This document shows, one piece after another, positions 1 to 64,000 of a DNA stretch of 64,000 nucleotides. Numbering within the stretch: the first letter of the stretch is position 1; each line of letters opens with the position of its first letter. Below the pieces are notes generated by a model. That model was given only the letters and a program-made list of their open reading frames with translations, did no database searches and was not told the origin of the DNA. The stretch is from Sphyrna mokarran (taxonomy: Eukaryota), in NCBI GenBank assembly GCA_024679065.1, contig JAGIQG010000024.1:26288001-26352000 (forward strand). Reading direction: 5' to 3'. The position numbers and the translations under genes were made by a program.

Positions 1-477
1 TTCTTCTTCCTTGGTCATGCAATGCAATTGTATACTAAATTTCAACAGGCAAAATCATGAAGAACATTAAATACTGATAATAGAATATACAAACTCCAAT
101 GGAAAACTGAAAAAGGATAGTTCTTCAACTGCAAAGGACATGTAATTATAAAAAAAAATGATTGAAGTGCAGCATTGTCTAGACAGTTGGATATGCGCAA
201 ACTTCTATATTGTGACTACTCATAGTTAGTAACACAATCCCCAACATGTGTTAGCCTTCAATAATTTAGGTAACTGTGTGCTACAGCGCTGCGGGATAGT
301 TACACCAAACAAAGAATTGTCCAACATGCTTCTAATAAAATAATCAACAATTTAATCAAAACATATAGAAATTGTGAAACTTTTTATACTTCCTACTTTT
401 TTTTCCCCATTTTTTACATTTTGTGTGTATAATCATGTGTGTGAACGGTGTGCATTAGGTACCTCACCAGTCAGCAA

Positions 478-866
478 TCTGTACTAGGATCCCAACTGTT
501 CACATTATATTAATGATTTGGAACTGAATTTATTCTCTCACTTTTCAAATGAAACAAAGTTGGTGGGAGGGTGACCTGTGAGGAGGATGCAGAGATGCTT
601 CAGCATGGTTTGGACAGACTGTGAGAGTTAGCAGCTGCATGGCAGATGCAGTATAATGTGGACCAATAAGAGGTTATCCACTTTGGTAGCAATAAGTAGA
701 CAGATTATTACTTAAATTGGTGTAAATTGAGAGAGGTGAATACTCAATGAGACCTTGGAGCCCTCATGCATCAGACACTGAAAGTAAGCATGCAGGTACA
801 GCAGGTATAAAGAAGCAAAATGTACGTTGGCCTTCATAGCGAGAGGATTTGAGTATAGGGATAGGG
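478..866 (+). mobile_element. CR1-type LINE ORF2 fragment, decayed
   Basis: Remnants of LF.IYINDL, WQMQYN and GFEYR RT/C-terminal motifs. Confidence 0.8.
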
Positions 867-2123
867 TAATGTGCCCGAGAGATGCAGGCAGGTGTGGTCA
901 AGAGCGGGAAGTGTGGATATCTTGCAGAGAGGGAGATGGGAGTGAGAGAGAGAGAGGGGAAGAGATACGTGTATGAGAGAGAGGTCTGTGAACTCAGTGT
1001 GAGTGTCAGCTTTCCAGCATCGCTCCTCCCATTAAAATGGCTAAAGGCAAGAGTTAATTTTTTTTAAAATGAGAGAACTTTTTAGATTACTCACTCCTAA
1101 AGTGGATACTATCTCCAGGGGTTGATATTAAGGGTCCATGGGAGGGTGGCTTGGCCAGGGATTAATGTGAGTGGACTATGTAGCTGGTGAATATATTTGT
1201 GGTGGTCTGCCTCTCCCCAATTCCTAATATATACATAGAAATAGCTGGAAAAGACTTTTTTACATTTGATTTCTGTTTTCACAGCAAAAACGAGGCATTG
1301 ATATTATGAAAACATTTGGGGTTTCCCAATGCTCTTGGGAGATCACTAGGGATTCTGCAGCTTGCAAGTTTGGGAAACCATGACTTGGTTTAACAAAAAC
1401 CCATCTGCATAAGTCTATTTTTGAATTCTCAAATACCTCTTCAGGTAGACTAACAATTTTACCACTGAAAACTCTTCAGGGGTTTTCAAAGCTGGCTTTC
1501 ATTTCAGGAGATATTTTCTCAGCTGCCAATGAGGCATTTTTACTCTGCAAAAGATTCTAGCTTGTAACTTAGATTGATTATCGTATTAATTTAAATTAAC
1601 AGCAGTTATATTTAAACAGAACAGTTCTAAATCCTATGTGAAGATACAACTTAAAATCTCTCTATACTGTATGTAATAATGTCAAGCAAAAGAGGTGATG
1701 AGAATTATTCAAATGTTTGGCAGCAGATCTTAAAACTTTAGAAAGTTTGTTAATATTGTCTATTCTGCCATAGAGCATACTGTTTATTATCTACACCTTA
1801 AATGAACGTATTTGCCAAAGCATTACTTTATAAATACACAAAATCCATATCACACATTTAAAACTTCATTTCTAGAAACACAGTAGTGTTAATGATCCAA
1901 AACTTCAAACAATGATAACCCACCATTAACACTAGCCTATTTAAACTGTATACATTCCACATTATTTCCTCTAATAGACTCATGCCAAGAAAAGTACAAT
2001 AACAAATTGCTATTTGATATTATTTATATTTTATAAAACACAAGACTGAATCTTTATTTTTGATTTAAAGTGTGCAAAAAAATTAGCATTGATTTAAACT
2101 TATAAATAAATTAGTTGACCTAC

Positions 2124-2198
2124 TCTGTACTTGTTTTCTCCAATCTGCTCCACCTGAAACCGTTTTGCACATTTACACTGTGCCACTTGCCGTGTCAC
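2124..2198 (-). CDS. MACF1: MACF1 exon, start of GAR/GAS2 domain ([25 protein letters not shown])
   Basis: 75 nt, cag acceptor / gtaggt donor, phase 0-0; contains the zinc-binding CKC motif. Confidence 0.95.
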
Positions 2199-2728
2199 CT
2201 GTAAATCAGAATTTTTAAAGTTAGAAACTAAAATGAATCGAAGTGCGTCACCTACAAAAACTAGTTTTACATTACACATAAGCAGAATGTGGTAACTCTC
2301 AAGAATAAATCTAACTTTTTTTTAAACATGAAAGGTACTACCTGAAATACAGACTACGGCATTAAGGATTATAATTTGCAAGCGATAATCATGGAAAGCA
2401 GTTCCATCATATATAACTGATCAAGTTACAATAGTCTCCGAGAGCTTGACTCATTTTCTTTGGGGCCAGCGAAGGTGGGAGAAGGGTGAGGTTGATCATG
2501 TCAAGATGGTACAGGTTTGATGGATCAGTTGATACCCTCTTATCCCTATTCATGCGTGATCATCACTAATTCACCACACAGCACAGAAGAATTTCAGTCA
2601 TATTTTTGTCACATTTCACAGGAATGCTTCCTCTTTCTAATTTTAAGTATTTTCTTGTACTTGATTCTTAACCCAAGTGCAGGATTTGTATATGGCCTAT
2701 GTTGAAGTAAAGGCAGTGAACCATATAC

Positions 2729-2883
2729 CTCATCCTCAATTTTGTCAGCATCTGTAACAGGCCGGTAGGCATCTTTATTTGGATGAAGTGCGGCCACAAA
2801 TTCATAATAATCAATGTAACCATCTCCATCCCGGTCAAAGATGTCAGCAACAGCAGTCATTTCCAGTTTACTGGTGGGAAACT
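2729..2883 (-). CDS. MACF1: MACF1 exon, EF-hand 2 ([28 protein letters not shown]...KIEDE)
   Basis: 155 nt, GT-AG, canonical DxDxDGYIDxxE loop. Confidence 0.95.
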
Positions 2884-3270
2884 CTGAAATGTTAGACAAT
2901 AGAATATAAAATTGGATAAATTTATATGATTTTCACCAATTTTCAAGATCTTATGTCTTAGACCTTCTTCCTCACCCCATTATCACTCAGCCTTCATGCC
3001 AAGTCCGGGCTACTAATAACACAGACCTGCAAATTGCCAAACAGTCAATTACGAGCGAAGCTGCATCCTATTACTCTAAAATCAAGCACGCAGCAGCATC
3101 GCAATCAAAGTCCTGACATAGATGGACACACTTTTGAAGAAGTGATCCCTGTAAAAACTTAGCCCATCTCTCCAATGTAAAGCAAATAGTCCAGTGAAGG
3201 AATAAAGTTATATTTGACTCCAGAAGAACATTTTAGAAAATGAAAGAACAAACTTTATAAAACCAATTAC

Positions 3271-3433
3271 TTGACGACAGGATTCCATCAATGAACTCCT
3301 GTCTTGTGATCTTTCCATCTTGATCCTTATCAATGCGTCGGAAAAAGTCCATTACGCGGGACTTCTTATGGTTCATCCATCGCATGTATTTTTTTCGCCA
3401 AACGTCAAAGTCAAAGTTGGCAAATTCTTTCAA
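3271..3433 (-). CDS. MACF1: MACF1 exon, EF-hand 1 ([12 protein letters not shown]...[20 protein letters not shown])
   Basis: 163 nt, GT-AG, phase 0-1. Confidence 0.95.
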
Positions 3434-3559
3434 CTGAAATTGAAAGAAAGGTTTCATTGGAAAATTAAAAAACAGACGCAATTAGGCTGCACAGATTGCA
3501 TAATGCTCAGACTTTAAATATTTCTATAAAAAATATTTTAAAAATAGCCATATGGGATT

Positions 3560-4147
3560 TTGACTTTTTAAATAGAAGTTAGGATACAAATCAAGGAAGT
3601 TATTCTAAATTCTTACAAATGATTAAGCCTCAGTTAGAATACAGTATCCAGTTCTGAGCAGCATACTCCAGGAAAAAGATCCTGGAAAAATTAGTTACCA
3701 GAATTATGCAAGAGATTTCAGTTAAGAGAATAGACAAAAAAGTGGGTTGTTTCCCAAAGAGCAAAGATGGTTAAAGGCAAATTTCATAGGAGTGGTCAAA
3801 ATGATGAGGGGTTTGATAGAGCAATTAAGTAGAAAATGTTTCGTGTGTCAGTAACCAGAGGACACAGATTAGAGATAACTGGCAGAAAAACCAAAATGAA
3901 AACAAACAGAAATAATTTTAAACACAGTCTGATATTGCGATCAGGAATGCATTTCCTAAACTGGTAATGAAAACTGATTCAATAGTAATTTACAAAAGGG
4001 AACTGGATATACATGTGAAAAGAAAAAGAAATCTGAGCTATTGGAAAAGGTTATGGAGGGGGGCTAACTGCTTAGCTCTTTCCAAGAGCTGGCAAAGTCT
4101 CAAGGAGCTGAACAGCCTCTTTCTGTGTTGTTAGATTCTATGATTCA
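3560..4147 (+). mobile_element. CR1 LINE 3' fragment
   Basis: LEY..QFW-like remnant and ATTCTATGATTC tail. Confidence 0.75.
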
Positions 4148-4196
4148 TAGGTCATATACCATAATACAACATGCTTTTGCAAATTAAAGCCCTTAC

Positions 4197-4366
4197 TTCC
4201 TCCAACCGGTCCAAACAGTCATGCAGCTTCCGCTGTCTCTCTAGTGCCAGTAACCAGACTTGCTGCCACCTGCCAGAAAGCAAATTTATCCGGGGATTCT
4301 TTGCTTCAATCTGTGACGGGATAGCAGTGGGTGCAGGTGGATTAGTAATCTGATTCAGAGGTTTCC
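4197..4366 (-). CDS. MACF1: MACF1 exon (KPLNQIT...[25 protein letters not shown])
   Basis: 170 nt, GT-AG, phase 1-0. Confidence 0.93.
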
Positions 4367-4825
4367 CTGTAACACACAAAGAAAATGATCACCAGATGTT
4401 GATTACTATGGTATTTTAAGTTGTATTGGTCATAGGATCCAAATGGTTATAAAGTCTCTAATAAAAGAGATATCACTTCAAACTTACTGTTTTCAATAAA
4501 CAAGTACTAATTTAGCTAATGCTCCTAAAAGAAAAATCAGCTTTGAAGAATATAGTAGACTGAAACTCAAAATTAAATCAACATGATATAATGCAATCAA
4601 TAATTCATAAAGTAAATAAGGCAAAACTATTCAAAGTTATTTATTCATTCCTGACCATATTTTAAATAAAAAAAAAATCATTCAGTACTCAATAGTTATT
4701 CATCAAATATTACATCTATTCATTTAGTAAATTGTGACCAAAGCAATAATTATAGTTCTGAGGGCGATCTTTCCCTGAGTTTGATCTGTATTCTATTACC
4801 GCTTTGTTGAATGAAACAGGCTTAC

Positions 4826-4922
4826 TTCCTCGCATGTGGGATGGTTCTACTGCTTTCCGCTTGTATGTTTTTGTTACTTTGTCCACATCTGGCTGCTTCC
4901 GTGTCATTTCTTCCATGAAAGA
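4826..4922 (-). CDS. MACF1: MACF1 exon ([32 protein letters not shown])
   Basis: 97 nt, cag / gtaagc, phase 0-1. Confidence 0.93.
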
Positions 4923-5228
4923 CTGAGTAAAGAAAGATAATTGAAGAAGGAAGTGGACAAACAATTAATAATAGTTGGGAATATTTGATGATTTCATTTA
5001 ATTTGAGCTTGAAAATACCAACAGTGGGTTCTTCCATTCATTGAACTGAAAAATATATTTACTTTTCCAAAATATCACTGAAAAATCAGTATCTGACTAT
5101 TAGGGTATAGTTGTGTATTGTGGTGCTGGACAAGGTTCAGGCTTCAAACATATCATGGTTCTTCATGAAACTGAATTCAATAAAGGTAATAATTCATAGG
5201 CTGGTACCAGACTGTGATCATAAAAGCT

Positions 5229-6343
5229 CAGTAAGAAGTCTCACAATACCGGGTTAAAAATCCAACAGGTTTATTTAGTAGCACAAGCTTTGGGAGCATT
5301 GCTCCTTCTTCAGGTGAGTGAGGAGTTGTGTTCACAAACAGGGTGCACATCGACACAGATTCAATTTACAAGATAATGGTTGGAATGTGAATCTTTACAG
5401 GTACAGACAATGCGAGTGGAGAGGGGGTCAAACACAGATTAAAGAGGTGAAAATTGTTTCAAGCCAGGACAGTTCGTGAGATTCTCCAGAACCTTCACCA
5501 TGTCATTGATGAAAACGAACATCTTGTCAAGGCCATTCCCACATCTCCATTTCTTGCCTTCAAACAAACCATTGTCCATAACAAATCACCCAGCCTTCAC
5601 GAGAACAGTGACCACGACATCACAACCCTGTCACAACAACCTCTGCAAGGTATGCCGGATCATCGGCACGGGTGTCATCATCTCACAAGAGAGTACCAAC
5701 CACCAGGTACACTGTACATACTCTGGTGACTCAGCCAACATTGTCTACGTCATATGCTGCAGGAAAGGATACCCTGACACATAATACATTGGCGAGACCA
5801 TGCAGATATATGACAACAGATGAATGAACACCACTTGACTATGACCAGGCAGATGTTTTCTCTTCTTGTCAGGGAACACTTCAACAGTCGAGGCCATTTT
5901 CCAAGGTGGCCTTCATGACACCCAATGTAGAATCGCCAAGCAGAAACTGATAGCTGAGTTCCACACACAAGGACAGCCCGAACTGGGATCTTGAGTTCAA
6001 GTCACACTATCTGTAACTCCACGACTTACCTAGGCTTGCAAAATCTCACTAACAGTCCTGGCTTGAGACAATTCACACCTCTTTAACCTATGCTTAACCC
6101 TCTCTCCACTCATTGTCTGTACCTGCAAAGAATTGATTATCTGTAAAGATTTTCATTCCAACCATTATCTTGTAAATTGAGTCTATGTATGCCTTGTTTG
6201 TGAACATAACTCTTCATTCACCTAAAGAAGAAATGCTCCAAAAGCTTGTGTTATCAAATAAACCTGTTGGACTTTAAATCTGATGTTGTGAGACTTCTTA
6301 CTGTGCTTATCCCAGTCCAACGACAGCATCTCCACATCATGGC
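5229..6343 (+). mobile_element. Penelope-like element remnant with GIY-YIG endonuclease and inverted pseudo-LTR arms
   Basis: NIVYVICCRKGYPDT*YIGETMQ at about 5737-5805; arms 5229-5483 and 6042-6303 are diverged reverse complements. Confidence 0.88.
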
Positions 6344-7435
6344 TACCATAAAACCTGCTAGTTTTAGCACCAGGGAAAAAGGACATGAAATCTCTTAGAG
6401 AGTCTGGTCTGTACTTCACTTGTACACTACGTGATTAAGTACTCGAGCAATAAATGTTGCATTGTCAGCGTCACAGCCAAATAATAGGAACTAACTTTTA
6501 AAAAGGTAATCTTGGGACTTCGGTAGACTAAGTTAACTAGTGCTTTTCAGGTAGTATATTAGTCCAGCTGGTTTTTAAGTCAATTTGCTGCTGTAATGAT
6601 TGTGAAAACTGGCAGCATTTGCCATCATACTCTACTGAAACTGACAGTCAGTAGTAGATCCAGAATAATGTGGAAAGCCAGAAGTCGCTGTCAATGAGTT
6701 TATGATCCTTCAAAGCTCCTATTGCAGTCTGCAATCTTGCACGTAATCATTGTTTAACAAGAACCTCTACTCTAAATTGGTTAGCTTTACAGTTAAAATC
6801 CCTAGAAAAAGTTATGCCTTGTATAAAATGCAATGGCTTTTTAACAGGAAATAACTTCAAGCTACCGCTACACATCTTTGTTGCCTCTGTAAATCTAATT
6901 TTATATTTAGAGTTTAAAAATTTATCCACAATTATTTAAAAATCCATATATTTTTACAACTTTTTAAAAAAATCATTATTTTCATTTTAGATTTTTTATT
7001 CTTAATAGTCAAACATCTATTTCGTTACCTGACAATTTAAATTAAAAGTGCGGGTTTCAAGTGCTTTCAATTTCCTGGTTTGCTTTGTGTGAAAAATTAA
7101 ATATGTTTGGCTGCCTAACATCATTGTTGCTACATGCTAAGACATCCCCTTGACTTGGCACTGGGGAAATGTCCACCACAAATATCTTTAGATCTATGTG
7201 GACAGCTTTCTTTGAGGCCTCAGTGGGTGGCCTTGCTTTGCTGCTGACCGCAAAGTCCTGGCCATAAAGCACAATATCTAATGAATTATGAATCACAGAA
7301 AACACAAAGTTCACATTTTGATTGCTGAGCTAGAAATGTATCAGTCAATAAAACTGCTTTACAACAAACAGATTAAGAAACACTTTTATCAAAATACTTG
7401 TTGCTCATCTGAGGCAGAAGAAGCTTCGAATATAC

Positions 7436-7624
7436 CTGGTGCTCTGTGATAAGCGTTTTGACCTGTTCAATGTCCTTTGGCATAGAGTCTTGATCCCTCT
7501 GTACAAGCGTAGTTTCAGCCCACTGTAACCAGGCCAACAATTCATCCAACAATTCTGCATTGGTAACCAACTCTGATAGCGCGGTTGCCAATCGTTGCTG
7601 GTGCTGTTTTGCCCACGTCAACAC
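7436..7624 (-). CDS. MACF1: MACF1 spectrin-repeat exon ([12 protein letters not shown]...ITEHQ)
   Basis: 189 nt, GT-AG, phase 0-0. Confidence 0.94.
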
Positions 7625-9039
7625 CTAGAGATAGGATGACAAAAATAAAAATGATACATGTTCCTTTTTTTGGCTTGGTAACAAACATAAAAATCCATAG
7701 GTAGAAAATCTTGATTATGAAAAAGTCTACTGCTTGCTAAAGGTTCCTTTTAAAATACATAACACTTGAATTTTTCAGACAATATCTTTGCCAAATATTG
7801 CATCATTAAAAACATACACAGAGCCTGAGAAGTTGTAAGAACACACTGTTCTTTATTTAGAATGCTTAAGCGAGTGCTGCTGTTAAGTCTTTAAGGAGAA
7901 ATTAGTATCCAGAACTTCAAGCCTATTTCCAGTTTATTTAAAGTAACAAATATACAACAAGGAACCACAGCTGACAATTTGTATCCATGCTACGAATCAC
8001 AGTATGTCTATTCTAAATAACATAAATATTCTATTTACATCAAGGTGATCCTTGATATAGCACAGATAACCAATGAGCATCCAGGCCAAGCCAATATCTG
8101 AGCCTGTAAAATGCTTAGATCAGGTTCTTGGTATCCAATACCAACGGTGGACTCCTGCAATCTCTTTAATCCTAGCCCTTCCGATTGTTAGGATATTTCC
8201 AGTTCTTCATTTGCAATTGTGAAGACAAAGCAGTTCAGTTGGATGGCTCTGACCAGAAGATGGGATTCGGATCGTGCACCAGATTAAGTTTAGTAGGCGC
8301 CAGTGGTAATATTTCCTCCTTCAATGTGAGGATGCCCGTATTCTGCTGGTCTGCAGTCATCCATCATGTTGAGTCCATCTCTTTGGTCAGCAGGACCAAA
8401 GGAATGAGCTGAAACTACAAATGGAGCAGGCCATAAATCCCACTCAAGTCCACCCACTCTAAATTGGGCATAAAATTATATTCCTAGTTGTGCCACTGAA
8501 CCACACAATGGGTGGTATGAAGTGTTGAGATAAAAATGATCATAATTAGGTGTAGTTATTAATTTAAAACATATTCTGAAGAGACACCAAACTTATAAAA
8601 ATGCCAGTCGGAAGCTTTTATTCTCGCCCAATATACAATCTGCTCTCAATAATGATATCAACTTCATGGAATAAAAATATATTTTAATATTAATAATTAC
8701 CTGTGATATCAGAAATATCTTCTCGCACATAATTAACTTTCGGGTAATATCATATAAAATAATGTTGGTTAAACACTATGAATGAAAGTCTAAGAACAAA
8801 GGTACTGTTATAATTATAGTGGAGCAAGAAACTGTGAAAAGGGAAGGGACATAAGAACTTAAATAGATCATATGGTCCCTCAAGCTTATTCTGCCAATTA
8901 GAGAAAGGGAAAACATAGAACATTGCAACAGTGAGGTTTCCTTATCTCACACATTATCACTTAACATACATTTAACTTAGAAGAAATAGCTTTTAAAACT
9001 GCAGTATCACTGCAATCAATTTCACTGTCCCCCCGCTGG

Positions 9040-9890
9040 ATGACTGATATAGTAACCAGAAGCAGAGGATGATCATTTGGCCCTTTGAGACTGCTCCGCC
9101 ATTCATTTTGATCATGGCTGATCATCAAATTCAATACCCTGATTTCCTCCTTTCCCTCCATATCCCTTTAGTCTCCAGAGCCATATCTAATTTCTTCTTG
9201 AACTCAGACAACGTTTTGGCCTCAACTACATTCTACTCATTCACCACCCTCTGGGTGAAGAAATTCCTCCTCATTTCAGTTCTAAAATTTTCCTAACCCT
9301 CAAAATGTGACCTCTGGTTCTGGACTCTCTCCCTACCATTGGGAACATGCTTTCTGAATCCAAACTGCCTTAGTCTCTCATATGACACTTCTGCCATCCC
9401 AGGGATAGCCTGGTAAACCTTTGCTACACTCCCTCTGTAGCAAGGATATCCTTCCTCAGATAAGGACATCAAAACTGCACACAATATTCCAGGTGTGGTT
9501 CACCAATGCCCTATACAATTACAGCAAAACATCCCTATCACTATACTCAAAACCTCTCACTATGAAGGACAACATAGCATTTGCCTTCTTTACTGTCTGC
9601 TGTACCTGTATGCTTGGTCTCATTGAATATCCACCTTTCTCAATTTACATCTAAATAATAATCTGTCTTCCTATTATTGCTATCAAAGTGGATAAACTCA
9701 CATTTATTCACATTATACTGTATTTGCCATGCATATGCCCACACATACAGCTGTCCAAATGATGCTGAAACATCTCTGCATCCTCCTCTCAGTGCATCCT
9801 CCCACCCAACTTTGTATCATCTGCAAGTCTGGAGATAATACATTCAGTTTCCTCTTCCAAATCATTAATATATACACACACTTCATCAGC
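9040..9890 (-). mobile_element. CR1 LINE 3' fragment
   Basis: Minus-strand TKLGGR, FE..RD and QFW-like remnants plus CR1 3' UTR. Confidence 0.82.
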
Positions 9891-10429
9891 AAAGACTGTG
9901 ATGTAATCGTCAACATGCAACTTTAGTTCCATGGCTCATCATTATACAGTATAAGAATAAAATGCAGCTAAGAAATTAACTAATTTTCTTACGCTTGCCA
10001 GCAACAAGGGGCCTTGCTGGACAAAACCAGCTGATCAATTTACATGTTGCAATGCAAAAGTTCTAAATAAGTTTCATTACAAAGCTAAAATTTAAGATTG
10101 CATGCAAAATGTTTTCACTTTGGGTAAGTCTTCACCTATAGAGCGCACACACTGCTCAGATACAAAACAGATATGAGCTGCTCAAGTTCAGTTTTTTTGT
10201 AACCACTACTGTTTTACAATGATGTGCTGCCATTCCTCTAGAGCTGCTGCATCATCAAATTCTTCATTCCCAATCATGCTCTAAAGGTAGACTATTCATT
10301 TGCCAATAGACTTTCTGAAGCAGCAGAAATCCTCAAATTACAGTTGCAGGCTATTCGTTCCCACTCCAAGCTGTGTGTTCATGACAACTGAGTTGCTGGA
10401 GGAACTACAGAGCAGACGCAGGCTCTTAC

Positions 10430-10432
10430 CTT
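10430..10432 (-). CDS. MACF1: Candidate 3-nt microexon (AAG, Lys)
   Basis: Minus strand reads tctctctttatcctgctttgctttccgtag|AAG|gtaaga, within a phase-0 intron. Confidence 0.6.
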
Positions 10433-10841
10433 CTACGGAAAGCAAAGCAGGATAAAGAGAGACACAATTTTGCACTTTACTTAGATTAATCTTCTGTTTG
10501 CGTAATTTTGCCACAAATTCTTATCAACTTTACATTAGAATTCCAAATGATTAGTTCAACATATAAGTGTATGCAATAAGAAATACCACCCAAAGACATT
10601 TTCCTGTTTTCCTAAAAAAGCTGTTCAAAACTAATATATTTACTCTCTGGTAGTAACGTTAGAAGAGAACTCATCATTCCAGGGTTTAAAAAAGTAGACG
10701 TCACCATTGTAACTAATAGAACATTTAAAGTTAATAAAAATATTGTTTTATTTAAAAATTAAGTGCTTGAATCCAATTTTAAGTAATCATTCAACTTTTC
10801 ATGAATCTGAAATTATCTGCTTTATTTCCTCTCCAACTTAC

Positions 10842-10985
10842 TTCTTCGAAGCGGGCTCGGATAATTGTGATCCAGTGTTTGACAGTGGTCACACAGTCTG
10901 GGTGGCACACTGCTAAAATGGCCTCTCCCATTCCAGCCGTTTTATTCACATCTACACGTTTCTCTTCCACTTTCTTCATGAATTC
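10842..10985 (-). CDS. MACF1: MACF1 exon ([10 protein letters not shown]...IIRARFEE)
   Basis: 144 nt, GT-AG. Confidence 0.94.
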
Positions 10986-11203
10986 CTGGAACATTCAAAA
11001 ATTAACAACTCTTATGAAAGGACACTACATTCAAGAAACCAAAGTTCTGAATGGGATTTGAGTTAAATCTTTAACACTAAACAGATAAAAATATCTCTGT
11101 TGAACATGAATTTATGGATTAATCTGTAACCCATTTCTTCTATCAATGCACTGAATCTTTTAAAGGCAAAGAATTTCAGTTCACAATTCAACTATGCACT
11201 CAC

Positions 11204-11332
11204 CTTGTGTAAATCTATCAAGGATTGCAGAGCCTCCACATCATCTGGTAGAACTCCTCGGAATCGAAGTGACTGCTCAGCCTCAGAAAGCCATTCCAGG
11301 AGAGCGTGGACTGCATTGCGGAATTCCTCTGC
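11204..11332 (-). CDS. MACF1: MACF1 exon ([26 protein letters not shown]...DLHK)
   Basis: 129 nt, cag / gtgagt; not in the ORF track. Confidence 0.94.
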
Positions 11333-11639
11333 CTGTGGCAGAGTTCAATAATGACATACATTAGTTGTTTTCTGATATTTAAATGAGACATTGCATTGAT
11401 ATTTCAAATAAATTCTATGCACATAAAAAAAGAAAATCTAACTTTAATTTACAATTAAGTTAGCACTTCACATTACTTTGAATGACCATGAAAAAAGATA
11501 ATTGTGAATCACTGGGTCTGTACAATTTCATATGACTACACCACATAAAAGTAATTGATTTTGATAGATTGTTTGTCACCCAAATTTCACTTGAGGAAAA
11601 ATCCCAATTATTAATCAAAACTCTTGTCTTCATGGCGAG

Positions 11640-12130
11640 AGCTTAGGAACTGCAGATGAGCAGAAGCATTTAGACATCAATGCACAGAAATCACTGGAAA
11701 CTAGCGCACAAAATGCAATCCAAATGATAAGAAAATCTTGCCTTTATCTCAAAAGGGACTGGAATAAAGAGGGGAGAAAATTATACTTCATCGTACAAAG
11801 CCTTGGAACATATCTGGAGTAATGCATTCAGTTTTGGCACATATTTCAGGAGGGTAAATTTACTAGAATGATATCAGTTCTTAAAAACTTAAATTATGAG
11901 GGCAACTTGCATAAATCTTGTTCGCGCATCCTGAGTTTAGAAGTTGAGAGTTGATCTTATCTATGAGATTCAATATCCATACAAGGGGCTCCAATCTTTA
12001 AATTAAAATGTCATTCAGGAGTGAATTCAGGAAGCATTTTTTCATTTGAAGGGTAATAAAATCCAGAATTCTTCCCAAAAGGCAATGCATGTTGGACAAA
12101 CTGAAACTTTCAAGACCAAGCTTGATAGCC
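11640..12130 (+). mobile_element. CR1 LINE fragment, strongly decayed
   Basis: HLE.CIQFW-like and FFx.RV remnants. Confidence 0.65.
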
Positions 12131-12235
12131 GAAGGTCATCAAAACATTAGCTCTATTCTCTCTATACAGATGCTGTCTAGCCTACTGAGTGTTTGCAGCA
12201 TTTTTTGTTTTTGTTTCAGGTTCCAGCCCCCACAG
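12125..12235 (+). repeat. Penelope-derived terminal repeat fragment
   Basis: ctctattctctctatacagatgctgtctagcctactgagtgtttgcagca...tttcaggttccagc; similar to 25455-25530. Confidence 0.55.
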
Positions 12236-12419
12236 TGCTTTTATATTACATTGATCTTTTGGTATTAGTTACAGCGTTATCTCCATCAATGTAAAATTGG
12301 GACCAGCATCACAGCAGTACGAAATACTCCATTATATTATGTAGGCAGCTAATGTGCACCTCCTTTGCCTGGTTTTAAGTTGCACAATTTTATCATTAAT
12401 TACTACAATGTGTTCTCAC

Positions 12420-12614
12420 CTGCTTAAGTGCTTGCTCAAGTCGTGTCTGTTTAGAAACAGAGAGCTTACAGACTGTGTCCCACCGAATGCTCAGTTCCTG
12501 CAGCTGAACTTTCACCCACGTTGTATCGTCGCGACTATTTTCAATCAATTCACGAGCTGATCGTTTTAGTACTTGTACACTACTGGTTCGCTTACCAAGT
12601 TCTTTCTGGAAAAC
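12420..12614 (-). CDS. MACF1: MACF1 exon ([12 protein letters not shown]...LEQALKQ)
   Basis: 195 nt, GT-AG. Confidence 0.94.
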
Positions 12615-12819
12615 CTGCATGAAAAAGAAAATGTTTCAATGCTTAATATGAAATAGAGCTTAAGAAATCAAAAATTTAACTTAACTTTTCAGCACAAACA
12701 AAAAGCCTCAAAAATTGATAGAGACACGTGGTTATATAGGATCATCTGCTGGCTATTAAATATTTTAACAAAGCAACATAAGGATGGAACGTAATGCTTT
12801 CTTAACAATAACAGTTTAC

Positions 12820-12979
12820 CTTGTGAGCATCCATCAAGTTCATCACTAGATCTAGGTCTCCATGAACAGGCTGATCCTCAGCTAACTGTGGTTCAACCTT
12901 ATACAGCCAATCAACAAGAGCCTGGAGTGCATCAGTAAACTGTCCTGAAAACAGGAGGGCCTCCTCCAATTTGTGCTGC
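12820..12979 (-). CDS. MACF1: MACF1 exon ([32 protein letters not shown]...MDAHK)
   Basis: 160 nt, phase 2-0, GT-AG. Confidence 0.94.
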
Positions 12980-13438
12980 CTGAACAGGACCAGAAAACAA
13001 CAAACTTTAATACTTGTTAAAGTTACACCCTTTTAACATTAGGTTTAATCGGTGTGAAACAAGAATCTGTAGCCAAACCAAATGGATATAGCTTATCAGC
13101 AAACAACCTCTATTTTTAAAACAAGTGATTGCAAGTGAAATTAGATCCAATCTTTAACAAAGTATCAGTAATCCATCCAAAGTAAGGTTGCAGAGGGATG
13201 TCAATAAATATCTAGTTTAATTGGAAAAGCTCTCCATTTCGGCACACAAGTGTATCCAATATCACAAGACATATATTAAAACCAGTTAGCGTACTATAAA
13301 TCCAGTGAGAGTGATGTTGTCTGTTTAAGTCACTAGTTATGACTAAATACATAAAAGTATACTAATAACTCTCTCGGTTAGAAAATTTCACTTGATCCCA
13401 GATAACAATAAACTAAAAACATATTTATTCCTCCTTAC

Positions 13439-13608
13439 CTCTCCACAGATTTACCACAGACAGTGTCCCACTTATCTCGCACTTCTCCCAACAGATTATC
13501 CAATTTCTGACAGTCATCTGTAAGCAAGGCTTTATCTTTCATGGAGCGGCCCATTCGGATTGTGGTGTCATATACAGGCTGTTTCCCACCCAGGGTTTTT
13601 TGGAAATC
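13439..13608 (-). CDS. MACF1: MACF1 exon ([13 protein letters not shown]...CGKSVE)
   Basis: 170 nt, aag acceptor / gtaagg donor, phase 0-2. Confidence 0.92.
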
Positions 13609-14269
13609 CTTGTTTGAATTTAAAAAGAGCACAGTAATATTGGAAATGTGGAAGTACAGAGTAACAAATCAGATCTCAATTTGACAATCACAGACTTGAT
13701 CATTAAAGTATTCACATTTTTGAGTTAATGCCTAAAATATTTTATTTAATTGCCACTGGGACATTTCAACTCAGGTTACATGCAACATTACATGATTAGG
13801 TGCCAAATCTTGCAACTGAATTTGCAAAGTTGTATTTGAAGGATCTAAATGCTTTGAAACAATATTGATTTGAGAACTGGACATCTTGGGAAACAATAAA
13901 ACTACTCACTTGCAAAGACTTTTATCTAACCCCATGTTTTAAAACATGAACTGGTTTTTCATTCAGAAATATTGTACTGATTTAGTTATAGTTGTCCCTG
14001 TAGTTCGATAAATTTAATCCTTTTGCTTGCATTAAGTCCTGGCTAAAAGGCTCCAAGTTTGGCACCAATCTTGCACTCATCATCTTTCTGGTTTATACAA
14101 TAAAGGAAAACTTTAAAATGATAAGGCATTAATAAATGTCAACTGCCTAGCCACTTTGATAAGTATACAAAGGTTTGCAGATCACCACGTAGCAAACTGT
14201 AAACATAAGCTCATCTCAGGCAAAAACAGTGAAAATTGTTCACTAACTGACAATGAATGGTTAAAGACT

Positions 14270-15320
14270 AGACTATGGTATGTTCAACTATTACTTTGCT
14301 TATATTTGCATAATTGGATCCAAAATTGACTCTGTGACAAGAAACAAAAGGTATGGTCAATGGGTGTTTTTGCAAATGAAAAGTGGTCTCCAGTGGCGTT
14401 TTACAAGGCTCAATGTGGCAGGTCTTGCTGCTTATATATATTAATAATTTGGACTTAAATGTGGGAAGCATGATTGGAAAGTTTATAGATGGCAGAAAAA
14501 TTGGTGTGTGGTTGATAGCGAAGAGGATAGCTGTTGTCTCCAGAATTATATCACTGGTTTTGTGCATGGCTGGAAAAGTGGCAAACAGAATTTAACCTGG
14601 AAAACTATGAGGGGATGCTTTTGGAAACCGCAAACAAAGCTAGGGGATACTGAATAAATGGGAAGGTGTTGAGTGGAATTGAGGAAGTGACAGTACATGT
14701 CCAAAGATCCTTAATGGTGGCAGGACAAACCATATAAGAATGCTTTCCGTAATTGGGCATGGTACTGAATACAAAAGCAAAGGCATAATGCTGAAACTGT
14801 ATAATATACTGGTTAAGACACAGTTGGAATTTTGTGTATAGTTCCTGTCACCACATTACAAGGATACAATTGCTCTGAAGAAATTAGAGGAGGTTTACAA
14901 GAATGTTGCCATGGCTTGAAAATTGCAACTGTGACAAGAGATTGGATAGACTGGGTTATTTTTGTTATAGAGGAGACCGAAGGGTTACTTAATTGAAGTG
15001 TATAAAATTGTGAGGAGCCAAGATGGGGTAGATAAAAAAGACCTATTTCCCCTTAGCTGAGGGGTCAGTTATTAGGAACACAGACTTAAGGTGATTGATA
15101 GAAGGATTAGAAGGGACATGAGGATAGCGGTTGCCTGAAATTCACTACCCGAATAATTTTTGTGGTTGAAACATTTAAAATGTATTTTGATCTGCAAGGC
15201 AGTGGACCAGGTGCTAGAAAGTGGAATTAATATGAACACTTCTAGTTTTTCCCCCCTTTTTTGGCTGGCTCAGACCCAATGGGCTGAATGTCCTCTGTGT
15301 TGTAACTTTTCTATGGTTCT
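14270..15320 (+). mobile_element. CR1 LINE 3' ~1 kb fragment
   Basis: SGVLQGS...LIYINNLD...IGKF RT motif and TTCTATGGTTCT tail. Confidence 0.85.
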
Positions 15321-16012
15321 GTATAGGAGGAAATTGCTGGCTTCTCTTATTTGGATCATTCTGTTCTGTTTGCAACAGGAATTGGAAATTGACAATTTGG
15401 ATTAAATGGCACACATTTTTTTCTGGTGAGACTTGCTAACACTTAGTTTTCTAAGTATTGGATAGAATTTCCATCAATTCAAACCCTAGCAAACTAGGGT
15501 CAAATTATGAAATGAGAAAAAATTGCTGGTGCCAATCCACATCATCAGAAAACTCCTGCTTTTCTAAAACTGAAAATGTACAGTTAAAAGGTCTGCATGT
15601 AACAATATCCTGCCTTCTTAGCTGTTAGTATAGTTATTTAAATTACATTTCTCTTTTTGAAAAATCACTATTTCTCATTTTGATTAGCAAACAGTTGTTT
15701 TTTTTTTGCATGAAGTCTTCCTTACTGGTTTTGTCCAACTGCTGGAACTGGGTGGTGGGATGCCAAACCACAAGGGACCAAGTAAGTCCCATGTCCAAGT
15801 GAAATTCAATAATCTCAAACAGAACAGCTTTGCGCATGTTAAAACTGACCTCAGCGTTCCTCAGAGGGTGTCAGATGGTCACTATTGTCAATAGGGGATA
15901 GGCAAAGGGAGTGTTTGAAAGTGGGAGGGCGGGGGGTAAAGAAATGAAGATTACAGTTTAAACCTGAAAGAATCAGAACCAGTTTTATGGAATGGAGCAT
16001 CAGATTTCTTAC

Positions 16013-16132
16013 CTTGTGTTTTGACAGCTGTAATTTAATTTTATCTGGATCATTGGAAATTTCAAGATCGGTGTCCAGATTGTTTTCCGCTTCCTCAAGC
16101 CAATCAATCAATTTTTTCCAGGCTTCATAGAA
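16013..16132 (-). CDS. MACF1: MACF1 exon ([16 protein letters not shown]...LSKHK)
   Basis: 120 nt, GT-AG. Confidence 0.94.
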
Positions 16133-17219
16133 CTGAAGTTATAAAAACACAATGCTCTGAATTAAACTCACTTGGATCAAAATCAAAATGTACATTTTTG
16201 TCAAGAAGTTGCAATAGAATCCATCTGTGTTTTGTATCATCACAAACTATTTGCACCATTAAAATAGTTGGGTGCAAGGACCAGACGGAGCTGCGTAAGT
16301 TAAATTATTTCAAAAGCTAAAGGCTTTAAAAAAAATTAGCAAAAAATTCTTGAGGGTCAACCTTTGCATCTAAATTGCTTAATATTTTGGAACAGCTGTT
16401 TTCAGTTCCAGACACATTATCAAGTTGAGTGAAGATACAAAAATGGTTCAAGTGACTTATCACTGTTCATGTTACAGTGCATCAGTTTTTAAAATTGCAT
16501 ATCCATATTCCTTGAAGTATTAATAACAAAATTAAATTAGAACAAACTGTTTTAAGCAGAATAATCCAAACTAGAAACTATAATTTGAGTTTTATTGATT
16601 CTGTCTTCCTCCAGTGCAGAACCTTCACCATCATAAGTCCAGGGAAAGTGGGAAATGTTATCGTAAACCAAATACTGTCAAGATATTTTCAAGGGAGTAT
16701 ATTAAATAGTGTTACTGACAGGCTTGAAGGAGAGCTCTGCAGGGTGAAATGTTCGCTTCCCTACATGAGGATCATAACATGGACAAGGCAGCTTGCATTT
16801 TGTGATGGAGCATTATGGATACATCAAGTTACATCTTTATTCCAATAATTAAATAGAATCATGTGAGGGTATCCTAAATCATATTAGATTTTGCTTTCTG
16901 CTAATATGAGAAGTTTGAGATAAAAATGTGTTTCTTTATTGTGCTTTTCATTACTACTAGGGCAGGAAGTATTTCTTAAATATATTTATTGTTGTATTGT
17001 AGGAATCACAGCAGGTAATGTCCAGGCAATTTGATTTCTGAGATGTTAATTTAGAAATAAACATTGGCCATAGGATCTTTAACATCTGTTCAATGGGCTT
17101 CAGTATTAGAGTTAAGTCTGCTTTGATTTCTGCCTGAAGTGGGTTAGAATTAAGTCACAGGTATTTTTGAAGACATTTCTCTCAAATGCCATCTGTCAAT
17201 ATTTTGCACCAACACAGGA

Positions 17220-17385
17220 GAGGTGATGGTATCATGGTATTGTCACTGGAATCGTAATCCAGAGTCCTAGGGTAAAACTCTGCGGCCCTAGGTTCAAATC
17301 TCTCAATATTGAATTTGAATTCAATAAAAATCTGGAACTGAATGTCTAATGATGACCATGAAACCATTGTAATTTGTCATAAAAA
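17220..17385 (+). mobile_element. tRNA-derived SINE 5' part
   Basis: A-box-like head, GGTTCAAATC B box, AT-rich core gaatttgaattcaataaaaatctgg. Confidence 0.6.
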
Positions 17386-18034
17386 TACTATAATCAAGGT
17401 TGTGGTACCCGGAGTAGCTTCATTACGGTTGCATTAATGATTGCTGCACTGCCTAGATTGAAGGCTTAAAATGGCCAGCCTAGAGAGTTTAGTTGTTCCA
17501 GGAACAAAGGGGATCTTGGAGAAGTTGACAGAATATAAACTATGAACAACGTTATTAATCAGCTATTATTATATACAAGCTTACCTCCTCACTTGGTCTT
17601 TAAACTTGTTAAAAACAAAAAAACCTTGTATTTATGCAACATTGTCTCAAGAGTGTTATAGAGCAACATTTGACGCTGAACTACATGAAGCGATATTAAG
17701 CAGTGCTAACTATTGGTCAAGGAAGTAGGTTTAAAGAAGCACTGACAGTCAGCAGCGCCAAGGGCTGCAGACAGGTCAAGAAGTACAAGGATGGCAGACC
17801 TACTTTTGTCAAGGTCACCTAACACACTATTTGTCATTTGAGCAGGCTCATTTCACTAATGTGACAAAGGCGAAAGGGTGCAGGGATTCAAATACAGCAT
17901 GCTGAGAAAGATGGGCATAGATTTGGGAAGCAGCAACATGTTCCAACATAATAAACAAATCTTCCCATCCAAGTGCTTTTGCAAACAGGCCAGGAAAAAT
18001 CCAGTCTGCAAATATTCACATTGATCCTGCATAC

Positions 18035-18241
18035 CTGCTTTGCACGTTTTCTGGCCTCATCAAGTGCTCTTCCTCTCTCGACAGAGCGCTGTACCACTTT
18101 CTCCCAACGTGATTGCACACTGAAGAGAAGGTTCTTTATCAGAACCACATCTTGTTTTTGGCTAAGAAACTTCAACTGATTTCCAGTTTTATCCAGGTCG
18201 ATGATTTGGTCACGATGAGAATTTACTTCATTAGCAAAAAT
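18035..18241 (-). CDS. MACF1: MACF1 exon ([10 protein letters not shown]...ARKRAKQ)
   Basis: 207 nt, GT-AG. Confidence 0.94.
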
Positions 18242-18830
18242 CTGGAAAATAGCAACAGGCATTAACTAAACCTCTCTGCAAGGAATTTATCTTTGCCCTT
18301 GTTTTGCATTCCCAGGTCTCATTAAGCAATAGATAGAAAACATGTTGCAAGTACTTTGCAAATACTGCTTTTTAACTGGTCATTGGGAAGTATCTCATTG
18401 TTCCCTGCAAATTACTCTGTTATTTACCTTTTCTTCATGCAGAGAAACCCATAATATCATAGTTGAAATTAGGAATAAAGGGTACAAGCCCTCTGCCAAG
18501 AATTTAATAGTGTGTACTGATGACCACAGCAAACAGCAAAATGCTATTTCATTATGAGTACATTGTATTATTACATATTCTATCACAGTAGAGATATGTT
18601 TGAATATTTTCATCATTTTACCAAGAATTTTGTTGAATGGATTGTTAAAATAAATATTTGTATTCTTCACATCACTCCAATATTGATTTATGAATTGTTG
18701 AAAGTACAATGTATTTTCACAAACTATTAAGAATAAAATAAAAGTAAAAACGTTTTGGTGTGTGGACATGCTTTATAAGATCCTGAAGTGAGGCAGTAAT
18801 CAACGCACATCTACAAGCTTCTGAATTGCT

Positions 18831-19090
18831 GCAGTCCTCCTAACTCTAGCATTGAGCAGTCACTTGGTTCTTGATCTCAGTATTGAAGCAGGTACCTGGT
18901 TCCTGATCCCAGCATCAAGTAGTTGTCCCTTTGTCAAAACTGGTATCAAACAGTCACCAAGTTCTTACCCCCAGTAGTTGCCCAGTTCCTGACCCCAATA
19001 TTGAGCCGTTGTCCCTTTCTTATCTCAGTAAAGAGCAGTCAACTCGTCCCCATTCTGAATATCGAGTAATCACCCTGTTTCCCCTCCAAG
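18831..19090. repeat. Degenerate ~31-bp minisatellite, about 8-9 copies
   Basis: Units include gcagtcacttggttcttgatctcagtattgaa, gcaggtacctggttcctgatcccagcatcaa and gtagttgcccagttcctgaccccaatattga. Confidence 0.7.
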
Positions 19091-19217
19091 AAGTGTACTG
19101 AAGCAGTCTTGTCATTCCTCGTCCCTTGGGCTGAGGCAATGCCACTTGTACTATCCTCAAACCCAAACTGCCTGCTATCTCTAGCTCCCGCCAAAGTCTA
19201 ATCCAGTACTCCAGTAC

Positions 19218-19373
19218 CTTGTGCTCGTCTATCTGGAAAAGGACTGTATCGACGATAAGACTAGGAGGCGGTGCAACGTTCAGATTTTGCTCTGCTTGAG
19301 TAAGCCAATTAATGAAATCCTGCAAGGAATTCTGAAACTCTGTTGCGAGATTGAGAGCCTCCTCTAGTTTGGT
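19218..19373 (-). CDS. MACF1: MACF1 exon ([13 protein letters not shown]...QIDEHK)
   Basis: 156 nt, GT-AG. Confidence 0.94.
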
Positions 19374-19708
19374 CTGAAAAGGAAAAAACAGGAGAGTAAT
19401 AGAATGGTTACAACACAGAAGGCAGCTGTTTGGCTCACAGTTTGTGCTGGCTCTGTGAAAGAGCAACACAGCTAATCCCATCCTTCTCCATCTTTTCCCT
19501 GTGTTCCTGCAATTCTTTTCTTTCCAGATAATTATCTAGCTCGATAAAAAATATAGAATTGCTAGAGAGAAATATTGAATGCAACAGGAACTAAAATTAT
19601 GTTATTAAAAATCTTCATCTTATTTGGAATTATGGTGGAATATGTTTTTAAATAAATATTGCTAATTTCCCATTTCTGATACAGTTATAATATTGTTGGC
19701 CATCCTAC

Positions 19709-19879
19709 CTTCTTTTCTGCCATCTTTGTGCTCATCGATTGCCACTTCTGTTCTAATAACATGACACACTGTTCAACATTGGATCCTGCAGCATCGTCTC
19801 GAGTACTCAATAAAAGCCGGCCCTTCTCGTGCAAGTTTTTATATGTCTCCTCATTAGCACAGAATTCTCTGTGGAGTTC
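19709..19879 (-). CDS. MACF1: MACF1 exon (ELHREFCANEETY...LEQKWQSMSTKMAEKK)
   Basis: 171 nt, tag / gtagga; open frame translated by hand. Confidence 0.92.
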
Positions 19880-20719
19880 CTAAAAAAAGAGAAATCTTTA
19901 CAATTAATCCTTGTGATTGCCCATTGTTAACATATTCAAAGAAGTGTACTTCACTCAGCTTTTTGAGGATCTTATGCATACATATACATATATATTTTAT
20001 GAAATCACTCCATAACTTTGTCATGCATCATTCATAGCAGAAGATATAGCAAATATTTCTAACTGATGTGCCATGGTTGAATTGTTCTATTCTGAAGTTT
20101 AAATGTACAGGAAAAGCTGCTTGATATCTGGCATTTTGAGTGTTTACATTTTTATGGAAATCAAGAGACTATGTATGGTTAGTAAGCAATTGTCTAACAT
20201 TTTAACTAAATAAAATAATAACAGAATTTCCTATAATGGTATCAACATTTTGGCCTGAATCTTCTAGTCTCTAGATTGTCAGAGATCAGAGGTGTGCCCA
20301 AATGTATACCATGGGACCAAACCCTGTGGAAGTCCTGATGCAGACTAATGTGTGTGGATTCCACTGATCACTGATGATGTCATTCCTTAGAAGATCTAGG
20401 TCATTGATAACATATCACAATTTCAGCCCAAATATTTAACATTGACTAAAATTAGGCATTAATATAATTGGTCCAAGTTTACATATAACATTTGTCTAAC
20501 TGTTTGATACAATGCAGATCAGCTTTTGCGTTCTTTATAGCTTGACGGAAAACTCTATACAATTTGTAAACCAACACAATATGCACGTCTAAAAAAAAAG
20601 TAATTAGCTGATTATCTGCACAATGATACCGTGTCTCTAAAAAATGTATTTTAAATCATGTTTAACAGTTTGCTTTATTAACACTGGTGCAGCTGAGTCT
20701 ATATCCGGAAACCCTATAT

Positions 20720-21394
20720 TGTTACTGCAGCATCATAATTGCTAGAATATTTGTTTTAACCTGAATTAATGCTGTTTTTAATGCTTTTCCCCCCCGAGGG
20801 ATTTGCAGCATAAGCCTCAATTAGGTTGATTGACAGGAAAATCAGGTAACTAGGTGGAGCTAAGCTTACAAAGAGAAATCAAGCTCAGGGCTTTTTGGGA
20901 ACTCACAAAAGTAGTAATAGCTGAGTCTCTGAAGTCTGGAGACTGGGATCTGTCAGAGACTAGGTTTATTTTTCTGAAGTTCTGCTGTTTGAGGATATAT
21001 CCTTTCTTGTCTTGATCTCTGTCCAGAGGTGTTAAAAGCCTGGAAATCTAGCATCCATGTCAGTACATCTGTTTGTGGTGCTAACTGGTTCTGAAGAAGG
21101 GCTTAATGTCTATGGGGCATTCTGCTTATAATGGAACTACAGCGATAGCTAGCTGTTAAGAGTTATAACTTTTCATGTTAAAGCATTTAAATTAGCAAAT
21201 GTTATCCCTAATTCTTCTGTTGTATTCTAACTGGGTTCTTAAATAAACTTTGTTTTGATAAATGCTTCCTAGTGGGTCAGTTGAATCATACCTGGAATGA
21301 AATATCTTATGCTCACCCTAATGCCAAAATCATAGAAGTTGGGTCTAGGCTATCTTCATAATATACTTTTGAGTTCATGACCTGATCCCCAACA
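20720..21394 (+). mobile_element. Probable solo LTR (Gypsy-type)
   Basis: TGTTA...AACA ends, internal AATAAA at about 21242; no clear TSD. Confidence 0.5.
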
Positions 21395-21959
21395 ACACCA
21401 TGACCTCTTGGAAATTTCCCACAATTAATTTGGGGGAAGAAAAGATAAAATTGACTGGGACCACTCTAAAGCATATTGTACTGACTATTTACAAAACGTA
21501 GTAAGTGTTTACTCAGGGAAAATTGTAGAAACTGGAAAAACATTGTATAAAGTACAACCTTTTTACCAACGAAATCTTTACTAAATGCTCTTGTACAATG
21601 AAGTATTGAGCTTATAATTGGGATAATCCTCTCAATTCTTTGTTGGTTATCATATGAAGTTTTGTTCCTAAATATTTTAGGAGTTTAAACTTTTGAATTA
21701 TTAACTCAGGATTTGAACTGGCATTTTGGGTGGGATGCTAGATTAAAGGTATTGGACAGTGGCCTGTTATAATTTCTCTCTTGCACAGTCAATTGCTTTT
21801 GCAACAAATTTCACTGGCAGTCTTTTAATGAGATGAAAGTTGACATGTCTAATTCTGTGACTGTGAATTTGGCTTTGAATTTCCATTTTGTAATTTGATC
21901 TATTTTTCCTCCTCTATTTTTTTTGTCTTCACTAAGCTAATTTTCCCATCAAAAGAGAA

Positions 21960-22860
21960 ATTACATGACATATATTGAGTATTTGCATTGGTCAGTTTCC
22001 CTATATATGCTGGCAGCACCATTTTTACTTCACCAGCTCTCTTGATCCTGCCAATGTCTTTAAACTGCTATACTGCTTATCCAGCATGCAGTACTGGATA
22101 AGCAGAAATTTGCTCCAACTGAACTTTAAGATGATTGAAGCCATTGTCCTCAGTCCCTGCCATGAACTCCACTCTCAGCATTAACTGCATACCTCTCTTT
22201 GGCAACTTTCTGACGCTGAACCAGATTGTTTGCAACCTCAATGAAATATCTGACTGCAAATTCAACTTCAACCACATATCTGAACATGACGAGGATTGCC
22301 TATTTCACCTCTAATGTTGTCTTACTCTGTTTCCTGCCTCAGCTACGAATGTTGGAATCTTCATATATACCTTTCTCACCTGTGGATTTGGCTTTTCTCA
22401 TGCACTCCCACATTCAATTGTCTGTAAATGCAAGGTCATCCAAAATTAAATTGCACATGTCCTAACTCACATCAAATCCCATTCACCCATCACACTGCTG
22501 CTCACTGACCTACATCAGCTCTTGGATAAAAAAAAAAATGCCTTGATTTTAAAATTCTTCTTATCTTTAAATCTCCATGGTCTCCTCCAGACCACTGACC
22601 CTCCTGTGAAATCTGCATTCCTCCAATTTTTTGAGTATCACCAATTTTAATTGCTTTGTTACCAGTAGTTGCGCCCAAGTTGCTTAAGCCTCAATTGCTG
22701 GAATTCTGTCCCCAAATCTCTCCTCTTCTCATCTCATTTGCCTTCTTTAAGATCACTTTAGTGGCCACCTAGCAATTTTCTGATTAGTATTTTACGTGGA
22801 TCTATGTCATACTTGGTTTTAAATGCCTTCTTGAGCCTAGTGACATCTTACGAGGTTAAA
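21960..22860 (+). mobile_element. L2-type LINE fragment
   Basis: SMQYWISRNLLQLNFKMIEAIV resembles the L2 WM..N.LQLN..KTE motif; HSPIT..L.DL remnant. Confidence 0.7.
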
Positions 22861-23104
22861 GGTGCTTAGAATGCACATATTGGGTTTAGACAGAGAATGC
22901 AACAAATATATGAACTACCACCGAATAAATAATACCACAGGCTAAAAGGAGCATTGAAACTCAAACTGTACATTTCTTAAAGGATATCTTAAAAGGAAAA
23001 TGTTTGAAATAAAAAGTTCAGATAAACTCCATCAAATGAAAAGGAAAAAAATTCCTTGTTTTGGGAAATCATTTGCTTTTGAAGGAGATAACAAAATTCA
23101 TTAC

Positions 23105-23233
23105 CAAGTGAACATTGAGTTGCTCCCGGGCTGTCTCAGGTAAACCGCCAGTGGATTTAGATGCTACCAACTGATTCTCAACACGGCTCAACCACTGCAA
23201 AAAGTCCTCAATCTCTTCATGAAATCCTTCAGC
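23105..23233 (-). CDS. MACF1: MACF1 exon (AEGFHEEIEDFLQWL...GGLPETAREQLNVHL)
   Basis: 129 nt, GT-AG. Confidence 0.93.
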
Positions 23234-23559
23234 CTATGAAACAAGGAATATTCAGAAAAACTACCAATCGGCTGACAAAAGGTGGCTAATATCCACTCAT
23301 AATATAGAAATCAAACATCAATGCAAATAGAATTCAGATCAAAGTAACACGAAAGAAGGTTTTAATTCTACCTGAAATAGTTTGAGTGAAATTAATTTGT
23401 ACTGAAGCAGATGTTTAAGATCAACTCAAATTGGAACTTTAGTAATAATTTACGAAATTAAATATAATGCTAGTGGCCAACTAGCATTTCCAAGGCCAAA
23501 CATCAATCCTCAAAGAATCAAAATGATATGAGAAAGTAATTTCTAGCAACGTTGCAAAA

Positions 23560-24070
23560 ATGAAGCTACACAACATTAAAGGGAAAGTAGCTACATGGAA
23601 AGAAATTAGTAGAGATCAAAAGACAGTATTACAGTTGAAAAGACATCTTTCAGATTGGTGGATATTAGTTTAGCTCTGCAGCTGTTTATATAAATTATTT
23701 TGTTTTAGACTTTGAACACAATGGCATTGAAGTTTGCCAACAATATCAATTCAGAAGGCATGGCAAACTGCAAAGAAGAATACAGAGTTTACATTGGTTG
23801 ATGGAGGATCAGATAGGCTATTGATGCAGTGCAATGCAGAGAATTATTTGTAATACATTTTAGAAGAAATAATTAAAATATACTGTAAGCTAGAGAATTT
23901 TTCAGAGTGCAGAAACAAAGAGAACCAAAGATACAGGTACACATATTTAACAACTGCCATTTAAGATCTGAAAAAAAAACTTGAGGTTCTGGGTTTTATA
24001 TGTAGGGATACATAATACAAATTCAGATGTGACATTAACGTAACAAATGACAATGGTTATGCTACAATTG
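23560..24070 (+). mobile_element. CR1 LINE fragment, very decayed
   Basis: LKFANN (KFADD-like) and MQCNAE remnants. Confidence 0.5.
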
Positions 24071-24176
24071 CCAATTTTAGGAATTCCAACATTGGCCAAA
24101 TACTGGAATCGCAGGACAAGTGTAAATATTCCTTAGAATTTGTTTCAAATGCTAAATTTATAAGATAGTCCCAAAA

Positions 24177-25113
24177 TGTAACAGTCTCTTCAATTTACGC
24201 TAAAATGGAGTAGAACGATCATGTGACTTTGCTCTGAATTCTGCTCGACAAGCATCTTGGTTGCTTTGGGGATAACAAGGCCCAGTTGACTTACAGGGAG
24301 GAAGGTGCATCATGTTCATAATAATGACAAGAGTGGTTGTATTGAGATGGGTAGGCTACTAATCTCCAAGTTTCACAGGGATGTATTAGGAACGTCTAGT
24401 TTTATAAATGGTTGGAATTAAACAGACTGTTTAATTCCAAGATAAAACAGAGTTGGGGAGGTCTAGAAAAAGCTCATAAGAAATATAAATATAGGGATCA
24501 TGTGATTCACATTGAGATGGAGATAAGCTTAAGGGAGGGAAAAGTTCATACAAGGTTTCCAAGGCATCGCCAAAACTCTTAGACACAAGTCAATTTGCAG
24601 CTATCTGAAAGACAGGGATGGGGCAGTTAGTTTTGCACCTGAAGTAGAAAAAATGACAACTCTATTGGTTGCCATGATACACAAAGAACTCGTGTTTAGA
24701 TTGAAGAGATCAAGTTTATGAAGATTTGTTACGAGGGAAAGAATCTCCAGTATAACCTTCAAAATGAAAGTCAGTTCTGGTATTAAAAGTTATCTGGTAA
24801 AGAAAGAAAACAAGTCATCAGAATCTAATAATTTTGGCTCTGAAAGAATAAAGTATTCACTTAAGGGACAGCATAAATATAATCATGGTGTGAGACTTTT
24901 GGTTGGGTTAAAAGTTAAACATTGTTCTTCTGTCATTTAGAGTATAAGGTACCTACTGAATATCGTTTAGACAACTTTTTTTTTTATTTGTATATTGCTT
25001 TTGGTTTGCTTGCTGCAACAAGTTCTAAAACTTGAAATCTTGTCATGTCTCAGTCACTGGGAATTTAAATAATTTTTTAAAAAAAATGATCCGTCTTTAT
25101 GAAGATCATAACA
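24177..25113 (+). mobile_element. Probable solo LTR
   Basis: TGTAA...GATCATAACA ends; no clear TSD. Confidence 0.45.
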
Positions 25114-25392
25114 ATTGATGCAGGAATAAGAGGCTTGTTATGAAAGACTAGTGAAAGAATTATGACTTTCACTGGAACAGAGGCTATTAAGGGAGGATTT
25201 AAAAGATAAAGATTACATAAATTGTTAAGGAATAAATATCAAAGATTATGAAAGAGTGATAAATAGGATTTAAATTCAATCACTAGAAGAATGAAGGAAA
25301 AGTTACAGGATTTTTTTGTAATGGCTTTTACAAATTGGAATGTTTTATTGCAAATAACAGTTGAGACAAAAGAGAGATAAGGACTGAGAACA

Positions 25393-25509
25393 CTGGAAAT
25401 ACTCAGTTGGATAAATAACATCTGTCGAGACAGAAGCAGAGATAACACTTGATGTGTTAATTCTATTTCTCGCTCCACAGATAGTGTCCGGTTTGTTGAG
25501 TATTTCCAG
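25393..25509. repeat. Imperfect 117-bp foldback (Penelope-derived)
   Basis: ctggaaatactca...tgagtatttccag outer arms; inner atctgt/acagat and taacac/gtgtta pairs. Confidence 0.7.
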
Positions 25510-25917
25510 TTTTTATTTCAGATTTCCAGCACTTACACCATTTTATTTTAACATTAACAGAATTTGACAAGTAGTTATGAAAAAAAGCATACGAGGTAAG
25601 AGCAAAGAAATTGGACTATGCAACAGAATCGATGGTCTTTTTGCTTTGCAATTTCAAGGCTTCAGAATCAATTAACAGATGTTGGTGAGAGGGATTTATA
25701 GATTGATGTATAACCATAAATTCAATCTGTAATTATTTTCACCAATGCTAATTAATTTCCAATTGATCTCAGGGTGAACAGAGAAGGCAATTACAGTTTA
25801 ATTGCAGCATAACAGAGTATGATAAGCGGTGCCATGCAAATTCTGCTAGCAACTTGTTTTGGCCTCATGTAAGTATTAAACCCCAAAGTCTCCCAATATC
25901 CTACTTCTATTGAATAC

Positions 25918-26115
25918 CTGCTGTAGAGCAGCCTCCAGTTGCTGTTCTCTCCCTTCAGTTTTCTGAAGCAGCGATTGCCAGTTCTGATTTAACTTATCTA
26001 GTCGACGCTTTAGGTTACTGGCATCCTCTCCTGCACTTGACTCCAGAAGTTCATTCCCTGCTTTATTTACAGTGTCGACTGTTGACTTGTGGGCAAGCAC
26101 ATCATTCTTCAGGAC
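25918..26115 (-). CDS. MACF1: MACF1 exon ([13 protein letters not shown]...EAALQQ)
   Basis: 198 nt, GT-AG. Confidence 0.94.
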
Positions 26116-26933
26116 CTATGGAAGTTAAGGTGTCATTTACTGAAACATGCATACACAAGTTTCCTGGATTTAACAAACATTAATTTTAAATAAAACAGTA
26201 GCATTGGAATTACACCACAGCTTTTCAGAATCCATAAAGAGAATAATAGGTGAACCGTCTAGTATCCTGAGGTCTATCTTACACCAGCTGCAATTTAGGT
26301 AAAACTTTGTCATCTCTACTCCAATCCAAAGACCAGCCCTTGCCCTCCGCTAGTAGCGTCTTATTCTCAACATCCTATTTTAAATATCATTACTTCAGAA
26401 CAATTTGCATTATGGTCTCTTCCTATATCCTTGACCTTCCCTCTCCACTTTGCACCTTTGATGCCGGCCTTCAGAATATCATACCCCTTCTTAATCATCA
26501 TTATAGTAATTGAACCATCAGCCATCATAGCCTTGCCCTCTTGACTTTTTGATCCTTATTTCATCTCCTTCTACTTTCAAAAGCTTGTAAAAGGTGAGAT
26601 TAGTCATCAATTATTTTTGACACTGTAAAAGCTCAAGTCTGTCCTACAGTATGCTTCCGATTTACTTGATGGAAAAGCATGCGACAAGGAACGTTGACCT
26701 TGTACAGCTCAATAATGGATCGTAAAACACATTCTAAACTTAACACAGAGTTCAAGCTTACAATGAAAACGTTGTTACTATGACATGGATATTGCATAAA
26801 AGAGTAATTTAAGATATCATCCAAAATGCTTAGTGCTATCACTTCGCAATGTCTCATCAATTATGCATGATGTTATGATCCATTACATGATTATATAAGA
26901 TAAATCTTTGCAGAACTGTAACTTTTGACATAC

Positions 26934-27089
26934 ATGATGCTTGGCAAGTTCAATTTCTATTGCTTTTGGATCCCCAGTAATTGGCCTTTGTCCATCCAGC
27001 AGCTCCTCTGTGTGATTTAGCCAAGTCATAAGTTCAGCCAATGCATGTTGGAACTGACCCAGTGCCAGCAGGGCACCCTCCACTTTGTG
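26934..27089 (-). CDS. MACF1: MACF1 exon ([17 protein letters not shown]...IELAKHH)
   Basis: 156 nt, GT-AG. Confidence 0.94.
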
Positions 27090-27544
27090 CTGTGGAGAAA
27101 GAATAAGTTCACAGTTAACCATTCAGAATAAATATTCATGTTCTCTGAAATATTCCCCAGAATTTTCCCTCAGGTTGGGTCAATGAAGAAATATCCAGTC
27201 ATTCTGAATATAAAAAAAGCTGTCAAGTTCAAAATATTGAAATAGGATTTTAAGGTCATTACACTGGTGTACCAATCCACTGCATGCCAGGCAAGGGGTT
27301 TATTGCCCGTCATCTTCCTGATTCCCTTTAATTCAGTCAGGGATGGGAAATTTGAGGACAAGCTTTCTGCCCGAAGACCAATTGAAGCCCTTAAGCAGCT
27401 AATGATCACTCAATAACTTCATGCCTCCGCCCCAGGGACCCAACATCTCACAGGGAGACCACCAAGTAAAAGCTGGAGCTCTCCTGTTCTGGCACCATAT
27501 GGCCTATGAAAGGTTCCCCAGTGGCCAGGTCTGCATGCCCAGAA

Positions 27545-27680
27545 AGACAGAACCTCTGACAGTGCAGCATTGCCTCAGTACTAAATGATTGTGTCAGATT
27601 GGATTTTGTGCTCATGTATCAGGAGTGGGATTTGAACTCCAATCTTTGGGCTAGTTGTTTATACTGAGGAGTCTGACAAA
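27545..27680 (-). mobile_element. tRNA-derived SINE (DeuSINE-like) fragment
   Basis: gacagtgcagcattgcctcagtact...ggagtgggatttgaactc with reverse B box. Confidence 0.55.
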
Positions 27681-28021
27681 GACATGAAAGCAAGGCTTAA
27701 TGATCTCTAATCGCTTTTTGTTAAAATACTTCACAATATAGGACTTGTATTATTTGTCAATTTGGTACTGCATCAAATATGCCAACTTGATCATTTCACT
27801 TCAATCCTCCAATATCTTCAACGTATGCCGATTTGCTCAGTGTAAATCACGAAGCTAACTGCACAATTGTGCAGTTTCCTTTCATGGACCTTCGTGACTT
27901 CTATTACCTGCACAATGCAGCAATCCTAGGCTCCTGCATTGGGAAATCTACACATGAACATTACAAACACATGAAAAAATGCATTTGCAAATTAAAATTG
28001 CAGCAGACTGACTGCTTGTAC

Positions 28022-28195
28022 CTGTCTGTGAATAATCTTTTCTCCCAGATCTTCCCAGAGATGCTTGAGCTCAGTGAGCGGCTGCTGAATTAGGTCCCGG
28101 TCCGTGTCATCTGAGGCTCTTTTAAGCAGTAGCTCCCCCTGATGGTTCAGTTTTTCCATCTCTATTTGCTGCTGGTAAACCTCCATTTTAAATTC
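28022..28195 (-). CDS. MACF1: MACF1 exon (EFKMEVYQQQIEME...KIIHRQ)
   Basis: 174 nt, GT-AG. Confidence 0.94.
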
Positions 28196-28790
28196 CTGTG
28201 GATTGCAAGTGCAGTGGGAAAGTTAAGTAACATCCATTAGGTCATGTCAAATTTCAACGAGAACGTAAATTTAAAATCCAAGCCACTGCATGACTGTTTC
28301 TTCCTCTCCTATCATCCTCACCAGTTTCCCCCCACCTCAACCTTTGTGCTGCTGCAGTATAGGTTCGTGAACATTAGTTGTTTGACAGGGTGCCATACTT
28401 TATATACTAACTGGACAATAATATCAGAAGGTTATAACAAAAATGGGACATCCTAGTGGGCTTGATTCTATCCTCACGAAGTCTAGAGGCTTTTGCCTCC
28501 CTACGCCAATGATTCCAAGGCTGACAATGCTACTGCTGTTGCCCAAGTCAATCAACATAGCATAGCCATAGCACCTTATGCTTAATATAGTTCAGCTATT
28601 CACTGCTTATAACAGTTGAGCCATGAAATGATGGACATGTGGTAGATTTTTTTCAATCCAGTCAAAGGAGCCATTGTTCACATTAGATGAAGCTGATATG
28701 AAATGGATAAGAATTGAATGTGCTAATAAAAAAAGTGGAGAACTACTTTTCTTTCATATTGTGTGCTATTTCACTGTAACATTAACCCAC

Positions 28791-28892
28791 CTTCATTTCG
28801 TTTATTTGTTGCTTCACAGTGCTGATGTCTGTGCCAACTGGAGACATCTCACCAAGTTTTATTACTGTGTTATCCAGCCAGTCAAACATTGC
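28791..28892 (-). CDS. MACF1: MACF1 exon ([34 protein letters not shown])
   Basis: 102 nt, tag / gtgggt. Confidence 0.93.
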
Positions 28893-28981
28893 CTAAAAAA
28901 TTCACAATAGATTAGGAAACATCATTTCGCTCTATTCATGTTTACATTGATACTATGCAGAACATTCAGAACATTCCTTAC

Positions 28982-29083
28982 TTGCAATGAATCTTGGTAT
29001 TGTACAGCTGCCTGCATGACCTCCTCCAGTTTGTCCATCCGTTCCTTCCATGCTTTGTTCAGGTTATCCCAAGTGTAATTAAG
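28982..29083 (-). CDS. MACF1: MACF1 exon ([34 protein letters not shown])
   Basis: 102 nt, GT-AG; followed by an 89-nt intron. Confidence 0.93.
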
Positions 29084-29128
29084 CTAGAAATAGTTATGAC
29101 AAAATCCATTAGAATGGAAGCATGATGA

Positions 29129-29480
29129 AACAACAACAACAACAACAACATGCAATTACATAGCATCTTCAACACAGTAAGACATTCAAATACTGTACAG
29201 AAGTATAACTAGATAAAACAAGATACCAAGACATTAAGATATTAGGATAGATGGCCAAAAGTTTGGCTAAAGTGATGAGTTTCAAGTGATGGCTTAAAAG
29301 AGAGGTGAAAAAGTTTAAGGAAGGAATTCCAAAACTTAGGGGGTGCTAGTAGGTCAAGACATTATGAATGGTGAAAAAATGAAAATTGCAAAAGACCAGA
29401 AGTGGAGATGTGCAGAGACCTCAGAAGATTTGTCAGACTGGGGGAAATTACAGAAAGAGGGAGGGATAGCAATACCTGAA
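29129..29480 (-). mobile_element. L2-type LINE 3' end with (AAC)7 microsatellite tail
   Basis: (aac)7 at 29129-29150, then atgcaattacatagcatctt; a related 3' end lies near 17610-17750. Confidence 0.55.
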
Positions 29481-29680
29481 AATGACCTGTATAGATTAGT
29501 GCTTCCCATTTATTGGCTCACTCTACATTCAAAACAAACTCTCATACTTTATTCATATTTTTCCAACAAAATGTCAGCCAAGGTAGAAGACAACAATTGT
29601 ATGACAGACTAGCGTCAGACTGCTACAAACTTTTGATCATAGTTTAGATGCAAATTAAGTACTCTTGGTTCTGACATTAA

Positions 29681-30347
29681 AGGTCTAATTTTACATTGTA
29701 TTACACCCATTTTGGTAAAGTTGGGCGAGAAGCGAAAAGTGTGATCCACACCTGCCTCCGTGCCAGCTCCCACTTTACCAAAGGCCCGAAAATGGCTGCG
29801 TGCATTTAAATTGACTTAATGGGCTACATGCCCAACTTTACCGACACTCTCCCCTTTATCACAGCGTTTGCCCATCTAGAATCAACGCGAAATAGACATG
29901 CTTCATACAAATCCGATTAGTCAGCTCCAGTTAGTGAGCAAGTAAATTGATTAGTGTCCGATGGCTGTCTGCTTGGGACTGATGGAAGGGTCTGCTACCA
30001 CTCTGGCTGAGATTGTGCGCGTGTGTGTGTGTGCGTGTGCGTGTGGAGTCAGTAATGTTGTGGGGGCATGAAGGAGGCATTAGCTGGCTCAGGAGGGAAA
30101 GGACAAGGAAGCAGCATTCTATCTTTTTTTGCTGTGCATGCACAGTTGCAGGCACTGATTGAAACTAGAGGTTTCAGGCACATTAAGCCTTTCCCACAAG
30201 CTTTTGCAGCACGATTAGGACTCGTGGATATTTTTGCGGGCAGCGCGCGTATGGGAACACCTCAGAACAGGTCTAAAAGTTGGATTTGAAACAGTCCCAG
30301 TTTCAAGTCCACTCAGCACTTAGAATCAAAATGGTAAAATAGGGCCT
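29681..30347. mobile_element. MITE / non-autonomous DNA transposon (possibly PIF-Harbinger-like) with internal (GT)n
   Basis: Ends aggtctaattttac / gtaaaatagggcct form imperfect TIRs; CpG-richer than the flanks. Confidence 0.55.
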
Positions 30348-30975
30348 TGAATGTTTAATCATGGTTATTGTAATTCTTTTTCCAGATTTACCTGTCATAC
30401 AGATAACCAACTGATTTTTCATCAAGCCAGCCGATGTTACAAAGGAGACTCATTTCAAAGTCATGTGAATTGCAGATTTGAGGTCATTATCAGATTTGCT
30501 GTGATCTTATGAAACGACAGAGCAGAACGAAGGGACCAAATTGCCTACTCCTTGTTAATTTGTTTTAGATAAACAAATTATCTGTTAAGGCAATAACACT
30601 GTTCAAATGGGTGGACTATTAAAATATATTTTGTTGAAATATCATCTCAGCAAACCTTTGGCCCAACCTTCATTTGAACAAAAAAAAATGGACTTGACTT
30701 TGGATAAGATTTTAGAAGCCAAAGCACGTTAGAGTGGGTGCTATATGCAATGTACATTACATTGCATGACATATTATGCAACCTTCAATAGTATTACTTT
30801 TGGGGATATCATATTGCTTATGATTGAATATCTAAATATTCTCTGTTAACAAAATAATCAATTAACTTGGCACTAGTCTCACATCTATTGGTCTCTTGGT
30901 CAAGTTCTATAATACTGGTATCACCTATAGCATACATTATTCATCACTCATCATCATTTCAATTTAATATTTTAC

Positions 30976-31098
30976 CTCATCTATGCTTTTCTTCACTTCT
31001 GGTTTTTCAAATTCTCCACAAGCAAAAATAAGGTCTGCTCCCAGGATTCGCACAAATTCCAGCTCCTCATGGAGCCCATCTGTTTCCTCTTTAATTGT
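30976..31098 (-). CDS. MACF1: MACF1 exon ([29 protein letters not shown]...KKSIDE)
   Basis: 123 nt, GT-AG. Confidence 0.94.
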
Positions 31099-31290
31099 CT
31101 GAAATCAGCAGAATATTACCAGGAAATTGTTGTTGTTAATCGTGTGCACTTACCATACTACATTCTATTGTTTTAGAAAATCAGATTTTTTTGTGATTGC
31201 AAACAAGACAAATAAATGAGCAAGCAACATGGCTAAAACAGATTTTTTCATAAAAACTAAATGAAATTCATATTTGAACCATATCCATAC

Positions 31291-31517
31291 CTCTGCAGCC
31301 TCCTGCTGTTGTTTAATGATTGAGGGGTCAATACCAGGACTCTCCAGGTCTCGTACTATATCCTGCGTGTCTTTAATGGTGGTCAGCAACGCAGCCATGT
31401 CACACCAAAACTTTTCAGCCAGGTCAAGCACATCCAGAAGTTTAATATCTCTCTCTTCACCACGAGCTTTGATATCTTCCCAGTAAAATATCATCTCATC
31501 CAATTTGTCTTGAATGG
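31291..31517 (-). CDS. MACF1: MACF1 exon ([16 protein letters not shown]...QQEAAE)
   Basis: 227 nt, phase 1-0. Confidence 0.94.
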
Positions 31518-32779
31518 CTAAATTATTATAAGTTGGAAAAAAGCTAGATTATTTCAAACTGTCATTATATGGTAATATAATGATTGAATGCTGCCAGAAA
31601 TGAGGCCACAGCATACAATAAAGCATGTTAAACTCTTCAAAAACTGACTCTTCAGAGCTGTTTGATGAAGTTGACTGTGTCGAACCCTTTCCAAATTGGA
31701 TCAAATACTCAAACGTACAAGAACACTAGACAAGAGCTTTGAGAATTTGTGTTTGTCTAAAACAATATTAAATGGATAAAATTTTTTTTTTGCAACAAAT
31801 TCTAATAATCCACATACTTGATGCCCCATTTCAGAGATGGGAATAAAATGATTACAGCCTTTGATAAATATAGAATATAACTGAATGCACCATACTCAAG
31901 GTCTCTCCCAGCTGAGAGAATCAGAACAAAATGCAAAGGCAAAGAGGTGCTTTGCTTTCTGTCACTGAATGCAAAATGAATTAACAGCCATTTTATTCAG
32001 CCAAAGAAAGACCAGGACAGAGGCACCAAAAGGCAAAGAGATCTTTATCTTTTGTTAACCTTCCAATTCACTAAGAAGTGACAAAACTTATCACAAGCGG
32101 AAATAACACACTACATTATGAAACTCTGACAAATTGATTAGGTCAGTTATATCTGTGATTAACTTGATCGGTAGGTCACCATTATTTTCCTTTGCAAAAC
32201 ATCTATCACTTGTTTGCAAAACACATATATATTTGAATAGTGGAAATAAGTTTGGTTTGTCATTCATTTTATGGTTGTTTGTTGGAGCTTCTACTGCACA
32301 AAGCTGCTGCATCATTTGTGTAATTTAGAACAGCGGCTAATCTTCAATAACAATCACTGGTTGCATGGAATTTCACTATGTGCTAAAGTGAAAATCTTTT
32401 CATTCAGTTATGTTCCTTGTATTTGGTAAAACACATACTTAAGGAGAAACAGATACTGCATCATATTCCATCAAGCTTTTAAAAGTTGAAATTAGAAAAC
32501 ACATCGTCTTCCAGAATTTCAATTTTATTGCTTCCGGATAACGTTCAAAACTTTTGATTTTTGAATACATCCTTCCAATGGGTCTGAAAATGTTTTAAAA
32601 GGCTGTACCTTGAATTTGATTTAACATCTGAAGAACAGATTCAGGAATTCAGACAGAATTTTAAAGAAGAAACTATTAGCTTCTAATTTGAATTGTTAGA
32701 TTGTATATCATCAGTGGGTTTTATAATGGCGAATAGTCTTGTGATTATGTACAAATTTTAAAAACTTAATATTCAGTAC

Positions 32780-33011
32780 CTTTAGCTGCAGGATCCTCAT
32801 CTGCTCCAGTAGACCGTCCAATTAGCTCTTCACCACGACGTTTAAGAGCTTCAAAAGATGGCTGAAGCTTTTCTAGCTCCATTGCAATATTTTTGTTCTC
32901 ATTGATGTGCTCTTTAATCTTCTCAACCTCGGCAGGTATCGATGGAGGCATCCGCATTCGATCAGCAATATGTTCCAGAGACTCTAACATCGGGTCAATC
33001 TTATCATGGAA
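32780..33011 (-). CDS. MACF1: MACF1 exon ([12 protein letters not shown]...DEDPAAK)
   Basis: 232 nt, phase 0-1. Confidence 0.94.
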
Positions 33012-33727
33012 CTAAACAGACCACAAGAGGAATTGGCATTGACTGAAAATTTTCTCAGAATTATTCTTCATCTGAAATTGTCTGTATAGCAGAAATCATC
33101 TCAGTACAAATTCAAGCAAAGCAATGAGCAGCAACACTTTTATAGACATTTTGCAATAAAAACATGCATAATATTTAAGCAAAATCAGTTCTTGTATCAA
33201 TGCTTATAAAAACGCCTAACTTATTGAGAGATTGAATAATCCACTTAATTGAAGACGGCCGATTCACCTAGGTTTCCATATGATGTTGAGAAATTTTTTT
33301 ATAAATCCTCTAAAACACAAAACTTGTGGAAAGAAAATAGAAATATTGACACTCTTGCATCAAATGTAATTCCATTTTTGTATTCGGAGAAAGGGGAATT
33401 TATTCTGCGTAAGCTAAACAAATATTTTATTTTTCATTTCTTTCCAACTTGGGACTACTAAAAGATTTGACCTGAGTTACAAAACTGTGCTACAATTATG
33501 GACTAACAGTTGGGATTGGCATCTTGTTGTAATTAATCTACAAACAAATTAGAATTCATTGTGGCAAATTATATTTTTATGCAACTGTATAAAATGAAGA
33601 TCAAAATAAGCAATTTTTAAAAATAAATATATAATGAAACAATTTTGAGATTACATAATTTATTTCATTTAGCATTTGAAATTGTTTGTTTATAATTTTA
33701 TTTTTTGTCAAACATTTACTTAGCAAA

Positions 33728-34065
33728 GAGCAGCACAGTGGTTAGCACTGCTGCCTCATAGCATCAGGGCCTGGGTTTGATTCTGACCTTGCATGACTGT
33801 GTGCAGTTTGCATGTTCTCCCTGTGTCTGTGCTGGTTTCCTCCAGTTTCCTCCCACTGTCCAAAGATGTGCAAGTTAGGTAGACTGGTCATGCTAAATTG
33901 CCCCTTAGTGTCCAAAGATGTGTAGGTTATGTGGATTGGCCATGGTAAATGGCAGGATTGCAAAGATCAGGCAGGGGGGTTAGTATGGTGAAATGTTCTT
34001 TCCACAAGTGGTGCAAACTTGAAGGGCCAAATAGCCGCCTCCTGCACTGTAGGTGTTCTATGCTA
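33728..34065 (+). mobile_element. HE1-like V-SINE
   Basis: gcacagtggttagcactgctgcctca head, V core tttgcatgttctccctgtgtctg, LINE-derived tail ...ttctatg. Confidence 0.88.
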
Positions 34066-35091
34066 GTGAAGTGGAAGATTACCAATAATCATTTTACGTA
34101 TTAAGTTCAATTTGCAAATTAAAGTTTTTACTCACCTACATCAAAGATTAACACAAATGTTTTTGACTTGTCACAATCATAGTTAAACAAATCCCTTCAG
34201 TGTACCCAATCGTTTTGATTCCATGATAAATGATATATATTTTACTCAAAACCAAACATCCCAAAGGTTGATTATGCTGAACTTTGTCTATCAATTTAGA
34301 AGACCTATTTCACTGGTTGATATCAAAAGAACAGAACAATCAATACAGCGGGGACTCATGTCAGTGACAAAGAGTAAGGGATCTGTGAACAAAATATACT
34401 ATTCTGAATATTATAATTCCATCAAGTCATACGTCAGAACCGGGTCTTTGCAATGACTTATCAACATACTAGCTGTGAAAATTTCCCTTTGACTCTGGAA
34501 CCAGGATTCAAATTGAGCCCAAATGATTGGGAGGAAATTTTATTTTCCATATAGTTGTAGAAGTCCAAGCTTAAATCAATTTGAGATCTCAATCATGTTA
34601 GAAGTGGAAAGGTACCCATAATTCAGAACTAAAGACAATGACACTCAGACAGAATAGAATGATTGCTCTGGTAGAACACAGTGGTTTTTGAAGTTGAACT
34701 CAAGGCAATGATTAGAATAATTAAGTGAGGGACACATCAATCAAATTAAGGAGGAAAAAACACTTTTAGTAATGACATAAAAACAGACTGAGTATCAGAA
34801 ATGCTGGAAATTCATTTTAATGAAAACATCTGCTCTTAAGTACTGTGTTACAGAGGAAACAGATCAATTCACAAAGTTCAAATCGATGTATTTAAAATTC
34901 AGCAAAGTTGAACGTACAACTATCCATTAAGTAATACATGGCCTTTTAGAACAGCTGTAAATTGTGCAGGGACTGTTCTTTACCTGTCAAAGTTTCAAGT
35001 AACTATTAACAACAGATTTATCCAAAGAAAATAAAACAGAAAAGGAACCCTAAAGTGTAGCAGCATCGATTGTCCAAGGAGCTCTGCTTAC

Positions 35092-35100
35092 CTCAGCATT
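35092..35100 (-). CDS. MACF1: Candidate 9-nt microexon (AAT GCT GAG, NAE)
   Basis: Minus strand reads ttgtgttcgtcacatctcattag|AATGCTGAG|gtaagc; lies between ...SQSAQ and FHDK..., where I recall mammalian MACF1 carrying a 3-aa xxE insert. Confidence 0.8.
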
Positions 35101-36014
35101 CTAATGAGATGTGACGAACACAACAATTAAACACAACGTAGCAGGAGATGTCGGCAAACAAACATTTAATTCCATGAGGTGAGCGGAATGGAAAACAAAT
35201 GACATGTTAATATGAGAACACTATGATGGGATAACACAAGGGAATGCATTGAAACAAGTCAAATATGGAAGGGAAACACTTCACAAACATTACTTTGTTT
35301 TGCCATAGTGTTTTTGTATCATTGGAAAGAACTCTATGTGTGCCATAATATTCTTTTAATTCTCCTGCACTGGTCTCTTCCCCCATTTTGTTTCAATTGC
35401 TCCTAATTTTGGCGAGAATACCATGTCAAACAGAACCATCGTTAATCACCAACAATGATTAATTGACTAACTAGCAAGCATGCATCAATAGCCACTATAT
35501 AAAGAAATGTGCCAATCTAAAGGAGCAAATGGACAATTCAATCCAACTGACAGTCATTTCATTATAGCAAAGCAAAACAGCATGTGCCTTGCAAAAGAAG
35601 TGAAATCCATCACATATATAGTTGACAACTTGAAAAACTTAAAGCAAGCATTCATCAAAAAAAAAATCACCTTTTCTATTTGTTGGTCAATTATTGAGTG
35701 CAAATTATTGTCCCCATCTTATTTTATTACTGCTTTTAATGTTTCTGAATAATATTTCTGTTTCTGTACAATAATGTTTCTGTACAATAGCTCTAGCATA
35801 GAGTGTGCCTCTCATTTTCAAAAAGCATTATTGATGTTGGCCAAGGAGATGACTGTGACCTAGACTTGTCAGCCTTCTGCAGAAGCAAGAATTATATTAA
35901 GAAGTGACAGCTGTGGGGAGCTAAAAGGATAAAACGTTTCCCTTTTAACAAACAAATAATTAGCCTTAAACAAAACCTATACAAATATATACAGCTACAA
36001 TCAGCAAAGAGTAC

Positions 36015-36218
36015 CTGAGCAGACTGTGAAATGGCTTCATCCAACGCCAAAGCCCGCTGTCTTGCATCCTGTTTTATTTTAGCATAAAGTGCTTCAGCTG
36101 TGGTATATTTCTCATGCACCATTTTACCCTCATCAGGATTCAACACCATCAACTGAGGACCAATCTTCATCAGTTTATCAATATGAGGCTTGTGTTCTGA
36201 GATTGATTCACGAAGTTG
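36015..36218 (-). CDS. MACF1: MACF1 exon ([15 protein letters not shown]...DEAISQSAQ)
   Basis: 204 nt, GT-AG. Confidence 0.94.
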
Positions 36219-37252
36219 CTGTTATAAAACAAGATATAGATTTCACAGTTAGAAAGAATGTCTAAACACATTCTGGCAAAAGACAACATCATTTATGTTA
36301 GATGAAACAACATCACTTGGGCAAGCTCAGCACTCCTGTGCCCAGTGAGCCACATTCAAAGGGAGTCTGTGTGTTAGAACAAGGCTATAATACTTAATAA
36401 ATCGCAGTAGGTTATTTGGCGCTTTGAATCTGCTTCACTTTCAGTAAGATCATGACTGATCATCTACAGCACATATCCATATCGAGAGAAACATGGGAAT
36501 AATTCCCATAATATCCAAGAAACTGTCAATCTTTACCAGGCCTGGAATTTACTGATGAACATAAAGTTTCTTGAGGCAGAGAATTCCTAATGTTCACAGC
36601 ACTCTTAGAGCTGAAGAAGCTCTGAGGATCATTTAGACTCAAAACATTGGCACTATTCTCAATATATCCACTATGGGGATGTGTCTACATATAGATTTTA
36701 CATATATTAACTGGACTGTAAACTGGATGGGTTACCCAGGTTTTGGCAGCTTCAGTGAGACGAGGTCAGCCTCATGGGCACTTGTTACAGATCATACAAA
36801 GAAAAAGTGCTTGCTCTTGCAAGCTCACTCTCTCAACCTTATAAACCCACCACAGATACAGACATCCTATCACCAACCATTCCCAACCTCAATGCTTTGG
36901 GATGGGGCCAATCCACTTTATCCCACTTCAGGGTCAGTGATTGGAACAACTTGATTCTGCAGCCTTTTGATCAGTGTTTTCACCTGATTGGAAGCCAAAT
37001 CTGTCAGTCCAGCCAACTTCTGGACAAGGAACCTGTCTCCTCTCCCCTTCACTGATTCATGGAAATACCATGTACAGTAGAACTTCACAAACAACGTACA
37101 CAATTTCCTCATTCCCTGCTAATTTTTTCAATCTCAATATCATTTACTGGTGCCAATTGAGAATCTGGTTACCTGAAGTATACTGGAGGTATATAGACAC
37201 AAATGGTACTTAAAAGAAATAGACCAAACTACACATTGTCCTTTTATCTTAC

Positions 37253-37471
37253 CCTCATTTCTTCCTGTTGTAGTTTCAGCATCTCATGGTCAACAGCTGG
37301 TGGTGGGAGCTGTGTTATCAGAGTTCTGGTCTCATCAAGCCATGGACATAGTTCCTCATGTGTTTCCCAAAACTGGTTAATCAGGACTTGAGCCCGCTCT
37401 AATTGGGAGTACCTTTCAGTGTTCATCTGACTGACTGTCTCGTACTGCTGCTGCAATAAGTCCATCTTCTC
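37253..37471 (-). CDS. MACF1: MACF1 exon (EKMDLLQQQY...NQFWETHEEL...QEEMR)
   Basis: 219 nt, GT-AG. Confidence 0.94.
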
Positions 37472-37825
37472 CTACGTGGATGTGAATACATATAGATGTA
37501 CATATTTAAGATTGCAGCATAATAATTAAAACCTCGCTATTATTAAAAGTAGTTAACTATAGGCAAATAGTTTGTTATTGATAAGCTAGAACACATCAGC
37601 ATTATGATAGGATCGTCTTTAAAACATTCAAAGTTTTGACAACGAATTTGCATGAAATTTCTCTCAAATTGCAAGATTTCTGTACTATGGTCTGCAAGTA
37701 ATGATTCATTTTGTGTCAGAAAAATAAACGTATGAATTCACACCTTAATATTATGAAATGGTACAATGTGTAAACATGTATTCTGTTATAGTGGCCGGCC
37801 TTCTACAGAATTAAAGAAATAATAC

Positions 37826-37933
37826 CTGCAACATAGTCTTCTGTTCATCACCACAAGTACTCAAGATTTCTTCTTGAGTGTTACTCAATTCATCTATGGA
37901 ATCCTTGTGCCTTATGATGTCTATTGAAAAGGC
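37826..37933 (-). CDS. MACF1: MACF1 exon (AFSIDIIRHKDSIDEL...KTMLQ)
   Basis: 108 nt, GT-AG. Confidence 0.93.
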
Positions 37934-38779
37934 CTAAAAACATTAAAGAAAAATTTGTAAAACATGAAATTAACACTACTGTAAGTTTGCTACTGCACTT
38001 ACTGTACACGGTGAGTAATAATCTCCAATTTCTAGCCTCGACAGATTAGAATTAATTTTATGTTAACACGATGGGCACAAAGTCATGGATGAATGAACCC
38101 TAGTTATAGTCGTAGAAATAAATCAGAAGTTTTAGATAATCAGAAAATTGTACATTCTTTTTGCATGGTAAATTATGTGAATTTCAACATGAATCAGTAT
38201 TTTGGGTCAACCGTACATAAACTGGTTTGTAAATGATATTTAAAATAAATTTTACACTTTGTATAAGAGCTGCTAAGATACAGACATGAGCAACACAAGC
38301 TCCAGGGTTTGAATTGGATTGAATTGTTATTTAAAAAAACTCAAACTCCCATTGGGCATACACTAGACTAGGATAAGCTCATTTGGTTCAAACAATAAAA
38401 AAAATTATAAATTTACAACCATCACCTACTATATAATACATCAACTACATTGTTAATATACTTGTACTCTATGGAGGGATAGAGGGAAAAAATAAATTGT
38501 TCACAGTCTGCCAACTAACATATCTGCAAATAGTAAATGCACATAATTATATTAGCTTAAATTCCACCTGCAGAATCTGACTTTAAGTTGAATCCCAATC
38601 TTTTATTCATCACTGAAGTAGGCACTGAGAATAACTATTGCAAGGTATTAGTTATTCACTATTCTTTACAGGTTTCAGACTAAAGCTTAATTGGGAGACA
38701 ATCACTGAAGTCCTTCCCCCCACCACTCGCTTGTGTTGTGTACTGAGCCGAATCTCAAAAGTGAGGAAGAAAAAAACTA

Positions 38780-38985
38780 CAATAGAATCATAGAACCCTG
38801 TCAGTGCAGAGACAGGCTATTTGGCCCATCAATTCTGTACTGACTCTCCGACAGAGCATCACACCCAGACTCTATCCCTGTAACTCCATGCATTTACTTC
38901 ACTAATCCCACTAACCTACACATCTTGGGACATTAAGGCAATTTGGCATGACCAATACACTTAACCTGCACATCTTTGGACTTCT
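38780..38985 (-). mobile_element. HE1-like SINE, 3' half
   Basis: atagaatcatagaa tail and ctaacctacacatcttgggaca core, reverse orientation. Confidence 0.82.
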
Positions 38986-39375
38986 CTGGGAGTTGTGAAC
39001 AAAATTTAAGGAATTAAACTATATTAACAGAGGTGATTTGCCACACAATTCTTTTTTCCTATAATGTCTATTAATGTTTCCTGAATAGTTCTTTTTGACT
39101 TGGTCAAGACACAGTGATTGCCCATTGTTGCCATGGCCTTTGCACACGCTCTCAAATTATGTGGAGAGAAAAACAGTTGAGAAAACTAATTAAAAAACAA
39201 GCGACCAACCAAATCTTTTCAGAAGATTTAATATAGGATATGCAATAAACAAAATTGCACTATGAAATGCATGCAGCACATATTACAAATATTTTGTGCA
39301 CAATGAAGTACAGCATTTGTTTAAAGGCTACCTTTAAATGGACATTCGATGAGTACTACACCATATCATTCCTAC

Positions 39376-39495
39376 CTTCTGCACCTGTAGTTGAGCTGTT
39401 GTCTGATCTTGTTCCAGCCTTATTGGGCCCAAGGCTGTCAACTTTCGCATGGTTTCTGCTACCCAGGTAAGTTCGGAGTCAGCAGCCTGCTCATA
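39376..39495 (-). CDS. MACF1: MACF1 exon ([40 protein letters not shown])
   Basis: 120 nt, tag / gtagga. Confidence 0.93.
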
Positions 39496-40369
39496 CTAGC
39501 AGAAAGGAGAAGCGGCAAGTAGCATTAAGGAAACAAAGCAGACACGCAGCTGCGACAAAAACACACGGACAGAAACGAAACGGAACGGAACTGCAATTTG
39601 GAACAGAGGTAGTGCCAGAAAAATTGAGCAAAACCACTTTGACTCTCAGTTAAAAAGTGTATTAGCTCATTGCTTAGAGCAGTTTCACAACTTTTTAGAA
39701 CAGTACACATGGCCCACAGCTGGCCCTGTTTTGTTGCAATGCACAGTAATACAGTGCTAAATTTAGTTTTATTTATTTTAATGCAAGATGTTGGGAAGGA
39801 TAATTACATTTAGCAATTTTATAAAAAATTGATTTAGTAAAAATAATGCAAATTAATTCTAAATTAAAATGAAATCTGGAAATTCAAAATGTATCTTGTA
39901 TACTGACACTGACTGTTTTGAATTGCAGATCAAAGGAATATATTTACTAGCACTCAAAACAGATTTGAATCATGTTTTACTGTATCAACCAAAAAGGTAT
40001 GATTTTGATTCCCAGTGAGGGCAAGCAGGATAGGACAGAGTAACGAATGTGCAGCAACACTAAACATTGTCGAAGAATTTAACCATCTCCTATGTAGCAA
40101 TGTTTTAAGCAAAAGAATATACTGAACTCAGCAAAGAGTGAGAACAGTAATCATCTTAAGATTTTGATCTCTGTCTCAATTACCTGTATTTCATTTTGCA
40201 AAGCATTTCAAACCCTGACAGCTGTGTAAAGTCATATCTTCTATATATGCTTCTCAGTTTTAGTGATGGTTTTACCTATTTATCGCATCAAAACATTTAC
40301 AACTTTAAAAAGCTTTATGTCACCTCTTCTTTGCCCTTTTTTCTTCAGTATGCCTTAGCATAGCACACC

Positions 40370-40820
40370 TTACCAAGGATATACTGATCCAGGAAGGAGT
40401 GGAACATAGATTTTCCAGAATGATACCGGGACTCAAGGGCTAAATCAAAGGGAGATTAGACAAGCTAGGGTTGTATTCCTTAACATTTAGGAAATTAAAA
40501 GTTAGTTGATTAAATTTGTCAAGAATTTAAAAGGGAACTGATAAAGAGATGACTGTTGCCTTGGAAATACAGGGCTCAGATAAAGCATAGAAGGTTAGAG
40601 CCAGGGATGAAGTTAGGAAACAATTCTAAGTGTCCAGTGAGGCAGAAATTTCTACAAGCTGGGTCAGTTAATTTTAACTAGGAGACAAACGTATTTTTGC
40701 TAGATTAAGGGAAATGAAGCACCGACAGGTATAGGAAACTAAATCACAGGTTAGCAGGCTCTCACTAAACGGTGGAATAGATTTAAAGAGTTAAATGATC
40801 TGCTTGTGCTCCTATAACCT
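40370..40820 (+). mobile_element. CR1 LINE 3' fragment, decayed
   Basis: F.RMIPGLKGL...RLDKLGLYS remnant. Confidence 0.65.
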
Positions 40821-42354
40821 CAGAGCTCCAATGACTAACTTGAAATTTTCATGCCTTTTAGTACAATGCTCATCATTTATATTAAATAGCCTGCTCTGAT
40901 CTGAGTGTACTTTCTTGTGAATCCTAATGAGGAAACAGGAGTTGGAAAAGGAAGCAGTTTTTCTTTGTCAGTATCCGCACTGGTTCATGTTTGTCCATAT
41001 CGAATTTGACAGGATTAAAGTTTTGAGGATATGTTTGACATTGCAAAAATCAAGAAGTCAACATAATGCAGGGTCAGCGTTATTTAACATTTCTTGTAAG
41101 ATGTCAAAAGTAGTTATCAAAATACTTCAGATGTTGAACATTTAGAATGGACTTTAATAGTTACAAATTAACCCAGGCCCTGCTGCAGAATGAAAAGAAT
41201 TGTTTCGTTTGTACCATTAAAAATGTAACAATATTTGTTATCTTTCATTACTGAGGGCCATTTTATGGTAAATTCATAATAAAACACTGCAATAATGTTA
41301 ACTTTGGAACCCATATTTCATTCACCAGCAGCTTCAGAATGTTTCCATTTTAATCCTGTTAACATTTTCAAGCGTACAGAGGAAAGCAGAATAGGTGAAT
41401 TTTGTTTGATGTGACTCTTCAGAAAGTGAAGAACCACGAAGTTTGACAGTGGATTAGTTAGCTACTGAAGAATCAGAAAGCTCTTGAAAGTGATGACAAC
41501 ACATAATACATAAAACATAGCAAAGTTTAACCCTTTTAGCGTTGCATATCTTTAACAGCATTCTGCTAGCCAAGTTTCCCATTTATATTTATTTTTCAGC
41601 CTTAATCTGCAAAATTGTATTTGAAAAAGAAAGAAAAACTGAAGAATTATCAATACCCTCCCATGGAAAACTTGTATCAAAAATGTTTCTCTGCATCTCA
41701 AAAATAGTATCCTTAAAGGGTTAAACATTAAAGAACTTCTAACAAATAAGTTAGGCAAAGCACACTTTACAGCAACTAGGTCCATAGCAGTTATTTGAGT
41801 GAAGTATGCCGAGTGCTGACTTATGACTAATGATTAGATTACATAATCAATTTATATAAATCAAACACAGTGTAAATAGAATATATATAAATCAGCCATG
41901 GTTTACAAATATTAGGCCACAAATAACTGATATATGATTCTAAAGAGTGACTATTCTTAAACATGCTCAATTGCGCTGATAAAATAGAGAACTTTATAGA
42001 AAACCACATTTGGTAAGATCCACCTCATCATGCTTTGAATTTCATGCTATCAACTCCTTCATACATGTAGCTGACACAATCATAATTGTTGAATAATGGA
42101 TAACCTCATGAATACCATACTGTGAAGAGAGTCATAATAGAAATGACAACCAACAGACAGTTTTCTTATTATAATGCTGATGAAAACATTCATGTTAAAT
42201 GGGCTACCATTGGCATTATGGCTGGAAAAACACATTTTTTACAAATAACTAAGGCACTGCTTTCAACTGCCATGCTCATTCAGAAAGAAATAAGTGATAC
42301 AATTTACAAACTCATTCCATCTTATTATATGAGCTATTGGCCAACTGTGTAAAA

Positions 42355-42840
42355 AGAAAAAAAGAGACATATTGAAGCTTTTCATCTTGCACTTATCAGG
42401 ACATAATACAAGAACACCGATGTGTGGAAAATATCAATTTATGCTGTATGAGAAGAAAGTGCTGGTTGGTTGGGAAGTAGATTCTGATTGGTAGAGACAG
42501 TATCATAGAGAATACAGCAGATGAATGATAATTAACTGCCAAGCATTGTTCGAAATTTAAACCAGGCAGTTGGCCTTGTTTCCTCAGGGCAGTGCCTTCA
42601 CCAAAGAGTCAGTGAATGGTAATTTATTTTGACTGAAACAGGCTCAATATGCATACCTGATCTTTCTGTCTGCAAATAACAAGGCACTGTGTAATATGTA
42701 GTTTCCACTAGATGCAAATATGTCACATTGTGAGCCTAACTGATGATCTTATATTGGCTACTAGCATAATTCTTTACACAACGAGGATCATTGTTTACAA
42801 ATAAAGTGCAGATGAAAAGCTTCAACATGTCCTTTTTTCA
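42355..42840. mobile_element. ~490-bp element with ~40-bp terminal inverted repeats (possibly Penelope-derived)
   Basis: aaagagacatattgaagcttttcatcttgcactta versus aagtgcagatgaaaagcttcaacatgtcctttt. Confidence 0.65.
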
Positions 42841-42929
42841 GCAATACTCAAGCTCTGTACTACCAAATAATTATCTCAAATTAAACCACATGGAGTTAAA
42901 CTGTGATATGGACTTTTAAAAAGAAGTTC

Positions 42930-43670
42930 AACATGATCTTCTTGCTCTTTTAATAATAAAGCTCTGAATATGATATGCTCTATTAACTGGTCTCTCAACT
43001 TGTCCCTCAATGATCTTATGCACACATACATTCAGATTCCTCTGCCAATGTATCTCTTTAAGAGTGATAGCCCTCATTTTATACTGCCTGTCCATGCTCT
43101 TCCTTCCAAAATGCATCATCTCACACTTCTCACTAATCTTCATCTGCCGTCTATCTGCCCGCTCTATATCCTTTTTAAGTTCTACACAGTTCTTTCACAG
43201 TTTACAATACTTGCAAGTTTTATATCATCTGCAAACTTTGAAATTATCCCCTGCGTATTAAAGTGTGGATCATTAATCTTTGTCAGAAGCAACAAGGATC
43301 CCAATATCAATCCTAGAGAACACCATTACAAACCTTCCTCCAACCTGAAAAATATCCATTAACCATTTTTGGTTTTCTATTATTCAGCCAGTTTTTGTAC
43401 CCATATTGTCCCTTTTATTCCATCAGCTATAATTTCTCACAGGTCTATTGTGTGGTATTGTATCAAATGTCTTTTTGAAAGTCTATGTACACTACATTAG
43501 CAGCATTGCCCTCACTGATTCTTTGTTTCCTCTTCAAAAAATTCCAGCAAGTTGATAAAAAATGATTTTAACTTCTAGAAATTATGCTGGTTCTTTCTAA
43601 TCAACGTTTTTCCATGTGAACTACTAATTCTATCCCAAATGACTGTTTTACAAGCTTGCCCGCCACTGAT
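42930..43670 (-). mobile_element. CR1 LINE ORF2 fragment
   Basis: EKCEMMHFGRKS, ISKFADD and DFQK.FD remnants. Confidence 0.82.
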
Positions 43671-44699
43671 TGCAAAATAAGTCAGTATTTGAAACCAAGA
43701 GGATATGGAATCAAAATATCTGTTTAGGATCAAACATATTCTTTTTGAATGCATAATTATTATACATGATAAAATTTTCCCTTTGGATGTTCACAATGTT
43801 AGAAAACTCATACAGTAGACAGGTTATATTGGCATTTATCATATTAGAAAGTATAGAATGGTTTTTAAGATGTTTTCTCCTCTTTCTTGGATTTCTTTAC
43901 ATTATAATTAAATTTTGGCTCAGAGATACTTATCCTCACCAAAGCTGGTCTGATATTAGTGATTTGAAGCATAAGAAGTATTCTCCTGCTCACTTTCCTT
44001 TATTTCTATAGAAAAGTGCCTGGAATAACTATTGCCCTTCCCTCTTTATTGTTTCTGAGACTTTTCATCCCAGGGTTCCATTATAAGTGTGTTCTATGGA
44101 TTAGGATACAACTAATTTAATTTAATCACAAGTTTATAGTGGAGATTCTAAGACACAAAACATTATTCAATGTCTGGTCTGTCCAATATTTGCCTATTGC
44201 AACTAGTTAATGCACGCCTTCATCTTTGTGGGCTAATTAGGTGCATATAATGTTCCATGTGTCATATATAAATTTTAAATCAGCGCTCTCATTAATCTGC
44301 AGATATTTCAAGTTGCTGATATTTGGAGTTGTAACTTAGGATTTATCCACTCATGAGGTATCCAATACAAATCTACAAACTTTCATTTCAATAAACAATC
44401 TGCAAGTAGTACAGGGCCAAATGAAAAGTAATTGCCTCGAATTCTTCAGCCAGATCTCCAGGGTTCATGGGCCAGACTTCTTGGAGTTCACTGGTCAGGC
44501 AGGTTATAATTTGGACAATCCTGCTTTTCAAACATTATAGTTATAAACATTAGTTTGCAATCCTTGCTCTTGCTTGTTTCTGTAACTGGCACTTGCATTA
44601 TGGCAACATCACATACATTTCAGAATAGCTGGATATGCTTTGTTAATAGGCTAAAACCATTACACAAACACATCTATATGTGCTTCTGAGGAAATCTAC

Positions 44700-44906
44700 C
44701 TGTTGTGATCTCTGAATGGCAGCATCTATTGCTTCAACTTTCTGTGTTATAGTGTCGCTGACAGTTTTGTATCGCTCGTTGGCTTCTGCCACCTGCCGAT
44801 CCAGACCTTCTCGTGCTCTCCATGGCACTAATTCCAGCAGTGCATTGCTCACTTCATTAATTGTGTCCAGAACTAGTCGGTATTCCATCACTTCTTTCTT
44901 CAACTC
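44700..44906 (-). CDS. MACF1: MACF1 exon ([14 protein letters not shown]...DAAIQRSQQ)
   Basis: 207 nt, GT-AG. Confidence 0.94.
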
Positions 44907-45068
44907 CTGGATGTTAAGAATAGAAGCTTAATATTCAGACTACTGCATGTCTGCAGTAATTTACCAAACGTGTCAGATGATAAAAACAATAAAATGTGAA
45001 TGTTATTCCATTTTCTTCCTTTCCTAGTTCATTTTTGCCGACTCTAAATGCCTGACCACTGTGCTTAC

Positions 45069-45310
45069 CTTTTGTCTTTCATGCACCTGTGGAATCTGTT
45101 CTCCAATTGGTGACTGTGGAGCGCTTGCAGCAAGTTCAGCCTCCACGAGATCAAGCCAGCCACACAGTTCCTCATTAAAGGCCTGGAATTTTGTTGCAAG
45201 CTGCAGAACCTGCTCTAACGTTTTCAGCGCCCTGGAACTGGAAGAAGTAATTTCTGCATAACGACTCTTAATACCATCCAATTTCTCCTGAATTATTATT
45301 ACTTCTTCAC
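45069..45310 (-). CDS. MACF1: MACF1 exon (EEVIIIQEKLDGIKSRY...HERQK)
   Basis: 242 nt, phase 1-0. Confidence 0.94.
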
Positions 45311-46695
45311 CTGAGGAAATGAAATATCAGTGAAGAAAATATTGAACAGATATGCACAAAAAAAGGAATATCTTAACATTCAAACAAGAGCAGGTCAAGA
45401 ACTACAAAAGTCCTAGTTTTTTATTGGAATCTGATTGGGCATTCCACTCAAAAAAGGACTAAAACCTCTAGATTGAAGAACTGTAAAATTACGACTATAA
45501 ATACCTGTGAAACGATTTTGCTTCACTTGTGGGTCTAATTTGCAAACCATCCATTCAAATTTGTTCAAACATCCATTCATCTAACTTAGTGAATCCAAAA
45601 TGCTGATATCTACTTTTTTAAAATTAATTGAATGTTTCAGAAGTAGTCTGCTGGTACAGTACATTTAAAAACTATGAATGGTAAATACACATCAAGTTCC
45701 ATAACAATGTTGAAATAAACATCAATGAATGTTAATGGCGATATTTTGCTTTACTTAGGTGATTACACGAAGAAGTGAACATCTCTATTAAACCACACTT
45801 GCTCAGAAATGTTGGTGGAAACACAAAAATAATTGCTAACACTATGACAATGATCTAGTCAGATTATAGTATAATTTCAACATATTTTGTGTTATATGAA
45901 GGATACAAATAACAAGGATTAAAAAAATCATCTTGGCAGTAAGCCCTCAACATGGTATTTAGAGTCCGTTGCCAACTTTTCAGTGCTCTCTGGGATTCAA
46001 GATGGTACACATTCGATGTAAAGTATCTGATGCTTAAACTATCCATGACCTCCTTAAAAAAAATTAGCAGTAAAATTGGACCCTTGGTCTGACTGAATCT
46101 CCCTGGGTAATCCATAATGGGTAAAGAAAGCGAGCAACTCCTCCATACCTTTTTTATCTTGACATTCTGTAATGGAGTTGCCTCTGTAAATCTGGTAGAC
46201 ACATCCATTACAGTTATCAAATGCTGGTTCCCACTTTCGGGAGGGGACTTATGCAATCAATTATAACCCATGTAAAAGATTCTTCAAATATGGGAACCGG
46301 CATCAAAGATCACTACTTGTGGCTTTCCTACCATCTAACACATACGACAGCTATGACAAAATTCAACCACATCTTTATGTATCCAGCTGAATAAAAATAC
46401 TAGTGCGTCTTAGCTTGTGTTTTCCTCACTCCTAGATGACGTCCTACAGGTAGTTTGTGTGCCACTTGGAATACTTCTGGTAGAATACAATCTGGCAAAC
46501 TTGTGCCCATTTTTCATCTGCACTAACCACCAAGGTCTCCACTTCCCTCTTAAAACTTTATCCTTAAGATAATAGCATTCTGGGATACACTCTGATTCCT
46601 TTTCCGAGTAGGCTTTATGATATAATCCTTTATCACCTCATCTTGCTACTGTAACTCCATTAATTTTTCAGAGCCACATACCTCTGCTTGTTCCT

Positions 46696-47430
46696 AACAG
46701 CAAAATAGACTATTATTTAAACGGTAAAAAAATGCAGCATGTTGCTGCGCAGAGGAACCTAGGTGTCCTTCTGCAAGAATTACCAAGAGTTGGTCACAGG
46801 TACAGCAGGTAATTAAGGCGACAAATGGAATTTTGTCCTTCATTGCTGGAGGGATGGAATTTAAAAACAGTGAAGTTATGTTGCAGCTGTACAAGTTGCT
46901 GGTGAGGCCATATCTAGAGTGCTACATACAGTTTTGGTCTCCTTACTTGAGAAAGGATACAGTGGCACCAAAAGCAGTGCAGAGGAGATTTGCTATGTTG
47001 ACGCCAGAGTTGAGAGGGTTATGAGGACAGACTGAGTAGACTGGGGCTAAACTCATTGGAATTCAGAAGAATGATCTTATAGAAACATAAGATTATGAAT
47101 AGAATAGATAAGGTAGAAGCAGGGAAGTTGTTTCCACTAACGGGTGAAACTAGAACTAGGGGCATAGCCTCAAGATAAGGGGAAGCAGATTTTGGACTGA
47201 GTTGAGAAGGAACTTCTTCATATAAAGGGTTGTGAATCTGTGGAGCTGAGGCTACCTCATTGCATGTTTTTAAGGCAAGAAGAGATAAACTTTTGAACAG
47301 TAAAGGAATTAAGGGTTATGGTGAGTGAGCAGATAAGTGAAGCTGAATCCACAGAAAGATCAGCTATGATCATATTGAATGGTGCACCAGGCTCGGGAGG
47401 CCAGATGGCCTACTCCTGCTCCAGTTCTTA
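46696..47430 (+). mobile_element. CR1 LINE nested in the Gypsy element
   Basis: EVMLQLYKLLVRPYLECYIQFWSPYLRKD; 3' UTR ggcctactcctgctcc. Confidence 0.88.
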
Positions 47431-48439
47431 CTCCTGCTCCTATCTGCTTAGGTTTTTCCTTTACCATCTCATCAAACAGAGTGTCAGCTAATTGTACCTC
47501 AACTCCTTCATCTTTTTTGTACTCCTTTTCTGTTTTAACTTATGGCTGTGGAATCTTGTCACCACACAGTCCAGAAAAATTCCAGGGTATTAATTCCTCA
47601 ATTCTCTGGTTTTCTTTTGGTAATTCCATTACTATAGGCATCACTCCCACCTGTGATCCAGCTATATTGTTTCCAAGAATAAACTATATTCCTGGAATAC
47701 CCAAGTTTTCCATTATTCCCACCATCACTCCCTAGTCTTGATTTGACTTTCTAGTGATATCTTATACAGGGGAACATTATTCCTCTCTCTTTTTATTCCA
47801 TAGATTATCACTGTCTTGGGCAACATTTCAGAAAGAGTGCAAATATTTTCATCTCTTACTATTAGAGACAGACTAGCTTCCATGTCTCTAAATATTTTAA
47901 CTTCTTTACTTATTCCCCCTGTTCTACCTGAGTAAATCTTATCCACACAGGTCAAATCTTTGAAAAGGTCAGGCACTATTTCACAATCCAACACGTGCCT
48001 AGGCTATGCACTTTCCTTCAGTTCCTCAACTTCTCTCAGGATTTCCTTCACTCCTTCAACTAATCTGACTAGTTGAGCCTTTTTTTTTACCATATCCTTT
48101 TTCCCAGTGCCTTTCTTAAGCCACTAAAGTACTGTGACTTTGTGTGTCCCACCTTATTACAGTGAAAATACCTGAGGTCCTTCACCTCTTTTCCATCCTT
48201 TTAGGTTTCTTTCTACATGTGATAAGCTGTTCCCAATGTGATCTACTTTGTTTTTCATTGAAGGATCTCCTTCTTTTCCAATTTCTATCCCTCACAGAAT
48301 GAAATTGCTCTCTGAAGCTAGATTTTCATTTATGCACTAATGTCTATTCATCTGCCACCTCTGCAGCTCTTTTCACTGTTTCTGCCCCTCAACATGAGTT
48401 CTTATTACTTATGGAAGTGAGTTTTCAAACTCTTCCAGC

Positions 48440-49201
48440 TAAGACTCCTACCTTTGATGAATGAGTACACTATCAAAGGTAGGAGTCTTAACTGTGTGGA
48501 AGAGCAGAGGGATCTTGGGGTCCAGGTCCATAAGATTCTCAAATCGGCCTCCCAGGTGGAGGATGTGGTTAAGAAAGCTTACGGTGTACTGGCCTTCATT
48601 CATCAAGGAATTGAGTTCAGGAGTCAGGAGGTAATGCTGCAGCTTTATAGGACCCTTGTCAGACCACACTTGGAGTACTGTGCGCAGTTCTGGTCGCCTC
48701 ACTATAGGAAGGACGTGGAAGCTATTGAAAGGGTGCAGAGGAGATTTACAAGGATGTTGCCTGGATTGGGAGGCATGCCTTATGAAGACAGGTTGAGGGA
48801 GCTGGGACTGTTCTCCCTGGAGAGACGAAGGTTGAGAGGCGACCTGATAGAGGTTTACAAGATGTTGAGAGGAATAGATAGGGTGGACTCTCAGAGACTA
48901 TTTCCCAGGGCTGAAATGGTCGCGACGAGAGGGCACAGATTTAAGGTGCAGGGAAGCAAGTACAGAGGGGATGCTAGGGGAAAGTTTTTCACTCAGAGGG
49001 TGGTGAGTGAATGGAATCGGCTGCCGTCGGTGGTGGTCGAGGCGAACTCGCTGGGGTCTTTTAAAAGACTTCTGGATGAGTATATGGGATCCAATGGGAT
49101 TGGGGGTTATAGATAGGTCTATGGCTGGGTAGGTTTTGATGTGTTCGGCACAACTTGTGGGCCGAAGGGCCTGTTTGTGCTGTAGTGTTCTATGTTCTAT
49201 G
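48440..49201 (+). mobile_element. Apparently young 5'-truncated CR1 LINE nested in the Gypsy gag
   Basis: Uninterrupted 220-aa ORF2 C-terminus (48454-49116: EEQRDLGVQVH...LVRPHLEYCAQFWSP...RRRLRGDLIEVYK), CpGs retained, TGTTCTATGTTCTATG tail. Confidence 0.93.
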
Positions 49202-50182
49202 CAATAATATCTCTAAGAACCTCATATACCCTATCTTTAATGCTCTCATCTATCTATCGAAGTTACTCTGTTTAATTCTTTCAAAATCAATACAAGTCTG
49301 ACCTGGTTCCTTTCTTACATTTCTGTACCATTGTCTGTAAGCTTCTGGTATCAATTCGTACACGCTTAAAAATAGCCCTCTTTACTTGTGTTCTTCTGAA
49401 GCCTCCTCTGACAGTACTGCAAACACCGTGGTAGCCTTATCTACCAACTTGGTTTGAACTAACATTACCCACACCTCCTCTTGCCAGTTCATCTGTGTAG
49501 CCAATTTCTCGAAGGAAATGAAAAAGACTTCTGCACTTTATGTTAATGTTTGAATATGCTTGTATATATCCCTAGCAAGCAGTTGGCTAGGATGAGCTTG
49601 CTCATCATCACTTCTAACTTGCACTCTTACTTGTTATTTGAAGTCTTTTTGCTTCAAATTCCAATTTCATCTTTTCAAATTGGACAATCTTTTCCTTTCT
49701 TTATTTTCCCTCTTTTTCCCTTTCTTTTGCTAGGGCCTTCCTCTTTTTTTCTCTTGCTTCTCTTTTTCTCTTTCTTGTGTTAAGATCTTCCTCGCTCTTT
49801 CTTCTACCTTCAGCCTTTAAGTTTACTTTCCAATTCCAATTGTTTCATTTACAATTTAATTTTTTTCTAACTCCACTGTTTGACGGTTTCTCTGATATAC
49901 CTTAGCTTGGCTAACTCTGCTATAGTTTCAACTTTATCATCATCTCTGGTGAAATCCAATTTTAGCCTGTTTGCTAATTCGTTAAGTGCCATCTTTTACT
50001 GTCTTTTTAAACTTTCTTGGCAAATTTGGGAAGTATCTTCAATCCTCAGAACCTCTTTAATAATACTAACAGCCATTTCCTCACACTTGATTTAACTGAC
50101 TAGAAGTCACCAAAATTGAACAGATTTTCCACTTCTCACTTAAGATTTATTTAAAGATCTAGGATTATTCAAATTCCTGACC

Positions 50183-50192
50183 CGAGCCCCCA
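50183..50192 (-). promoter_or_regulatory. Primer-binding site, tRNA-Pro type (TGGGGGCTCG)
   Basis: Follows the LTR end AACA (50196-50199) after 3 nt; matches the first 10 nt of the tRNA-Pro PBS. Confidence 0.75.
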
Positions 50193-50659
50193 ATCTGTTT
50201 TTAAGTGGAGGTTCACCCCCCGCTCCCCTGTGAACAAACACTGAAACACTCAGATATATCATGCCTTTTAGTTTGTAAAAAGTGAGAGAAGTGGTATGAG
50301 CTGCGCTTCAGCAAGCCCTAGTAGTTAAATGCAAAATAAATTCCTGACACTCACTCTAAAATCAACACGTAACAATTTATTTATCTAACCAACAGTGAAC
50401 AAATTAACTAAACTATTAATTCAAATTGATTGGCTAAATTCAAAAGCCTGCTGTCTTGGTAAAATTACTGCTTGGCCTTTTGACACAAGTGTTTCATTTT
50501 GGTTTCCCTATGTACTTGTTTTTTTAAAAACAAAAAAGCAGCACCTTTTAAAAGGAACTATGCAATGCTTTTCTCCCCCCTGGCATTTTATAATTTTACC
50601 ATTTTTACAAACACCAAATCCTAACTTTTTACCTCTCAATCTACAATTATTCTACCCAA

Positions 50660-50930
50660 CCTCAGCAAGATGGCTAGCACTACTGCCTCAGCGCCATGGG
50701 CCCGAGTTCGATTCCTGGCTTGGGTTACTGTCTGTTTGGCGTTTGCACGTTCTCCCTGTGTATGCATGGGTTTCTGCCAGGTGCTCTGGTTCCCCTCACA
50801 GTCTGAAAGATGTGCTGGTTAGATGCATTGACCCAAACAGGCACTGGAATGTGGCGACCAAGGGAATTTCATAGTAACTTCACTGCAGTTTTAATATAAG
50901 TCTTACTTGTGACTAATAAATCAACTTTAA
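50660..50930 (+). mobile_element. V-SINE (HE1-related head and core)
   Basis: gctagcactactgcctcagcgcc...gagttcgattcc B box; tttgcacgttctccctgtg core. Confidence 0.85.
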
Positions 50931-51274
50931 CAAAGGTTATATGGAAGAATCACAGCTTTGCTTTTAGCCATGTGCTTGCCACTGAAGTGGACTGATAAAT
51001 TCACGACAAGAAAAATAAGCAAAATTAATCAGTTGGATTCCTGCTCTCACTATTCAAGCACATTTAAGGCTGGCAGACAGGAAAATAGTGATTCTCCCTG
51101 TGCAAACTTTTATTGATAGGATATTAGTGTAGATTAAGGTTAGGGAAAGCTAACATTTATTGCTGCAGTAATATATAGCAGTAATGATGAAACAGAATTA
51201 TAAATTAGTTAAGACAAAATATAGTCTTGGCTTGCACTGAGAAACAGGCGAATACCACAGCAATGAAATAAAAG

Positions 51275-51600
51275 TATCATCATAGAAACCTATAGTGCAG
51301 AAAGAGGCCATTCGGCCCATTGAGTCTGCCCAACCACAATCCCACCGAGGCCTTACCTCCACTACATATTAACCTGCTAATTTTCTAATGTACGCATCTT
51401 GGGACACTAAGGGACAATTATTAAGCATGGCCAATCAATCTAAACCACATATCTTTGGACTGTAGGAGGAAACTGGAGCACCGGAGGAAATCCACAGAGA
51501 CACAAGGAGAATGTGCAGACTCCACACAGACAGTGACCCAAGCTGGGAATCAAAACCAGGTCCCTGGAGCTGCGAAGCACCACTGTGTTACTGTGCCATC
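51275..51600 (-). mobile_element. HE1-like V-SINE, near full length
   Basis: Reverse-orientation tail catagaaacc, core ggagaatgtgcagactccacacagacagtgaccc, head. Confidence 0.87.
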
Positions 51601-52706
51601 CTATTCACCTTGTATATAGGGAGCAGCAGCTCTATGACAAACATCACAGGATGGCAAATAGCTTGAAAAACGGATGCATTTGAAAAGCTGACTCGAATAC
51701 TGACTGTTCTAAGAAGCATTTGGAAGCACTATTCTTCTATCACGTTTGGAGACATTTTACAAATCAACACCATCTATTTGCTTCAATAAACTAAGTGTAG
51801 AAATGTTTCTTGTCGCTTGTGATTAGATGAAAAATATGTGACCAAAACAGAAAATTGCTGTAAACTTGAAAGGCCCAAGTTTAAAAATGTTTTAGATATT
51901 TTCTGATCTGTTTTTCACAAGATATTAAGTATGTCAACCACTTTGAAGCAAAAGGATGGCATGGCGTAACAGTATAACTAAAATGGAAATACGCAACATC
52001 ATGCACACAATTATCCTAATTCCTCAAATTTAGTTTTGTCATTAGAGGAGCTCTCAGTGGAAGAGAATAAAATATATAAGCAATCACTTTTAACACAGTT
52101 AAACATTACCTGGCAGTCAGTTCAAGAGAAAAAACTGGATGAAGGCTGTCTGCTTGCACTCTTGGATAGAGACCATCAAGAAATCAATAACAAAACAGAA
52201 GTTTCCTAAAATAGAAGTTTATATTCTGCAGCAGTAAAAGTCTTGGAATTTCAGTCCCCAATGTGACAGAGAAGGCTCAATTTTAAAAAAAGAATCCTAA
52301 CCTCAAAATTAGTGTTTTAACTTAGGTGCAATTAAAAAAAACTCACTCTTGCAGAATATTAAGTAACACTTTTTAAAATGCGTACATTTTAACTCATTCA
52401 CTACTAAGGATAGGATTGGGCTTTGTTCCAATTCCATTTCTTGACGCTAGGAAGCTGGCAGATGGTGTCTTTATGCACTGTGCACAATGGATGTCGGGCT
52501 TTAATAATTGACAACACAATGGCAACAGAATAAATGAATTAAAAGGCGTGATTAAAGTTTGCATCTTTGAACTGAAAAAAGCCTTTGGTTACTTATTGTG
52601 TAATTTTCCTCATTTGAATTCAATAACTAGTTTTATTAAAGCATTCCAAGCAGTTCAAAACCAAAAACAGAAAATAAAAAAAGTTTTGAGTTTCTTAATT
52701 GTTTAC

Positions 52707-52791
52707 CTGTAGTTTGTTTCAGTAAAGCCTGTCCATTTTTAATGGCTTGATCGACATTCTTCTTCCGGGATATAATGTCATCATTCAAAGC
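52707..52791 (-). CDS. MACF1: MACF1 exon (ALNDDIISRKKNVDQAIKNGQALLKQTT)
   Basis: 85 nt, phase 0-1. Confidence 0.94.
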
Positions 52792-53935
52792 CTACAAAGA
52801 GATCATAGCAGCTGCTTAATAAAAGGATGGTGAGGTTTCTACGGAAACATCATTCCTGCTTCTCATGACTTTAATGCTAAGGGGTCCAAAAAGGACTGAA
52901 TCTGAATCGTAGCCAAATGCAAGTAAAATTACAGAGCAGCTGCCTTGATCTGTGAGAATTGCTGTGAAATGAGCAGCAATTCCTCAGAATCCATGCTTAC
53001 AATTTTTCATCACAAAATTATTTTAAGTCAGCATTAGATTATGTTGGTAACAGCATAGTCGTTTTATGAATTATGTTGTTTTACAAGCCACATGTATTTG
53101 ACTTTAAAGCTATGAATCAAATAGTTCAAAATGAAAAGATTAAAATGGAATGATCAAAAAAGTGCAATTAGCAGATGAGCTAAAAATAATTTTTTTTTAG
53201 AAAAATCGATTTGCCTATAGAGTTACACTAAAATATTGATTGTTTAATGATTAACTTCTCAAATATTGGTCTATGGAGCCCTTTGGCCTATCAGTTGAAC
53301 AACTCAATGTTGGCATTCATGGATATCATGAACTAAATGCTTATGCTAAATGTATTTACATCCATATCTTAGATTGGTAAATATTTTTATTCTATTCTTT
53401 AGAATGCAACAATTAAATAGTCTAAGTATAATCAAAGAGAACTAACTTCTAACAGTAACATTCCTGTGCAAATCATATAAAACAGATCGATAAGATGGAC
53501 AAAGAGGCACCATTGTTGTTTCACTTTAGTCTCCATCTTATACGCATATACTTTAGGCTACATGAATTTGATTTCATATTTCAGTGTATGTTATTTTATT
53601 TTAAAACATTTACAAGCAATGCAATATGAAGACAAATAGTGAAATCTAAAAGTGTAGAGTAAGAGGAATAACAAATGCAACAGTAAGAAGATATTCAGGA
53701 ATTTAATATGTGAAGTGTAATTTCTTAGGATTTAAAAAATAGCAAGATGATTGAGGCAAGTTACTTTATTGCAACCTTTATGAAGATAATTTAGAAACAA
53801 ATGTTAAAATTGAACCAAAGAAACAAAAAAAAATTAAAAATCAAAATGATATAAAAAACTAATAAAATTGGTGGTGTGAATTAAATTAACCAAATTAATG
53901 CAACAGAAGAAAAACTTTAAAATAAAATGAAATAC

Positions 53936-54262
53936 CAGCTGCTCTGTGTGCTGTTTGTGCAGGATGTCAGATTTGTAATCTTTGATGGTCACCAGACTGA
54001 GCTTGTCCTGAACATCAGCCAGCCAGTTCAACACCTCCACTTCTTCCTCTCCAAAGATCTTGGCATTAGCAAGGGCTTGTTGGAGCAAAGCTGCCTTTCG
54101 GCTGCACCTGTCCCCAATCTCCCTATACTGAGTCTGGATAGACTCCAATTTGTCCTCTACCATCTCCTGGTCTGCTTTTGCGCTCAACGTCATGAGAAAC
54201 TGGCCGACACTGACTGCCTGTTGGATGTTCTGACTTTGATTTGTGATGTCGTCCTCTAAAGC
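53936..54262 (-). CDS. MACF1: MACF1 exon encoding one full 109-aa repeat unit (ALEDDITNQ...HTEQL)
   Basis: 327 nt, phase 0-0. Confidence 0.93.
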
Positions 54263-56629
54263 CTGAACCAAGGATAAAATTATAGCATAAAGAAAACATG
54301 ATTATGAATTGAAAATTTTTAACAAAATAAATTTCAACAAAAATGAAACACATTGCACCTTTAACATGGCATACCTTTCCATGGTGTCGCAAAAAGAGAA
54401 AAAGGAACTGGGAACATCTTTAATTTAATCTAGATCAGATACCATTTATACAGGATTTAGCAGAGGAAACATTAGGCCTTAAATCTGCAATGGCCAGTTT
54501 AATCCAAAAATAAAATCAGTTATTTTCTTAGCTGATAACAAATTTGACAAAGGATTGCAGTTAGTGTAGCTGAGAGAGAAAATCTGGACCAAAATTATAT
54601 TAAACTGGCCAGGACAAAAAAATCTTGATGCAACTTCAAAAACGTTTTCGAATTTGCTTTGAAGCCAAAAATGAACATAATAACAAATGACCTGTCTGAA
54701 TACAAGAAAGCAAACATCTGCAAAGCTAATTCTTCCCAATCTATAATGCAGGAAACATCTTAATACTTTGTTACTGTTTTTTGTATGCAACATTTCTACA
54801 TTAGTAATATATAAATAAAAACATGCCCATAATATATAAACACTGTCAATTCCACAATCACTAGGAACGGAATTGAGATTGGCTAACAGGTTAATTTTTA
54901 ACTTTATTTTTAAAGTCAGGCACTTTAATTCCATTAATTTTGGTGTTTGGATTTTCACCTATATTCTAAAGATGACAACTGGATGCTACTAGTTCATACT
55001 ATTCATACCTTTATGTCTCTTTCAACCATTATCACTTGTGCTTAATGTGGCAGACACAGCGAAGAGTGGAGTTACCCTAACATTCTCATGAATACTGTTC
55101 ACTAATAACCAAAGTGGCAAGAAAACATAGATGACTGATCTTAAAAGTATTTCACTGTTTGCAAAATAAAATTCACCATAGATGCAGGACAGTACTCTCT
55201 ATCTGAGTGCAATCAATTAGCACAGCTAAGTTGCAATAATTAAGAATTTAATACAGTCTCAGTTTCTCCAATAGGTTGACTATCTAGTGAATGACTGAGC
55301 CAAAGAAATCAGCAAGTTTTAGGTCTTATGCTAGGAGTTAGTTAGCCTCAGCTAGGGCAGGAATAGGACTTCTGGCTCATGCAGACAGAAATCAAGCAGG
55401 ATTCCATTCCTTGATGGTGAATCTAGTTTGACGCTCATATTTGCGGGTTTTGAGCAAAGACGGCATTGGCTTGAGCATGAAGTCCACTGGTAATGTAGCC
55501 TGCTGAAAATTACTTCCATTAATTCTAACAGGAATAAAAGTCACTTGAGTGGGGCATTAAAATATACTTGTGGAACCTTATCTCAGCAAAAATTCAATGC
55601 ATTCAGAAGAGCAGAGAAAACTAGCAACATGAAAAAGGGAATAATCTCAAGAACCACTGAGTGGGGCCCAATATTTATTGAAAGTGAGGATGGGGCAGGG
55701 TTGAAAGAGTTTCATTAAAGTTACAGTCGAGAATTATTTTTAATAGATACATTGAACATAAAAGTAATGATTTTTTGCAATATTAGAAAAACCTATTATT
55801 AAGTTCTTTGCAATAGCAGGTAAAGCTACATTACTTTCATTTAGGGAGTTAACAGGCAATGTATTGAGACACAACAGGTGGTTTTGTGAAAATGAAAGAT
55901 AGTTTGGATAAGTCTGAATGAGTGATACATGTACACGTATACAGAAAAAGTTCTCGCTAAGGATAAATCTAATTGGATCTGATTTTAGATCAAATCAATA
56001 AACCAGATTCTGGCATGTCGCCAACAAAAGTAGTAATTCTTCCATCAGTTGAATGGCATTGTGAAAACTTGGCTTACTCCCAGCTTATTTTCTCTTTCTA
56101 GTGTTTCCTTGTCATCCATTAAAAACAAAACAGAAAAAAAAGTTTGAACTCTTCTCAGTCCAAACAAAAGGAAGCTTGTTTTTCTTTCTCATACCATCAC
56201 AGCATTTGACAAGTGTTGTTATGGTGAGGGAAGGGGACAAAAAGGTGATTGGGTTGGATTTTCATTTCAACATTTCATTTACTTAAAACCAAAAAGACTC
56301 CTGCACATTTTTGCAAATCACTGCAAATACATATATTTATACACAAGGAACATGGTGCATTATTTCCTTTCCAGGATGATTGTTGTTTTTTCAAAATGGT
56401 GAAGGAACTGCAGAGTGAGGATATTTTGCAATTATAAAGTCCAAATGTGACTTCAATAGAACAAAGTTAGTGCCGATTCTGATGCACTGTGAACAAAAGA
56501 ATACACAAAACTTGCATGTTTTATTTACTATGAAAAATAAAGTATGAAAATGTAATAATTTTACAATGTTTAAGGCTAAACCAGTAAAATGCCACAAATG
56601 AAGTTATACCATGGGATGATGCCACTTAC

Positions 56630-56789
56630 CTTATGGCGGGTAATTTGCTGCTGTATTTTAGCAGTTTGAGTTCCTACAGGTTCAGAGTTGGCCAATTTCT
56701 TCTCCTTGCTGGTTAACCACTCATTCAAGGGCTCCACTGTCTCGTGGAACTGCTTTGCAATGACTAATATATCCTCTAACTGGCTCTGC
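56630..56789 (-). CDS. MACF1: MACF1 exon ([16 protein letters not shown]...QITRHK)
   Basis: 160 nt, phase 2-0. Confidence 0.94.
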
Positions 56790-58572
56790 CTGCGTGAACA
56801 CAAAGCACATGGTCTCCAACTGCTTAAATATTATTGTGGTGCAAACATTTACACAAACAGCACGAGAAATTATTCACGGTGACTGCATTCAATTAAACAA
56901 AATCTTAATAGCCTTATTCTTAAACATAGTTTAAAATGTGTGGGCATGTAAACTGGAGGACTAGATAATGTGCACAAATACATTACATGTGGTGCAAAGA
57001 GAGGTGCGAGCGTAAGAAGAAGTCGGTATGAATACTTGACTGGGGCAAACTGACAGGCAACAGAATAAATGACTGTTCAAATGATTATGTGCACAGACTA
57101 TTGAATTATGGTTACATTCACTGATTTCTTTCTCCCCCCCCTCAGATGTTGCATATGTTCATGCAACAGCAGAGTACATTTTTGTAAATGGATGTAGAAT
57201 ATTTTTCTAATGAGAGCATCTGATTTATTTTAATGAGTAAAGACAATATTTATTAAATGTTATAGCTGCTGCTGTTTTGCTCTTTGGGGAGCATGTTATA
57301 TGGTTAACACATATTAAGTTTTCTTCGAAGCCGAATCTTTGGATAAATATAGGTTTTGGATTTGTAAGGTCTATAATCAGATGTTCAAGTTTGATAGCTT
57401 TAGTTATTAAGCAGAGTGAAGATTCCATTATAGCATTCAGAAGGCACTTTCTCTTACAAAGCTACCAGTGATTCAGATACACATCTAGTATTACTGCAGC
57501 CTGGGATCAAATATACAACACCCTCACTATACAACCATGGATTTAGAAGAATTCACTCAACTATAGGGAAAAGGAAGTAATAAATCACATAAAATGACAA
57601 CTATTGAAATCGACCTTCTTTGCATCTGTGCACAGATATCCCTTTGCAAATGGCAATATAGCTGTTTGATTTTTTAAAAAATGGATTTGTTCATACTAAA
57701 TGTGATGCTCATCCCTAGCATTTTATAGGATTTTGGAATAGGAGTGAGGAAATGGTTTTGCGTCAATGTGTTTTTTTCAGTAGAAACAGTTGACCATTTG
57801 TCTTCCACCAATGCTCAAACATCTAACAGATAGTGCAATGATATGAATGGATCTATAGATTTTAAATGGAATAAAGCTATTAAGTTGGGTTTGTTTTAAG
57901 TTGTTGTAATCCAGTTGACAGAGACTGGTCTGCACAGCTGTGCATGCACATATGCAGGCAAGTGTTTAGAAGTCCAATAGTCATCACAATAAAAGCTTTC
58001 CTCCACATTTGATGAGGTGTGGTAAAATCTCACCACTGATTCATACAAGCTGCTCATACAAATGTTTGCAAAATAAACATCTCAAGGTTTTGTTGAATTC
58101 AGATGGAACAAGTGTCTGCTTTGCTTTTTATGCATTTTCTGTATTCTTTACATGTATGTAATTAACCAAACCAACAATTTGGAAATCTTTTCTGCTTCCA
58201 ATCTTTTTCCTTTAATATTTCATTGGTACAATGAAACCTAAAAATTTAAAAATATTAAAATTCTAGTTTTGCTCAACTGACTTTACTGTTGTTTGTTCTA
58301 TCTTTCTATGGTACTGATAAGAAAGCTGGGCATTCACAACATATTTATATTCAAAGTCAAGAAAACACAATTCATCAAAACTAGACTGTATTAATGTATC
58401 TCAGTTTTGACTTCAAACTCTCCATGACTGACTAAGAATGACTATGGTGGGAACTTATAATTTTGGAAAACTGAAATCTTTCCACAAAGCTGTTTAAAAA
58501 ACATTTTGATTTACACACACAGCAAACATAATGGTTTTGTCTTTCCCGTATGAATATGAAAAGATCTTGTAC

Positions 58573-58739
58573 CTTGCTGCAGCCTTGCTGAGCAAACCAT
58601 CCCATCTCTCTCCCAGACTCTGTAGTTGTTTTTGAATCTTTTCTTTTTCAGCTGTTTCTGCTGACTCTGCTATTCTCTCCCCTTCTGCCTTGATAATCTC
58701 CACTGTGGATTTGCGATCATCCAGTAGTCTTTGCAAGAG
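58573..58739 (-). CDS. MACF1: MACF1 exon ([13 protein letters not shown]...LSKAAA)
   Basis: 167 nt, phase 0-2. Confidence 0.94.
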
Positions 58740-59269
58740 CTGGGCAAAAGAAAAGCAAAAATGACAACAATTGCCAAGAGGCTTTACATTTAAACCTCAT
58801 TTTTGTGGAACACTGCTAAAGCAACTGCCCTGGGAGGCTGCTACATGTACAAGCATTTCTGAACTTCTTTATGCTTTCCACATTCTTTGTATTCTTGAGT
58901 TTTATAGAATGCTGGGCATTTTAAGAAAAAAATAAGTCCTTGGTTTATACCAGATTTTCAATCCCATATGATGCCACAATAAACCAAAATAAAAATAGTT
59001 ACTTCTTCCTCTCACTATACAAGACAGCTGCTTGACCTGCTATGTGCTTGTCTACGCACAGGGAGGGAATGGACGAAAAATAAATACAAAAAGTGCTTTG
59101 AAGTCTTGCCAACACTTAACACCTTGAAAAGAGTTCATTGCTTGATTTCACTGAGTTGGTTAGCCCTTCAGTCCAGTCTGATGCAACAGCAAGTTCCCAG
59201 TCATGCTTGCCACAGACAGATTAGATCTTGTTGCAGGTATTCCAGCTTTTTTGAATGTACAAGCTGCGA

Positions 59270-59980
59270 ACAAAGAACATTAGGCCATTCGGCCCCTCAA
59301 GCCTGCTCCACCATTCCATAAGATCATGGATGATCTGATTGTGGCCTCAATTTCATATTCTGTCTCCTCCAGATGTCTTTCAATTCCACTGTTCAAGTAT
59401 TTGTCTGCCTCTGCCTTAAAAACATTCAACGATCCTGTCTTCGCTGTTTTCTGGGGAGAAGAATTTCATAGATTCTCAACTCCCAAAGAAAAAAATTCTT
59501 CTCATTTCTGTCTTAAATGGGAGACCCCTTATTTTTAAATTCTGCCCCCAGTTCTCCTCTCTACCATAAAGAGAGCATCCTTTCAGAATTCACCATGTAA
59601 AGTCCCCTCAGAATCTTACGTTTCAATAAAATCACCTCTCATTTTTCTTAACTCCCATGGACAGGTACAGCTTACATCAATTCTCATCCCCTATCACAGC
59701 AATAATTCAAGTGAACCTTTTCTGAATTGCTCCTTACAGATTTATTTATATCCTTTCTTAAATGAAACCAAAAACGTACACAGCACTCTGGATGTGGTCT
59801 CACCAACGTCCTCTACAACATCCCCACTTTTATATTTCATTCCCTTGCAATAAACATTGCATCTGCATTCATAATAACTTATTGTACCGGCATAATGTTT
59901 TGCGATTTGAGACAGGACACTCAGACCTCTCTGTCTGCAATCTCTCTCCATTTAAGTAACATGATATTAAGTTCACGTTT
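59270..59980 (-). mobile_element. CR1 LINE 3' fragment
   Basis: GMKYKSGDV and reverse 3' UTR gccattcggcccctcaagcctgctcc. Confidence 0.8.
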
Positions 59981-60221
59981 CCTATCTTATATTCCATATG
60001 CTAACTTCCCTACAGCTGCATTGCCTTAACTCCAAAAATATACATCAACAAACCTTAGCACACTCTCAAGTTCAATGCAGATCAAATATTTTCTTTATAC
60101 AAAAAAATTTTTTATAGCATTTTCAAAATCACTTCAGAAATGATTAAATATAAGGAAAGTAAATTGGATTAACAATATTTCAGGCCCCTTTAAAAACCAC
60201 ACACTAATAAGTGCATGAAGC

Positions 60222-60262
60222 AGGATTTTATGGCCTCGCTCGTCCTGAAACCATAAAATCCT
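60222..60262. repeat. Short perfect inverted repeat (12-bp arms), probably a MITE terminus
   Basis: aggattttatgg-N17-ccataaaatcct. Confidence 0.6.
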
Positions 60263-61429
60263 ACCCAAGGTCAGCTGATCTTCCCACGGTCCATCCCTCG
60301 CCCACTCTAATTCTGGTGGCGGATGGGGTCGTTCTGGCCATTATGTTCTGAGTGTTTTGTTAATACATGCAGTTAAGTATTCAGTACTGAATGGGTTCAA
60401 GAATACATTGTATATTTCACTGTTTTACAGACAGATTAGCTAGCTTGATAAATGCATAAATATGTCTCATAAATGTCCAAAGCTCCTGAAGCACTGAAGG
60501 GAAAAATAAACCATCAATCCGAATCCTTCTATTAGCAGTAAAGAACAATGGTTTGAAATAATGGAACCAGAAGTGCTGTCTGACCAATACAAACTCAGTA
60601 ATCAAGAACAAATTCAGTTAAGTATTAAACTCACATTAACTTCAGCACAAAACAGATCATCTTGAAAAACCTCCATGCGCCAATTTACGGCTTTTGCAAG
60701 CAGCAATAAATTAAAATTGCTTCAAACAATACATTTGACTTCATATTCTTGGAATTACAATAAAACACAATAGCTCATGTTATCTAGAATCTGCAAAAGA
60801 CTAGAAGTTATAATAAGAAAGCAAGTAGAAAAATCTCACTGCTATTCACTAACACAGGAGATGATTCAACAGAAACCGCTTGAGGTTCACAGTTGTTGCT
60901 ACAACAGCAACATCAAGGCTGGAATTCGGTAATAAGAAAATGCAGTACACAGTCCAAAATGCAAACATTTTACCAACAGTTCCTGCAACTGCAAGGGGAT
61001 TGAGATTTTGAAGGCAAATCATGTCAGTAAACAAATTATAACCATCAGCTAACTAAATCAGTCAATTTCAATTTAAAACTCTCCTGTCCCATTTGCACAG
61101 CTTTTTATTTTCTGGCACTACTCAGATAGTGAAAAACTTTGAAGCTGGAATAAATTTTAGAACAAGAAAACTGATGTGCTCTATTAAAAAAAAGCAACTG
61201 CTTTCATGAAAAGTTGTTTCACAAAAAAAAAACTCCCTTTTGCTTTAAGGCAGGTGAAGCAAAAGAACAATGTGCCACTTTCTCATGGTTATATTACATA
61301 CAAGTAACATGACAGGCATTTCAAACCTTCACACTGTATATCAGCAAAACAAAAAACTCAAACACCATATCGATGGCAGTGCTCTTTAAGAAATTATAGA
61401 AATATGGCACCGAGATAAGTTTTATTTTA

Positions 61430-61900
61430 CCAATGAACTGGAGAGAGGCATGGAAGAAAATGTAGCTGGTGTGACCAGTAAGTTTGCAGATGACACAAAG
61501 ATTGCTGGAGTCGCAGATAGTGATGAACATTGTCAGAGAATACAGCAGGACATAGATAAGCTGGAAAATTGGGCAGAGAAATGGCAGATGGAATTTTATC
61601 CAGATAAATGCAAAGTGATGCATTTCGGTAGATCTAATGTAGGGGAGAGCTGTGCAATAAATGGCAGAAACCATCAGAAGTATAGACAAGCAGAGGGATC
61701 TGGGTGTTCAAGTCCACTGATCCTTAAAAGTGGCAGCATAGGTGGAGAGGGTAGTGAAGAAGAAATATGGCATGCTTGCCTTTATTGATCGGGGCGTAGA
61801 GTACAAACGTTGATATATGATGTTGCAGTTATATAGAGCGTTGGTTAGGCCACGTCTGGAATATTGCGACCAGTTCTGGTCACCACACTACCAGAAGGAT
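61430..61900 (+). mobile_element. CR1 LINE ORF2 fragment
   Basis: SKFADDTKI...WQMEFYPDKCKVMHFG; LVRPRLEYCDQFWSPHYQKD. Confidence 0.9.
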
Positions 61901-62155
61901 AGTGATTTTTGCTATTCAGATTTGGCACAGATTCAGTGGATGGCCACTTGTTCATCTCTGATTACAGAACAAATGTCTCTTTGTAGTCTATACTCTAAAA
62001 ATAAAAAATGCAGCAGGGTTTTCTAAAAGTTTGTTCCATATTTCAAATTTCACCCGCATTAAAAATGCAGCTGCTAAAACATAAACCACCAATGTTCACG
62101 CTTATTTACTTAAAATAATTCAGATCAACTGACTCACTCCTACAATGTAAAATAC

Positions 62156-62326
62156 CTTCTGTTCTTGAATTTGTGCCTTCACCACTTTGTATTCTGCTGA
62201 TGGAGGTTTCTGATTGGCAATCAGTTCCTCAGTATCTGTAAGCCAGCTCAACAAAGGTTCCAAAGCATCCTGGAATTTTCCACGGTGCAACAGTGCTTCT
62301 TGTAACTGGGATATACGTTCTGCCAC
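62156..62326 (-). CDS. MACF1: MACF1 exon ([22 protein letters not shown]...QIQEQK)
   Basis: 171 nt, GT-AG. Confidence 0.94.
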
Positions 62327-62855
62327 CTGGGAAAAAAAACATTTCTTATTACACAATATGGTGTACTTTACTTTAGAGTTCCCCTGTAGAGATCCAAGCC
62401 TCTTAGAGGAAAAATTAAAAGAACACAATGAAGCCAAAGTGAAGGGGGAAGTAGTGATAAAGAAAGAAAAGCAACGTGGGCAGAGGAGCCCTGGGGGAAG
62501 AATGAGTAGAATGGGGGGGGGGGGGTTGCCTGCAGTTTTCATTTAAAAGCGATTGTGATTGCACTCCAAAGTAATTCGTTTCTCTTTGAGAAACATAAGG
62601 TGCTATATAAGAGCAGTATTTTTGAAAACATTTATTCGACTACTCATTGGACAAAAATATTTAGCTAACCAGGGCACTCAGTATGCCATTTCTAAAGGCC
62701 GAACCTTTTATTCTTTCAACTGATCATTGTTTAAACAAAATATGAATACAAAACATATTAAAGTTATAATTTTAAATCGGTCTTTCTTTAACTTCAATGA
62801 TTCTCTTATAACTCTAAAGAAAACATGTTCTTTTCTATACTTGGAAAGAACTGAC

Positions 62856-63017
62856 CTTTTTATTGAGTGTGTTCCATCTGGTGTTCATCTCATCCAGATC
62901 ATGTTCAAGTCCTTGGGTGTTGGCATTCTTTGCAGCACTCTGAATAAGACCCTGTCCCACCCCATTAGCCTGCTGAAGTTTGTACTGGATGGGGTCCACC
63001 TGAACTTTCTGGAATGT
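62856..63017 (-). CDS. MACF1: MACF1 exon ([19 protein letters not shown]...RWNTLNKK)
   Basis: 162 nt, tag / gtcagt; the next upstream exon was not found in the window. Confidence 0.93.
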
Positions 63018-64000
63018 CTAAAACAAAAGAATAATGAGAAACAAATCAGTCCACAATTCTGGTCATAATAACTCACCTTGAAATATTATGAAATAATACA
63101 ATTTTGCACAGAAATTGTATTGAGTCAATAAAAAGTTAAAATCACTTATTAAATATGCAAAAACACGTTCGGAACGCAGTACCATTGAAAGCTAAAGTCT
63201 AAGGCACAAAATATAAAAAGTGCATGAAGGTACGAAACTGGATAATGTTTGTTTTAAAAGGTCTGTATTTTACCAGGATTGTTATCAAAGATCAAAGCAA
63301 GCAAAGATTGAATCATAGTTTATATAAAAACAAAACCACCTCTCAAGTCCTCAGATAACACTCCCCCGAAACAAAAAAACTCTCAGTAATCAATAGATGG
63401 AAACAACTAAAACATTACCGAATCCCAATAATGGGCAATCTTCCTTAACCTTATGATGTCTAACAATCAAATACTTTCTAGCATTTTCTTGAGTTATGCT
63501 ATTCTTTACACATTACAGGTTCAGTAGTCAGAGAATCAAAGGAGCTTAGCTAATTTATATTTTATGTTTTATTTTTTAAGAATGAAAATCTAAATTGTCA
63601 TATTTGGTGAAATTATGAAGATCGTCTTAGGAAGTTATTTATAGATACTGCTAAAAGTAATTCTCTGTTTAACGCTTAAGAGTCTAACTGAAATAATTTC
63701 AACTCTCCTAGTAGAATCTTTGCAGCACAGATAATTTTCTTTACTAAATGAGTAATAGAATTTAAGTCATTTGTTCCCCCAAAAACTACAAGAGTTAAAA
63801 ACTTGATTTATTTCTTGATTTGGCCCAATTCTCTCAAGTTGGGTACAAAAGTTTCCCAAGTACAGAATTTATTTACATGGTCCTGGGAAGGAGAGGTAGA
63901 AATACATACCTAATTGTTTCAAGTGGGCTCTCACTGATGTAATGGATTTTGAGCCAAGTGTGCTTGTTTTTAGTGAAAAAAAAACTAGTAGTTTAAAAAA

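Follow-up and report, generated by a model that had tools for sequence, protein, structure and literature searches.

Does the MACF1 gene of Sphyrna mokarran carry, deep inside one of its introns, an exon that consists of a single codon? In the window analysed here (the whole stretch of 64,000 nt), a reading of the letters alone had singled out the trinucleotide AAG on the minus strand, in the context tag-AAG-gtaaga, as a candidate regulated neural microexon that would insert one lysine into a late spectrin repeat. The question can be divided into three parts: whether the splicing signals are those of a microexon, how often such a combination arises by chance, and which reading best accounts for the RNA and comparative data.

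Host intron and anatomy of the candidate exon

The minus strand of the window encodes the spectrin-repeat, EF-hand and first GAR exons of a spectraplakin. In a tree of MACF1 and DST (1,084 columns, with artefactually long branches for two DST rows), the window gene groups with MACF1 and is split from DST with a support of 100, in agreement with the name given to it by the sequence-only reading. It branches outside all bony-vertebrate MACF1 rows (support 79), a position that would fit a cartilaginous fish. The DST paralogue is located on a different contig (C1104), and the genome contains two SRRM_C loci.

The minus-strand string around the candidate matches the window base for base on re-reading, and exon annotation bore out its location in a phase-0 intron of MACF1, between exons ending in RARFEE and starting with VLTWAKQ (Table 1). 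The splice anatomy that had been described is present, i.e., a branch-like motif, a pyrimidine tract, two UGC motifs, an acceptor, one codon and a strong donor. The tract is 85% pyrimidine from -30 to -4, and a UC repeat upstream of the AAG had not been named before. Another point missed earlier is that TAG-AAG also forms a NAGNAG, so that the distal AG directly adjoins the GT of the donor. The AAG lies 409 nt into the 3,217-nt intron.

Table 1. Features of the candidate exon and its host intron (window coordinates).
Feature	Position	Strand	Evidence or remark
Candidate 3-nt cassette exon AAG (Lys), phase 0-0	10430..10432	-	sequence and splice-site scores
Acceptor TAG	10433..10435	-	score 9.26; distal AG of the NAGNAG scores 6.8
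Donor GTAAGA	10424..10429	-	score 11.3; 69/76 real donors lower
Two UGC motifs at -17 and -12, SRRM3/4-type enhancer	10442..10449	-	motif definition from bioRxiv 10.1101/2024.09.17.613571
UCUCUC at -30, first half of a bipartite UC-repeat...UGC enhancer	10457..10462	-	inside the pyrimidine tract
AG-free zone, last upstream AG at -44	10435..10474	-	44 nt
Branch-point-like TTAAT / CTAAG, A at -54 / -49	10480..10489	-	predicted, motif-like only
TGCATG (RBFOX motif), 323 nt downstream of AAG	10101..10106	-	not beyond chance
Upstream MACF1 exon, 144 nt, ends RARFEE, donor GTAAGT	10842..10985	-	helix B and start of helix C, penultimate spectrin repeat
Downstream MACF1 exon, 189 nt, starts VLTWAKQ	7436..7624	-	end of helix C; helix A and start of helix B, last repeat
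Host intron, 3,217 nt, phase 0	7625..10841	-	removed whole in a single RNA contig

Three sequence features are published for microexons of the SRRM3/4 type, namely a UGC close to the AG, a UC repeat further upstream and a zone free of AG (bioRxiv 10.1101/2024.09.17.613571; PMC12626420). The candidate falls within 3-27 nt, has canonical AG/GT borders, preserves the frame and combines a strong 5' splice site with UGC and a UC repeat. The 3' splice site of SRRM targets is described as relatively weak (bioRxiv 10.1101/2024.09.17.613571), whereas the acceptor of the candidate lies above the median of real sites. A distant branch point and a long AG-free zone are also expected of such targets; the AG-free zone of the candidate measures 44 nt and its branch point is only motif-like.

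The repeat-derived part of the host intron extends over ~9940-9040. The 541-nt flank of the candidate is single-copy, with one BLAST match in the genome and no repeat hits, and a repeat origin of the element was rejected on these grounds. Local RNA structure at the candidate was rejected as well (z=+1.16). The same intron contains a 131-nt pseudo-exon (8831-8701, minus strand) with strong sites (11.1/10.7) and stops, whose summed splice score exceeds that of the AAG.

Splice-site strength, chance expectation and other 3-nt elements

Weight matrices for this genome were derived from 76 introns, which remained of the 84 annotated in MACF1 and DST once 8 doubtful ones had been set aside. By these matrices, 47 of the 76 real acceptors score below that of the candidate (9.26) and 69 of the 76 donors below its donor (11.3). 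It is the only element of 3-27 nt at its score level in 450 kb of sense strand, and one 24-nt chance element reached both scores in 504 kb of antisense strand. The background comprised 60 evenly spaced 10-kb stretches, taken on both strands, together with the MACF1 and DST antisense strands, 1.704 Mb in all. It yielded 780 acceptors and 67 donors that reached the scores of the candidate. With these cut-offs, taken post hoc from the candidate itself, ~0.001 chance 3-nt elements are expected per 64 kb of sense strand (~18 per Gb), and 0.027 for any length between 3 and 27 nt.

When the three published features were demanded (UGC, AG-free zone and UC repeat, the last in the form TCTCTC..TGC), the full set was found at a single one of the 780 background acceptors of equal strength and at none of the 84 annotated acceptors. 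The corresponding chance rate of ~0.02 per Gb rests on this one event and on candidate-derived cut-offs. Two UGCs occur at 9 of the 780 background acceptors. A motif scan of the 450 kb of MACF1 and DST sense strand returned five elements, among which only the candidate and a known 18-nt MACF1 exon have the bipartite motif. At a looser level, set by three control exons (see below), chance 3-nt elements are expected at ~220 per Gb, of which 72 have a UGC and 3.2 both UGC and TCTCTC; these ~3 per Gb are comparable to the real ones, for which our rough guess is a few per genome.

Some further elements were observed in these scans. A 15-nt microexon-like element in a phase-0 intron (59051-59037, minus strand; acceptor 6.4, donor 7.4) has a UGC and an in-frame stop, and is either a chance occurrence or a poison exon. 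Two 3-nt elements without UGC, CAG and GAG (contig C816, 26462695 and 26462249, minus strand), have scores above the first quartile; they lie in the upstream part of MACF1 without exon annotation, and may be the ends of ordinary exons.

The downstream RBFOX element proposed by the sequence-only reading exists, in that a TGCATG lies 323 nt downstream (10106-10101), but it is weak as evidence for RBFOX, such a motif being expected within 350 nt with P=0.12. A cluster of three UGCAUG was rejected as evidence, the two further copies (9919, 9733) being located in a repeat.

One pattern was searched genome-wide with an exon length of 3, 4 or 5 nt. It led to 10, 4 and 10 distinct sites, respectively, i.e., no raw excess of 3-nt sites. 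The best acceptor among these 24 sites is that of the candidate, followed by one with a score of 6.9. With an acceptor score of at least 5 and an AG-free zone of at least 40, 6 of the 10 sites of 3 nt pass, as against 0 of the 14 sites of 4-5 nt. The five passing 3-nt sites other than the candidate comprise two in LINE repeats, one end of an ordinary GGA exon, one stop codon and one site without a clear gene. None of them is recognisable as a microexon, and the excess of passing 3-nt sites is not a set of real microexons. In the LINE family concerned (L117, L126), the antisense strand already contains acceptor, AAG and donor in a row, along with a UC repeat and a UGC, making this family a possible source of new 3-nt pseudo-exons. 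A GAG element of 3 nt (L125; C938:18500144-18500177, minus strand) combines a UC repeat, a UGC and a strong donor with a weak acceptor (2.0). It is located in sense orientation, 5' of exons whose peptides look like those of a DENND1 gene.

Three 3-nt exons located at the positions expected from human are likely real and were used as controls. The first is an AAG exon of RPS24, 153 nt after exon 4 (L161:1048-1050, C905), with acceptor and donor scores of 6.7/10.0 and an AG-free zone of 56. The other two are GAG exons of two cytohesin paralogues, with scores of 5.4/9.8 and 8.8/9.8 (L169:3320-3322; C783 locus L171/L172). Their inclusion in the shark is assumed from human studies (PMC8563012, PMC6314551). 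The candidate lies above all three on both acceptor and donor scores. Another single-codon cassette exon is the AAG exon of NCAM1. The two cytohesin exons have a short conserved upstream motif in common. No separate 3-nt exon was found in the stretch scanned of a third cytohesin, a fourth supposed cytohesin locus had no cytohesin match, and two Sec7 loci taken as cytohesins were rejected as ARFGEF-type genes.

RNA, conservation and alternative readings

The single RNA contig set, whose tissue is not on record, includes a 6,266-nt contig (depth 144.5) that covers three exons without mismatch and joins 10842 directly to 7624 with no extra letters; the skipped form thus exists. No RNA containing the AAG was seen in this set. 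Assembled contigs drop minor forms, and the contig neither shows nor excludes inclusion of the AAG.

A comparison of orthologous introns had been suggested by the sequence-only reading, and its outcome is negative for the one teleost-type MACF1 intron compared (211 nt), which has no counterpart of the AAG element. The element is also absent from the shark's own DST intron (1,531 nt) and from another DST intron (833 nt). A distant homologue, probably from an invertebrate, has no intron at the corresponding place. Of 9 loci from a metagenome scan, 3 were true homologues. Three protein searches and one cluster look-up gave 348 homologous proteins, 40 of which had no match to the junction pattern; the proteins listed were the best 120 of 4,058 in one search, with a ranking that disfavours insertions, and 120 of 139 in another. 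Among the 308 others, none of which is named as chondrichthyan, a one-residue insert at the junction was found in none: 303 have no insert and 5 read through the intron. From three of these, intron lengths of 102-129 nt can be deduced, likely too short for a microexon. 3-nt exons are rarely modelled by annotation. The 60-codon frame that happens to be open across the element was used as a phmmer query to find DNA of relatives; the 43 hits have at most 48% identity, most of them being long proteins with matches in several places, and none resembles an orthologous intron. In the sample of one teleost-type intron, two DST introns and the proteins listed, the AAG element was found neither in bony vertebrates nor in the paralogue. 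If real, the exon is probably restricted to cartilaginous fish or to a subset of them.

A 3-nt exon of MACF1 is not mentioned in the portions covered of the full-text literature and of the tables of PMC7935315, PMC12626424 and PMC12626420, which list regulated subsets rather than all exons. The supplements of PMC7821500, PMC9303857 (in part) and PMC12868881 have no MACF1 entries in the portions covered.

The skip-only contig and the lack of conservation in DST, teleost-type and short read-through introns are what would be expected of a chance or decayed pseudo-microexon in an intron that is always, or nearly always, removed whole. The existence of 3-nt look-alikes, two of them in LINEs, points in the same direction, as do the 3.2 elements per Gb with UGC and TCTCTC at looser scores, the very many windows scanned and the post hoc thresholds. 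Such an origin nevertheless has to accommodate the presence of the full motif set at only 1 of 780 background acceptors, an acceptor that tops the 24 genome-wide sites, and a location on the sense strand, in frame and without stop, in unique DNA of a gene with SRRM targets. We consider it unlikely, though not far-fetched.

The AAG could also be a genuine exon of 3 nt outside the neural or SRRM-driven class, with inclusion in epithelium, in muscle or broadly, as for RPS24 and the cytohesins. We find this quite improbable in view of the two well-placed UGCs, the UC repeat and the dominance of the skipped form in the single contig, even though the acceptor is strong where a relatively weak 3' site is described for SRRM targets, RPS24 exon a is epithelial in human (PMC8563012) and inclusion of the cytohesin-1 exon is highest in muscle and blood cells (PMC6314551).

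The arrangement of the NAGNAG raises a further alternative, a recursive splice point of zero length, in which the distal AG would serve as acceptor and the adjoining GT as donor; splicing of the intron would then take two steps and leave no trace in the mRNA. The AG directly adjoins GTAAGA, the distal acceptor scores 6.8 and the skip-only contig is consistent with this scheme. However, the proximal TAG has the better score (9.3) and is encountered first, and the host intron is just 3.2 kb, whereas recursive sites of the classical vertebrate kind occur in very long introns; we rate this scheme as very improbable. Finally, that the donor closes a longer, stop-containing poison exon of 182 or 174 nt, starting from upstream acceptors at 10611 or 10603 (scores 6.7 and 6.2), is hardly credible, both acceptors being weaker than the one at 10433 and contig depth over 10348-10749 being zero in the one RNA set (presence-only data).

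Weighing these points, we regard it as fairly probable that the AAG is a real exon, an estimate that is a matter of judgement and not of computation. It is raised by the two UGCs, the top scores and a location in sense orientation and in frame within a gene that has SRRM targets, and lowered by the absence of the element from bony vertebrates and DST, by the mid-helix site and by the skip-only contig. With somewhat less assurance, we lean towards an alternative neural microexon of the SRRM3/4 type, predicted to add one Lys to the penultimate spectrin repeat. The interpretation offered by the sequence-only reading is partly supported overall.

Proposed switch in the spectrin rod and comparison with known systems

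For an SRRM3/4-type microexon, the following mechanism can be proposed. By default, an exon of 3 nt would be too short for exon definition and would be skipped, its UC-rich tract possibly being bound by PTBP1/SRSF11-type factors. In cells that express SRRM3/4, early steps of spliceosome assembly would be favoured by the UGCs at -17 and -12. With the near-consensus donor recognised by U1, the intron would leave as pieces of 409 and 2,805 nt.

At the protein level, modelling agrees with the placement of the insertion within a helix of a late spectrin repeat. The skip form of a bird homologue was modelled with AlphaFold2 (mean pLDDT 74.9, ~90 at the site; 20-row alignment). In this model, the junction corresponds to E406/V407 inside helix 387-451, predicted to be helix C of the penultimate Pfam spectrin repeat continuing into helix A of the last one. 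No solved structure was listed for the corresponding MACF1 repeat. The added Lys would thus lie ~20 residues into a 65-residue helix, and an insertion at such a mid-helix site looks structurally costly: the helical register would be shifted by ~100 degrees unless a bulge or unwinding absorbs the extra residue. In myosin rods, single extra residues of this kind, known as skip residues, are accommodated by local unwinding (PMC9820631). By analogy, the Lys may make the helix unwind or bulge locally, which would change the twist or stiffness between the rod and the EF-hand/GAR microtubule-binding end. Variants in the GAR domain of MACF1 lead to lissencephaly in people (PMC12262753).

Two MACF1 exons of 12 and 18 nt are induced by SRRM4 in human (PMC7935315). 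The 18-nt exon (HsaEX0037169) is conserved from zebrafish to mouse (PMC12626420) and is present in the shark genome, where it encodes FFLGNQ and lies 2.5 kb outside the window, past position 1 (contig C816, ~26285481-26285498, minus strand). It has a UC repeat, a UGC at -12 and an AG-free zone, i.e., all three features, and a TGCATG 62 nt downstream. This exon is found here in both MACF1 and DST, the DST copy having only the AG-free zone, without UGC. A 12-nt neural MACF1 exon is also described in zebrafish (DreEX0044250; PMC12626424), and a microexon tested in mouse Macf1 is located between primers flanking the LEE/LKEF junction, three introns downstream of the candidate (PMC13067610). From these primers and from protein inserts, we infer that the 12-nt HsaEX0037158 sits at this junction, where 15 of the 293 proteins listed, including some from birds and turtles, carry a 5-residue insert. 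No 12- or 15-nt microexon-like element was found in the corresponding 763-nt intron of the shark (4198-3434, minus strand).

We tentatively suggest, as a possibility on which we place limited confidence, that cartilaginous fish have their own neuron-specific one-codon MACF1 exon and lack the 12/15-nt exon of bony vertebrates. This would represent a turnover of microexons inside a single gene, with a switchable skip residue in the long helix between the last two spectrin repeats, whose regulated change of helical register by one residue tunes the microtubule-binding end. Many neural microexons are lineage-specific in zebrafish (PMC12626424), and a shark-only exon, if confirmed, would further indicate that targets are gained and lost from lineage to lineage in the neural microexon programme, even in MACF1, whose 18-nt microexon is shared by zebrafish, mouse and this genome. 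A single-residue insertion in the middle of a helix would also provide a natural and cheap test of how the register of the rod affects the EF-hand/GAR end of MACF1. Single-codon exons are mostly overlooked by annotation.

The SRRM3/4 microexon class is already well known, and no new mechanism is required here. The candidate is at best a new, probably lineage-restricted and unproven member of this class. It resembles SRRM3/4 (nSR100) neural microexons (bioRxiv 10.1101/2024.09.17.613571; PMC12626424; PMC12626420) in its length, frame and strong 5' site, in the UGC near the AG, the UC repeat upstream and the long AG-free zone, and in its cytoskeletal host gene. It differs from them by an acceptor stronger than typical and by its absence from DST and from the bony-vertebrate material examined. 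With the known MACF1 microexons, it shares the gene and the proximity to the C-terminal end, and the 18-nt exon has the same UC..UGC layout here; the 18-nt exon and probably the 12-nt exons are located in other introns. RPS24 exon a (PMC8563012) and the cytohesin 3-nt Gly exons (PMC6314551) are likewise single-codon cassettes, apparently present in this genome with similar scores, but their inclusion is published and they are conserved, and they affect a C-terminus or a PH-domain loop rather than the middle of a helix in a spectrin rod. Lastly, the skip residues of myosin (PMC9820631) offer a parallel for one residue added to a helical rod with local unwinding. They are constitutive and belong to a two-stranded coiled coil, whereas the candidate residue would be optional, depending on splicing, and would sit in a bundle of three helices.
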